From NCBI GenBank assembly GCA_043228905.1, contig JBHGNT010000001.1, positions 9,858,001-9,922,000 of the forward strand: a DNA stretch of 64,000 nucleotides, written 5' to 3'. Position 1 is the first letter of the stretch. Each line of letters opens with the position of its first letter. The DNA comes from Azolla caroliniana. Taxonomy: Eukaryota; Plantae; Polypodiophyta. This document shows, piece after piece, positions 1 to 64,000 of the stretch. The translations under genes were made by a program, and so were the position numbers. The notes below the pieces were generated by a model. That model searched no databases and was not told the origin of the DNA. It worked only from the letters and a program-made list of their open reading frames with translations.

Positions 1-543
1 AATACATGCTTCATAACATGACCTGAAAGCTTCAATTGATTTTCTACTCCCCATCTTTTAAATCATTTCATAATGTCAAGCACCCAGCCAGAATCATGTC
101 ACACACATAACCATAAGAATGATTGACAAAACTTTTTACTTTTAATTTACAGAATCATGTCCTATCTAATGCCATCAGTAGCATGGCAATGACATTGTAT
201 ATGGTATTGGAATAAACAGTTATTTCATTTCAGATCATTCTACCAATTTAATCACGTCTTCCATAAATAATGGTCCTATTCTCTTGCATCCTTTAACTTA
301 TCATTCATTGGGTTATTATGGCTTGATCAGCACACAATTGTTTTTATATGTCGTACTTCTCATCATCTCATAGAGAGAGGTGTTATGAGAATATTGGGTT
401 CTTTCACCTTGTGAAGATACATAATATAAAATTGTTTCAACTCTCATGTTCTCTAGCTCTAAAACCTGAGACTTATGAAGATACATTGTATGTCAATATG
501 GTTCTAAGCTGTTCTGAATGTGGATTGTGTGCAGCACCCACAG

Positions 544-3500
544 GTTCCAGCTTATTCAGAAGTTTTGGGGAAATCACATGTGTACGTATCTGAAAAGACA
601 AGTCAAGCACCTGAGAATACGATTGCTACACTGATCGAGTGGAAGTATGGAGGATCAAATGTTTGTGTCGAAGGATCTTGGGATGATTGGAGTTCAAGGT
701 ACATTACATAATGAGTTTTGCTTTAGAAAACTTGTTTGCAGCTCTACTTATGGGATCTCTTGATCTATGCATCAGAATTCCATTACAAAAGTCAGGAAAG
801 GTCTTCACAATTGTCAAGATTCTCGTTGAAGGAGTGTACCATTATAGATTTGTGGTTGATGGAGAATTGAGACATGCACCAGAGTTGCCATATATATTTG
901 ACAATAAAGGAAAAGCCATGAATGTCCTTGACATACAGGTAATTTCGTAATAATTTAAGTAAGAGATAAATAGGAATTCCAAGTAACGTTTGTCTTTCTT
1001 GATCCATAATAAGATGATATGGTTTGATCAATTTGCAACTTGAAGGTTTTTGATGGTACCATGATTTACTACAATTTAAAAAATGGTGTATTTCTTGTTT
1101 TTTCATTGTCAGTACCCTATCATGCACGTTTGCTCATTTTCATTGTCATCTCTACCTTGCAGCTTTAGGGGTTTGAACCTTAATAAATCACAGGACCAAG
1201 GTTTGAAAAATTACGCCATGGGCTCCATTAGTGCATTCTGTTGACCAAGGTTTCAAAATTTACGCCATGCACTCTATTAGTGCATTCTGTTAAAACTCTG
1301 GTTCCTTGAAACATGCACTAACGTTGTATGGTTTTGAAAGTACCAGGGAATCCCATGAAAAAAGGAAAGTTGCCAACTTTAATTTCTTGAGATTTCTGCT
1401 AAAGCCCGTTACAACCACTTGGGGAGTCTACATCTTTGTCTACTCAGTATCAGGTCTTCTAATTGTAGGTGCAGTTGGTAATGTTAATGTGTGCAACATT
1501 CAGCACTGTCCTATCTATTTGTTATTTCTAGGACAGACATTTTTTATATGCATGAAGCCCATCATGGATTTCTGCTAAAGCCCGTTACAACCACTTGGGG
1601 AGTCTACATCTTTGTCTACTCAGTATCAGGTCTTCTAATTGTAGGTGCAGTTGGTAATGTTAATGTGTGCAACATTCAGCACTGTCCTATCTATTTGTTA
1701 TTTCTAGGACAGACATTTTTTATATGCATGAAGCCCGACATCTAAGTGTAGGCTACAGTTGGTTTCTTAATAAGAGTCTTTCTCCCCCTTAGTGCTCCAG
1801 GAGCCTTTCACCATGGCAGGATCTTTGTTATTCTTGTTACTCATCGCATGATCAATACCCCACATCTTCAGTTATTGATAAAAAGTCTCACCATCATGGA
1901 GTGGAGTAGGTAATCCTGAAGCCCTATATCTTTGTCTACTTGGTTTGTTGCACTGTATTGGGGGCGTGTTCAGCAATCTTAGATGATGTAACATCATCAA
2001 TATATCCTTTCTGCTTCATCCTTTGTTTGGGCAACCAAGTACTATGTATTATGCATCTCTGACATTTAAGTGTAGGCCGTAGATATCATGTACACCATGC
2101 TGTTTTTGCACTATCAAGATCAATTCTTTCACATCTTCAGTTCGTTATAAAAATTCTATTTCTCCTTCTTAGTGTTCAGGTGCTCCTTGGAGCTCTGCAC
2201 TATTGTGGGATCTTTGCTCTTTTCATTATTCATCTCATATTCAGTTCTCCTGTATCTTCAGTTCCCCTGTATCTTTAGTTCCTCATATGTGGTCTATTCC
2301 TCCTCGTTAGTGCTCCAGGAGCCTTCCACCAGGACAGGATGGGCCTTCATAATCTTAATTGGTGTGGCATTGATCATTATGTTCACTCTCTTCATATGCT
2401 ACTACATTAAATGTGTCGATACTTAAGGATGGGCTAGTCATTGGGTTCAAATTATGGAACATTATGGTTTCTTGCTGTCCCGAATTATGATCTTCTAAAG
2501 TGTATATTCTTGAATACACTGACAAGTCATGTGAGATTGTCTTTTGATGTCTGTCTACCCTGTAGCTTTTGTGTTCTGCCTACCTAACGACTTTTGGTGT
2601 TTTTGCTGACTCAATGTTGCTCCTATAAATAGGCCCGCCTTTCCTTCAATCATCTACTCTTTTAGTTCATTCAGCAAGGGTGGTTGGTAAGCCCTAGTAG
2701 ATTAGGATAACCAAATAGTCTATAGATAGTAAGTTTGGCGTTATGTTTTCAAATAGTCTTGAGCAAGATGATACTCATCAGTATTGGGGATCAAGAGGCC
2801 AACATATCACTGAAGTTGTACATTCAGCAGGAAGAGAAGCAAGAAAACTAAGAGGGGAATATGTCATCAGTACCTTGAAACAAGGGATGATTCTTTGCCC
2901 AGTTATGCGCTTTGTCATAATGTAGGATATTACAGCTATGTTAGATAGAAGCAAAGGTCGAATTTCCTGATAGATGATGAGGTGAAAGGCAGGTTTGTGT
3001 CAAGGAAGATCCCAAGTACCTAGGAGATCCTCAGTCTCTAGAATGTTTTTGTTAAAAATGTCCTCAGAAACTGAGATCAAGGTGCCAGGTAGGTTTCATC
3101 CAAGAACTTACAGAAAAAACTGTTTGGTGAGCCATTCTAATCGAACAATATGAAATATTTAGATTGAAGATAGTTGCAATGTGGCAGAGATGTTCGTCTA
3201 AATATTCCCTTTAGCATCTCTCATACTGCCAATGTTTTTAAGGTGTTTATGATAGTCTGGATTCTGTGATTAACAGCGATATTCATTTCTCAAGAGTGGA
3301 CATGTCAAAATAGTGCAGCATAGCATTTTATGAGCATGGCTGATGTTCTGATTTGGATAGCCTCAATATTATTTCTCAAAGAATGTATAGTAATGGGCAC
3401 CGCCAATATCCAATCTGGATAGACCCAATATTATTTGTCAATGAAAGTATAGTGGATGCCATCTGTATCATATATGGTGCTGTCTTGACGTATCTAAAAG

Positions 3501-4219
3501 ACAAAAGATGGCATATCCAGCTTTACAAGATATTGTCTCTCCTATCAAACCACAGAAAATGAACTATAAGTATCCATACAGTGTCTTTATATGAAATTTT
3601 GCTGAAACGGTATTCCAGTTATTTTACTTCAAGAAAGGTATAAATAATGTATGCCAGCACTAATGTCAAAGGTCTTAGACTCCTACTATACCCATGATTG
3701 TCGGAATCCAATGACTATCTGCACTTTATATGGGAGGATTTTGGCTGCTGAACTATTTCCAAAGCAAAAAACAATGCCATATTTTAGTTTGTTCCTCTTA
3801 GTCCCAGGGGTGATATTATTCCCTACTTATTGAGAAAAATGTAGCTTACCCAAGAACTTTTTGTATCGCAGGATTATGTTCCAGAAAGCTTGGATGGACT
3901 GGCCGAGTTTGAAGCGCCACCGTCACCTGACTCCAGCTATGATAACTATTTGCCTGGTGCAGAAGACTATAGTAAGGATCCACCGTTGCTCCCTTCTCAG
4001 TTGCATTTGAACACTGAACTTGAATCTTTACACCAATTCCCAAATTCATCACTCAATGCAAGTACTGCGGCTTCACCCAGGCCAGATCACGTGATTCTGA
4101 ATCATTTGTTTCTTGAGACTAGAAAACAAGCACATAGCCCAGTTCTGACGCTTGGGTTCACTCACCGTTTTCGCAGCAAATATATTACTGTTATTCTTCA
4201 CAAGCCTCTACGAAGATGA
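544..4219 (+). CDS. SnRK1/AMPK beta regulatory subunit (KINbeta-like), 3' exons; N-terminus probably upstream of the window
   Basis: Exons 544-698, 776-938 and 3872-4219 join in frame at GT-AG junctions. They encode a carbohydrate-binding module (WKYGGSNVCVEGSWDDW...GVYHYRFVVDG) and an ASC domain (PPSPDSSY...DPPLLPSQL...HVILNHLF...THRFRSKYITVILHKP). Confidence 0.9.
1391..1736. repeat. Perfect-looking tandem duplication, 170 bp x2 (period 176), in a SnRK1beta intron
   Basis: 1391-1560 matches 1567-1736 (GATTTCTGCTAAAGCCCG...CATGAAGCCC), separated by ATCATG. Confidence 0.9.
2740..3230 (+). mobile_element. Possible highly degenerate Ty1/copia RNase H relic in an intron
   Basis: Scattered peptides YWGSRGQH, FIQEL and IEDSCNVAEMFV loosely echo copia SWxSKRQ, HFIRE and NxADxFTK; many stops. 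Confidence 0.25.
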
Positions 4220-5329
4220 GGTTTTGGCCACCATAAGAGGCCATGCTTACCACAAAGACCATGTAAAATACACGTGGTGATTACTGCAACAAAAAAGCCT
4301 TCGATTTCAGGGGCTGAATTCTGTTTCAAACCTTCTGGTTGAAAATAACCTGTGAGTTGTATAATATGATAATCACAATTAATTGTACCTTGGATTATGC
4401 TTTAAATTAGTTGTGCTAGGTTTCTGTTAGAAAGCTTTTTTTTGAAAAGTTATATGCTCCAATAGGAGGGTTCCAAGTTCTTGGACAGTGTTGCATTGCA
4501 TGATAATTGGAGGGGGAGAGTGTTGCATTGTCCGCATACCTTGGAAATTGAGATGCATTTTGAGCGTGAAGCATTTCTCATCCCGATCTCACAACATCAG
4601 CATTCTTTGCATCCATTCCACCCTCAGTGGCTAGGTTTTGGATATGGGCTCTTCAGAGGGTAGTGACAATCTGTCTCTTAGGGGAAGGCAGGGAAATGAT
4701 GTGGGATTGGGAGTGTCATTCAGATATTTGCTCGAGAAGTATCCCAATGAATGGGGTTCATGATGGGTTTGAGAGACTTGGAAAGAGCATTTTTCCTCTC
4801 AATGCAAATATTTATATAAACAGATATCCTACAAAAGAGTAGTGCATAGATGGGTTATAAAATGTCTTTTACATTTGAGGAGCGTGAAAATAATGTAAAA
4901 AAAACTAAGTATAAAGTAAGTTCAAATCTTTTGGTTCTTCTACATAAGATGAATGCGAATATTATGGCATTTTCATGTCTCCTTTATGCAAAGTATTGGT
5001 ATTTGACTTCTGCTTGTCATGATTTAACAATAAAGAGAAAACAAAGCTACTACATTGATCCCTTTCCACTAAATTGTCTTCAAACACTTTGTTGACATTA
5101 TGTCAATGGTTGAGGGTTACAACTTACAATATTCCCTTCTTTTGGGTTCACAATGATTTTCCATGCATCATTAAACAAAATGGAATAATATCTTTACTAC
5201 CATTACAAAAGAATGCACATATTTGTCATTGAGGAGATTCATATTTATTACACCATCTAGTAGCACATTGTCCTTTCGGTGAACCCAAAATCAGGTGATG
5301 GCACTAGTAGTTCTAACAGTAGGAGAACA

Positions 5330-5700
5330 AGTGCAAGCTTTGTACAAAATTGATTTAAATGCGAACACAAGGGGGAGATGTTTGTTAGTTTGGATATGCT
5401 CAAAGTTTCGAATCCTTTCGAGCATAGTATGAATCATACACACCATTTGTTCATTCGCATTTGCGAACATTCTTATCATTTGCGTAAGAAAAACACCCTT
5501 CAAGTATGTTTTAGGGTAAGTTTTGATTTTTAGGGTAAGAAAGTTTTGATTTTTAGGGTAAGTTTTGATTTTTAGGGTAAGAAAGTTAAGGTAAAAAGTG
5601 TAAAAAAACACAAGAATGTTTTAATAACATACGCATTCGCTTGGTCTAACGAACACGAATATTACGTACTAAAGTTGCGAGCATGTTCCCACAAATCCCT
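5330..5700. mobile_element. Possible non-autonomous hAT-like/MITE relic
   Basis: Clustered CGAACA/ATTCGC motifs, an AGGGATTTG-type end on the minus strand at ~5700, and an internal ~36 bp tandem duplication at 5510-5590. Confidence 0.3.
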
Positions 5701-6654
5701 CAAGACAAGAAGAAAGACCAAAGATTCGTTATAAAGTCAATCAAAAGGTTGAATGAATTTGCAAAATAAAGTATAGTTTGGATTCCAACAGCCATGATTT
5801 CACCTATCAGCATGTGCAATATATGAATATCCCGTGATGAAGGATGGGCCAGACTCTTCATGTTTTACAGGCTTCAACCTTCCATATTCATACATCCAAG
5901 GTTCTAAATAAATCTCCATAGTCAGGGACTCTTCCTTTCTCCCTCTCTAGTAGCTTTGTTGTACAAATCCATAATAAACGTTTGAATATTCACACGTAGG
6001 ACAATGAAGACACCCAAAATGAGCACTTCATGATGAAGTGCTAATTATTATGGGGCCTACCATGCCATGAAGAAAGAGAGTCTATGAAAGGTCAGGATTA
6101 GTTAGCAGTTAGGTCAAAATCAGTCATCGTCTACTTTTTTAGAGAAACAAAAGAGACAAGATTCATACTCATCCTCTACTTACACATCTCAGTTGTGTTC
6201 ATATATATCATCACTGACGTATTGGGAGATGTGTCATATACATCTTTATTACCAAGCGCAATAAACTCGACTAATAACTTGGTTGGACAAATATAGAATT
6301 CAAAGACTTTAGGGGACTTCTCTTCAAAGCATGAACAAAGACTTAGATATCTCAGAAAACAAATAATACATAGTGTTAAGTACCAAGAATGGCGAAGCTC
6401 CACGCCTACAATCCTTTTTAACCCTGGAAATCTAATGCCTTGCTTTTTAAACCACAGTGTTGGGTGTGGATCAGAACCACAACCAATGACTTGTTTCGAA
6501 ACTTAGCAAGCTAGGTTTGGTCTACAACTGGTGCTTCCTATATGATATACTATACATCTATCTGTAATGCTAGGTAAACCATGGATTGTCTGCCTTTTCT
6601 TGATCAGGATCTCTTCATCTTCTTGTTTTTCACTAGTAGACAGGAAGCTCACAT

Positions 6655-8609
6655 TCATTGCAACTGAAGATCAAAATGGTACACTCCTGCAGAAATAAAA
6701 CCAAGAACCATAATATGAGTATACATCACTCATCTCCGGTAGACATAAATTAGCAAAACAGGCTGTGGAACTTACCATGTCCTTTGCCCACTCTTCTGAG
6801 CTGAGAAACATATCCTGCGATCTTCTTTATATCCTCCACCTGGGACACCACATTTTTTGTTACTTAGATAGATTTTGACTGGTAAAATCACATCTTAATA
6901 CATTCCATAGTTTGCAACCTAGCCAAACGCTATTAGTTCCATACATACCTGGGGCTTCAGAAACTCTCCTTCCACAAAATCACTCAATTGCGCATCACCA
7001 GCCTCTTCGGCAACCTTCAATAAAGTAACACACATATTATGTGAGTTTTCTAAACAACTTCATCTAACCGCAACAGTTGGCACGTCCAAGATATATGGAG
7101 TTGAGAATACACTTACCTTATGAAGGTGAAGCAATTTCTCGTTCACAAGCTTCTCCATTGCTAAGGTAAGCTCCATGGCTAGAAAAACATTGTAAAGGGT
7201 AAAGAAAGTAGGCATTAATAGATCAAAAGGAACCACAAAGAGAGATATTTGTAAGAGATACAAGATATATACGATGAGAAAGTCAAAACAAAAACATTCT
7301 AAGAGACACATTGAATATGGATCCTTATATACAGTTAGAAGAGACAAAGAAAGATCATTGTAGAGGAGACGAGAAACATGGATCTTTACACAATTAGATG
7401 CGAGAAACAACAATCTTGTAAAGGACACAAGAAATATGGATCTTTACACAATTAGATGCGAGAAAGAAAGATCTTTGTAAAGAAGACAAGTATGGATCCT
7501 TATACAATGATACATACCATAGAGGGCATCTCCCTTCTCTTCGTCATCAAACTCGGTCTGCGATGGACTGCATATAGACTGGAGTTTCACCTTGCCTCCC
7601 CTCATGTTCTGGGAAACAAAATCAGAAATACACTCTCATAAGCCTTATTTATTGTTATTATCCTATGACTGCACATATAATTTAGGGAGCTTTTTGTAAC
7701 CCGGTGGTAGAAATGAAGTAAAGTAGAGGGAATTGATTTCAGCAACTCACTTGATACTTCATGAGCTTCTCAGCATGCTCCCTTTCTTCATCACTGGATT
7801 CCTTGAAGAACCTGCAAAAGAAGATTCTCAGTCCCTCGAAATTAAATTAAACACATACGATTTGAGGCATGTTTAACATTAATGCTAGAGAATTGACAAG
7901 GATATGAAGCGCCTGATTACTTGGCAAATCCCGGCAGGCCCACATTATCTCGGTCAAAATAGGCGAACAAAGTATGGTAGAAGTAGGACGCACTGTACTC
8001 AATACTGCAAAGCACATCAACGACATCCAAAATGTTAAAAATACTGCAAACCATATCAGCATTATTAAACACATACAAACAAAACGCAGATCCACTCCAT
8101 CACATTCATAATCTAGCTCGCATAAATTTTTATGTTAAAATAGTTCAGTGCGGATGTACATAAATCGTGTAAAAATGAGGTGAAACCTCAAGGGGATTGG
8201 CTTTGGAAAACAACCACAAACAAGAAAACCAGTAAAAGATGAGGCATGCTTACTTGATCTGCTCATTGACAGCGGCCTCACTGGCCTCCGCATAGGCATG
8301 TCGAGCCAAAGACACGGAGCTGGAGGGGGAGACCTTAACAAGCTGCTCCTGGACCTCGAGGAAGGGCTCGAAGAGGACGCCAGTGAGGGTGGCATCGGGC
8401 AAGTCAGCAGAAGCGGCGATGCGCAGGGAGGAGGAAGACGAAGGGGGGGTCAGGCGAAGAAGCGGAAGCGAAAACGAGGAGGAGGAGGAGGAGGAGGAGG
8501 AGGAGGAGTGGAGGCGTGCAGCAGAAGCAGCAGCGCCTCGAAGGAGGGGCGGGTGAGAGCAAAAGCTGTGCTGAGCCATGGAGGAGGAGGAGGCCTTCGC
8601 AAGAAGCAT
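6655..8609 (-). CDS. FER: Plastid ferritin, 8 exons
   Basis: Exons 8609-8254, 8004-7921, 7811-7751, 7608-7518, 7178-7117, 7014-6949, 6839-6776 and 6686-6655. Ser-rich transit peptide, extension peptide ([12 protein letters not shown]), [57 protein letters not shown]. Seven-intron layout typical of plant ferritins. Confidence 0.97.
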
Positions 8610-8618
8610 ACTGGATGG

Positions 8619-8648
8619 TTAGGGTTAGGGTTAGGGTTAGGGTTAGGG
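8619..8648 (+). repeat. (TTAGGG)5 telomere-like array in the predicted ferritin 5' UTR
   Basis: Five perfect TTAGGG units, starting 10 nt upstream of the ferritin ATG (8607-8609) and downstream of the TATA box. Confidence 0.9.
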
Positions 8649-8740
8649 TTAGAGGAGGAGGAGGAAAGGGGGATTAGGGTTTGCAAGAGATGGAGAAGGA
8701 AAGCAGAAGGGAGGTGAGGATTAGGGTTAGGCACGCGCCT

Positions 8741-8858
8741 CTTTTTATAGGAGCCACGCGCCCCTCGCCTCCAGCCTGGCAAATTGGGTGGGCGCCCAGC
8801 GGAGTGGCCAGTGTGAAAGCGAACAGTGGGCCTGACACGTCACCAGAAGATAGGGTTT
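8741..8858 (-). promoter_or_regulatory. Ferritin core promoter: TATA box, CE3-like element, ABRE, site II and telo-box motifs
   Basis: On the minus strand: CTATAAAAAG (8741-8750), CGCGTGGC (8753-8760), ACGTGTC (8834-8840), AAACCCTA (8851-8858). On the plus strand: TGGGCC at ~8827. Confidence 0.55.
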
Positions 8859-11433
8859 GGGAGCGTGTGTGGTGTGTGCGCGCCTCCGGAAAGAGAAAGC
8901 GCTTTTTCTTTCTTTCTTGCCGCTCCCCCCCCCCCCCCCCCCTTCCTCCCTTCCTTCCTTCCTCCTCCTCCACTAAAAAATATCTCCTCTTCTCAACGCA
9001 TCCACACACTTATTGCTTCTTCGTCCGGATTACCCACCCATCCTGCATTCACACTTGTGGCCTTCAGAAAATCGTCGCTCCCGGGTTTTAGAATTTCTCT
9101 AGATAAAGACATGGGCCCATATTAGATGATGGACATCGTGTTGATCTCTATAGCGATTACCCTCTGTACAGCGTAGGAAATAAGGGCTTCATAGGAGAAG
9201 AAAAAAACTTAACGCACGTAATAATATATAACATTCCAAAAAACAACTCTTTTGTCGGTCAGAGTTTGTTCGTGTTTCCATCAAAGACCTGTTGTTATCC
9301 TTCATGTGTGAGTCCACTAATACATTTTACCGCACCAGTCCATCCATCATTGTAAAGATATTTACCAACTCTCGTACGTACGCACACATGTAAAAGTTGT
9401 GTACATTTATTTAAACAACTATGAGAATCCCAAAAACCATGTTGCCCCTACTACAATAGTGCGCATTGGTATGGCAAAGTGAACCCTTTTTTAATGTCAT
9501 AAAATTAGATTATATGTAAACATTCAACACCACCATCAAACATTCTTGACATTCGTAATATATGTTACATATTCATCACCTACCAAGGTCTATGTTCAAT
9601 CAACAACTTATCAGTGATGTCATTGGTGTGCACAATTATCTTTTTTTTGCTATCAAATAAGTTAATAACCAATCTCTCTACCTTCAACTACCACTAAATC
9701 TAGGATAGGTGCTAGAAGAATGTACAAAATTGATCATGATTCCCTAATTTGATCATGACCAAGAGGTATATGAAAACTAATTCTTGTAGTTCCGAATGCT
9801 AGAATCCACTCGTGTGGCACTACAATAAAAAATTCCAGAACATTATGTTAGCATGTATATGACCGAGCACTAACAATATAGTACCCCATCCAAAGTTATC
9901 AAAAAGGGTGGATGAATTATATGTTGTTAAATTACCATGGAATCAAAGGCCATGCTTTGTTCTTGAAGAAGGCCAATTGATCAATCACTGCCTTATGGAC
10001 GCCCACCGTGAGTTAGTAGACATGACTAGTGCAAACTATGTAACGATCTTAGGATGCAACCCTCAAAGCGAGATAGGAGATGAGCAACGGGGTGTGAACA
10101 AAACAACAAAGCAAGAGGAATGTAAGACAAAGCTATGATTCAACTTCAAGATTGATGTTGATTTTGTTGAGATCAACTAGGATGAAGCCCCTTCTTTCCT
10201 CACCGTGCAAATCAAACTGCTAAACTAGAGTATGAGGTTGAACTTATGTTAACACTCCAATATTTTAGTGGTGGCCAAAATTGGCAACCTACCCAAAATT
10301 TTGTCAATACTATGGCTCTTAGAACAAACTTTAATCTTTGATAATCCTTATAAACTAGGTTTTAATTCAAGCATTGTAGCTTGGAACTAGTTGTTGAAAA
10401 AGGGGAATATGATGGTGGAGCATAAATGTCATACATCATCACTTGGGGGGTCTTGAATCCTAACTTCCTCATCATAAATCATTGCAACATTTTATACGTA
10501 GCATTGTAACAATTCAAATGACAATATATTGTAGTTTTGTACAACAAATAGTTATTGTCGTATTTCATGTGATAGTCAAGTGGTGAACATGCTTGCCATT
10601 GGTCAAGTGGTGAATGTGCTAGGTGGCAAGCATCTACATAGCTAGAAATATCATGTTTAGGGAAATTCCAATGCTGACAACATATTCAAATTTAACACAA
10701 CTCTTTGGCTATCACATTGGAAATTGTCATTGTACTATTATTCTTCGTATACATATATCAACAAAGAGTCCTTCCTTTTCTTAATTAACATTGTTTTTGG
10801 ATGTGGGGTGGGTTTATAGGTGTTGCAAATATTAAAAGAATTTGTTTACACTTTTTTTTTCGTAAGCTCATGCACGTTATTGCTTTGATCTTGAAAACTA
10901 GCTTCATGACATTGACATTTACCATTACGATAAGACCAACATGGCACAAGTCAAATTATGAAATTACCACCATGCATCCTTCCTTAGACTAGCACTTGTT
11001 TAGAAATGCCAAATTGAGACACAAACCATACAAGTTCACAATTATGGCCATATAATTCCATAATTCGAAACAGGTCCACAACAATAGGTATTGAATCCAT
11101 CGTTGAAAGTATTTGCAAGTTCGTACCAAGACGAAATCATGGCATTACCAAATGAGTTTGGTTCTCAATTAGTAAATTCCTCACATGCTCCCTTCTTCAC
11201 ACGAGAGTGGTGATAGGAAGTATTGTTTTTTTTCCGAATATGTCCTTGAAAGTCTTATCAATCTATCTAATTCAGCACTTCGCTTGTGCATTGGATGGAC
11301 ACCGGGACAATTTGGCGTCAGCATAACTCATTGTGTGTCCAGATCATCTAAGCAATCAACTAATTCTAGGCCTACTAGTACTAACTTGGTTTATTGGGAA
11401 TGTACACATACATACATACATACATACATACAT

Positions 11434-11547
11434 CGTGGTGTCTAACTACTACCAAATATTAAAGAGGCCAAGTGAGGGAATCGCGGAGAGGGACGGTGCA
11501 GGTCGCACCGCTGATGGCGCGTTCGATCTCCACCGTCCAAGATGGAT
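11434..11547 (+). repeat. Left TIR of the MULE
   Basis: Reverse complement of 17230-17345 apart from a few mismatches; the outer 8 bp are imperfect. Confidence 0.93.
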
Positions 11548-11579
11548 GTGGAATAGGCGCGAAAAAGCGCGCCACGTAA

Positions 11580-11905
11580 AAAGGGAGCCCGGCTCATACA
11601 AAATGGAGCCCGACTCATTAAAGAAGGGCTCCACTTTGTGAAAGGGAGCCCTTCTCATTCATGTTCAGGGAAGTATAAAAACCCATTCAGGCAAAATGGA
11701 GCCCGACTCATTAAAGAAGGGCTCCACTTTGTGAAAGGGAGCCCTTCTCATTCATGTTCAGGGAAGTATAAAAACCCATTCAGGCAAAATGGAGCCCGAC
11801 TCATTAAAGAAGGGCTCCCTTGGAGCCCGACTCATTAAAGAATGGCTCCATTTTGTCAAAAGGGAGCCCTTCTCATTCATGTTCAAGGAAGTATAAAAAC
11901 CCATT
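11580..11905 (+). repeat. Left subterminal repeats (GGAGCCCGACTC motif; 93 bp tandem unit)
   Basis: Motif at ~11583, 11605, 11698, 11791 and 11822. The 93 bp duplication is visible as the repeated 31-aa block in ORF 11638. Confidence 0.85.
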
Positions 11906-12121
11906 TTTTGTCATTTTTTGTCATTCGTGGGTTTGAGGGTTTAGGGTTTTTGAGCGAGGCGCACCACCTGTCTGCGATCACTCGTTGCAAACATCTCCGG
12001 TGAGGCACTGCGAGCACCTGCAGTCCAGAGGTAGGCATCATATTCCTTCTATTAGGTTTTGGTTTTTATTAGGTATCATATTCTTTCTATTAGGTTTAGG
12101 GTTGCTTCTAATAGGTACCAT

Positions 12122-12895
12122 AAATGTGTGTATGATTAAATACATGTATGTGTGTATGATTCAATACATTTCTGTGTGTGTATGATTGAATACATTTGTG
12201 TGTGTGATGGGTTTAGGGTTACATGTATGTGTGTATTTAAGATCTTCTTTGGGCTGTGAATGTGTGTGTTTGTTGTATGATTGAATACATTTATTTGGGA
12301 ATGTGTGTGTATACATGTGTATGATTGAATACATTTCTGTGTGTGTATGATTGAATACATGTATGTGTGTATGATTGAATACATTTGTGTGTGTGATGGT
12401 TGAATACATGTATGTGTGTATGATTGAATACATTTGTGTGTGTGATGGTTGAATACATGTATGTGTGTATTTAAGATCTTCTTTGGGCTGTGAATGTGTG
12501 TGTTTGTTGTATGATTGAATACATTTATTTGGGAATGTGTGTGTATACATGTGTATGATTGAATACATTTCTGTGTGTGTATGATTGAATACATTTGTGT
12601 GTGTGATGGTTGAATACATGTATGTGTGTATTTAAGATCTTCTTTGGGCTGTGAATGTGTGTGTTTGTTGTATGATGAATACATTTATTTGGGAATGTGT
12701 GTGTATACATGTGTATGATTGAATACATGTATTTGTGTATTTTAGATCTTCCATGGGCTGCGAATGTGTGTGCATGTGTATGATTGAATACATGTTTGTG
12801 TGTATTTAAGATCTTCTATAGGCTGTGATTTAATACATGTATGTGTGCATTTAAGATCTCCCATGGGCTGTGTATGATTGAATACATGTATGATT
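12122..12895. repeat. Higher-order satellite built on TGATTGAATACAT plus TG-rich linkers, inside the MULE
   Basis: Many copies of (TG)nTATGATTGAATACAT interleaved with TTAAGATCTTCTTTGGGCTGTGAATGTGTG blocks. Confidence 0.9.
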
Positions 12896-13095
12896 TTGAT
12901 TTTGCCAACATTTGAATGTCATTTAAATGCCAACATTTGAATGCTTGAATTTGCCCATGTGATTCATGCATTATTGGGCTCTTTTTTATGCCCACATTTG
13001 AATGTCAAATCTAAAATCTTGTATACATTCTTTGCGTTTTTTCTCCCTAAATAATAGTAATGTAATGAATGCCTTTCTAAAAATGTTTTGTACAG

Positions 13096-15017
13096 ATGGC
13101 TAGTCGGTCCAAGATCTTCATAGACTTTGATGCAGATTGGGGTGAAACAATACCCTATGAAGGGAGGTATGGCATGAATCATTTCTCTACTTTATATTGT
13201 GTATAAATAATAATGTTTGTGTGCTAACTTGAATGTTGGTTTAGGGTTTATGTAAGAAAGGGTGTTAGGTGCCCCAAATCCAATGATACGGAGGCTGAAA
13301 ACATCATTACTCAAGACTCGAGCATGGATACGAACCCCATGCATGACGTGGGTCCAGGTGTTGAAGATATCAAAGTAAATGGTGAGTTTATGTCCATTCT
13401 TATAATCATTATTGATGTAAGCATATTTTGGGTTTTTCTAATGCAAATGTGACACCATTGTTGTAGTGGACCCTATGTCCCTCTTCAAGTGTGGAAGAGA
13501 CTCAACAGGTATCAAATGTCGCACCTGTATTGTGGGAGATTCGTGTAGAAAAGAGGGGAGATGGTTTCGAAAAAAAGCGGACATGGAGGCCCATTTACAG
13601 AAGGCACATGGCATCCATGTAATACTGCCTCGGGGGCTAAAGATAGACGAAGAAGAGCAATCGACCTCCATGAGGAGTACAGCCACATCATTCTTCAGCG
13701 AATACGAAAGACAACGATCAATAAATCGTTTTTTGGATCCGGAGCTCAAGTATAATAGATCACGCCAATCACACATGAGGAAGTTGAGGACAAGAGCAAT
13801 AAAAATCTTCAAAGCCACTCCGGACTCACTTCGAACATGCAAGGAGGCTGATTTCATTGCTCAATTCGTTAGCCAACAAATGGCCAGGTATGACGAGGGA
13901 AAGGAGCATAGGATGGCAAAAGTGAGGTTGAAGATTGCGGATGCGTCTAAAGATTATGTAAGTATGGTTTATGATTTTGTGTGCATCTTATGTGAGTTTA
14001 AAACTTATGATTATGTGTGAATCTTATGTATGAATTGTAGTGTAAGAGTCATGGAATTCCCATACCAAAGGATGAGGCACATGTCGAGATCGATGGTGGT
14101 CAAGACCAACTGTCAGAATCGACAATGCAACAAGCAAGGAGGCCGAAAATCCAAATCCGCAGGAAAGAAGTGGACCCATGTAATTCGGAGTTCATTACAT
14201 CATCAGACACAGATGAGGATGCAGACATTGGGATTGTCTTTGTTGGTCCAGGGACAATCTCGAAAACATGGGATAACTCTGCAAGAAATAAGTTCACCAG
14301 GTATGTTGTTATGCTGGGGGCATGATATCAATAGTTAACATCATGTTTGTTTAGTAGTTACTAATCTAGCCTAATAAACAGGTATCAGGTGGCATGCCGA
14401 CGACTGGATGTAGCGGTCTTCTTGTCGGAGATACAATTATGTTCGTTGATCACAGTAGGGGAGATGGCATCCACATGGATGATAACCCTCTTCCTGAAAG
14501 ACGTACTCACTCGTGTTCCTGAAAGGGATTATGTCTTCATTCCAATATTGAACGCAGGGCATTGGGTGCTTTGGTTGAAGATGCGACAAACTCCTACGGG
14601 TCTCGATGCCAAGGTGAGGAGCCCAATTATATTTTGTGATCCACTAAATATTCATCCGACTACCAGGGTGCGGACATTGGGTGATTTGGCTATACGACAT
14701 ATCTCGAGTCGGACACATGACCATTGCATCATCAACAACGGGCAATTCCATGAATTGCGTATCCCAACCCAACCTAATTGGACCGATTGTGGGTATTACG
14801 TGATGCAAACAATTCGCATGTTGGTCGAGGAGTTGATTCAAGGATTTGAGTCCGATCAATTTGTAAGTATTTATGAGATTTGAATTTGAGCATTTGTTTT
14901 TGTTTTTGTTGATGGCATCTTCAATTGTAGGGTAAGGAGCAATGGTTTGGATTCGAAGACGTGGAGCTCCTTCGGAAAATCATGGCAAAATGGGCACGAA
15001 GGACTTTGGGCATATGA
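13096..15017 (+). CDS. Transposon-borne C2H2-like zinc finger + Ulp1-like (peptidase C48) protease, 6 coding exons, 508 aa
   Basis: Exons 13096-13166, 13245-13381, 13467-13957, 14041-14300, 14382-14862 and 14931-15017 total 1527 nt, all GT-AG, in frame, with no internal stop. Finger: CIVGDSCRKEGRWFRKKADMEAHLQKAH. Protease motifs: FIPILNAGHWVL, IIFCDPL, PTQPNWTDCGYYV, F..EDVELLRK. Confidence 0.85.
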
Positions 15018-15039
15018 CTACGTGGAGTCATTTTGCAAT

Positions 15040-15395
15040 GGTTGTATATGACTCAATGTAAATCATTTTGGTTGTATATGAATCTCATTTTGGTTGTAGA
15101 TGACTCAATGTAAATCATTTTGGTTGTATATGACTCAATGTAAATCATTTTGGTTGTATATGAATCTCATCTTGGTTGAATATGAATCAATTTTTGAATC
15201 TCATTTTGGTTGTATATGAATCTCATCTTGGTTGAATATGAATCAATTTTTGAATCTCATTTTGGTTGTATATGAATCTCATCTTGGTTGAATATGAATC
15301 AATTTTTGAATCGCATTTTGGTTGTATATGAATCTCATTTTGGTTGTGTATGAATCTCATTTTGGTTGTATATGAAAATCATTTTGGTTGTATAT
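15040..15395. repeat. ~22 bp-unit tandem array (CATTTTGGTTGTATATGAATCT) just after the ULP gene stop
   Basis: More than a dozen degenerate copies are visible. Confidence 0.9.
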
Positions 15396-15536
15396 TGGAA
15401 TTGTTTTGGGTGTCAAAAGAATAAGACTAATAGCTTATTGACAAGTAGTGAAGGCAATGGTTTTTGAGAAAGGCCAATAAAGAGTAAGTATATAGAAAGA
15501 GTGCTTCGGTCCTTACGTAAAGAATACATAGTAAGA

Positions 15537-15756
15537 CATAATGTCAATCCATTTCAAAGACATAATAAGACTCAATGTCAATCCAATTCAAAGACATAAT
15601 AAGACTCAATGTCATTCCATTTCAAAGACATAAATAAGATTCAATGTCAATCCATTTCAAAGACATAAATAAGACTCAATGTCAATCCATTTCAAAGACA
15701 TAAATAAGACTCAATGTCAATCCATTTCAAAGACATAATAAGACTCAATGTCAATC
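15537..15756. repeat. 33-34 bp tandem array (AATGTCAATCCATTTCAAAGACATAA[A]TAAGACTC), ~6.5 copies
   Basis: Head-to-tail near-identical units directly abut the truncated transposase. Confidence 0.9.
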
Positions 15757-15786
15757 TTATGACTAAGGTTAAAAATCGGGAGTGCC

Positions 15787-16875
15787 ATGACTAAGGTTGA
15801 TTGGGCTTTGATCTTGCATCATGCCTATGCACTCCGAGATCTTGGGAAAGTGGCACATGTTCAACCCTACCTGCATGGTGAACCAGGATCTCCCGCCATA
15901 CAACCATTTATCTTGATACTTCAAGATCAATGGATGTTGGAAATGTGTGAGCGGTTGACCCTAAACAACTCTTGGGCAATCGACTCGACATTTAAAACAA
16001 ACCAATTTGGGCTACCATTATATGCTGCAGTTGCCCCCAATGCCATGGGAATTGGGATCCCATTATGGTACATGCTTTGTAGTTCTGATAAGGGGTCAAA
16101 CCATGAGCAAGTGGCATTAGAAACTTGTTTGAGAGTCATATTCGCAAGGATGCCCACGGTGAGGCCAAATGCGATAGTGATCGATAAATGTTGGACGTCA
16201 TATAATGCCATAACTAATGTGGTTGCAACAGACCGTCAATCTTGGATTGTTGTAAATGGGCAACGGTCCCAAACACATTTGTGGTTTGACATGTGTGTGG
16301 AGGAAACTTTGGCCCAAGTTTGGTAGAATGTTCAACTATGGACATGTTGACACTACCAATATTGTGGAAAGACATTGGCAGTTTATCAAGTATACTGCCT
16401 TGAGGGGAAGAATAAACCGATCAATTACCGACCTTCTACATGTCTTAATCGGGGACAGTGAAACTGGCACTTGCATAGGAGGAACGGTAATAGAGTGGTA
16501 CAAGCAACGACAAGAAATATGTGAGAGTGGTCGGTTTGCACCTCGTGCGAATTGTAGGGATCAAAGGTCTCGACTTAAAGAAGCAGAGAGAATATTGGAA
16601 AGGTATGTCGAAAATAGACATCTCGCAAGAACTTATTGGCAACAACAATAGACATCTCGCAAGAACTTATTGGCAGCTCCCCAAACACTTCCAAATCCCA
16701 CTCCGGAAAATTACAAAGAGGTGCTAGTCGGGCTAGGAGGAGATTGCCATTGGTTGACCATGAGAAGGTTCGGTGTTTGCGTTGCAATGGCTTGACCTTG
16801 ACTTCAAGGGACTCAAATGTTACATGTTGTAAAAATTGTGGTTGCATCTTGCAATCATCCCGACATGAGCCATAA
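15787..16875 (+). pseudogene. MULE transposase remnant (5'-truncated, internally deleted, frameshifted)
   Basis: WAIDSTFKTNQFGLPL (first D) and RPNAIVIDK (second D) share a frame; after a frameshift near 16280 comes DTTNIVERHWQFIKY (E). The expected CxxH segment and SWIM finger are absent. A CxxC...CxxC tail lies in ORF 16636-16875, and there is a 33 bp-period duplication at ~16613-16675. Confidence 0.85.
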
Positions 16876-17039
16876 TCTTAATATGTATATTTCAATTTAG
16901 GGTTGTCAACATCTGACATTTTAATATTTTATGTAAGACTTGTTATTTGAACCTTTACGTTTTTTTGAGAAATTTTATGGTCAGTTTCATGGAAAATATT
17001 TGTTGTACACTTACAATTTTGTGGAGTTTTTGATGTTTG

Positions 17040-17215
17040 TTGCTACAGAGTCGGGCTCCTTCTTACTAATGTGATCTGACAGCGGGGCTCCTTCTGACAG
17101 AGTCGGGCTCCCTCTTGCATAGGCTGTTTGACAGCGGGGCTCCTTTTTGACAGAGTCGGGCTCCCTGTGGCAGAGTCGGGCTCCTTTTCGTAGAGTCGGG
17201 CTCCTTCTGACAGAC
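17040..17215 (-). repeat. Right subterminal repeats (GAGTCGGGCTCC, the inverse of the left motif)
   Basis: Copies at ~17048, 17100, 17153, 17173 and 17193, plus GCGGGGCTCC variants. Confidence 0.85.
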
Positions 17216-17229
17216 GTTGTCAGCTTTTT

Positions 17230-17345
17230 ATCCATCTTGGACGGTGGAGATCGAACGTGCCATCAGCGATGTGACCTGCACCGTCCCTCTCCGCGATTCC
17301 CTCACTTGCCCTCTTTAATATTTTTGGTAGCAGTTAGTCACGAGC
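17230..17345 (-). repeat. Right TIR of the MULE
   Basis: Reverse complement of 11434-11547. Confidence 0.93.
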
Positions 17346-17482
17346 TACATACATACATACATGCATGCATCCATCCACATAAACATGGGCATAGATTTGT
17401 AATTTGCAGGTTGCGTTCTGTTCTCTGTATAAATATCTGTAGCCGTCTTGATTTCTTGTCTGACGCTGACTGGGGCCTGGCT

Positions 17483-19491
17483 ATGGCTTCTTCTCCTTCT
17501 CCCAAGAACAGGGTTTCTGTCGGAGGTACGGATCGCGACGGCCACGTAGCTCATTTGAAGCAGAGGCCCCTGACATGGAATGCGGAGGAGGACGACGATC
17601 CGGACGAAGAGATCCCCCCTCTGTTCCTGGGATTCAACCAGGACAGCACCCGCCTGGCGTGCGGCACAGAAAGAGGCTTCCGGGTCTACGAGTTATGTGG
17701 AGGCCCCATCCGAGAGTATGCGAAATTTGAGAGCAGCCGAGGTAGAGGCGGAGGAGGGATTGGAAGAGTGGAGCTCATGTATGATCGCGGCTTCGCAGCC
17801 CTTGTCGGGGGAGGGACCCTCCCTGCATACCCTCCTCACAAGGTCATGATGTGGGACTTCAGCCAGGGCCGGTGCACGGGTGAGCTCTGCTTCAAGTCTC
17901 CTGTCCGCTCCGTCAAGCTGCGAATGGACAAACTGATCGTGCTTCTGGAACTCAAGGTCTTCGTGTATGACTTCGAAACTCTGGGCCTCCTCTTCTCGGC
18001 AGAAACCCTGCCGAATCCCAAGGGCCTCTGTGCTCTCTCAGCTGCTACTTCTTCCCCCTTTGTTTTTGCTTGCCCAGGAATGTGCAAGGGCGAGGTTCGA
18101 GTGGAGCAGCTTCGGCCACGGAAGCTCGAGAAGAAGATGACCAGGGATACCACCATGATTGCTGCACATGATTCACATCTTGCGTGCATTGCTCTCAGTG
18201 TCGACGGGCGCCTCCTTGCCACTGCGAGCAACAAGGGAACCCTTATTAGGATCTTTAGCACATTCGATGGCACTCATCTTCAAGAGGTATATGTTTCTTC
18301 CCTCTGTATCCCTGCAAGGCACGAAGTCTGTGTGGAAACTCTCAATGGGCTAGTGTGGTAGGAGATGGTCTCACCATTGATGTGAAGGCAAACTTTTTAT
18401 AAGTTATGTAACCAGAAAAGTAAAGCATTATTAGGGAGCCAAAACCTATGCCTGAAAGAGGGTAAGTTGAAATGCAAGAATTAAGTGTCTCATGTATAGT
18501 TTGTGGTATTGAGATGGAGCAAATGTGACCTTCAGGGTATTGATTGTCTATGATAGGGAAAGGAGCCATTTGGTCTATATCTTGAAGTGCAAGAAGCTGG
18601 AATATTAAGTCAACACTATTCCTTGAATGAAGTTGCAGAGTACTGTATCTGAAAATTTAGTGTACATTTGTGGTGCATGTTTGGTCAAACATATGGATAT
18701 GGTAAACATTTGGAACTCATAATAGAGGACTTGGAACCCTGTAGGCTAATTTGCTAAACCGGTTTGATATATCATCATGGACTGTCACCTATCGACACCT
18801 AGCAATTTTATTCAGGCACATACATGATGTTTCTATTGAAAGTAGATAAGACACTGAATTTGATCGGTTTCTTTTCCTTCCCAGCTTCGCCGAGGTGCCG
18901 AAAGGGCGGAAATCTACAGCATTGCTTTTTCTTGGAATGCATATTGGTTAGCTGTTTCGAGTGACAAGGGTACTGTCCATGTATTTGGTCTCCATTATGA
19001 GAACACTCAGACCAATGGCAAAAATGTAGCTGCAGCACTGATGAATGCTAATCCCGGATCCTCATTGTCATTTATAAAAGGTTAGTTATGGCATTTTATA
19101 TAGGTTTCTGTATTTTTTATGAATGCGTAACTAGATCAACATGACTAATCATCTTCATTTTTGTTTTTGCAGGTGTACTACCCAAATATTTTAGTTCAGA
19201 ATGGTCGTTTTCTCAGTTTAGGCTTCCTGAGGAAATCAAATCGATTGTAGCATTTGGAACTGAAAAGCATTGTCTTTATATTGTAGGTTCTGATGGCAGG
19301 TAAAATGCTGGTTTCCTTGTCTCGGTAATATTGATGCTTTGTGTGGTTGCCTGATTTTGGAGCTAAATCATGGCATGTGTGTATTTCCAATATGTAGCTT
19401 CTACAAGTGTGTCTTTGACCCTGTGAATGGCGGAGAGATGGTGCCGAAGGAGTACGTACGATTTCTGAAGCTTGGGAATGAGATACGATGA
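17483..19491 (+). CDS. ATG18: Autophagy-related protein 18 (PROPPIN/WIPI WD40), ATG18a-like
   Basis: Exons 17483-18286, 18885-19080, 19173-19299 and 19398-19491. Motifs: FNQDSTRLACGT, NPKGLCALS, IAAHDSHLAC, LATASNKGTLIRIF, the QE|LRRG phosphoinositide motif, SSDKGTVHVF, LPKYFSSEWSFSQF. Confidence 0.95.
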
Positions 19492-21131
19492 TGATCCATG
19501 GTTTATTTTTAGTTACCAATACATTTAACGTCCATGTGTTGTTCAACCTTACAAAACTTTTATGGGATGGTGGTGCTCAACTTATCCTCCCTATCCTGTA
19601 TATGATCCTTCTCCTCCTTGTAAATAGTGAGCATTGTAAAAAGAAATTCATTTAATTGGAAATGAATATAATTGTGATTTTATATGTATTAGAGTTGCTG
19701 TATCAACTTGGTGTGAGTTACCTCCCGATCATCCATTTCTTGTCATTTCTTGTTGGCAATTCTACACTTAGTGTTTGCAAGCAAGTTGTCAATTTACAGC
19801 ATGCAACCAAATGTTGAGGGACAGGTGTATTCAAGAAGACTGGCATAACAGTTTTGTGAGCAATTGCAGATTTACAAATTATGTGGCTTTGCTCTGTTTA
19901 ATGATCAAAATATGTTCATTTTCAGGTGAGAATATTCGCCGCCAGTGTTTTCTCATGCACTAAGAAAAAATTATTTTATGTACAATCATTCCATTCTTTC
20001 CTTCGTTGCTTGATCCTACTACATATTGGGAAGTGACAAGCGTGGCTGCTTGAATGCATGGTCACACAATGTATGCCTTGCATCAGTTAAATACTACATT
20101 GTCCTCGCATGGTTTAAATGCCATCTTCAACTGTCTATCATACTAAATATATGTACGTGCATATGTGTGTAGCAGGAAATGTCAAGTAGTATTAGTAGAG
20201 GTTACTACATCCACCTTAGTACACAAATGATCTTACCAAAAAAGGTGAAATGTTGAAAAACAGTGACAGGAGTGAATTGACGCAGGAAAAAAAAATTAGT
20301 CAGTTGACTGCAGCGGATAACAGTACCAAAACTTTTAACTGTTTTAAATTATATATAACTAGGTAAATCTTGAATTTTTCTTCAGTCTTGTTGTTTCCCC
20401 AAGTGCCCACTTTGCCAACTATTCTGGATATATACGTGCTATTTAGGCAATTAATTGGTAAATTCATCATTTTCTCTCTTTCTGGGATTGACAGTGGAAT
20501 AGGCATGCTTGGAAGATATTGAAAACATCGAGATGGAGGTTTTTCTAGTAAATAAAACACCTTTAAAGCGGACACAAAGAAAACAAAAACATGAGTAAAA
20601 TCTGCCATCTGTTCCCACTTCAGTCTCGAAAAACATTTTAAATGCAAGTCCAAAACATTTAAATAAACAACGACGCAAACATATAACTGAAATCTTCACA
20701 TTTGAAAACATTCAAATCTCCATTCTTGAATGTCTAGGTAATACAACATAGACTACTAATTAGATGAATTGTATTGAAACAGGTGCTGAATGTTAGCCAA
20801 TTCATGGATGGATCAGTTTTAAAGGTCCACAAGGATTTTTTGCAATGTTGGGAGGCAAACCATTTCTCTTCTCTTTTACCTGTTCCACATCCAATCAACC
20901 AACCAATAATATATGCACTCAAAGTCCAAGGGCCAAGGAGCAATCAGAAGTGTTTGTCATGAGTGAAAACCACAAACTATTATCATTCTACATTTGAAGC
21001 TGATGCACATGCAAGCGACAAATCATCTTTCCTGTGCTTTTTGCAGTTGAATAAAGCTTAAGATGATGATGGCCCAAGCAGCTCGCAAGATATCTCATTA
21101 TTATTTGTCTCAAAAATTCTGTCCCACACCA

Positions 21132-23213
21132 TTACCATTGGTATCGAATAGCTTTTCCCACTTTGAAGAAATGTTCCACGTTCTCCTCAGGGGTGCCCAA
21201 CAGTACACCATGGCCAAGATTCAAAATGTGCTTTTCCTGTCCAGCCTTGGCCACAGTATCATGGATTCTTTTCGTAATGTAATCTTTTGTGCCAAACAAA
21301 ACGCCTGGATCAACATTACCTTGCACTGCTACCTCAGAACCCAATCTCTTCCGGGCCTCAGCCATGTCTACAGACCAGTCTACACTCACAACATCTGCAC
21401 CTGCTGATGCCATTCTCTCAAGCAAGCCACCACTTCCACTTGCATATAGAATGATGGGGAGACTTGGGTGTGTCCTTTTAACCTCAGTGATGATTTGCTT
21501 CAAGTAAGGCAAGCTAAAAACCTCAAAATCTGCTGGACTTAGCTGGGTTGCCCACGAGTCAAAGATTTGAACCACCTGTGCTCCATGATCAGCTTGGTAT
21601 TTAATATACCTTGTGATTGAATGTGTGAGCTTCTGTAGTAGGGAATGAAGAATCTGTGCATGCAGTACATAAACTAAGTCTTAAAGCAAGTTTTCCACAA
21701 ACTATCAACTGAACAGAAAATTATTTCATAACACAAACTGACCTCTGGAGTTGAAAATGCGAAGTGCTTGATGTGTGTATAGTTCTTCGAGGAGCCGCCT
21801 TCGACGATGTAAGAAGCCAATGTGAATGGAGCACCAACAAACCCTAGAATTGTAGATGCATTGCCAACCTGTGATCGAGATTGAGCACACATAAATAAGA
21901 CTATACAGCCAGCTTCCATTTTATTACTGCCATCATCACCACAGAAACAATATGACATGTGAGCACATGCACACACAAGATGCACATACTCACTTCAGCC
22001 TTAAGAGCCCTGAGTGTATCACCAACATAAGGAACAGCTTCTTCTGGAACAAGATCTGTGACCTCCGCAACTCCTTCAGCATTTCGTATTGGTTTGTGGA
22101 TAATGGGGCCTTTACCTTTGATTATATCAAAGGGAATGTTCATACCAGTTAGAGGAGTGAGGATATCAGAAAACAAAATCACCTGTGTAACAACCAAGGA
22201 GGGTCTTTCATGAGCTACCAGAGAAATTAGTTAAACAAAGGTGCAGGACCTTACAAGCATTTTCAGCACATTGTTTTACCATATTTTCAATACTGTACAC
22301 TCACTCCATCAGGCTGGAATTTTTTCCATGGCTGCAGAGAGATCTCAATCGAAAGTTCAACATTCTCGGACCTCTCTCTGAAGGAGGGATGCTTTTCGCA
22401 TAGATCTCGATATATCTATCCCCATAAACATGAATCAATGGATGCTGGTGAAATAGCAAAATATATGATTATTGAGAGCCAGACCGCCAATTAATTAGCC
22501 AGTTACCTTCATGTATCTGCCTGCTTGTCTCATCAACCAGACAGGCGGTCGATCCACCTTCTCGCCTCTGACAGCTCGTAACAGCAGAGGGTCTGTGGAC
22601 TGTGCTACAGCAACTTTCTCGGTGCCCAGAGACTCTGAGCAATTAGAACATTTAGAACACATTTGCCCATGAGAAATTAGGACGTATTAGACTTCTAAGC
22701 TATGACACCTCTCGTAATGATGTCAAGGCAATTTTTTATTTATTTTTGATAAAATCACACAATTATATTAATTGCATGTAAAAAAAACCCTATTACAACT
22801 TGTAAGTCAACTTTACATATCTACATAGAGAGATACATATTTATATCATTACAAACCATGAATATGTCTCTCGACATCCCCTAACCTTTCTTATCAGACC
22901 AAATGACGAATGTGATGTCAAGGCAAATTTCACAATTCATCACTAATGAGTGCTTTTGCTTTGTAAACAGATGATGTCAAAAACCCTAACATTAAAACAG
23001 CAGGACACATGAAAACATCTCTTTTGTGCAGAAGAGACGAGAACTGGCCCGAGGAGGAGTACCTGTTGCGAGGGTCTGAGCAAGGGAAACGATGCTACTG
23101 CCGCGCCGTGAGAGCCTGAGAGGAGCTAGGGTTTCAGCATGATGGTGAAGGGAGGAAACAGGGGTGGGAGAAGATGATGAGCTGTGGATAGTAGGGCTGC
23201 AGAGGAAAGACAT
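21132..23213 (-). CDS. HEME: Uroporphyrinogen decarboxylase, plastid, 6 exons
   Basis: Exons 23213-23063, 22634-22507, 22415-22305, 22182-21994, 21868-21743 and 21653-21132. Motifs: [63 protein letters not shown]. Confidence 0.97.
22732..22919 (-). mobile_element. 5'-truncated non-LTR retroposon (LINE/SINE 3' end) in UROD intron 1
   Basis: T-rich tail at the left end; direct repeat TGATGTCAAGGCAA at 22718-22731 and 22913-22926; a second copy lies at 53367-53558. Confidence 0.7.
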
Positions 23214-24221
23214 GGCTGCTGCCTGGCCACTGGCCCTGTTCTGATCGGCTCGGCTCGGCTCGGCTCGGCCCTATGTACCTGAGCTCCTCTTCCAACTCTT
23301 CTGCTACTACTACAAAAACTGCAATCACCAAAAAACTAACACAAAAGTAAGAAGTAAGAAGTAGAGATACATACAGACATAGATAAACAGGATAAGGCAG
23401 AGAGAGAAAGAGAGAGATGAAGATAGGCCTTGTGGGCCAATCAACTCATCCCATTCTTTATCCATTTTCCTGGGCGGCCGGCCATCGTCGACTACCCCTC
23501 CCGGCCATTATAAAAACGACAAACTCCGCCTGCTCTTCCTAACCTATGAGTCCCATGAGCTACTACGACAAAGTCCGGCCCAGCTTCAAGCACAACGTTC
23601 CATGAACTCGGAAGTGCCATGTGTGCATAATGATGATAGACTAATCTCGAACGTTTCGTAACGGACTGAAGTCGTCAGCATCTCATTCCAGGATCCGTTT
23701 TCATGGTTTGCTAAATATTGCACCAGACTTTTTTATTGGTAATGCATATTCCTTTTGGGTTATAAATAAAAAACGGATTTGCACATTGAAGCTCATCATA
23801 ATGTTAATTGGAAGGTGTAGGATCCAATGTTGATGTGATGGATGCCTACACAAAGGATTGTGGTGTGCAAAATTATTTCCATTTAAGAAGCTATCATGTT
23901 TTGCCATGACACTAAGTGCTTCAAAGCAAAGCATTTGTTCAATAATATGTCCCCTTGTGAGAGTCAAGTTTTGCACACGTTGAAATGGTGAATCAAGTAG
24001 CAAGGAACCAACAACGACAAATATACTCAAGTTAACGATTCATTGGAGATTTCACAATACAAGACTTCTATTGTTTCATGCCAGCATACCATACAAGTTT
24101 ATAGAAATAGACCCCCTCATGATACCTTAACATTGACCAATGTTGGTAAGTCAAGAGTTTAAACAAATAAACAATATCTATATGCAAGAAAACAATTTAA
24201 TTCACAAACTTATTACTCATC

Positions 24222-24445
24222 ACTAGAATTGGCAATGGTTCGTTTTCGGCTTAACCACTTTGGCCTTGTCCAAACCACACCACCGGTTAAACCTTAACCA
24301 GTTTTTGAGTTTCCAAACTTGAACTGGTTTAGCCAAGCCGATTAAGCCTTAACCAATTTGGCCCAAATCGGTTCACTGTGGCTTGAGCCATCCCAAACCG
24401 AGCTCAAACCAGTTAAGGAGGGCTCGAGCCTAAACCCTAAACTCC
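24222..24445. mobile_element. Probable hAT-like transposon terminus relic
   Basis: TAGAATTGGCAATGGTTCG start followed by clustered AAACCG/TTAACC/CGGTT motifs and a telo-box. Confidence 0.4.
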
Positions 24446-27400
24446 AAATATGAAGAGAACACATCCAAGCATAAAAAATACAAGAAAATCAAATTGAGAG
24501 ATCAAAGTTAGGCAAGGTTGAAGATGTTCAAACCATCACAAATAACATACATTTTCATGGCCAATTTAAAGAAGATCCTATATAATGATTGAAAGGTTGA
24601 AAGAAGCTTTTGCATGACATAATTCATATCTAAAATCAAGAAAATTCCACCATTTGTCACATGAAATATTTATCCCCATGCTTTTGTATGTTCTTTACAT
24701 TTGTTTAATGTTGATGTTGATTAGGTGCCAATGAATATCTTCAATCTCTATTGGTGCCATTTAATATGTCGCTTGTAGTTTCATCTTTACATTGCATGTT
24801 CTATAGGACACTAGATTATAAATATATTTAATATATGGTGTTATTTATTATGAGTTTCATGGTCTCATCCGTCATGCATATTGTGTGATCCATTTCAATA
24901 ACAATTCGTGAGATTGTCATGATATTGCCTTTAGAAATAAGCACCACTTCATTTTCAATTACTACTATATCATAGCAAAATGCAACATTTAACATTTGTG
25001 TCTTTGTAGCATCAAATTGAATGACTTATTTTCACTTCTATTTCCTAATTATGGTAATCTAATTGTTTCAATATTAGCACGATCTATTTTTGTACATGTT
25101 TACAACTACAACAGAAAGATATTACTGCATATGTAGGTCATCACAAAGAGATATATGATATAGGGAGTGAGGTGGACGAAGAGATGGGCTAAATTATTGT
25201 CATTCCATGCAAAGAGGACAATGAATATGCAATCTCCTCGACATTGATACCTTCACAAAACTTGGGATATGGGTACGTTCTCTCAAGCCCCAGCAAGGCA
25301 AACAAGATGGGGGGGGGGGGGGGTGGATGCCAGTGCATGTCGTCAAAGTTGAAGTGGAGCTATTAAGGTTCTTCAATGTTGGGTTATTTGGGCCAACTTA
25401 GGAAGAAATGTCATTATAAGGTGAGTGCACATTAAATCCATTCTTTTTGTTGCTTGATCAATTTCATAGGTCCTCCTCATGTGTTATAGTTGAGTTCTGG
25501 AAGTTATTTGGCATCAATGGAATTGTGTATGGACCGGCCTCTTAAACACATTGAACCATTGCACGACACATGTCAAATGGCTCATAGACAATGGGGGACT
25601 ACATACACATGTTGACTTGTCCTTGTCATAAAAAGATGCCCAGGTTGCTAGTCAATTAATGAAGGTTTGGTCATTGTAAAGGTTTTCTTGAGCATTGTAA
25701 TCATCGTCCATGCATGCATACATACGTACATACATGTGCATGCTATTATTATGCACAGAGTTGCTTATCATGGTTGTCGAGTGTTATTGATCCTTCTTGG
25801 GTTGATGCCATGTGTTTTAGCTATCTATGGTGACCTACCATCTTGAGAACCCTTTGATCTTGAATCCCAACAAACACAAATAAATATAGAGACAATGACG
25901 GTTAGTCTAGTATAGGGCAACCCAATGTTGCTTGTTGTATGAAGGAAGGTTTGGGCAATGTTCAACCTAAAGGCTTGTGCTCAAATCTCTTACCCATAAC
26001 TCTTTGAGCACTACCTATACTCAACCAAAACTTGGCTATAGGACATGGACTTGTTTAGTGACAAAAGTCTATTGTTATTCACGAGAAGGTGTGAATATAT
26101 TATAACACTTGACAATTAGATAACATGTTGGTTAAATGACAAACATAGACAAAAACACAATAAACAACACACATATATAACAAACACTTGTATGGATGCT
26201 AAACTTAAAAGATTTTGACTATTGTAACAACTCACAGCTACCAGGCCACCAACTTCTAGGTTCAAAAAGTAGTGACATGAGCCCCCTAGCATCTTTCGAC
26301 GAGCTAACCCGATTTTCTTGATATATCTCAATTGTTGTTCCATTGTGCACCCTTATGAGTCATGACGACCTTTTCACATGTTCTAGTGGGTCTCTATCCT
26401 AACGTTTAGCTTTAATTACATAAATGTTTGCTCACTGACCAACTATTGCTATCATCCTAACTTAGAACTATATCTACCTAAATCATATTTATTGTAACTA
26501 TTTTACGTCTTATTTTATACATTATGGCCTTTTGTCTGTGTGTACACGTGCTATATTGCCAACACAAATGTGAGATAGTCATTATGAAGCAATAGGAGGT
26601 TGGAAGTTACGAATCATGTACTCTTGAGTGCATCTTTGGTGTGGCTTTACCTAAGATGCACTTACGACACACTTTGCCTAAATTTGGGTGCTCAAGGAAG
26701 GAGATATCTTTGTATTTGTTTAGGTACAAAATGATTTAGAAATGGTGCTCGAGGAGAGGCAAGTGATGATCTTGTTTTGCGCATTCGTTTCTCAAAGGTA
26801 CCAAATCATCAGAAAACATCACTTTGAACCCATTTTGATGAAGGTTATGATCTCGATGGTGCGTGCGTGCGTATGTGCAAAGAAACACATCAAGGCATGA
26901 AGGGGCTAGGTAAGAGATATCACGACGACGCTTTGGAGGGTTTTGAAGGCATAACGTTATCATTATTTTTAATGCGTATGTCTTTTTTTACCATTCAAAA
27001 AAGTAAAGCCAATAAACGGGTTAAATTGGCTCACGGGTTCATCCAAAAGAAGGTAAAGTAGCATGAAAGGCGCTATTTACGATCGAATCGTCTGCCCACA
27101 CAACTCACGATGTTGGATACCAAAGAAACAATTAGAAGGTGTGACGAGTAATGGTGTATAACGCTTGTTCACGAGTCCATCCCGAATAGCTAAAGCCAAG
27201 CCGAAGTTGCCAACGATCAGAGAGAGCATCCACAAAGTTTTGCGTGCTATGACAACATGAAGGTTTGTCGGCACGTGCATAGGGGTCGTGTTGGTTTTGG
27301 AGAATGCCTTGATAGTGTGGCCCCTTCCTTTCTATTACAAATTTACATATATATACATACATATGTACATTATATGTACATATATGATATATGTATGTAC

Positions 27401-27632
27401 ATTGTATACCTAGCTACTAATAGCTAGTTACAACTTACCACTACTCCAATTATGTCTCAGGTTATATAACTATGTATGTACTACTACACATGTTCCACTG
27501 CCTAGCAAGTAAACCTTCTGAGCGTGCCCTGCCTCCTGCAACAGCAGAAGCAGAAGCAGCAGCCGCCAGCAAAGCATACAAGCTTTGATTTGTTTCAATC
27601 TGATTTTCAAATTGCACTCAGCAGCAGTTGGA

Positions 27633-29798
27633 ATGAACGTGTCCAGGAAGGCTGTTGCTGCCTCTGGAATCCGAGGGAGAGGGAGTGGCAGAGGCAGAGG
27701 CAGAGGCAGAGGGAACCCCCCCCAAGGGGACCGGGAGCGCAAGGTTGCTCAGAAACGTGACAAGTACCTGCAGATTGCACCCTTCGTGGAGTCGTTGAAG
27801 CTGTGTGCGAGGAATCGCGATCTCGATCAAGGGACCCATATACATGCCGACATTCGATCAGCCGGCCTCCTTCCAGAGAACCACCTGCTCCTCGCCAACA
27901 CCTTAATTAGCATGTATGCCAAATGTGGCGCACTCGACAAAGCCCGAGAAGTGCTGCAAGGGCTATCTTGCCGAAATGTCGTCTCATGGTCAGCATTGAT
28001 TTCTGGATATGCGCAGCAAGGGCATAGCCAAGAGGCCATGAACTGTTTCGAGCAAATGCAACGTGATGGCATTTCCCCGAATGAGTTCACCTATGCATGT
28101 ATCTTGAAAGCATGTGGCAATCTAGGCGATCTCGAAAAGGGCAGAGCGCTACATGCTGATGTTCAGGTTTTCCTGCAAAAAGATGTTGTGCTTGGAAATG
28201 CTTTAGTTGACATGTATGTGAAATGTGGTGACTTGGCAAAAGCACAAGAGGTTCTTGAGGGGCTTCCCGATAGGAATATAATTTCTTGGTCTTCGTTAAT
28301 AGCAGGATATGCCCAACAAGGGTCTGGCCAAGAAGCATTGGATTGCTATGATCGCATGCAGCGGCAAGATGGCTTTTCTCCAAATGCAGTAACGTATACA
28401 TGTATATTGAAAGCATGTGCAAGCATAGGCGCCCTGGACCGAGGGAAGAAAATTCATGAAGAAATTGCCAAACAGGGTCTCTTGAGACGAGATATTGTGT
28501 TGGGTAACTCTCTGGTGGACATGTATGCAAAATGTGGTGCATTGACAAATGCACGGGAAGTGCTTGATCAACTTCCACGCAGAGATGCAATATCATGGTC
28601 CGCATTAATAGCTGGCTATGTTCAACAGGGGAATGGTCAGGAAGCATTAGATTGCTTTGAACAAATGAGAAAAGATGGACTATCTCCTTGTTCAATATCC
28701 TTTACATGTGCCTTAAAAGCATGTGCCAACATAGGGGCACTTGAAAAGGGTGAACAAATACATGATGAAATCCTTAACAGAAGGTTGCTCCAGAAGGATG
28801 TGATGCTTGGCAATGCCTTAGTGGATATGTATGCCAAATGTGGAGCACTATCTAAAGCTGAAGAAGTTCTCGAGAGGCTTCCCTGCCAGGATGCAGGTAT
28901 GTGGACGGCACTTATTGCTGGACATGCTTTGCATGGGAATTCCCATTCTGTGCTCCACTGCTTTGAGCGCATGGAAAAGAAAGGTCTTTCTCCGGATGAA
29001 AAAACGTTTTCATGTGTTCTTAATGCATGCAGTCACTCAGGTTTAATGGATGAGAGCCAAATGTATTTCACAAGAATGAGAGCACAATATGGGCTAGTCC
29101 CCACTGTAGAGCACTTCACGTGCATGGTTGATTTGTTTGGACGTGCAGGGCATTTTGAAAAGGCAGTTTCAGTTATCAACGAGATGCCATCTTCGAAGCA
29201 TATTGCTGTTTGGTCTGCCCTATTAGGTGCTTGTCAGAAATGGAACAATCTGGAACTTGGAATTTGGGCATTTGAGAATGCAATTCAGATAGACAAGAAC
29301 CAGCCTTCTATCTATGTTTGCATGAGCAATATCTATGCAGCTGCAGGAAGGAATGAGGAAGCACAGAAGATTGAGGCTCTGAGAGCACACAACGAAGCAG
29401 GGAAGAAGCCAGGATGTGCGTGGTGGATGGATGAGACCGGAAAGATTCATTCATTCTGTGTTGGGGATACAGAGCATTCTCAAAGCAAGCGTATCTATGC
29501 AAAACTCAAAGTGATCGGCGGTAAAATGTTAAAGAAAGGATATACTCCAAGTCTCCTAGGTGAAGCAAACAAAGATTTCCTTTATGCACACAGTCAAATG
29601 TTAGCCATTGCATGTGCTTTCATCAATGCACCAAAAGGATCTCCCATACACGTTGAAACAAACATGCGAATAAGTGGCGATTGTCATTCCGCGACGTCCA
29701 TTTTATCAAAGTTAGAAAAGCGTGAAATCTCCATTAGAGATGCAAATCTCATCCATATATTTAAAGATGGAAAATGTTCTTGTGGAGACGATTGGTAA
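27633..29798 (+). CDS. PLS-class PPR protein with E domain and degenerate DYW domain (WW-type PG box)
   Basis: Single-exon ORF with first ATG at 27633. Repeated LVDMYAKCG, NVVSWSALI and TYACILKAC motifs; then KKPGCAWWMDETGKIHSF, HSQMLAIA, NMRISGDCH, and the end CSCGDDW. Confidence 0.93.
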   Translation: MNVSRKAVAASGIRGRGSGRGRGRGRGNPPQGDRERKVAQKRDKYLQIAPFVESLKLCARNRDLDQGTHIHADIRSAGLLPENHLLLANTLISMYAKCGALDKAREVLQGLSCRNVVSWSALISGYAQQGHSQEAMNCFEQMQRDGISPNEFTYACILKACGNLGDLEKGRALHADVQVFLQKDVVLGNALVDMYVKCGDLAKAQEVLEGLPDRNIISWSSLIAGYAQQGSGQEALDCYDRMQRQDGFSPNAVTYTCILKACASIGALDRGKKIHEEIAKQGLLRRDIVLGNSLVDMYAKCGALTNAREVLDQLPRRDAISWSALIAGYVQQGNGQEALDCFEQMRKDGLSPCSISFTCALKACANIGALEKGEQIHDEILNRRLLQKDVMLGNALVDMYAKCGALSKAEEVLERLPCQDAGMWTALIAGHALHGNSHSVLHCFERMEKKGLSPDEKTFSCVLNACSHSGLMDESQMYFTRMRAQYGLVPTVEHFTCMVDLFGRAGHFEKAVSVINEMPSSKHIAVWSALLGACQKWNNLELGIWAFENAIQIDKNQPSIYVCMSNIYAAAGRNEEAQKIEALRAHNEAGKKPGCAWWMDETGKIHSFCVGDTEHSQSKRIYAKLKVIGGKMLKKGYTPSLLGEANKDFLYAHSQMLAIACAFINAPKGSPIHVETNMRISGDCHSATSILSKLEKREISIRDANLIHIFKDGKCSCGDDW

Positions 29799-31882
29799 TA
29801 CCATGTAGGCAGCCCCATAATTTGGATATGAATCGTCTCTTGATGATGAACACCATTAAGGAATTAATCAATCAAAGCTTGGGAGTTCAGATGGGAATGG
29901 GTGCCCAATATCCTACAATCTGAAGGGGTCGTCCTTTATGAGACATCACAGTAATTCAAGCACATACAAATACTCAAATGGTGTTTGGTGGTCTCATAAA
30001 ATAGATTGTGTTCCTCTTCAGTAATACACATTAACCTGGGTTTGGGCTATTTTTATAAACTAGGAAATAAGTTGCATTGGGCTAATTTCATCGATGAGTT
30101 TCACCCACATAAACGTTCTAAAGTTCCCTTTGGGCTTACCAAATTCTGTGAAAACTTTATGTTAATAGTGGTCCTTTGAGAAGCATCACTATTACCATGA
30201 TTGTGTATGTACATTTTTGGGAATGTATATTAATTGTTTTTTATTGTAGATTATTACCCCAAAACATTTGGGGTTTATCATATACTCAAAATTTGAGGAT
30301 GCCATCAATTCTCAGTCAAGCACACCTACTATGATGACGTGTATGGTTTATGTGATGCCAAATAACTTATATCCCGTGACTTTGTGTTTTATAAATAACT
30401 TAAAGAAACCCTTGCCACATGAAAATTTGTTGAAATTATTTTGCTCTTGTCAATTCCACTTTCTTGATATGTGCCATTGATAGTGCCCAAGGGAACTTTA
30501 ATTATTTTAGTCTTCATAAATTTCATATGTTTCTCCTCATCATTCTTGAGTTTTTATCTAGAAAGTTGTTCATCATCTTCTTGAGAAAGAATGAATTAGC
30601 ATCTCATGTTGTTCTATGTGATTCATTATCCAAATTCCATTATTGCGTCACTCATACTCTTCCAATGCCTACCCAACACTAAGGAATATGAGGGTTCCTT
30701 AATGAGGATCATATAAAGTCTAATGGAATTTGGATTGTAAACACATCGATAATGGAATCTTCAAAAACCCTTGCACAATTTAGCTATGCCCACTTTTATT
30801 ATTGCGTGCTTGAATTGTTTTGCGATGATCATTTTTGCTCGACAAGCATTGTGTCGTATACAATTTCTTTGCAACAAGTTAACTGTTCTTGGTAGAGGCA
30901 CGTTGACCATGTTAGTTATTGGCATCTTGAGGTGGTGTGTGTTTTAGCTAGATTTTGTGAGCCCATGATGTCCACCATTTCATTGATTGTTGCATATTGC
31001 CCTTATCCTTCTTCGTTTTTAGATGGTATGACAATGTTAAATCATTTCCACTTGCATTTGAATTCAATTATTGTTGAGTTTCTTGTTTTTCTCAAATTTT
31101 ACATAAGCCACCTTCAAGGTTTAATTCCACCTTTCTATAACATCAAGTGTTTGCATGCATCGAGAGTTAGCAAGAAGTTTGTATGCATAAGCTGAATCAA
31201 GAGGTTACATGTAAGAAACTCATTAAAATTAAGGAGGAAATAAGGAAGAAAGGTGGTAGACCACACGATAACCCCCCTTTGTGAAGGTGAGAGATGGATT
31301 TGAGTTTTCCTTGTCGGTGTCCCATACCACCGAGTATGGACATGAATCATGTCTTCGATTTGAAGGGGAACAAGCATATGTAGCTAAAGTGTTAATATAC
31401 TAACAGAGTCTCCACGTTCATGGAAGTAGCTAGCTTTCTTGTATAGTCTCAAACCTTAGGTCCTTGTCTATTCACACTTGACCACTTCAGTCAAGTGACG
31501 AAATACTCAAAAGCTATCTCCCATATCTCCAATTATACGATTAAGAATAACTCAATCCATACCCATCATTCCTTAAGAACTAGTCCACACTTACTAATCT
31601 TAAGGTTAGAGACCTATGATTCATTAGACCTTGCGGGTTACTAATCCGATTAATTACTAATTAAGCGGAATGCCGCCATGGCCAGGAAACACACCGGATC
31701 GTTAAGTGTTAATCGAGATCATAATCTTCACGAGTCGATGCGATGCTATGTATGTTTTGTGTGGTATCGGTATGTATGTAGGCCATTTCCAGAATTAAGT
31801 AATACATACATGATTTGTTGATTCATGAGAAAAGAGAGGGAGAGACAGACAGAGGAAGAAGACGGAGGAGTAGTTGATTTGG

Positions 31883-34800
31883 ATGGCAGCATCATCATCA
31901 TCATCATCGCTCCTTCACCTGCGATCTTGCTCTGCTCTGGCTGCTGCGTCTTCTCCTTCTCTCCATCTCCATCTCCATCTCCGTCCCCTGATTCCTCATT
32001 CAAGTCGCAGACCTGCGGTTACATCAGAATCTGCAGCACCTGCTGGTTTTACCAACACCACAAGGTTTAGGAACAGAGCCATCGGAAGAAAGAGCATGTC
32101 ACGTCTCTCAGGTACGCTCGTATGTGTCCCCTTTTGTTTTAAAATTTAAGCTCACCTTGGTATTACTGTCAAAACAATATCATGCCCTTCGTATACCAAG
32201 ATTCAACTGAACATGTCCACTATCTTGTGCAAAAAGAGTGTTTTGTAAAGGATCTGTGGGCTTCTGCAATGAGATGAGACATATGCATCCAATAAGAGGG
32301 GTATCCAACTACTGGACAGCTGATGGACCTCTGTATTGTTCGGTGTCGTGTGTTGTCCGTTGAAATCTTATCTGTTGGAGAAAGTGGAGAACCTTTGTGT
32401 TTCACCCATGATAGTAGAGAGAATTGGCTTGCACGGGACTTTACCTGTATTGTACAACCCCGCTTATTCCCCAATTGTCATATCGTAATTCTTGCAATGT
32501 GATCAGAAGCCAAAACTGGGATTTTTTCAAAAGCGTTCATTTTATCCCCTCCCATGTGCCCTGCTCTGCTGTATGATGTAAGGGAAAGTGTATGTGGGAG
32601 TTACTATGGAGAATCTCTAGAATCCTCCTTTGCTCTCTAAGATCCTGCACTGCTTACCATAAACTCAAATAATGCTCTATGTATGGAGACGTTCGACTTT
32701 ACCAACTATGATGGGCAGTAATAGTGTGATCTCTACACGTGTTGACAAAGTGTGATCTCCACCCTTGATAATGGGTACATGTGAGTATCATGGAATACTT
32801 GATGCTGATCTATTTAACATCAGAGCTAATAATTCTTCAAACATGTTATGCATATGAAGTGTCACAAGACTGTGCTTTCTTATACTTAGCATATCTATAG
32901 TCTGCACAACTGTCTTTACTGTGAAGAAACAAGAATTTAGAAGGCAGGGCTGATAAATCTCCCCATGTTGCTAGTGAGGTTATGGGAACTCTAAACATCT
33001 GATAAATCTCCCGTTGTCTTTCTCACTCTTTTCAGATCAGCTAATTCTGTCTTCTTTTGGAAGTTGCAGTGTCAAATCCTCCCTGAAGCATCTCAGCTTT
33101 CAAGTCTTATACTTAGTGTCACGTGTGAGATGTTTTGCCCATCAAATTGTCCATTGTGGTTGACAATCCAATTTACAGCTTCCGCCGTCTCTGCCATCAC
33201 CTTTTGCTCTTGAAGCATACTCTTGTTTACCTTGGTTCGCCATCTCCTTGCCACCAGTTCAAGTTTGGGCTCACCAAATTGATGTTGTGAATATCATATT
33301 CCACTATGGATCATGTATGCCAGGGTGAAACTGCAGAATTTTCTTGACCAAGAGATGGATTGAGGCAAAGAAAGAATGAGTGCAAGATAAACAATAACCA
33401 GATATTAGATAGTTTCAAACAAGAAAAAAGAAAAAAATCGACAAACAAAAGAGAATTTCATGTTAGTAATAGAGTTGCTTGGTTACAATGTACGATCATA
33501 GGATTATGGAAAAGCCCAATAGAGAAGAAATACTGATTATATTAGATCGATTGTATGGTCGATATAAGAACCCAATGTTAAATAGCCTTTAAGAGTGATT
33601 AGATTATGAAATAATAGCCCCCAAAATATGATAGCTCTCTCACCAAAAATTCCTAGGTAACCTTATTTATACTTTTCTTTCCCTCATTATCTCAAGCTAG
33701 CTTTCTCTTTAACTTAACCTTCATTTGGCTATCTCAAGCTTTTTCTTTTACGACAATAAGAGTGCTCTTAGAGCATGCGTGTGCTTTTTAATCTATCTTA
33801 TCTTCTAGCCTTAAGTGTGAATTTATATTTGATATTTACAATTTTTATAATACCTCTTCGTAATGTGCACATATCAACTGTTCTTCCTCAGCTGATGTCC
33901 ATTCACTCTCGACTGTGGACCATATCGTCTTCATGATGGCTCAGTCAATGTGCCAACTGCAACACAGCATTGTGTCAGATGTTTGAGCCAATGATGAGCC
34001 TATGCACATCAACATGCACCAACTAAATCTCAAGAGACTCTGTATAAATCTGTTAGTATCTGTGCTGCTAGATCTTCGTAGGAAACTGCTTGGAAGAGGG
34101 CTTTGGCCAAGATGGTTGGTGTAGCAAACTTTGACCACACAATTCACGAGGCACCAATGGTTTTCTAAGAATAATCCCAATAAGCATTAGGACCTCTGAT
34201 TGCTTTATTTGTATCCAGCTTGATCGTGTCCATCTTGTTGCCATACTGCTTATGCATAAACCAATATAGGAATGAACAAAGTGTCAAAATGCGTTTGGGG
34301 CTCCTTGATAACAATGGTTCTCTAATAGTGCCAATATTGTATAGCCTCGTGAATCTGTCTCATGCTGCCATAGAGAAGAATCCTACCGTGGCGGTGAAAA
34401 TGAGAGCCATGTTGACATAGGTGCATACAATCTCAACATATGCACCAGCTAGGACGATCTCTGTGTACGTATCTGGCAAGATGTATGGACAATCAGAATC
34501 TTAGTTCTCCCAAGGTTGATTGTCTATCCCCTGTGTACAAAAGTCATCCAATTCCTCTAGATAATTCATGACTAGGAAAAGGTCTCTGCATAGAGGATTA
34601 TGTGAAGAGTCATACCGGGAAGTTCAATTCCTTCATTGTCATCTCATGTGATGTAGTATAGACTCTGATGTAATGTAGTCACCAAATATCAACAGAAACT
34701 CTTGTTTCCCTCCAAGCATACTACCAAGTCAATATGAATGTCCTGGGAATTGTAGTTCACCAATAACCTCCTCACAGAAACTTTAAATGCCCCAAATCAT

Positions 34801-37800
34801 GTTGATGGGGATTCCATAGATTTTAGGTACATGAAAATTGGGGAAGTTCACAAAACAACAATTTAGTCGTTTCTTTTGGACTCTTGCCTGATCAATTAGA
34901 CATCTGAGTGAAACAATGTGGTCAATGGTTGAAACTTCTCATCTGAAGCTTGCCTGTACTAGTGTTCGTAGTTCCTCCCTCTTTGCATATCTAAACGTCT
35001 CTTCCTCTGGGTATATGCCATAAATTTTGTCTAAGTTGTGACCAATCACAATCCTGTAGTTCTTGGAATGCATGGTGCCCTCTGCTTTCTCAGTGCAGTG
35101 GTGTCACCTTCAGCGAAGTTGTGGTTAAAGATGTGCACAACAAAGAGGGCAAGTGTCTCATGAGGATATAAAAAGATGCTCAGTAGGATCCTGACTGATC
35201 AATGGCTGGGCCATGCTGTAATTGTCGAATGGCATGAGATACTCTCGCTGGTGAAGAACGTGGAAGAGAAAGAGTGAGAAAGAAGAGAAGAAAGAATAAT
35301 GTATTAACTTCTGCTAATTCAATACCAGTTGTGAGAAAAAAGAGAGAAATGAAATCAAATGCTATATGGCCAAAGTGATGTATGAAGCCAAAAGCTACAT
35401 GCATGTAGGCATTATAGAACATGTCAACATGATACCAAATTAATATATATTCCAATATGTAATCATAATTTATTTGATGCCAAATTTAACTATCTCACAC
35501 CCTTAAGTTCCTATTTGATATCAGTGATACAAGAACCACAAAGTCAAGCACGACAAGACATTGAAGAGGTTCAAGAGAATGATCTTGAGAAGGCTGAACC
35601 CATGTTGCAGTTTGAAAAAGGGAAGATCAAGGGAAGAATGATTTTAGGTGTGCAGCTCTCACCAGATATATTGGCTATTTCTATTGTTTACTTTGTCCAA
35701 GGTGTGTTGGGGATCTCTCGACTAGCTGTAAGTTTCTTTTTGAAAGACAATCTTCATCTTGATCCAGCAGAGGTGAATTTTCCTAACCATATACAAGCTA
35801 CATGGGAGCTTAGCTACACATGTCATGTGTATCAGGCACTTATCTTACTCCTTTGTGTAGAGTGCAGTTATATCTGGCTTCTCGGCAGCTCCATGGTTAA
35901 TCAAGCCTCTGTATGGTTTTATAAGGTATGTGGTAATGCTATCCTTAGGTTTCAAGTTGTGAACATTGCTATTTTCTTATTTTCCCTTGTCTTGCTAGTG
36001 ATGGGATCCCACTTTTTGGTTACCGAAGAAGGTCTTACCTTGTCCTTTGTGGTCTTCTTGGTGCGGTTGCATGGATTATTATGGCTATGCTTGTGGAGGA
36101 CAAATATAGTGCAGCATTTGCAATTTTATTAAGCTCTCTTTCTGTTGCCTTCTCTGATGTGGTAAGTTTGTAGGATGGACCAAGACATTAAATATTTATG
36201 CTTATGAGATTCCATGGATGAGAATTAAGGAATGCCTCATAATTCATATCTGTTTCATTGAAAGGTTGTGGATTCAATGGCAGTAGAGAGAGCCCGTGGT
36301 GAAGCTCAAAGCACCTCAGGCTCAATACAGTCCCTCTGTTGGGGTTCCTCAGCGGTGGGAGGCATTGTTAGTGCATACTTCAGTGGTTCTTTAATTGAAA
36401 CCTATGGTGTAAGGTGCATAACAACTAGATTATATTTTACACACTTTAAAATTTTATTATATTCATAGCTTCTATAGGAATCACATTAACATTTTAGGTT
36501 TGAACTGGACATGGAATAACTAGGTACAATGCCAGTTTTAATGTTTTCAAATATGCATGAGATGTCTTTTATTAATCGGAAATTGAAAATGATCTCCATG
36601 AATATTGATGTACAAAAAAAATCCCAACTTTTTACTTTATTGCTATTAAGCCAAGTAGTATGACTAAACATGGGGGGAAGTATTCATTTCCATAGCTGAG
36701 ATTCAGGGATATTATTGTATGAGCTCCAAAAACCTTTCACTTCACCTTAGCCATGCAGTTCTTTTAGGCTTGTACCTAGTCTTGAACATAAGTGACCATA
36801 ATTTATGGCTGATGTAGGTTTAAATTTGAACTGTTTGGGTCGATTATCATGTTTGTTTTGAGGTTGGCTGTCAAGAAATTGAAATTGAATTGATTGCTCT
36901 TGTGGTGTGTGAATTTCTTTTGCTTTGCATATCCATAAATCAACTTCATAGTGGTATGAATGTACATAGGTTAGAACTTGAATTGTAGTTAACAATCAAT
37001 ATTTGGTGCAGGTTTGTGTTTTCTATTACGTCTCTCCTCCCTCTTTTGACCACTGCAGTGGCAATATTTGTCACAGAGGAACCATTGCCATCCTTAAGTA
37101 GGAATAACCTGACAATAGAAGGGAAAGTTATTAAACAGAAATCCACTGTTGCTCTTGATAATGCAAAAGCGAACTTGATTGTCCTTTGGAAGACAATCAA
37201 AGATCCTGCAATTTTTCTTCCAACCATATTCATATTCCTTTGGCAAGCAACACCAACATCTGATACAGCAATGTTTTTCTTTTCGTAAGTATTCATATCT
37301 TATCATTATGGAATGATTTATACTACCTACTTCTTGTTTGCTTCTAATCTTGTAGTCAGGACAAATAAATTGGGCTTTGGCCCAGAGTTCCTTGGTCGTG
37401 TTCGTCTTGTCACCTCTATTGCCTCACTTGCTGGCGTGGGCTTGTATAATGGGTTTCTAAAGAATGTTCCACTAAGAAAGATGTTTTTCTGGACCACTTT
37501 AATTGGCTGTGGATTATCTCTTACACAGGTAACATCCATATGTCATAACAACGAGTCTTTAAATTTTTCCATCTCTGCACACCAATTTAATGCTGTTTCC
37601 TTTTTCTTCAGCTTGTACTTGTTACTGGATTTAACCAGAGATTGGGTATAAGCAATGAGTGGTTTGCAATGGGAGACACTCTTGCATTGACTGTTCTTGG
37701 CCAGGTTAGTTGTTTTTGCAAGGATGAATGTGTGAAATATCGATGAATATTAATAGCTGCAATTATTATAAGCAGACATTGACAAGCATTCCTTAATGTT

Positions 37801-39442
37801 CAACTTGGGTTGATGTACAGAGCATTACTTTGGAATTTATAGTCCTTTCCCCTGTTTCAAATCCTATTCATTTCAATATGCTATTTATCTTCCTTTTTTA
37901 CTTGAAATACTCTCTTATCTTCTATAGAAGGCTTCTACAAAATCCAAGATGAAAATAAAGACGAAATTTTGGTTTTAAATTATTATACTTGATGTTTTAG
38001 GTTTTCCATTTTAGATCAATGGCCTGGTAATGCTCTTTCTATATGCTTTATTTAACAAGTGGGCATTGAAAGAGTTTGCAACTAGAAATGATTCCTGGGA
38101 CTAAGTAAAGTGATACCCATCATCCATGTAAATATGTGGGACTCCCCTGTTAGATTTGTGGACGAAAAGTATCATAGTTACAAAGGCGTTTGAAATTGAT
38201 CTTATCTTGTTTCCAGATTGGGTTCCTCTGATAGGAAAATTTGTCCAATTTATACAAGTTACTACATTACCATGAGGTTTGTCTATTGATCCATTTCTGC
38301 TAGGAGGACTATGCACATTTTTTAGCTGCTTCTAGCTATTTGGGCATAGTTGGGTTCTTTTCTTCCTTTCTTGGACGACTTTTGTATATATTATCTAATG
38401 TTACAAACTAAACTGAAGGAGAAAGAGGGAGCTGACTGCTGGCAAATTTAATTTTCCTAAGAATTTAAGTGAAGAAGTTGAAAATGGACTTTAGAATAGC
38501 TGTCTATCTAATGGAAATATCTGAGCACTCATGCTCTTCCACATTTAGAATAACAACTAGAATGGACACTTTCACATGATCATGAAAGCATATTTTCCAT
38601 CAAATATTATTCGCTTTTTTCATCCATGTGAACTCAATCTTAGAAATAGCTCATTGGGTGGAAATGCAACCACCTTGTAAAATTGGAATGACAAACTAGC
38701 CAGGTAATGTGAAAAATAAATGTAATGTCCCATAGTCAGCAGATCTAAGTATATACATTATTCATGAACAAAATACAAAATACAAAATACAAAGATGCCC
38801 TCAGGTCCCATCTCTCCTCTAATCTAGATTGCATGACACATGCTGCATGAAAAAGGGGTTAGTATATGTAGTCTGAAACCGGCATTGTGTACAAATACCC
38901 AGGCAGTCTGCTATGAAGACTTGAGGGATGATAGAACACATGCATCATATTGGGAATCTGCTTTACAATGCCAAAGTTGCATTATCTTAAATGCTTCCAT
39001 GTTAAATTAACAGTTGCTTTTCCCTTGTATGGAAATGGAAAATCACAAATCTAATGAACCTAGATCTGTACCATTTGTATATTGCTATAATGACTTGGAT
39101 TGGTGCAGAATAATAATGGTGATGGTGATGGTGCAGGTTTCATTTATGCCCGTCCTTGTTCTAGCAGCACGGATATGCCCACCCGGTGTCGAAGCTACAC
39201 TTTTTGCTACACTGATGTCAATATCTAATGGAGGGAGTGTTTGTGGTGGTCTCTTTGGAGCATGGATTACTCAGCTTCTTGGGATTACAGGCCAAAATTT
39301 TGATAATCTGGCTTCGCTCCTAATTCTATGCAATGTAACGTCTTTGCTGCCCATACCTGTGTTGGGACTATTACCATCAGAAGCAGAAATTAATGCTGAG
39401 ACAAAAAAGCAGCCGTATATCGCAGAGACAAAAGATAATTAA
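31883..39442 (+). CDS. Folate-biopterin transporter (BT1/FBT family, MFS), plastid-type
   Basis: Exons 31883-32111, 35525-35772, 35861-35925, 35999-36161, 36265-36413, 37012-37284, 37360-37528, 37612-37704 and 39137-39442. Motifs: [73 protein letters not shown]. The link from exon 1 (transit peptide) is less certain. Confidence 0.9.
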
Positions 39443-40740
39443 TTCTTTATTTGCCAACATTCAACCACGGTTAAAATCTTGAAGCTTCAATGTATAGCCT
39501 GTTTTACCAGGGGTCTTATTATCACAATAGTCTCTTCCAAGTGTTGTATGATGACATTATTTTTTCAAATGAGGAAACAACTCCCCCCAAATGCCCGGTC
39601 AAGTCCCCCCTCCCGAGGGAAGCTGGGAGAAAGCTTTTTTTTATATAGGCATTTGATGTCCTTGTGAACCCCTTCTTATGCATCAGTCATGTAAAAAGAA
39701 ATATATACAAACCGTTTTATAACAGCACTTCATTTCCCTTAAACATGTTTGTGGAAAGTAACATTCACAGTTCCCATTGTTAATTATCTATACCAATATC
39801 AATTATAGCAAATGTGTTTCTTCAATTCAAAGAACAGTAGTTAATTTCTCACAAGTTCATCAATGCTCTAACTCTACTTTGGCATGAACAATTCTAATTC
39901 TAAAACTTGGTACCCAACAAATGAGGGTAGATAAGACAATATATACGCACATAATCAACACCTTGACTATATTACTTAGTCAAGTACGAGGAATCCAAAC
40001 TTATGTTTGTTTCCACTGATAGAATATATTAGATCTAAAACAAAATGTGGAAGCATTGCCTTTACACATAATTTTGGAGACTGTTGACGTTTATTGATAA
40101 TAGAATCAGTTGCATTAGTAAAAAGCTAAAGGTGAAATATGTAAATATGATGATGTGGTGGTAGACCTTGCGTTGTGCAAGATTAAATTTGCATCTTTGA
40201 TGTTCCATTTGCTATGAAAACTCCTCATAAACTTTGTTTGAGATCATAAAAACTAATATTGAAACTAATATCCTTAAGACAAAGGGTGAAATTGAAGACA
40301 CTTCCCTTTTTAACAATGCAAGGATTGTCTTCCATCGAAAACAATACCCCCTTTTTTTTATTATTGGAAATGCCCACATACGGTCTCCTAGTCAAACATG
40401 GGTCTTAAGCATGACAACATTAAATGTGTCTTCAGTCAAAGAAGTTCTTTACTTTTAGATTGATTCAGGAGTTTCTCTGTATTATGTGTGTGTGTAGTGT
40501 CTCTAACACGAACATAAAATAGAGGTGGTCCGTGTGAAGACCATACCTAGCTAGGGATGGAAGTAGTGGGAAGTCTTAGTTAGGCATGACTTTCCCTTGA
40601 CTTTTTCCTTCTTTATTCTGTATACATATTACATATGTACATACATACATACATACATAGTGAAAGAATGAGAAGGAAGGAAGAGGTCAAGTCAAGAGAG
40701 AGTAGAGTGGTGGAAGACTCTGAGCTGAGGACCCCGAGCT

Positions 40741-42474
40741 ATGGCGGTGGCCCCCGAGCTGCCGCCACGATGCCCTCCTCCTCCTGCCTTCACTCGACTC
40801 CGCCCCCCAAAACCCCCGCCTTTCTCCGCCTACGCCTCCGCCCTACGCCTCTGCTGCCACACCAAATCCCTCTCCCAAGGACGAATCGCGCACTCCCACC
40901 TCCTCAGAAGCTCCCGCGAGCAAGACCACTACCTCTCCAACCTTCTCCTGCTCTTATATGGTAGGTGTGGACCTGCTGTAGAGGATTCCTATGACGTTTT
41001 CTGCAGATCCCACCTTGTCCGGAATGTCTTCTCCTGGTCCATCATGATCCAATCCTTGATAGACCATGGCGACCATCAACGGGCCTTTGATATGTTCCAT
41101 CAAATGCATATGGAAGGTGTCATGCCAGACACCGCAACATTTGTCATCGTATTCTCTATGCTTCATGGTGATGGATGCCTCCAAGGCACAAGGATGCACA
41201 CGTGCCTTCTAAATTCTGGTCTCAAAATTAACGTGGTTATTGAGACTGCCCTGGTTGGCATGTATTGCAGATGTGGTAGCTTTGAGAAGGCCCGGAAAGT
41301 GTTCAATGCCATGACAGAACGGAATGTGGTGTCATGGACTACCCTCATTTCTGCCTATTCTCGTTCTGGCTATGGCCAGGATGCTCTCTTGCTCTTTCAA
41401 GAGATGCAGACTTCAGGTCTTGTTCCTAATGAGATCACTTATACTAGCCTTTTACATGCTTGTGCATGTGAACTGGCCCTTATGGAAGGCCGGCTTCTTC
41501 ATGCTTGTATTATTATGGAAGGAGGATTTAGAGGAGAGATCACCATGGACAATGCATTCATAGAAAAAGGCTTTGGAAGCAACATTGCAATGGATAATGC
41601 ACTTGTCACGATGTATTGTAAATGCTCGAGTTTGCAGGATGGATGGGCAATGTTCAGGACACAGATAGGCCGGGATGTTGTGTCATGGACAGCCATTCTG
41701 GCCTCGTGCGTGCACCATGGACGTTGCCGAGATGCATTTTGGCTTTTTAATCAAATGCAGATAGAAGGTCTTTTCCCAGATAGAGTAGCATTCATAAGCA
41801 TGCTCGATGCATGTGTTCTCGAAACTTCATTAACTGAGGGAAAGAGAATGCACCTCTATATCATCTCCTCTGCCATTTTTGTTGACGTTGTATTAGGGAC
41901 TGCACTTGTCTACATGTATGGGAAATGTGGAAAGTCACATGAAGCTGCTCAGGTGTTCAATAACATGGCCTGTCGCAACTCTGTGACCTGGAATGCTATG
42001 ATTGCTGGGCATGCTCAACAGGGAAAAGCTGAGAAGGCTTTGCATGTTTTTAATCAAATGTTGCTGGCTAATGTATCACCAGACATTGTAACTTTCTCAA
42101 GCATTTTATCTGTGTGTAACCATGCAGGTCTGGTTGAGGAAGGTTGTAAATATGCTCTGAAAATGTGTGAGCATTATAAGATTAGACCTTCAGTTGAACA
42201 CTATAATTGCTTGGTTGGGCTTCTTGGGCGTGTTGGGCTTATCAAAGCAGGAGAAACTCTAATAAGTTGCATGCCAATTCAACCTACCACAAGTTGTTGG
42301 GCTGCATTGTTCTCATCTTTGCAAACCCATGAGAATTTGGGCCAAGGAAAAGATGCTGCTGACCATCTGTTTGAATTGAACCCAGAAATAGAGTTACTGT
42401 GTATGGTGGCTCCAACACCTTGCACTTTTTTTGATGACCAACTCAACAACTGCTTCAGTTTGACAAGCATTTAG
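40741..42474 (+). CDS. PLS-class PPR protein ending in a partial E domain (no DYW)
   Basis: 577-aa intronless ORF with RNVVSWT, ALVxMYxKCG and TFSSILSVCNHAGLVEEG...EHYNCLVGLLGRVG motifs; the sequence diverges after HLFELNPE. Confidence 0.9.
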   Translation: MAVAPELPPRCPPPPAFTRLRPPKPPPFSAYASALRLCCHTKSLSQGRIAHSHLLRSSREQDHYLSNLLLLLYGRCGPAVEDSYDVFCRSHLVRNVFSWSIMIQSLIDHGDHQRAFDMFHQMHMEGVMPDTATFVIVFSMLHGDGCLQGTRMHTCLLNSGLKINVVIETALVGMYCRCGSFEKARKVFNAMTERNVVSWTTLISAYSRSGYGQDALLLFQEMQTSGLVPNEITYTSLLHACACELALMEGRLLHACIIMEGGFRGEITMDNAFIEKGFGSNIAMDNALVTMYCKCSSLQDGWAMFRTQIGRDVVSWTAILASCVHHGRCRDAFWLFNQMQIEGLFPDRVAFISMLDACVLETSLTEGKRMHLYIISSAIFVDVVLGTALVYMYGKCGKSHEAAQVFNNMACRNSVTWNAMIAGHAQQGKAEKALHVFNQMLLANVSPDIVTFSSILSVCNHAGLVEEGCKYALKMCEHYKIRPSVEHYNCLVGLLGRVGLIKAGETLISCMPIQPTTSCWAALFSSLQTHENLGQGKDAADHLFELNPEIELLCMVAPTPCTFFDDQLNNCFSLTSI

Positions 42475-43500
42475 TGTTTTAAATGGTACTGATGTGTGTA
42501 GCAAGCCTTGATTTGCAAATATCTACAAAAATCATCATATACTTCATTTTATGGGGAATATGGAACCTATCCATATATTCTGTATCAAGTGGCTTGATGC
42601 AATTGAAATCATGAGTTGGACTATCCAAAGTGTTCAAGTATCATACAGCCTTGGGTATGCCACTTGGACTGGGTTCACAAAGAGAAACCAGAGAAAAAAC
42701 AGGGTTAAGATGTCAATCAATGCTGGTTGTGGGGATGGTGGGGTGGATAGGTTTTTTCTATAAAAAAACTGAGATCAGTAGATTATGCTACATTGGCGCA
42801 CATGAGCATATGATTTGACTTGTGTAGAATCAATCAACAATAAGAATTGTTTCATCTAATCCCTTGGGAGTTCATTCCTAGTGAGCAGAAACTTGGGTTC
42901 AATTAAATGTGTGGGCATTCTGAAGTGGCCATGATATCACCGCATGCATATTTCTTTCGAACCTGAATCAACCAAGAATAAGAATGGTTTGATGTAATCA
43001 CTTGGGAGTCCATTCTTAGTGAGCACAAACTTCCCTTCTATTAAATATGTCTGTGTGCCTTCTGAACCAACCCATGATATCCCCTTATGCATGTGACGCT
43101 TTAATATATAGAAAATAAACACGAAAAAATAACAACCAAGGCACACCTAGGGATGTCTTCTGAGAGAGAATGATCGATGGTGGGCACTATAAAATTAGAT
43201 CATATGGGTTTCAACGTATTCTGATGTGTGATTGGAAGGGGACCAGCTTCTTGATTCCATGAATCTAACCACAGATTGTCAAAAACTAGTCCTGTGATTT
43301 CAATATGATAGATGGTTACTGTCATAATCTCTCCAAAGTTCATGTTCGCAATCAATGTATACACAAGAAAAAAAGGTGTTATTTAAATGACCTTATCATA
43401 CAATTTATGCTTTTTAATTAGCTGAATAGCCGTGATTATTCTTTGGAGTGATATTTTTATTCATTTATGTTGCACAAATGATAATGACGATAAAGAATAA

Positions 43501-46500
43501 TTAATGTGAATGAGTAGCATAAGAAAGGAGAGGGGCTTGGAAGGTGTTGGTGCCATGCGCTGCATCTTTGGGTGGCAAACACTTGAAATCACAAGCATTC
43601 TGTTTGCAAATGGCACATTTGAGGGTCTTTTGTGTGGCAGTGGCAGCGACAGTGGGCAACTCCTGTCGGCGAACGATAGCAAAGAGACGAGAGATGTTGA
43701 GGCGACGGCTGAAGGCAGTGTTGAAGAGGATGCGTGTCTGCATATTGTTAAAGCCAGGGAGCCACGTGAGCAGGATAATGGGGATGAAAACAACAAAGGC
43801 AATGAGGAGCTCGTAGATTCGTGCAATGGAGACAATGACTTGCCAGAGGCCTGTCACATTCTCCAGGTACTCTCTAAATACCAATGCTATTGACAGCAAA
43901 CCCCATCCTGTCGGAACAAATGCGAGCAAACTGAAAGCCACATCAGGTATCTGGATAGATGTCTTCAATGCCAGTGTGATCAATCCCGCCACTGCTGACA
44001 TAGCAACCAATAGCTGTACCAGCCTGTACACATTCTGCCTTCTAGATGCATACCTCCCTGCCAGCATCACTGCCAAAATCATTATTGCTACCACTGCTAT
44101 GAAGGCCCACGACAGGATGTACACCAGTATGCTTGTGCTTCGTTTGGCTATCTGGAGATTGTACACTAACCCATACTGCAAGAAGAAAAACCTTAAGTTA
44201 AGCACCACCTCCAGTACCTTGCCCCAGAAGCCCGTGCTCTTCAGATGATCCACCTCCTCCTCCCACCATGCCTCCCAACTGTCTATGGATGCATTGCCCA
44301 AGCCTTTGCTCAGCCAGATCCACTCCAGAAAGTTGTCTATGTCATGAGAGATTTTTGTTGATTCAAAGCCAGACGGGTTGAACAGGAATGGGGCCAGGAT
44401 CCAGGAAAGCACCAGGAACCAGCTTGAAAATGTGACCAGGATATAAGCTGTGGTGTTGGAACCTACCGTTGCAAAGGACTGGTAAACTACTAGGAGAGTC
44501 ATGAGCTCTACAGCTTTAACAAAGTGACTTCTCGCAAACAGTCGATAGATGTGAGCAAACGTTTCATGTACCACCACAAATCCACGACCTGTGGCCCTGT
44601 ACTTAGCACCGCCATGAAGCACAGTCTTGCCAAAAAAGTGGGCTCTTGTGCCTAGAGAGAATGTGAAGAAAATGGAGGAGAGCTGCAGCTGCATTTTGAT
44701 GAAATCCCACACAGAAGAGGCAAAGCCATGTTCGAGTGAGTTCTCTATGATCATGGGGAGTGCAGTGAATATCCCAAGCTGGAACAAAAATTGCTGGTTG
44801 AGGGAAGCTGTGAGGGCACTGTTGGAAAAGACACTCTGACCTTGAATCGAACTATCGAGACCACTGAGAGTGATATAAACTCTTCCCCATAGAAAAGCAT
44901 ACACTGTAAGCACAACCATCATGTTGCTGATAAAGAAACCCACTGTGGTGTAGTAGAACGAGACCATGCGAAAGAAGTCTAGGCGGTGACCAAGGCGGTA
45001 GACATCTCGGCTAAGGATTTGCTCGCCATTCCCGCTGGCAACTTTGGCCTCAAAAAGGGCTACCTGATTCAGGCCCACATCCCGGCCCTTTCCTGCCTGT
45101 ATGTATTCATGATGCGTCACGTTACCCCCTCGCAGTGTGCAGTTGAACCCTGCAAATATGTCCTCACTGATGTTAATCACCCTGGATGCCTTGCTGATGC
45201 CTCCTCTTGTTATAAACCAGAGACGATCGAAGACGTCAGGGTGTCCGTAATGCATGCGCACCTTCAGTGGATTTGCAAGCACTCGTTGCCCCAATGTAAC
45301 GAAACTGGTTTCCTGTGCTGACATGAAAGATGCCAGGGATGAAACAGAACCAGTGAAAACATGCTCTCGGACACCTAAAATCTGCGGTCGTCGTAATCCA
45401 TGGTGTACTGTGAATTCCTGCAATAGATTACGCGCTTTCAATGCCTCTTCAAAATAGTTGTCTTGGTTCATGTCAATTGTCTGCACAGCATCTCCCCGTG
45501 TGAAAATGATTGCATGGTTTTGATTCTCTGGTTTTCCCTCCCCCAGCTTGAGTGGTCCTGGCAATTGTATCCTGTAGATCTCAACTTCTCTTTCTAGTTG
45601 GGTATCATATTTCACAAGCACAGAGAAGTACTGCTTGGAATTGCTATCTTTATTTATAGTTACCTCATCAACATACGCGATCCTAAGGCCAGGGTGAGAT
45701 TTCATGAGGAAAAAGATGTCTTGTGCTTGAACTTTATTCTCCTGTTTCTGAACACCATAAATTTGACAGGTCACAACATATGTGAACTTCATATCCGAAA
45801 TAGCTTCTTGCTGACTCAGTGCTTCAGTTCTTCCAACATCCCCTGTACCAAAGGTTTCTTCAAACTCCACATTGATAGTTCTATCCACCCTGTTGATGGA
45901 CAGAGCAGACAGAAGCTCTCTGCCATGTTGGATGTCATGCATAGATGCCCCATCCAAGTATGAAAGCACTTTGAGTGCCTTATGGTAGTACATCATACCA
46001 CGGACTGTCCGGGAAAGGGTCTGCCCCCTGTATGAAGCCCACAGTCTTATTTGTAAAGCACCCTCCAGATCCCAAAGCTCCTTCTCAAACTTTTCCTTAT
46101 TGAGTGTCTTCACGCCCTTATCCTTTAATTTGTGTTCCATACGCTCTACAAAGTTTTGCCATTCATCATTGAATATGGTCTTAAGGTAGTAAAGTATTGT
46201 TATTCCATCCTCATTCTTGTCATTAAGGTCTTTCTTGCTGTATATGACGTTCTCATTATAGTATGGTGTGAGGACACTGAATCCAAGCATTTTCTCAACT
46301 GGAGGTCCAGGAGGCATGTTCATGAATAAGGAGTTGCTGAAGAAGGTGATTCGTCTCTGAGCCTCAATATTTTTGGGGATGTCTATCCCAGAATCCTTGG
46401 TCTCAAGGATGGTGATGAAGCGGTTGAGCTGATGGAAGAAAGGTGCATCGGTAGTTGCATCTGGGATAACGATTGTGTCACTGTCAAACATAAGCTTTGT

Positions 46501-49371
46501 TCCAGAAGCGTGTTGTGACTCAATAAATTCGGCACCATTTGCTCTGAAGTCACGGTTTACCACTTCATACAGGTCTTGTAAAGCCCGTACTACCTCTGAG
46601 AGATGGTCTGATTTGGGCTTCTTGGCTAGGAGTCGTGTGAATTTGAGGATCTTCTCTAGAACATCAGGGAGGGCTGATTTCACCTTAAACTTGTCGAGAA
46701 ACGTGCCATTGTCTAAAGAATTTTGGATCTCTGAGAAGAGTTCCTCCACCCAACGATGTTCTTTGGTTCCCTCTTGGATGGTTTTCTCCAAGAGAATGTA
46801 GCGGATGCTCTGGTAGCACTCTATTACTGCACATCTACGGTATTCATACTTCTGAATCTTCTTCCAGAGAAGTTTGGAATTTGATTTTTTCGATTCCTTG
46901 GCTTGGAGCAAGGCAACTTGTAACTCATTGCTTAGAATAGCACATGGCCACTGTATTATACTGATGTTCAACACGCTACCGGTTGGCATCTCAAGAATCT
47001 GCACCTCTTTGTCACTGAGAAGATCTTCCTCTCTCAAGAATTTAATGACGTAGTTCCAAATAAAAGAGAACTTACCTATCTGAGGGGAATCTGTTGTAAG
47101 TGTCTTGTAATTTGAACCAAGCCCATACCTGATCCTAATCCGGTTCCACATGTTAATGATATATATTAGCAGGGTATTCCACTGGTTGACTTCCTGGAGT
47201 GAGTCATCTACCGGAGCTAGGCTGAAGGACATGGCACTGGGGAGGAAAAGGAACCGCAGCTTCACTTGGTCCATGTTCCGGATCTCCCCTATGTGAGACC
47301 ACAGTCCCACTAGTGCACCAGCAAAGGAGGAGAAAACGGTATACCAGATTTGCATGTCCATGAAGTAGATAAGCAAGACAGGTGCCCAAAGTGCACCAAC
47401 AGCCACTCTATTGCTTCCTGTGCCCCAGAACTGATACCATGAATAATCAATGTCTGTCAACTTCAAAAGCTCCCTGGTGGGTTCAGCCATGGGCCTTATC
47501 TGCATGAAATAACTGAAAGAGAACTTGACTAGAAAGACCAGCAGCCAAAAGGAAGAGTATTTGATATTATCCCAAATGCCTTCACCAAGACCGCGGCCAA
47601 CATAGCACTGAGTGTAGAACCACCATGTTAAGATGTGAAAGATCCGGTTGGAGGACTTCTCAACCATGTTTCTGATCCAAGGAAGGATGAACAAGACGAG
47701 TGCTGCCATTTCTGGTAGGATAAAGACCAGGGCAGCCACAAGAAACTCATTAAAAGCAGTGGTGGCAGAACCCAACCACCCTCCTGTGCTGCGCTTTCTA
47801 TCCCACATCTTCAAGTAGAGGCTTAGGAATACGAACATCCACACGGCTGCCACCACGATCTTCAACACCATGCGCACGCCCACAAGTATGGTATCCACAG
47901 AGATGATCTTGGCCTGCATGATGAGGGTGAGCAGACTTTGGAGGAGGCGCAAGCCTGCCCATGTTATGAAGCAGCTCAGAAGACTGGCTTGAACATCACG
48001 CTCTTTAAGCTGTCGCCAAGGGCGTGCAGAGTTGCTGTGTAAAGCCAAAATCATCATTGCCTGCAGTAAGAGAATGTATCCTGTCCACAAGTGGTCGAAG
48101 CTGCAGAAGATGTTCCAGAAGGATCGCTGCTCCACAAATCCTGTCTTGCGGCCATGGGAGCTCATGGAGGGTAGGGACAGGAAGGAGCATGACAAATTGA
48201 GCGGCCATGAAAGGTGCGTAAAGCACCGATTAGACCAGAAGAACTCGTTGATGTCATCATAGTTCCGCCATGCAGAATGCGGTGCAGCCTTTCCACCATG
48301 GGATGCCAAGCCCGCTTCTGCCTTCACCATCTCGTAGATGGGAGTGACCACTCTCTTCAGGAAGGCGTCTTGTGTGCCAGAATAGGCAGGACGAAACGGC
48401 TGAGCCGCATCATTGATGTAACGATCCAGAACCTTGTTCATCTCTCCCGCCATGTTATGGAAGATGAAGCAGAGGCATTCCGGGATAAACCTGAGGTTTG
48501 CAGCCTCGCCCCATATGAGCAGGTAGAGGGAGGCATACAGCAACTCTCTCTGCTGCTTCTGCTCTTCATCTCTGCAGCCCGTGAAGGACAGGTTGTTTTG
48601 TTTGCCGAGGAAGGAGCACCAATTGGTGTAATTCTTGAGCACTTTCTTCCTCAGTTTAAGCACCACCTTCGGATCCAGCTGATCTAAAGCATGAGGGGCT
48701 AGCCGCATCTGATCATTGGCGAGGAGCATGAGGATGTGCTCCCTCTGATTCTTCACATTGTCTGCTTGGAATCCGAAGAGCGATCCGAGCCAGTCCAGAA
48801 TATCCATTCTTGCTTGTCTCCAATCACCAGCTATTATGTGTGATGCTCTGGCAGTCAGATCGTCGGCCTCACTGATTTGCAGGGCTTCATGAGCCGCACG
48901 AACCTCGGGGAATTGCACGGCTGGATGATCAGCCAGCATGTCATGCAGAGGGAGGATGTTATACGTGATTTCTGCGGCTTCCACATCTGTGTAGGATTGA
49001 TCAGGTTGCTGCATCCGCGTCTGAATACGATTAGGACTAAGACTAGAGGGCCGAGTCGTCAGCTGGATATTTCCGGTGATCCCTGCCTCTATCATGGCAT
49101 CTCGATTCGAGTCATTGTTAATTCTACCACCGATGGAAGGTTGCCTAGCACTTTGATTGTTGTACTGATTTCCGGATGTACTAGTGCTGGCGGCTGATGT
49201 CTGCCGGGAGGGTCGGGTGGAGGATGATCTGTTCCGGATATTATTCTGTTGCACCACCTCATCTTCTTGGAGTGATGGGTGCCGGGGATTATTCAAGTTT
49301 TCTCGGCGATTGGAGCTTCTGACATTGTCCTCCGAATCCTTTGATAGGGATATTCGCTGGTACGGGTTCAT
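43501..49371 (-). CDS. Callose synthase (1,3-beta-glucan synthase, GT48), intronless, GSL1/GSL5 (CalS11/12)-like
   Basis: 1956-aa single ORF. Motifs: FGFQADNVKNQREH, LLIWGEAANLRF, WRNYDDINEFFW, KTGFVEQRSF, EAQRRITFFSNSL, GEGKPENQNHA, RMHYGHPD, SEDIFAG, GKGRDVG. The intron-poor structure matches the GSL1/GSL5 class. Confidence 0.96.
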   Translation of the reverse strand: MNPYQRISLSKDSEDNVRSSNRRENLNNPRHPSLQEDEVVQQNNIRNRSSSTRPSRQTSAASTSTSGNQYNNQSARQPSIGGRINNDSNRDAMIEAGITGNIQLTTRPSSLSPNRIQTRMQQPDQSYTDVEAAEITYNILPLHDMLADHPAVQFPEVRAAHEALQISEADDLTARASHIIAGDWRQARMDILDWLGSLFGFQADNVKNQREHILMLLANDQMRLAPHALDQLDPKVVLKLRKKVLKNYTNWCSFLGKQNNLSFTGCRDEEQKQQRELLYASLYLLIWGEAANLRFIPECLCFIFHNMAGEMNKVLDRYINDAAQPFRPAYSGTQDAFLKRVVTPIYEMVKAEAGLASHGGKAAPHSAWRNYDDINEFFWSNRCFTHLSWPLNLSCSFLSLPSMSSHGRKTGFVEQRSFWNIFCSFDHLWTGYILLLQAMMILALHSNSARPWRQLKERDVQASLLSCFITWAGLRLLQSLLTLIMQAKIISVDTILVGVRMVLKIVVAAVWMFVFLSLYLKMWDRKRSTGGWLGSATTAFNEFLVAALVFILPEMAALVLFILPWIRNMVEKSSNRIFHILTWWFYTQCYVGRGLGEGIWDNIKYSSFWLLVFLVKFSFSYFMQIRPMAEPTRELLKLTDIDYSWYQFWGTGSNRVAVGALWAPVLLIYFMDMQIWYTVFSSFAGALVGLWSHIGEIRNMDQVKLRFLFLPSAMSFSLAPVDDSLQEVNQWNTLLIYIINMWNRIRIRYGLGSNYKTLTTDSPQIGKFSFIWNYVIKFLREEDLLSDKEVQILEMPTGSVLNISIIQWPCAILSNELQVALLQAKESKKSNSKLLWKKIQKYEYRRCAVIECYQSIRYILLEKTIQEGTKEHRWVEELFSEIQNSLDNGTFLDKFKVKSALPDVLEKILKFTRLLAKKPKSDHLSEVVRALQDLYEVVNRDFRANGAEFIESQHASGTKLMFDSDTIVIPDATTDAPFFHQLNRFITILETKDSGIDIPKNIEAQRRITFFSNSLFMNMPPGPPVEKMLGFSVLTPYYNENVIYSKKDLNDKNEDGITILYYLKTIFNDEWQNFVERMEHKLKDKGVKTLNKEKFEKELWDLEGALQIRLWASYRGQTLSRTVRGMMYYHKALKVLSYLDGASMHDIQHGRELLSALSINRVDRTINVEFEETFGTGDVGRTEALSQQEAISDMKFTYVVTCQIYGVQKQENKVQAQDIFFLMKSHPGLRIAYVDEVTINKDSNSKQYFSVLVKYDTQLEREVEIYRIQLPGPLKLGEGKPENQNHAIIFTRGDAVQTIDMNQDNYFEEALKARNLLQEFTVHHGLRRPQILGVREHVFTGSVSSLASFMSAQETSFVTLGQRVLANPLKVRMHYGHPDVFDRLWFITRGGISKASRVINISEDIFAGFNCTLRGGNVTHHEYIQAGKGRDVGLNQVALFEAKVASGNGEQILSRDVYRLGHRLDFFRMVSFYYTTVGFFISNMMVVLTVYAFLWGRVYITLSGLDSSIQGQSVFSNSALTASLNQQFLFQLGIFTALPMIIENSLEHGFASSVWDFIKMQLQLSSIFFTFSLGTRAHFFGKTVLHGGAKYRATGRGFVVVHETFAHIYRLFARSHFVKAVELMTLLVVYQSFATVGSNTTAYILVTFSSWFLVLSWILAPFLFNPSGFESTKISHDIDNFLEWIWLSKGLGNASIDSWEAWWEEEVDHLKSTGFWGKVLEVVLNLRFFFLQYGLVYNLQIAKRSTSILVYILSWAFIAVVAIMILAVMLAGRYASRRQNVYRLVQLLVAMSAVAGLITLALKTSIQIPDVAFSLLAFVPTGWGLLSIALVFREYLENVTGLWQVIVSIARIYELLIAFVVFIPIILLTWLPGFNNMQTRILFNTAFSRRLNISRLFAIVRRQELPTVAATATQKTLKCAICKQNACDFKCLPPKDAAHGTNTFQAPLLSYATHSH

Positions 49372-51191
49372 ATCACCACAATGAAACCAAACGACAATGC
49401 GGCTTATGATCTAATGTAGGTCCTCATTATCTATTATTACCCACCAGAAGAAGAGGTAGGAGATACAGAAGAAGAGACGGAAGATGCTCTGTGTCTGTCT
49501 GTCTGTCTGATCTCTGTGTCTCTCAATCTGAAGCTCTTGTTGTTGATGGTGAAAGTCTTGACAAGATGGAGATTGGGATGATGGTGAATGAAGACTTTTT
49601 TGGTTGTGAGCAGATTGACAAATTGCCATTAATTCTCTTTAAGAAATGGCAAGAAAAAAGAGGTGGTGGAAACAGACAAATACAATGAACAGTTTGACAA
49701 TTGAGGGGTCAACCAAACACGGTTTTAGGGATCAACTGCTAATTCCCTGCAAATTCCAACACCAGCTTGGAATGCTTGCTTATCATGCCAACCTCTACAC
49801 ATTTGAATCGGTCTCGAATGTGTACCCGTTAACGGACATCATATTCACACGCTTGTCTTCGGGTTTCCAACTACTCATTCCGAACCTGTCGTGGAAAAGC
49901 TTACCTATCATGCCTTTCGTGAATAGATCTTACACCCTTTGAATCCGTCACGAATATATATATATATATACCTTTACTTTTGACATTCGCCGCGGCTACA
50001 TGTTCGCGTTACAGTCTTGCTACTTCCCAACCCTAATCGGAAAACCTTACCTATAATGCATTTTACCATATCTTTACATGTTTGAATCCGTCATGGATGT
50101 GCTATTGTATTAGATTTCGGTGATGGCTATAAGGTTGGGATGGGCTTAGAACAAATGAAATATGGCAATGTGAAATCAAATGTTTTGTAACAATCTTATG
50201 AGGGTTTGTTTGAATGTTATCTTGCGATGCTAAGGTTTAGTTATAGGTTCACATAATAGATCTAATGCTATGCTCATAGTCAAAAAAGCAGCATTTGAAA
50301 TACTATTCTCCTATGAACATGGCTATGCATGTTCACTTTCTACAACCCCAAGTGTCATAAAATCCCTAAGTGATGGGTCTACACAATATTGTGTTCAATC
50401 ATGACCATCGAAAATACATGAAATGACTGTGGAGAACGCTAAACTTGGATCTGGAATTTTGTCAGCCACAAATGAACAATATGTTGCATTTTAAATCCCA
50501 ATCCTTTTGATATGTTGTAAAATATGGCCAACAAAAGGCATGAAATTAATAACAAGAAGAAAGAAATGTTGGCATGCATGTCCTGAGAATTTTCCCACAA
50601 TACATTCGACATGCTAAAGCAAAATGGTTTTGAAAGCATTCACCCCATGGATGTAAATAAATATACCATCTCTCTTTCCCTAAAAGAATTGAATTGGGGT
50701 TTCATCCGAGAGTTTGTACAACAGAATTAGGGTTTAGATGGAAAATTAAAATGAAAAATGGACAAGCCATGGTATAAAGAAGAATTGGCACCAACTGTTG
50801 CCACCAATATGGAAGATCTTGAGGTTTTGGAATGTTACTACGTCCTTTGATTTCTAGAAGGTTCTGATGTTCTATGACATTGCTTTGAATGTACCTCCAT
50901 CCTATGAAGGATTCCTTCAAGGCTTGAAAATCTGAGTAGGCATATATTTTATGCAAGGTGTTTGTATTGCAGTGATCCACATAAAATGCGAACTTAGCAA
51001 AAGAAGTGCAATGCAGTTAAGATGAATTAATTTTAGTGAGAATGTTTACATTAGGTCCAGATTAAGGAATGCAAAAGTTGGTCGGTTGCCAAGTTACACA
51101 CAATAAGAGCTCTTAATTAACATGTAGATGGACATATTGAAGAACCACAGGAAGAAGAATGGAATTAATCTTGTAGGGACCGATTACAACA

Positions 51192-52707
51192 TCAAGCGCC
51201 GGGGACAAATTTAGTGGCATAGGCCCAAGCATTGTTGGCGGTGGGGTTGTCGAGGTGGTCAAAGAGGTTCTCTAGTGGGCCCTTCCCGGTGACAATGGCC
51301 TGGACGAAGAATCCGAACATGGAGAACATGGCGAGGCGCCCATTCTTTAACTCCTTCACTTTGAGCTCAGCCAAGGTGTCGGGGTCATCGGCGAGGCCAA
51401 GGGGGTCAAAGTACTGGCCTCCAGGGTAGAGGTTGCCGCCCTCACCCACGCCGGGAAGGCCATTGATGCGGAAGCCCTCCACGGCACCCATGAGCACCAC
51501 CTGCACCGCCCACACTGCCAGGATGCTCTGGGCGTGCACCAGGTTCGGGTTGCCCAGGTAGTCCAACCCCCCCTCTGAGAAGATCTGTGCCCCTGCCTTG
51601 AACCACACCGCCTCCTTGAAGTCCACTCGCAGCCACTTGGCGGCCACCTCCGGGAAGATGCAGCCCAGTGCCCCCAGCATCGCCCATCGGCTGTGGATCA
51701 CCTGTGTCAGACATATGACATGTGCATCAAAAATACAGGAAGAAATTAAACCGCCTCCACATGAGATTAGCTGATTTTATAAATTTAGATGGTTGTTGCA
51801 TGACATTAGCTGATTCATGAATTTAGATGGTTGTTGCATGACATTAGCTGATTCATGAATTTAGATGGTTGCTACATGACATTAGCTGATTTTATAAGTT
51901 TAGAAGGTTGCAACATGACATTATCTGATTTTATAAATTTAGATGGTTGCAACATGACATTAGCTGATTCATGAATTTACATGGTTGTTGCATGACATTA
52001 GCTGATTTATGAATTTAGATGGTTGCTACATGACATTAGCTGATTTATAAATCTAGCTGGTTGCCACGTGGCATTAGCTGATTCATGAATTTAGATGGTT
52101 GCTACATGAGATTAGCTGATTCATGAATTTTTAGATGGTTGCTACATGACATTAGCTGATTCATGAATTTAAATGGAAGCTTAGCATACATTGGCTGATT
52201 CATCGCCACACTGCTGTAACATCATATCCTATCATATCCTGATGATAGCATATTAGATGGTACAAAAATTGAGGTGAGGAGGGTTGGGTAAGCATTACAT
52301 ACCTCCAAGGCCCTGTTCTTGGCATAGGCCTCGGGATCGGCAGAGAGGCCAGCAGTGTCCCAGCCGTAGTCACCGGGGAACTCGCCCTTCAAATAGGAGG
52401 GGGTTTGGGCGGAGAAGGGGCCCAAGAATTTTGGGCGGTCTGGGCCATACCATTTATCAGCGCTCTGCACAGCACGCCACCAAAGCAAAACACAAAAAGG
52501 GGGGATATTTGATGATGACTAATTTATTTTTTTTGGACAATACACACACAAAAATGATGTTAGTGAAGCAGAAAGAAGGAATACCATGGTGAGCCTGGAC
52601 TGGGAGACGGGGGACTTCTCGCGTAATGCATTAACGCTGTTGGTGAGGGTGTTGCCTGCCAGGGCAGTGGAGGGGGAGAGGGAGAGGGACGCAGCGATGG
52701 AGGCCAT
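51192..52707 (-). CDS. LHCB3: Light-harvesting chlorophyll a/b protein of LHCII, type III
   Basis: Exons 52707-52585, 52464-52303 and 51701-51192. Lhcb3-diagnostic segments [20 protein letters not shown] and [25 protein letters not shown], plus ELKNGRLAM. Confidence 0.95.
51760..52200. repeat. ~38 bp minisatellite, ~12 copies, in Lhcb3 intron 2
   Basis: Unit CATGACATTAGCTGATTCATGAATTTAGATGGTTGCTA with variants. Confidence 0.9.
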
Positions 52708-53138
52708 GGCAGAGCTGAAAGGACTCAAACTGCAAGAGCAGATGGAGGAAGAAGATGGTGATGATGATGATGATGATGATGATGGAAGGAGAAGAACTAT
52801 ATCTGTGTCTGTCTGTCTCTCTCTCTCTGTTTCTCTGTGTCTCTACAGTTTTCTTTCTCTTGGGGGGGGAAGAAGTGGATATGGGGTGCTGGGTCTCCCA
52901 CCAATCATCTTCTCTCCTTTCAGATTCTCCATCCACATTCACATACCACTTCCATCCTTCCTTCTTCTTCTTCTTAACTTTGTTTGGGATTGGTTGTTAT
53001 ATCTCGGCATGCGCGGTTTCGCTGTCTCGCATTCGATATCCACACGATCCGAGAACCTCTTTCCGAGACTCGTCCGGTCAGCACTGCATAAGTTGTCTGC
53101 TCAACGTGAGGCTTTTCTCTCGTTCTTTCTCTTTCGTA

Positions 53139-53212
53139 AGTACCTTGCCCTAGTGGTAAGTTGTTAACACTACAAGCACCGCATCATGGGTTCGAAACCC
53201 AATCTCCTCACC
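53139..53212 (+). other. tRNA-like A/B-box sequence (SINE head or tRNA pseudogene)
   Basis: A box-like GCCCTAGTGGTAAG and B box/T-arm GGGTTCGAAACCC; no convincing cloverleaf. Confidence 0.5.
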
Positions 53213-53252
53213 TCTCTGTTATATACTTCATATACTCTTAATTCACTAGATG

Positions 53253-53331
53253 CCACTGTGGAATGTAGGGGTTGAACCCATGACCACCTGGTCTCCATTG
53301 GGCAACCTTACCAACTGAGCTACATCTATTT

Positions 53332-53333
<2 letters not shown>
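53253..53333 (-). other. Second tRNA-like A/B-box sequence, opposite orientation
   Basis: Minus strand reads GATGTAGCTCAGTTGGTAAGG...GGTCATGGGTTCAACCCC. Confidence 0.55.
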
Positions 53334-53366
<33 letters not shown>

Positions 53367-53369
<3 letters not shown>

Positions 53370-53558
53370 GTAAAATCACACAATTATAATTTATATTAAT
53401 TGCATGTAAAAAAACCCCCTATTGTAAGTTAACTTTACATATCTACATAGAGAGATACATATGCATATCATTACAAACCATGGGTATGTCTCATGACATC
53501 CCCTAACCTTTCTTATCAGACCAAATGACGAATGTGATGTCCAACTAACTTACATACT
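53367..53558 (-). mobile_element. Second copy of the retroposon fragment at 22732-22919, flanked by (CT)n
   Basis: Shares TAAAATCACACAATTATA...GACATCCCCTAACCTTTCTTATCAGACCAAATGACGAATGTGATGTC with the first copy. Confidence 0.7.
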
Positions 53559-54594
53559 TCTCTCTCTCTCTCTTTTTCTGGAATGAGCCCCCCGGGCTAT
53601 GCGACCAAATTTTTACCTATTCCTTGTGTATCCGTCCCTTTTCATGAACAAGTGAGTGAGTTGCATGGCATATGTATTGCTTTGGTTTCATGTGCAACAT
53701 TGGCATCTTTTAGTGACATTAATACACCTATGCTTCATCTCTCGCTTTGAACAATCTCCAAGGATGTTAATAATGCACATATGTATGTTTATCCATTTAT
53801 CTATTAATCGATCAATGTTGGTTGTGTTGATGGTCAGTCTCACTTTATGACAAGCAATCTCTTATCATGGGATGAAAGAAATTCCAACTATCATGTACAT
53901 TCATTTTCCACATTATGCCACTTGCTTCTTTCGTTGATATTATAATCGTTAACCAACATTGGTGACATGATAGGACTACACCTAGAGAAGCTTTCACTAT
54001 ACATAATGCAAAGCTTATCACTACATATAATTTTAAACCTAGGGCAATGCTCTTTTACTTCCATTGACTTATCAATAATTCTTGACTCAATAAAATATGT
54101 AAATTGAACAAGATCGAATGGTTATGAATTTATTGTGATTTCTTCATTGGTTTGTTTTGTATATTCCATTCGAGCACGTGTGTTCATGATAGTATTTGGA
54201 ATGTCCCTAAGATGCGTGACTTCTGTTTTACATTCAAAGCATGTGGATTACATCTAACTCTCATTTTGGTATTGGAAGGAGATTGATGAGTTCTATTCCA
54301 CCCAACATATCATGCCCTCGATATACTACCACAAACCTCTATGCGAAATCAAATCATAAATCCATCATACCCCTAGCTCTTGATCTAGGATGCTCTTTGT
54401 CTCTCTCACTTCCAAATGAGATCACGGCGATAGCAAAGGTTGCCAAATACATGTCTAAGGTTCAAAAAAATCCTCCACATGGACTTCCAAGATTTGCGTG
54501 GGAAGCAAGTCAGTGTCTTATCGTTGAAGTTGTTATATAGACTCATGTCTATAAAACATCTTATATATGTTGATATCTTCATGTGCATGACTTC

Positions 54595-54900
54595 CCAAGG
54601 TTTTTTAACGGTTCAGTTTGGTTCTATTTAAACAGTTTGATAGTTTAGAGTTGCCACTTGATTATATTCTTAAATATTTTTTTGGAAACATTTTCATTTT
54701 AAAGCCAATTCTTGGCATTTTAAGATAAATCTTTAATACTTTGAAAATTAAAATTTGAAATATTGAAAAAATATAAAATATAAAAATTGAAAACCGAAAC
54801 CGAACCGCGAAAACACAGTTTTTACAGTTTAATAGTTTAATGGTTTCAGTTTTTATAATGATTTGGTTTGAACGGTTTTAGTTTTGTGGTTCAGTTCCCA
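54595..54900. mobile_element. AT-rich hAT/MITE-like relic
   Basis: Clustered AAACCG/GAACCG/CGGTT/CAGTTT motifs at both ends of an AT-rich core. Confidence 0.35.
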
Positions 54901-57153
54901 CAAGAGGTTGAAATCTTGTTTTAAGAGAGAGTGAGAGACCTCGTTAGTTAAGTGTTGGAGTACTAATTCCCAATTATGTCCCACATTGTATTTCTGTATA
55001 TATGTGCAAATTAAAGTCTCCGCAACAAGAAGCATAGCTCATCCAACCATCAAGATAGTTGCTACTCCAACTAGCGTTGGATGTATGACATACACATGTC
55101 CTAGACAATGCCATCCCAAAAGGAGGAATAACATCAAGCGGTAAATCTATTCATTAATGTAGCAAGGTTCAAGGGGTGATTGTGTTGTTTTAATACACAT
55201 TCGAACATATTACCTCCACCACCCCAAGGTAGCATGCTACCAAACTTTGCTATATCCCATGACTTTCATACGAGTATAGCATTAAATTTCAATCGGGGTT
55301 TACATTCTCCATTGTGCAGAAATATCATTTCCTTTTAAAATTTTGTTATTTGTAACAAAGAAAAGACACTTCCATCATTATTCATTTATACACAAAATTA
55401 TACAAGATGAATTTGTACATCGATGATATTGCTTATCTTTGACTTTATGAAAACCCACGACACAAAAATGCTTTTACGAAACTTCATTTATGGAAAATAT
55501 TTCATTACTTGCTCTAGAATCAATTAGACATGAAGCGATGAAAAGGATGCGGTACACTAATATAGACAATCGGAGCATGCAGTCATTAATTTAGTTTTCA
55601 GTGGGTAACATTATTATAAATTCATTGTAATGCAAACTATTAGGCTTAATCGTAACCATAAAAGCATTGATGTGTAACATATCATTAATACATTGATTAG
55701 AAATAATGGAAAATCACACAGTATTTTGAGGTGACACTCACATGTAGAAGGGACTCCCATACTCCTTTGCATAGAGCCAAGAGCCATTATTCAAACATGG
55801 CAGAGTGATCCTAGGCAACCAAAACAAGATGTATCTAAAATAATATAGTCAACGGATTCTAGGAAGTAAAAAAATAGATCACAACGATCCATTTGATTAT
55901 TTGTTTAGTACGTATTGCCTTCGAAAGGCATTGGTTTTGTTCCTAAATGTCATATTGTGTATAGGGAATATATGAAGCTGTACTTTAAGGAGAAATTATT
56001 AGTTTTTCGTGCTCTTGCTCTTGGATAGGGTAAATCCACAAATGAAATGCAAAATATATCTTAGCTAATAATGGAGTTATTCTCCATGAAATCTTGAGGC
56101 TATAAACTTTGTGGATAACACTTAATCTAAAGTAGAAAGCAATATAACCCTCCCATGTTGAGCGATTTATTTGTTGGTAAAATATGCGAAGTGTGTTTGC
56201 ACATTCATTGATAAGTGTGAGAGTGTGCATACGTTAGGTAGTAAAAAAAAGGTCACGTAGTATTTTCATTTCGTAGTGCAAGCTTTTACGATAATATGTC
56301 AAACTACGCTTCTCAAAACGAGCGGAGAACTACGTACAATACATATTTAGAAGGGAACTCCAACACACATAAGATGCACACAAACTCATATATGTATGAG
56401 ATCCGATGAAACAAAACATTTATGATATAGATAGCTAGTATTGAAGAAATGGGAGAGTTCCGTGTTATTCTCAGATATGTATTGGAGACGGAGGTGGCCT
56501 TAAGAGTCAAAGCACACCCATTGATGGAGGGAGGGAAGGGGGGAGGGCAATGCATCTGGACAAAAAAAAGAAACACGAGGACACGGTGAATCGATCGAGG
56601 TTTGCCGAGAGTCTCACAGAAAGAAGAAGAAGCATGATAAAGTACTCAAAAAAATAGAAGGAAGGAAGGAAGGAAGGAAGGAAGGGGATTAAAGATGTAA
56701 AAATAAATGTATGTAAAATGTGCGTGGAGAAGCTTCAAATCGCAATCCCAAATCCTTCCCGCCCGTCCCTCCATCCGCCCATCCGTCCGCCCATCCGTCC
56801 GTCCGTCCGTCCATTCGTCCGCCCATCCGCCGGAATCCTACGGTCCGACCTTCCTTACCTTTCTGTCTGTCTCCTCTCGCTCCACCCCCCTTCTCTCTGT
56901 CTCTGTCTCTGTCTCTGTCTCTCTCTCAGTCCGTCTTCCCGGCTTCTGCACGGCACCAGCAGCGATTCATTCCTTTCCCCCCTTGCCGCCTCAGTCCATC
57001 TGTCTGCTCCCTGCTCCTAGATCTTTGGCCTCACCTCCCCTCGCCTTCATTCTGTGCTCTCAGCTTCTCGTGCCTTCATCCCGCGATCTAAACCCTCCGC
57101 TGCCTGCCCCTTCCCTTCCTTCTCATAGCTGCTGCATCGCTCTGTGAGAGAAT

Positions 57154-60100
57154 ATGGAGAACCTCATACAGTTGGCCGCGTCTATGCGGCAAGCCGATGC
57201 TCTTCTCTCGGACGAGGATCCAGAAGACTCGCTTACACAACAGGCGTCCACATTCCTCAGCGTCATAGCTCTAGGAAATATGGTATGTTTCCAATTCCAA
57301 AATCATTACTTGCTCCAGGTATCCGGACACTGGGCCAGCTTCTCGTGTTAATATTGTTTATGGCTTCTTGTCTAATTTTCTCGTCGCATCCTTATGAGTG
57401 GCGACATATCACAATGCTCTCTCATTTTGATTTACTATGTCCAAGTTTAGCTTTTTCTTCATTTCCGGGCCAAACTGGATCTCATCATACTCCATCCATC
57501 CTTATGCCTTCAATAGAAGGGTTTGCTTGATTTCTCGGTCATATAAATGAAGACCCTATTTTCTCCATCCAACGTAAGATTTTGTTTGATTGCCTAGACG
57601 CATGGGTGATAGGATGTCAGAATACTACCGACGTGGTTCATCTAATAAAAGCTGTGGTTTGATTTCTCGACCATATGAATGTTTAGATCTCATAATACAC
57701 CCGCTTTATCCAATTTCTCAGCCATACGAATGGTTAGGTCTCATAGTACGATCAGCCTATATCTCCAATTTAAGATTGTGTTTGATTTCGGCCATATGAA
57801 TCAACAGATCTCATATTGCCCTATTTTGCTCAATACAACATAAGTTTTTTGTCTTATTTCCCGGATATATAAGTGTTTGGATCTCAATATAACCATATTT
57901 TAGTAGTCTTCTTACATACTGTACGCACCTTGACAAAGACGAATCCCTGTAGCATGTATGGCTTCCAATGATTTGATAAAAATGAATTCAAGCGTCATAA
58001 ATTTCTCATCTTCTAGTTGTTCAACAATGACTTTATGTATTGTGCACATTTTACACGAACATTAATGTTTTTTTCCATTAGCAGATGGTGTAATGTTTTG
58101 TTCTAAATTTTAAATGTCCATGATTTACAGGGTGCTGGGAAGTCAGCAGTGCTGAACAGCTTGATGGGTCATCCTGTCCTGGTAACCCAATTCCTTGATG
58201 GCTAAAGCAATCACAACTTCTATGTTCTGATAAATAGTAAACATATTGATGAATGGGACCTGAGTTTCTGACATTGTATCCTTTGCCTTCGATTGTGATC
58301 TATACATTTGCGAATTTTCAGCCAACCGGAGAAAATGGGGTAACTAGAGCTCCCATTGTTATTGATGTGGAGCGTGATGACTCTTTAGCTGGAAAAGGAT
58401 TGGCTGTACAATTTGAAAACAAAGTACAACAAGTATCTGCAAGTAAGCAACTTATCTAAAGCTGCAAGTGAGTTAAGTTGCCATAATATAAAGTAATGCT
58501 AAGCATACAAACCATCTTTCAGTGCATCCAGATTCTTTTCCATGCATTCTCTGTAGTGGTTGGCAAACCATATACAGTCTGATAGATTAGATCCACTTAT
58601 TTTTATCAACTTATGTGTCAATTTACTTAATTAATTGATAACATTCTTTTGCTTATCTTTCTTTATCTCTATCTCTCTCAGTAGAAACTCTAGAGCATCT
58701 ATTTTTGTTTCGGTGTGAATAACCTGAAGTCACCCACATTTGTAATCGTGATTTATCTTATAGGACGATTTCGGCCTGTAGAAGAGGTTAATCTCTATCC
58801 TTGTCTCTTCCTTTTACTCATCTAGATTCCTTTCTGCCTTGTAAATGAATGTGAGTTGTAAGTGTTGATATCCATGCATGTGACATTTAGCGACCTTTAA
58901 ACAATAGAATAGAATGAGTCGGATTTGTTGAAGCTTTTATCCAATAAGTTTGTGTGAAACCACTTATAGGCAGAGGCTCAAACTGCATATGCTTGTGGAA
59001 GATTGTTGATATCGTCATCTTTTATCACACTGTCAGGTATAGGAAAAGTCTATATTTATGCCTCTGTGAGGAGTGGTGTAATATTTGACAGTTCATCTTT
59101 ATATGCAATATGTACATAAAAAAATTGGAGGTAACTATCTACCATATTTCAGTCTCATGCATGTTGAAATAGTGTATTTTCATTTATGCAGTCCCAAAGT
59201 CTTCTTGTCACTTAACGTTCAAAGGATGATGACCCAAACTCATTTCCATCTTAACTTCAAACACATGGTTATTAAGCATGTATATTTACAGAAACTCGAA
59301 TCTTTTAAGCATAATGCTGAAATAATATGAATTCTTGGAATCAGTTTATATATGTGGACTCTCAATTGTTAGTTATCCAAACTCATCAGGTATAAGTTTC
59401 ATGCAATGAGGAGATCAATAATATGTTTTGACTAACTACATAGATTAGTGATATACAAGTGAATCTTTGATAATGTACTTTATTTATATGCTTGTAACTA
59501 GACCTTTCTCGTGCTTTCTGCTGGGAGTTTTCACGGTTGAGTTTGCTCATCATTCCTGGGAGAAGGGATAGAACGCTTCATATGTTTAACTTTACTCGAT
59601 ATGATCTTGATATATGAAACTTCATCTGTGCTTGGTGGCTGATGTGAGCAGGGATACCGTACGATCTAGCCCACACCATGCATGAAGTGTTTACTGTAAT
59701 TTCTCATTGAGATAGACTATTTTCGTAGTTTAGTTTCACCCTTACTCTTTCCTTCTTGTATACATTTGTTATCTAGCTAATCAATGAATTTATTAGTTTT
59801 AACTGTTTTATTATACTTGCTTTAACTCACACTTTCCTTCATTAACATGCACTTAATTTGTAACCCAACCTATTCTGGTCTAATATCAGAATACATCAGT
59901 TTATGCAGTTAGTGTAGTGATGTGCATAATACATGTCTCTATTTATGTATGTTTGATTTTACACATGTATATGTGAATATAAGTTCATATGCATGTATGT
60001 ATTTATATACATGTGCTTCATATATCTATCTTTGTATCAAGGATGCAGGAACTTATGCAAGTACTTACAACTCTAATCATGTCAATATTTATGTGTACAG

Positions 60101-63100
60101 GTTGAGGTGAAAGTGTATGGCAGCTATTGTCATAGCATTTTTTTAGACTTCCTATTTGACATGATTTTTCTTCTTGCTTGATACCCCAGGTGCTATTCGA
60201 CATTCTTTACAGGACAAACTCAGTAAAGCAATTCAAATGTCCTCCTCAGGAAGAGCACGTCCTGAAGAAATTCGTCTTAAGCTTCGTTCAAGCACAGGTG
60301 ACGTATTGATTAGGGTATCTTGTGAATGATAGATTGCTTAAGCACATCCTTTTCTCAATGTTTTATTTCAAAATTAATCTTTCTACCGTGTAGTAACACT
60401 TCTACCTGATCAAAACTATGGAATTTTTGTACACATTTTTTATTACTTCATGAATCAATTTGCATTTACAGTTCCTAAATTACGTTATTGACAAGACGAA
60501 TCTTGTTTCTGAATTTGATCTATAATCAGAGTCTAATTGGTCTGGACATTCAGACTGTGTCTAAGATGTTTTGATTTGTGTGTTATTTTATGCTCAGGAT
60601 CTTGACATGTTCTTCTTTTATGGATTTCACAGCACCGCCACTGAGGTTGATAGATCTTCCTGGTCTCGATCAACGGGCTCTTGAGGATTCCTTGGTGAGC
60701 AGAGTTTAAGTGCTGCTTTTAAAACCTTCCACGTGATGATTAGAAGAATATAAGATTTAACATTCTTAGTTTGTTGAAAATTTTGTGGTGTTATTTGTAT
60801 GCATGGCATCTATAGGGGAATGAATTTGCAGGGAATAGTGATTCAATCCTTCTTGTAGTTGTTCCTGCATCCCAGGCTCCAGAAATTTCTAGCTCTCGGG
60901 GTCTTCGGCTAGCACATGAAATGGATCCTGATGGTAGTGCTAGTTAAAGCTCTGGTTTCTATGTTGGTGGGAAATTGGTATTTCAGATAGTTTTGGCTTC
61001 TGCAGGCTCAAGAACTGTTGGAGTTATAAGCAAAGTTGATCAAGCAGCCGCAGACCCAAGGAATCTGGCTGCTGTTCAAGCTCTTCTTGTGGGCCAAGGA
61101 CCATCAATCACGTCAGATGTCCCATGGGTTGCTTTGATTGGTCAATCTGTTTCTATTGCAGCTGCTCATGCTGGTTCTGTTGGAAGTGATAATCCATTAG
61201 AGACAGCATGGAGAGCAGAAATGGAAAATCTGAAGTCCATACTTACCAGTGCTCCTCAGTCTAAGCTAGGAAGGAATGCATTAGTAGATACACTCGCAAA
61301 GCAGATACAGAAGCGGCTGAAATTGCGCTTGCCAAGCATTCTTTCAGGGTGAGTTTTAACTTTAACTTCATCTACTTTTGAATAATCGCAGCAAGTTGTA
61401 AGGATATCTGTGAGCACCACATTCTAATTATTCTCTTCTGCAATCGGCATTGCGTGTTACATTGTATAATTCAATTACCTGCATGCTGTGTTAACTAGCT
61501 CTTTCCGTGTGGATTCAGATCTAGGAAAAGATACTAAAGTTGTATGAGTAGGCATAAATATCAGTGTCACAAGTGACATCGAATGACATACCTGGATTTT
61601 GACGGTTGTACCTGAGACAGCGTTAAAATGTGTTCAAATACAATTGATAGAACGATCTTTGTCTCCTTGATTGTGAACAGTTAATTGTTTTGGTTTACAG
61701 TATCACTTGAACAGTTCTCTTCAGCTCCCATCACTTTCTGATGGTGAGCAAGTATAAGAATCTGTAACCCTCAACTACTTCTAGTCTATTCCATAATTTT
61801 CATGAAGTTTTTGACACATACATGAGAATATGATGTCTTTTCATGCTGACCTACTTAGCAGACATCCATAAAATGTTTTTGGGCACTCACATTTGTTTCG
61901 TTCATATGCTATTTCAGCTGTTGTCCACAATTTTTGGCAGAGGTACAAGGGAAACAGCATGAACTCATGCATTATCTCATGAATTCCTCCCAATAGCAAT
62001 GTCCTTTGCCTTTACATAATCCAATTCATGTAACTCATATAGAACATCTCAAAACAAACTGAATCTTGAAGTCTTTGATGCCCCAGAAGGAAGCATATTA
62101 TGGGCATTCATGTTTATCTGCTTTACAGTTGTCAATTAAATGATTTTGGGCACTATAATCTAGTTGAGAGGTGCAATCTTCACATTCGTTTCATTGATAT
62201 TCTAATTTAGCTATTTCCCTCCTTTTTTTGGCAAATGTAAATGTGTAACATCAGTGTTCATGCTCGATCTCATTAGTGCCTCTCAATAGTTATGTTCCCC
62301 TGCTGCTACTTAACCCGATTCGTGTAAATAATATAAAACACCTCATAGAAAACTGAATCTCAAATTATTTGATGCCAAAAAAAGAGCATATTCTGGTGTT
62401 TCATGTTGCCCTACTTCGTGTATGTCGCTGACATTCTTCTGGCACTCCAATTTAGATGAGAGGTGTAACCTTCTTTTTGGCATCTCTACGAGGGCAACAT
62501 AAGGAGTTCATGCTTGAAACTAAATTATTATACTTGTCAATGCCAAGAGGAAAGCATATTACGGCTTTTCAAGTCAACCTACTTTGCATATGTCTATTAA
62601 GTTCTTTTGAGCACTCCAATCTAGATGAGAGGTACAACCTTCACATGTATTTTGTTCATATTTTTTTTGGCAAGCCAGGGTAACACTTGAGTTCATGCTT
62701 GATCTCATTAATGCTTCTCAATAGCTATATAATCTTGCGTTTACGTAACCTAATCAGTGTAATCATATATAACATCTCACAGATAAAAATGAACGCTGAC
62801 AAACTTCTACTGAAATAATCGTGCAGTATATGCTAATTACAAGGGCAAAAGAAATAGAACTTGAGAAACTTTGGGTTTCTAGAGGATTAGGTAACTTCCT
62901 CTTACACCATTAGGCTATTTAATAAAGAACTCTTAGAGTTTTACGAATATGGTGTGAAATCTTCTTCCCAATTCTCTCACCCAAATAGAGAAGCAAAAAG
63001 CACATCTGAGAGTGACTAATCTGAAGCATAAATCTGGGATTATCGATGGAAACGTGTGTGATCATCAATCATGCCTTTAATAAATGCTTCTGCTGCTCTC

Positions 63101-63513
63101 AGCTGCCACTTCTTCTCACCCTTTTCTGCCATCACATATCCCCTTAGACCATTCTATTTGCTCACATCTACACGCTTATATTGTCTAAGTACATTTAGAT
63201 TTGGGGACTTATGCTTGGTTTATGGCGTAGAATCATGCTCTTGGTCCAGTGCTTATGGATCACAAGAGAAAACAATGCTTGTTTGGTGTGTTATCTTATA
63301 TACTTTCTATCTTATCAGCTGCTATTTTTTGTTACAAAAATGAATTCTCTTAATTTTTTGGTCAGGCTTGAAGGACGCTCACAAGAAGTTAATGAGGAGT
63401 TTGTTAGATTAGGAGAATCATTGGTGCAATCATCTGAAGGCATTCGTGCCATTGCTTTAGAGTTATGCAGAGAGTTTGAGGACAAATTCCTTCAGCATAT
63501 AAATACAGGGGAG
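57154..63513 (+). CDS. DRP2: Dynamin-related protein 2 (DRP2A/B-like), 5' part; continues beyond the window
   Basis: Exons 57154-57282, 58131-58181, 58322-58442, 60190-60297, 60633-60694, 60816-60933, 61006-61348 and 63366-63513. G1 GNMGAGKS, G2 [12 protein letters not shown]3 IDLPG, G4 SKVD; LETAWRAE and [13 protein letters not shown] are typical of DRP2. Confidence 0.95.
57500..57900. repeat. Degenerate tandem repeats in DRP2 intron 1
   Basis: Recurrent TTTGATTTC(T)CG.CCATATGAAT...GATCTCATA blocks. Confidence 0.55.
61960..62790. repeat. Degenerate long-period repeats in DRP2 intron 7
   Basis: Recurrent GATGCC...AGCATATT, GCACT..AATCTAG.TGAGAGGT..AA.CTT and TTCATGCT.GATCTCATTA blocks. Confidence 0.6.
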
Positions 63514-64000
63514 GTATGTCTAGCATTCTATTCTTTTTATTTTCATTCTTTTGTATGACCTTTCTTTTCTTGCAATTTTTGTGTGAAGAAGAAAACAATA
63601 TATATGAACGTTACACAAGACATGAAAATGGCCTGTAAGCTCTAATGAGAGATTCTATTAAAAATCCTCAGGTTAATGCCAACATGATACTTTTATGGGA
63701 AGAAAGAAATATATATTAATGTTTACTAGAGACAGAAATTGACCTATGAGACAAATCATGATTATAATATGATTAACTTCATGCAATCCACCTGTAAAGT
63801 AAAAGCAGTAAGTTTAGTAAGGGCCATGAAGTTCATATCTACTATTATGTATGAGATGAGTGATGGTGAGGGGACATGATTGATGTCGGATGTCGGTCAG
63901 TGTGCTGGATTGAGGCAATTCTGAAGAAGTACACCAACTGTCATCATGTGAAATGATATACTTGTGGTATCAACATATGTCTTGTATCTTGACACCAGTT

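Follow-up and report, generated by a model that had tools for sequence, protein, structure and literature searches.

A Ulp1-Carrying Mutator-Like Element in the Fern Azolla caroliniana and the Probable Targeting of Pre-Existing (TACA)n Microsatellites by Its Family

The window (the whole 64-kb stretch of DNA that was analysed) holds a 5.9-kb Mutator-like element (MULE; 11434-17345), which interrupts a (TACA)n microsatellite and the end of which lies 137 nt from the start codon of an ATG18 gene. Further along, an unoccupied tract of the same repeat precedes a PPR ORF of 577 aa (40741-42474). The features discussed herein are as follows:

11406-11433, plus strand: left half of the split target tract, (ACAT)7, directly adjoining the left end of the element
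11434-11547, plus strand: left TIR, with the family-conserved terminus CGTGGTGTCTAAC
11584-11833, minus strand: left subterminal cluster of five GAGTCGGGCTCC motifs (one mismatched) within a 93-nt tandem repeat
12124-12892, plus strand: internal 24/49-nt satellite, TACATGTATGTGTGTA-rich, confined to the subfamily of the window copy
14389-14883, plus strand: Ulp1/SUMO-protease ORF (Peptidase_C48, PF02902, E=5.7e-08)
15787-16651, plus strand: transposase remnant, consisting of a MULE-domain ORF (15787-16326) and its continuation in another frame (16256-16651)
17048-17204, plus strand: right subterminal cluster of five GAGTCGGGCTCC motifs
17230-17345, minus strand: right TIR, with the family-conserved terminus (reverse complement) GCTCGTGACTAAC
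17346-17374, plus strand: right half of the split tract, (TACA)4 T followed by GCATGCATCCATCC, directly adjoining the right end
17483-18358, plus strand: first exon of the ATG18/PROPPIN WD40 gene (PF21032, PROPPIN)
40638-40659, plus strand: unoccupied (TACA)5.5 tract, 82 nt upstream of the PPR ORF

Long TIRs (about 100 nt or more) and a MURA-type DDE transposase domain (PF10551) are features of the Mutator superfamily that the element displays, and the original prediction of a gene-carrying Mutator-like element is borne out by the Pfam MULE and Peptidase_C48 domains found within it. The TIRs measure 114 and 116 nt (105 of 116 aligned columns match), and their core arms (11454-11547 and 17230-17323; 94 nt) are 96% complementary; a 29-mer from this core has only two sites in the window, namely the two TIRs. 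The motif CTAAC (11442-11446) recurs in complementary form as GTTAG (17333-17337), and each is followed outward by 8 nt that had been described as imperfect bases running straight into TACA repeats. This geometry stands, but the 8 bases are not degenerate; rather, they are end-specific termini conserved throughout the family, with CGTGGTGT (variant CGACGTGT) at the left end and, read as reverse complement, GCTCGTGA at the right end. The window contains 10 matches to the subterminal motif where 0.05 would be expected; all lie within the element, inverted between its two ends, and they are probably transposase-binding sites. The Peptidase_C48 ORF belongs to an accessory gene covering roughly 13100-15000, and the region 13084-14494 is conserved at 89-93% in five related contigs (L011, L014, L021, L022, and L023). 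Ulp1-carrying MULEs include the Kaonashi/KI-MULE type of Arabidopsis and CUMULE of melon, which resemble the window element in that their transposase is accompanied by a Ulp1-like (Peptidase_C48) gene; to our knowledge, microsatellite targeting has not been reported for these families. The ORF at 15787-16326 scores 38.1 bits against the Pfam MULE model (E=2.1e-09; cut-off 27.6), and 66-212 nt are missing at 16279/16280 by comparison with L001, L002, and L012. As its transposase is short and frame-broken, the window copy is probably non-autonomous.

On the right, the flanking repeat is (TACA)4.25 (17346-17362), which then decays, and it lies on the same strand as the left tract, such that the two are direct rather than inverted. 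Only three ACAT-type tracts of at least four units occur in the 64-kb window, and two of them are the element flanks; their presence at both ends is thus not due to chance. The 9-mer that had been noted on each side of the element was located at both flanks: TACATACAT occupies 11425-11433 and 17346-17354, abutting both ends as candidate TSD copies. The data are compatible with a 9-bp, Mutator-length TSD, a candidate only, as lengths of 5, 9, 13, or 17 nt all fit within the repeat and the copies recovered include none with both ends in unique DNA. The right flank also resembles the internal satellite of the element (86%); its derivation from that satellite was nevertheless rejected, the empty site showing this flank to be part of the locus itself.

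This empty site, a contig designated L024, matches the window at 11120-11433 (81%) and 17350-18365 (92.7%) and carries no element. Between its two unique flanks runs a single continuous ACAT/CCAT/GCAT microsatellite of ~130 nt; the left boundary (AATGTAC/ACAT) is common to L024 and the window, and the right boundary is collinear. The concern that the TACA tract may be absent at an empty site is thereby removed at this one locus, where L024 is not allelic to the window but either orthologous (from a relative) or homeologous. Since element-free L024 carries a continuous tract between both unique flanks, the tract pre-existed and is not element-borne. The element is younger than the divergence between the window and L024, given that its left 130 nt are 100% identical at five other loci. 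A deeper orthologue of the ATG18 site, L025, begins within the exon and thus holds none of the upstream region.

Further copies were sought with a 21-mer from inside the TIR, and their flanks are therefore unselected. Twenty related contigs were obtained from public metagenome assemblies, not from the genome of the window, and joins past a long microsatellite may be chimeric in such assemblies; possible chimeric joins leave the adjacency of terminus and tract unaffected. L019 is unrelated, matches the 21-mer by chance, and was left out. Nineteen distinct ends were counted, which may represent as few as ~10 insertions if left ends pair with right ends located on other contigs. A protein search for the ends of other copies with an ORF in the left TIR gave no matches, and matches to the transposase ORF comprised only short contigs, none of which reached an element end.

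The tabulated flanks are not random, in agreement with the original prediction. Near-perfect (ACAT)n/(TGTA)n, defined as at least 18 of 24 adjacent nt matching perfect (ACAT)n or (ATGT)n, adjoins 11 of the 19 ends, compared with a background of 0.16% of window 24-mers and 0.66% in the outer flanks of the contigs (binomial P 1e-26 to 7e-20). Five further ends adjoin degenerate ACAT-, GT-, or RY-type tracts, and the remaining three (L004, L010, and L023, partner ends not recovered) lie in ordinary non-repeat DNA; the preference for ACAT-type tracts, though strong, has exceptions. At least 19 of 23 possible purine/pyrimidine (R/Y) alternations, (GT)n and ACAC/ATAT variants included, were found at 14 ends (background 0.5%), and the flank is purely ACAT-type at eight. 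None of the 19 ends is flanked by other microsatellite classes (AG, ATC, and others), even though these are commoner in the window, and none by a pure (TA)n tract. At left-type ends, position -2 is A and position -1 a pyrimidine in 12/12 cases, and the two orientations relative to the repeat strand occur in a 10:2 ratio (p=0.04; the ends may not be independent).

Termini and tracts vary separately from each other. The first 130 nt of the left TIR are 100% identical to those of L004, L007, L009, L014, and L021, and L005 and L017 match at 100% over the 74 nt held by their contigs; next to this identical terminus lies (ACAT)n in L007, (TGTA)n in both L005 and L017, and unique DNA in L004. The flanking tracts, which contain interruptions, range from 11 nt (L009) to >80 nt, and the CGTGGTGT and CGACGTGT terminal subfamilies are both associated with ACAT-type tracts. 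In L011, two elements lie end-to-end over a 29-nt tract, the second being another member of the same MULE group. The idea that the internal TGTA-like satellite serves as a tether to TACA repeats was rejected, as L006, L016, and L022 (second subfamily) and L011 lack such arrays and nonetheless reside in ACAT-type tracts.

Judged from sequence, the element is probably a member of a young fern family of Mutator-like elements with a preference for integration into pre-existing (TACA)n/(TGTA)n microsatellites, and the targeting of (TACA)n by the family, as originally proposed, draws support from the flanks of the 19 ends and from the empty site. The family carries a MURA-type transposase together with a zinc-finger/Ulp1 accessory gene and, under the proposed mechanism, would move by ordinary cut-and-paste with a 9/10-bp TSD. 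The transposase complex may recognise the repeat, in which purines and pyrimidines alternate strictly and every second position is A, and integration would follow an A-pyrimidine step, possibly with a preferred orientation. At the present locus, the window copy, probably mobilised in trans, would have inserted midway along a (TACA)n tract that belongs to the promoter or 5' leader of the ATG18-like gene, whereupon about 9-10 nt of repeat would have been duplicated and a half-tract left against each terminus. A more specific version, which we advance tentatively and regard as rather less probable than its opposite, is that the transposition complex reads the TACA repeat in register and in strand polarity, inserting after the A-pyrimidine step with the plus strand of the element on the ACAT strand. 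If this were true, the element would be the first of the Mutator superfamily with sequence-specific, oriented targeting of a tetranucleotide microsatellite.

Alternatively, specificity may reside in the tract instead of the transposase, with (TACA)n acting as a general landing pad of fragile, nucleosome-free, or deformable DNA. Alternating purine/pyrimidine DNA is unusually flexible, and the nearly perfect R/Y alternation at 14 of the 19 flanks, with its (GT)n and ACAC/ATAT variants, is in keeping with this explanation. It nevertheless appears unlikely: integration is phase-locked by the A-Y step before all 12 left termini, (AT)n and (AC)n are present in the background yet essentially unused while eight flanks are purely ACAT-type, and the second element stacked in L011 belongs to the same MULE group, not to a different superfamily. 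That the tracts are simply part of the element ends, or that the insertion in a microsatellite is a one-off coincidence, is suggested solely by the window, where the repeat touches both ends; these readings are refuted by the tract at the empty site, the direct arrangement of the flanking tracts, the variable length and orientation of tracts beside identical termini (with some copies tract-less), and P<=7e-20 against chance.

Two models put forward for other families would also link elements to microsatellites. Maize TAFT elements have been proposed to use short targets that expand upon insertion (summarised in PMC5907723); applied here, a TACA-like 6-10-mer would be targeted and the repeats later expanded by polymerase stuttering during staggered-cut repair. 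The 11-nt tract of L009 and the greater number of TA units at occupied than at empty sites of MuTAnT (PMC4486113) point in this direction. The fern empty site, however, is already long-tracted, its ~130 nt exceeding both occupied halves combined (~59 nt) and sharing its tract boundaries with the occupied site, and tracts beside 100%-identical young termini hold many interruptions (GCAT, GGAT, TGTG), like old microsatellites; the model is accordingly quite improbable for the fern family. Slightly less probable still is the route proposed for the SaTar elements of guayule and rice (PMC5907723), whereby an excised circle with microsatellite filler between its termini enters (TACA)n by homologous recombination, leaving no TSD. 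Homology-driven entry predicts an orientation bias such as the 10:2 ratio observed, and the end-to-end elements of L011 also accord with it; against it stand the weakness of that bias among possibly non-independent ends, the identical termini in both orientations (L005 and L017 versus L007 and the window), the fit of the window flanks to a simple 9-nt duplication, and the three ends in non-repeat DNA.

Microsatellite targeting itself is already known; what is new is the tetranucleotide target, the fern host, and the full-length, Ulp1-carrying elements. In the literature consulted, microsatellite-targeting MULEs of angiosperms include Micron, TAFT, MuTAnT, SaTar, and Ac-mMITE, mainly directed to (TA)n, in accord with the premise of the original prediction that (TA)n-targeting Mutator-related elements occur in angiosperms (PMC4486113, PMC5907723, PMC8449440). 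MuTAnT of Medicago truncatula is, like the fern family, Mutator-like with long TIRs, with most copies inside variable-length microsatellites and a minority elsewhere, and with the repeat present at empty sites; it includes a putative autonomous mudrA-carrying member, and its insertions are often near genes (PMC4486113). In contrast, its host is an angiosperm, its target is the palindromic dinucleotide (TA)n rather than the strand-asymmetric tetranucleotide (TACA)n, most of its copies are short, MITE-like elements as against the multi-kb, Ulp1-bearing copies sampled for the fern family, and its 9-nt TSD has been demonstrated whereas the fern 9-mer is a candidate inside a repeat (PMC4486113). 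The MULE-derived SaTar (guayule, rice) and Ac-mMITE (pineapple) elements are microsatellite-flanked in 62-95% of copies, the remaining copies having 9/10-bp TSDs, and they line up end-to-end, un-nested, on a single microsatellite, as the fern family does once (L011); unlike the fern copies, they are small (0.4-1.7 kb) and non-autonomous, and they favour mostly (TA)n along with "diverse" other repeats, no single alternative specificity being reported (PMC5907723, PMC8449440). The text of neither PMC5907723 nor PMC8449440 mentions a tetranucleotide or TACA target, and the literature searched contained no tetranucleotide-targeting MULE and no microsatellite-targeting MULEs in ferns. Rice Micron and maize TAFT, Mutator-related and microsatellite-flanked, are cited as earlier cases of this strategy and, as there summarised, are (TA)n-specific, unlike the fern family.

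With regard to neighbouring genes, the tracts judged lie 80-190 nt upstream of start codons (ATG18 and PPR in the window, PPR in L020), and on these three cases in all, insertions may be steered toward promoters and 5' leaders. L020 was considered as an occupied version of the window tract at 40638, as both precede PPR genes, and was rejected in view of the lack of nucleotide similarity. Should gene proximity prove general, outward-facing TIRs would be placed in promoters and 5' leaders while coding sequence is spared.

Finally, the targeting of microsatellites by MULEs, viewed as a "safe-haven" strategy, is known from flowering plants with (TA)n as the repeat. Its occurrence in a fern family would mean that such targeting either has an ancient origin or arose more than once within the Mutator superfamily, and that its specificity can change. 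At (TA)n, competing targeting models are indistinguishable and the orientation and phase of insertion impossible to score, whereas both can be scored at (TACA)n; because (TACA)n is non-palindromic, this family could allow sequence recognition, DNA structure, and homologous recombination to be separated.

The Mutator-like element (MULE) bounded by inverted repeats occupies window positions 11434-17345 (5,912 nt). The core of its terminal inverted repeats (TIRs), 94 nt in length, is 96% complementary between 11454-11547 and 17230-17323, and 105 of 116 aligned columns match when the arms are taken to the termini. The motif GAGTCGGGCTCC is present in five copies inside each element end, in inverted orientation, and all 10 of its occurrences in the window lie within the element (0.05 expected). 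Two domain-bearing ORFs are carried:

14389-14883, ORF with an Ulp1/SUMO-protease domain (PF02902, E=5.7e-08)
15787-16326, ORF with a MULE transposase domain (PF10551, E=2.1e-09)

The transposase of this copy appears disabled, and the copy itself is probably non-autonomous, given that the transposase is short, switches frame near 16279 (from ORF 15787-16326 to ORF 16256-16651) and, at 16279/16280, is missing 212, 188 and 66 nt relative to three related copies (contigs L001, L002 and L012, respectively).

As the original prediction held, both element ends run into a TACA-type repeat: (ACAT)7 at 11406-11433 abuts the left terminus without a gap, and (TACA)4 at 17346-17362 abuts the right terminus before degrading into GCATGCATCCATCC. 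The two tracts lie on the same strand and are thus direct repeats, not an extension of the TIRs. The predicted 9-mer on each side is also present, TACATACAT forming both the final 9 nt of the left flank and the initial 9 nt of the right flank. Only three ACAT-type tracts exist across the 64-kb window, two of them being these flanks. Elsewhere in the window, a (GAG)11 tract (8476-8508) lies ~110 nt ahead of six perfect GGTTAG units (8617-8652), an interstitial telomere repeat of the TTAGGG type; the usual plant telomere repeat is of the TTTAGGG type.

Additional copies were sought in a public metagenome assembly collection using a TIR-internal 21-mer which, being sited 47 nt inside the element, imposed no selection on the flanks. 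The 21 matching contigs comprised 20 family members (ENA assemblies) and L019, rejected as a chance bacterial match to the 21-mer; the window's own locus was not found among them. The interiors of these copies are collinear with the window element, some being deletion derivatives. Five left ends (L004, L007, L009, L014 and L021) are 100% identical to that of the window over 130 nt, by which measure the family is young, and L005 and L017 match it at 100% across the 74 nt that they hold. The eight outermost bases, earlier regarded as imperfect, proved instead to be conserved, end-specific termini across family copies, reading CGTGGTGTCTAAC on the left (CGACGTGTCTAAC in a second subfamily) and GCTCGTGACTAAC on the right, which confirms 11434 and 17345 as the element boundaries. 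One contig (L012, ~3432-3440, minus strand) bears a partial extra terminus, GCTCGTG, directly outside the true terminus GCTCATGACTAAC and beside a TGTA tract; this could reflect an excision that left a footprint and a second insertion into that site, or alternatively a small duplication.

The association with ACAT-type tracts is family-wide. After duplicate contigs were merged (L005 with L021, L008 with L016) and one contig with a 3-nt flank was dropped, 19 distinct ends were available, although left and right ends on separate metagenome contigs may share insertions. A near-perfect tract, defined as ≥18 matches to perfect (ACAT)n or (ATGT)n among the 24 adjoining nt, was found at 11 of the 19, against 0.16% of the remaining 24-mers of the window and 0.66% in the outer flanks of the contigs (binomial P = 1e-26 to 7e-20), an enrichment that supports the proposed targeting of (TACA)n. 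Five further ends (L011, L012, L015, L018 and L022) have a degenerate ACAT-, GT- or ACAC-type flank, and ordinary DNA adjoins only three (L004, L010 and L023). Purines and pyrimidines alternate almost perfectly in 14/19 flanks (background 0.5%). No end abuts AG, ATC, AC or other microsatellite classes, though these are present in the window and flanks; the preference therefore concerns the ACAT-type repeat class, not microsatellites generally. At all left-type ends (12/12), the last two bases before the terminus are A and then a pyrimidine, corresponding to two of the four possible repeat phases, a suggestive pattern. Of the strong cases, 10 have ACAT and 2 have ATGT on the plus strand of the element (p=0.04); this bias is weak, since a left end and a right end from separate contigs may derive from one insertion. 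Targeting appears not to depend on the internal TGTA-like satellite that the window's subfamily carries, as the other subfamily lacks it and still occupies ACAT tracts.

A related element-free site, L024, was retrieved via the neighbouring ATG18/PROPPIN gene, the first exon of which begins 137 nt to the right of the element. This contig matches window 11120-11433 at 81% and 17350-18365 at 92.7%, and between the two matches holds a single uninterrupted microsatellite of ~130 nt, composed of ACAT, (CCAT)5, ~16 ACAT units and GCAT variants, with no element. The tract boundaries are common to both loci (left, AATGTAC|ACAT; right, GCATGCAT...ACATAAACATGG). L024 is not allelic to the window locus but either a homeologue or a close relative's orthologue; at 7-19%, it is far more diverged than the family ends are from one another, which indicates that the empty state is ancestral. 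The tract is accordingly an insertion target and not element cargo, as had been anticipated, a conclusion also backed by identical left termini that abut (ACAT)n (L007), (TGTA)n (L005 and L017), an 11-nt tract (L009) or no tract (L004). Flanking tracts range from 11 to >80 nt, with many interruptions. The native right flank at 17348-17375 (CATACATACATACATGCATGCATCCATC) is 86% complementary to an internal-satellite unit (12395-12422); kinship between the two was rejected in favor of a low-complexity purine/pyrimidine coincidence, since the flank exists at L024.

Under the best supported reading, integration is transposase-mediated and of the ordinary kind, strongly favors (TACA)n tracts already in place, and would duplicate ~9-10 nt of the target repeat; we infer this length of the target-site duplication (TSD), and likewise which component recognises the repeat. 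That the tract itself has a general landing-pad property is unlikely. Enlargement of a short target by polymerase stuttering is more doubtful still, given the longer tract at the empty site, and recombination of a filler-bearing circle is the least probable, since insertions occur in either orientation, the flanks are consistent with a TSD, and there are copies outside repeats.

Insertion into (TACA)n places the fern family beside the microsatellite-inserting MULEs of angiosperms, namely MuTAnT in Medicago (PMC4486113), SaTar in guayule and rice (PMC5907723) and Ac-mMITE in pineapple (PMC8449440), together with Micron (rice) and TAFT (maize), both cited as precedents. The defining microsatellite insertion is shared but the usual target differs, the known targets being overwhelmingly (TA)n (PMC4486113; PMC5907723; PMC8449440), the specificity that the original prediction also gave for angiosperms. 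Flanks called "diverse, non-TA" are mentioned in the SaTar paper, which assigns them no specificity and in whose text neither "tetranucleotide" nor "TACA" appears (PMC5907723); the literature searched yielded no tetranucleotide-targeting MULE and no microsatellite-targeting MULE from a fern. SaTar and Ac-mMITE elements are described as stacking end to end, and this recurs in L011 (3757-3850), where a TACA-like spacer of 29 nt separates the facing ends of two elements, the right (...GACACGAGC) for a related MULE and the left (CGTGGTGTC...) for another.

Three cases place such tracts near genes: the window insertion is sited 137 nt ahead of the ATG18 start codon; an unoccupied tract (40638-40659) precedes a PPR ORF of 577 aa by 82 nt; and in L020 (775-962) the tract that hosts a family copy, ACAT/GCAT in type and ~100 nt long, ends ~85 nt ahead of a PPR start codon, the terminus of the copy being 188 nt upstream of that ATG. 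The N-terminus of the L020 PPR product resembles a transit peptide. Most other flanks contain no recognisable gene; from these three cases, it is plausible that targeting steers insertions toward promoters. A single ORF (window 17147-18361, plus strand) connects the element's right subterminal region in frame with ATG18-like exon 1, spanning the right TIR and TACA tract, and has 112 codons upstream of the ATG18-like ATG; this read-through is probably coincidental. The ends of maize Mu promote outward transcription, and if the TIR does likewise here, a chimeric leader or an N-terminally extended ATG18-like product would be possible.

Follow-up and report, generated by a model that had tools for sequence, protein, structure and literature searches.

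Introduction

For twenty years, Ulp1 domains have been found in the Mutator elements of hosts as different as hydra and Arabidopsis, but no role has been demonstrated for them. They have been described in such elements of hydra, lancelet, Arabidopsis, maize, rice, and melon (PMC2836005), and also in the ULP expansions of rice (PMC12903978). At least 97 Mutator-like elements (MULEs) of Arabidopsis, named Kaonashi/KIU, contain intact C48 domains, and the KIUs are poorly expressed in this plant (PMC6117577). MULEs have been described as acquiring their Ulp1 domain by transduplication of host genes (PMC13317346, PMC6117577). According to a 2026 review (PMC13317346, citing Sasaki et al. 2022), some of the anti-silencing VANC genes of VANDAL elements also carry an Ulp1 domain, and these elements induce sequence-specific hypomethylation. 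VANC proteins are active in the absence of a protease domain (PMC5735166).

Here we analyzed a Mutator-like element in a 64,000-nucleotide stretch of DNA from the fern Azolla caroliniana (hereafter designated the window), in which an earlier note had pointed out a spliced gene for a zinc finger and a C48 domain next to a wrecked transposase. With a probability of roughly three in four, we regard 11434–17345 of the window as a non-autonomous, decaying copy of a two-gene Mutator-like element with terminal inverted repeats (TIRs), whose accessory gene encodes a protease that is most likely inactive in this copy, whereas the protein of intact copies would act as a nuclear deSUMOylating helper.

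Results

Borders and insertion site of the element

The element occupies about 11434–17345, as delimited by its TIR borders and by an empty site in a related genome (L009). The ends of the left TIR (11434–11547, plus strand) were read in the sequence, and its arm at 11454–11547 is 96% complementary over 94 nt to the arm at 17230–17323 in the right TIR, which runs from 17230 to about 17345 and forms, together with the right subterminal array (17045–17214), the right terminal region at 17045–17345 (minus strand). The left subterminal array (11579–11849, plus strand), found by motif matches and tandem repeats, consists of five copies of the 12-nt motif GGAGCCCGACTC; this motif has ten matches in the window, where 0.04 would be expected by chance, and each end of the element holds five of them, in inverted orientation. 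Two unstranded satellite arrays separate the accessory gene from the transposase remnant (15039–15756), one with a 22/56-nt unit (15039–15395) and the other with a 35-nt unit (15526–15756), and both are present at 75–89% identity in a related copy, L001.

An (ACAT)n microsatellite borders the element on either side, and a target site duplication of 9–11 bp is not distinguishable from this repeat. In the related genome, the sequence matching 11120–11433 of the window is joined straight to that matching 17350–18365 via the microsatellite, and this empty site supports insertion of the element inside the (ACAT)n repeat. Since the microsatellite is uninterrupted there, the insertion is polymorphic or lineage-specific. 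The right end of the element is followed, at a distance of about 140 bp, by an ATG18a-like PROPPIN gene with its start codon at 17483; among named sequences, those of the ferns Ceratopteris and Adiantum match this gene best (69–70%). On the sequence map, the insertion is assigned to the promoter or 5′UTR of this host gene.

Structure and transcription of the accessory gene

The earlier note had joined four open reading frame fragments into one gene of six exons and 508 residues with GT-AG introns, and this exon model was reproduced by reading of the sequence and three-frame translation. The six coding exons, all on the plus strand, comprise 1527 nt, that is, 508 codons followed by TGA, with no stops and with GT..AG at every intron. 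Exon 1 (13096–13166) begins with the ATG at 13096, which is confirmed by an in-frame TGA 11 codons upstream, and encodes a hydrophobic-acidic N-terminal motif. It is followed by exon 2 (13245–13381); exon 3 (13467–13957), which encodes a C2H2-like finger and then a helical region; exon 4 (14041–14300), a linker with a basic NLS-like run and with an acidic/Ser run leading into a hydrophobic SIM-like core; exon 5 (14382–14862), which contains the Peptidase_C48 domain; and exon 6 (14931–15017), which ends in the TGA stop.

All five predicted coding junctions were found as joints in contigs of the public runs X13 and X1, including the joint 13381>13467 in an X13 contig and those on either side of exon 4, and a single 860-nt X13 contig spans exons 1, 2, and 3 and enters exon 4. 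The joint of intron 1 (13166>13245) was seen in an X13 contig and in two raw polyA RNA-seq reads of run X18, and that of intron 5 (14862>14931) in contigs and in two raw polyA RNA-seq reads of run X17, both runs being from the same species. The junctions proposed earlier were thus borne out, with introns 1 and 5 present in raw RNA reads. It is these reads that identify the spliced form as RNA, the library type of X13 and X1 not being on record; RNA reads are few in all, nine in two runs, and not assignable to one copy.

Upstream of the coding exons, which the earlier model had placed exactly, it had missed a 5′UTR exon and its intron. Transcript contigs extend 117–146 nt as loose ends beyond 13094, and these ends match the window at about 11885–12030, delimiting a 5′UTR exon at 11885–12030 (plus strand; 5′ limit approximate) with a donor GT at 12031 and a 5′UTR intron of 1,065 nt at 12031–13095 (plus strand). 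Transcription of the accessory gene would start in the left terminal region, via this 5′UTR exon. A 24/49/234-nt satellite (12124–12892) lies wholly within the 5′UTR intron and is transcribed and then spliced out. Collectively, the accessory gene is spliced and transcribed at the family level.

Probable finger, helical region, and linker

The finger ligands in exon 3 are Cys at 13526 and 13544 and His at 13592 and 13607 (C20, C26, H42, and H47 of the exon), with a spacing of C-x5-C-x15-H-x4-H that is non-canonical for C2H2 and BED fingers. In alignments, these four residues are kept in relatives down to 24–28% identity, whereas other Cys residues vary. The tree fern Gymnosphaera andersonii (L005, run SRR33327504) shares both the ligands and the finger-then-C48 order, on a short contig with no transposase on it.

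In Pfam searches, which were run, as was the folding, on individual exons, exons 1, 2, 4, and 6 gave no match, and the best matches of exon 3 (Rua1_C and Zap1_zf1) fell under threshold. A profile of exon 3 gave no match to PDB sequences at E up to 10. An HMMER search with exon 3 over 1.84 billion representatives returned only 55 proteins, all of them short open reading frame fragments on metagenome or read-assembly contigs. To judge from these searches, the finger-plus-helical N-terminal module looks undescribed.

The AF2 model of exon 3 (mean pLDDT 83.8) contained a β-hairpin, a His-bearing helix, a disordered acidic stretch, and a long helical hairpin; the β-hairpin (residues 6–20) and the helix with both His residues (36–47) were predicted at pLDDT 80–92. 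Foldseek and VIA-align matched this model to generic helical hairpins only, over residues 73–163, with the finger scarcely covered, and the only leads from the Atlas shape and feature searches, to zf-C2H2 and zf-BED, were weak (TM about 0.3, score up to 0.84). Thus, the zinc finger proposed in the earlier note has conserved ligands, whereas a profile match was lacking and the fold leads were weak. The model and the alignments suggest that the N-terminal part of exon 3 is likely a C2H2-like finger. In the linker, exon 4 is just 23–30% identical in the relatives L006 and L007, yet the RRPK-type basic run and the acidic/Ser-then-hydrophobic motif are both kept, which fits a putative NLS and a putative SUMO-interacting motif, respectively.

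Peptidase_C48 domain

Exon 5 matched Pfam Peptidase_C48 at an E value of 7.9e-8 (32.8 bits; cut-off, 20.7), in accordance with the C48 domain recognized earlier, and the C48 exons of relatives scored 41–44 bits against the same cut-off of 20.7. The catalytic set is present in the window as His (14560–62), Asp (14638–40), Gln (14770–72), and Cys (14788–90), all four being fixed, or almost so, throughout the family alignment. The family profile aligned with yeast Ulp1 (1EUV) at an E value of 4.9e-7 over about 160 residues, with the four catalytic residues in register.

Transposase remnants, divergence, and selection in the family

The MULE transposase remnants (15769–16872, plus strand) lie in two reading frames and were delimited by Pfam and by tblastn with the transposase of L006; the Pfam MULE profile (PF10551) matched at an E value of 2.1e-9 (38.1 bits; cut-off, 27.6). 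The window keeps residues 372–547, 613–724 (in the other frame), and 902–975 of the 975-residue L006 transposase. These three fragments agree with the description of a wrecked transposase given earlier, and the window transposase is confirmed to be dead. At 16613–16675, a 34-bp tandem duplication, with an exact 29-nt stretch repeated at 34-bp spacing, shifts the frame of the remnant. In L006, the accessory gene is followed, in the same gene order, by an intact, intronless MULE transposase of 975 residues, and an Ulp1-domain gene separate from the transposase is found inside the MULE in the window copy, L001, L006, and L007.

The transposase cores of the window and L006 are 81–88% identical in amino acids and 84% in DNA, as against 43–47% and 66–69%, respectively, for the accessory gene; the N-terminal part of the transposase has also diverged (53%). 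Either the accessory gene evolves much faster than the transposase, or the two halves could differ in history by inter-subfamily recombination. A 12–13-nt motif is likewise specific to the subfamily, being GGAGCCCGACTC in the window and L001 and CACCTAACCCGGG in L006. Arrays of the motif occur in both subterminal regions and, in copies retaining that region, just 5′ of the transposase gene (window, 11579–11849 and 17045–17214; L001, 8256–8463; L006, 553–708 and 4088–4244). They are candidate protein-binding arrays.

A comparison of the window with L001 by the Nei–Gojobori method, in which exons were aligned one at a time and the counts then summed, gave dS 0.219, dN 0.073, and dN/dS 0.33; the finger exon was the most constrained part, with dN/dS of about 0.2. 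These ratios indicate that the finger-plus-Ulp1 gene is under purifying selection as a family.

The same ratio bears on the origin of the accessory gene, which might be a fragment of a host ULP gene, captured as a Pack-MULE-style transduplicate and without function for the element in all of its copies. Such a history would suit the transduplicated Ulp1 domains of the literature (PMC13317346, PMC6117577) and the weak expression of the KIUs in Arabidopsis (PMC6117577). Against it stand, besides dN/dS of 0.33, the (near) invariance of the four catalytic residues across subfamilies, the splicing and polyadenylation of the gene, and the presence of the finger-then-C48 arrangement beside a MULE transposase in diverged subfamilies and in the same order in a tree fern. 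We therefore consider a functionless captured fragment quite improbable, and a gene that serves the element, as in our main reading, is preferred.

Core deletion in the window copy

The earlier note had taken the gene of the window to be intact, and this is contradicted by two changes in exon 5. L001, which is 91% identical, aligns to the window at 13084–14494 and again at 14498–15014, with about 96 extra nucleotides in between. The 32-residue segment encoded there is present in 10 of 11 aligned relatives, down to 50% identity, and the exception, P0083, is the same deleted copy. An insertion in L001 is ruled out by this distribution, and the window carries a derived in-frame deletion of 96 bp, that is, 32 residues of the C48 core, at 14494–14498 (plus strand). 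The missing residues align with the core segment of Ulp1 (1EUV) that holds the FNSFFY strand. The structural cost of the deletion is judged from this profile alignment, since the full C48 exon of L001 was modeled poorly by AF2 (pLDDT 47). The second change is a private Gly-to-Trp substitution in the QPNGxDCG active-site loop (14779–14781, plus strand), a position that is Gly or Cys in all relatives; at 14779 the contigs read G and the window T. Thus, the C48 core is incomplete in the window copy, whereas it is full in the relatives, and the core deletion together with the loop Trp makes the protease of the window copy, by sequence, most likely inactive.

All transcript contigs leave the window sequence at 14494/14497 and carry on as the undeleted form, and no read or contig of the public runs examined bridges 14494/14498 in the deleted form. 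Since all transcripts are of the undeleted Gly form, expression holds for the family and is unproven for the window copy. Two metagenome open reading frames, P0008 and P0013, each run as a single frame from the finger exon directly into late C48 sequence, from which internal deletion derivatives of the accessory gene appear to be common.

It may be asked whether the deleted copy works without catalysis, for example, as a finger-and-helical binder of DNA or chromatin, a regulator, a dominant-negative form, or a protease-independent anti-silencer. It keeps an open frame of 508 codons, constraint is strongest in the finger exon, and VANC proteins, too, need no protease domain (PMC5735166). Moreover, a contig from another sample (L010/P0083) is 98.5–99% identical to the window and has the same deletion, the same truncated transposase, and also an open frame. 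However, L010 may be the same locus as the window copy, seen in another plant, a young copy is expected to have an open frame by chance, and the transcripts are undeleted, as described above. A non-catalytic role of this copy is hence unlikely, and we retain the interpretation of the window copy as a decaying one.

The open frame next to a dead transposase had also been read as a sign of selection or of a very recent deletion. As the window copy is not an intact protease gene, its open frame is no evidence of selection on this locus. The same open frame, together with the position of the element beside a host gene promoter, might be taken to mean that the gene has been exapted, that is, domesticated as a zinc finger–ULP gene serving the plant. 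This explanation was rejected as extremely improbable, since the gene lies inside recognizable TIRs, is absent at the orthologous site of a related genome (L009), is one copy among many of a multi-copy family, and has lost part of its catalytic core.

Discussion

Collectively, the observations are best accommodated by the two-gene element proposed in the Introduction. Complete members would consist of an upstream multi-exon accessory gene and an intronless transposase gene of 975 residues in the same orientation, and the accessory protein would comprise, in order, the hydrophobic-acidic motif, the C2H2-like finger, the helical region, the NLS-like run, the acidic SIM-like motif, and the Ulp1/C48 domain. 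Presumably, the protein of intact copies enters the nucleus, where the finger and helical module may bring it to chromatin or DNA, and the protease may strip SUMO or a related modifier from proteins located at copies of the element. By analogy with what has been proposed for KIU and for the VANC-Ulp1 proteins of eudicot VANDAL elements, removal of SUMO would favor expression or transposition of the element. A bolder version holds that fern TIR-MULEs evolved a DNA-targeted Ulp1 independently of the eudicot VANC and KIU proteins, with the finger module reading the subfamily motif arrays and the protease stripping SUMO from silencing or repair factors, so that sequence-specific anti-silencing would have arisen convergently; we regard this as speculative and rather doubtful.

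The fern family offers a compact, expressed, and constrained version of a transposon Ulp1 gene, with a finger, a putative NLS, and a SIM-like motif, and its autonomous relatives make it usable as a test case for the question of whether transposon Ulp1 proteins act as targeted deSUMOylases. The window locus is unsuited to that test and is of value, instead, as a non-autonomous insertion, dated and polymorphic, that lies in the promoter region of an ATG18a-like gene. It also calls for caution, since a core deletion can go unnoticed in an open frame that keeps every catalytic residue.

Comparison with known systems

The fern element resembles the Kaonashi (KI)/KIU elements of Arabidopsis and other eudicots (Hoen et al. 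2006, cited in PMC6117577 and PMC13317346) in having a separate accessory gene within a Mutator-like element, a complete C48 catalytic set, and multiple copies. In contrast to KI and VANDAL elements, which are non-TIR elements of eudicots, it resides in a fern and has TIRs of about 100 nt, and, unlike KIU, its accessory protein has an N-terminal part composed of a C2H2-like finger and a helical region with no Pfam match. As with VANC of VANDAL elements (PMC5735166, PMC10398659), the accessory gene adjoins the transposase. It also diverges more than the transposase core, as in the contrast of VANA and VANC (PMC5735166), a pattern that module exchange could equally explain, given that the transposase is diverged in its N-terminal part as well. 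Arrays of short subfamily-specific motifs in non-coding DNA are a further feature shared with VANDAL elements. The VANC-type domains DUF1985 and DUF287 gave no Pfam match at E up to 1 in any exon of the window gene or in 16 relatives.

The C48 domain is tied to a cut-and-paste DNA transposon, as in other Mutator and Ginger transposons (hydra, lancelet, maize, rice, and melon CUMULE; PMC2836005, PMC12903978). Several of these elements fuse Ulp1 to the transposase, whereas in the fern element it is encoded apart from the transposase, by a spliced gene that also supplies a finger. Compared with yeast Ulp1/SENP (1EUV), the catalytic residues are in register, but the sequences share very little identity, another residue occupies the position of the first tunnel Trp in the profile alignment, and the window copy is without a core segment.

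The earlier note had offered the architecture as apparently undescribed. This appears to apply to the N-terminal module, for which no match was found, and not to MULE Ulp1 genes as such, which have long been known from Kaonashi/KIU. The anti-silencing mechanism, too, already has a published counterpart in VANC-Ulp1, according to the 2026 review, and what looks new is confined to the finger-plus-helical N-terminal module and the fern host.
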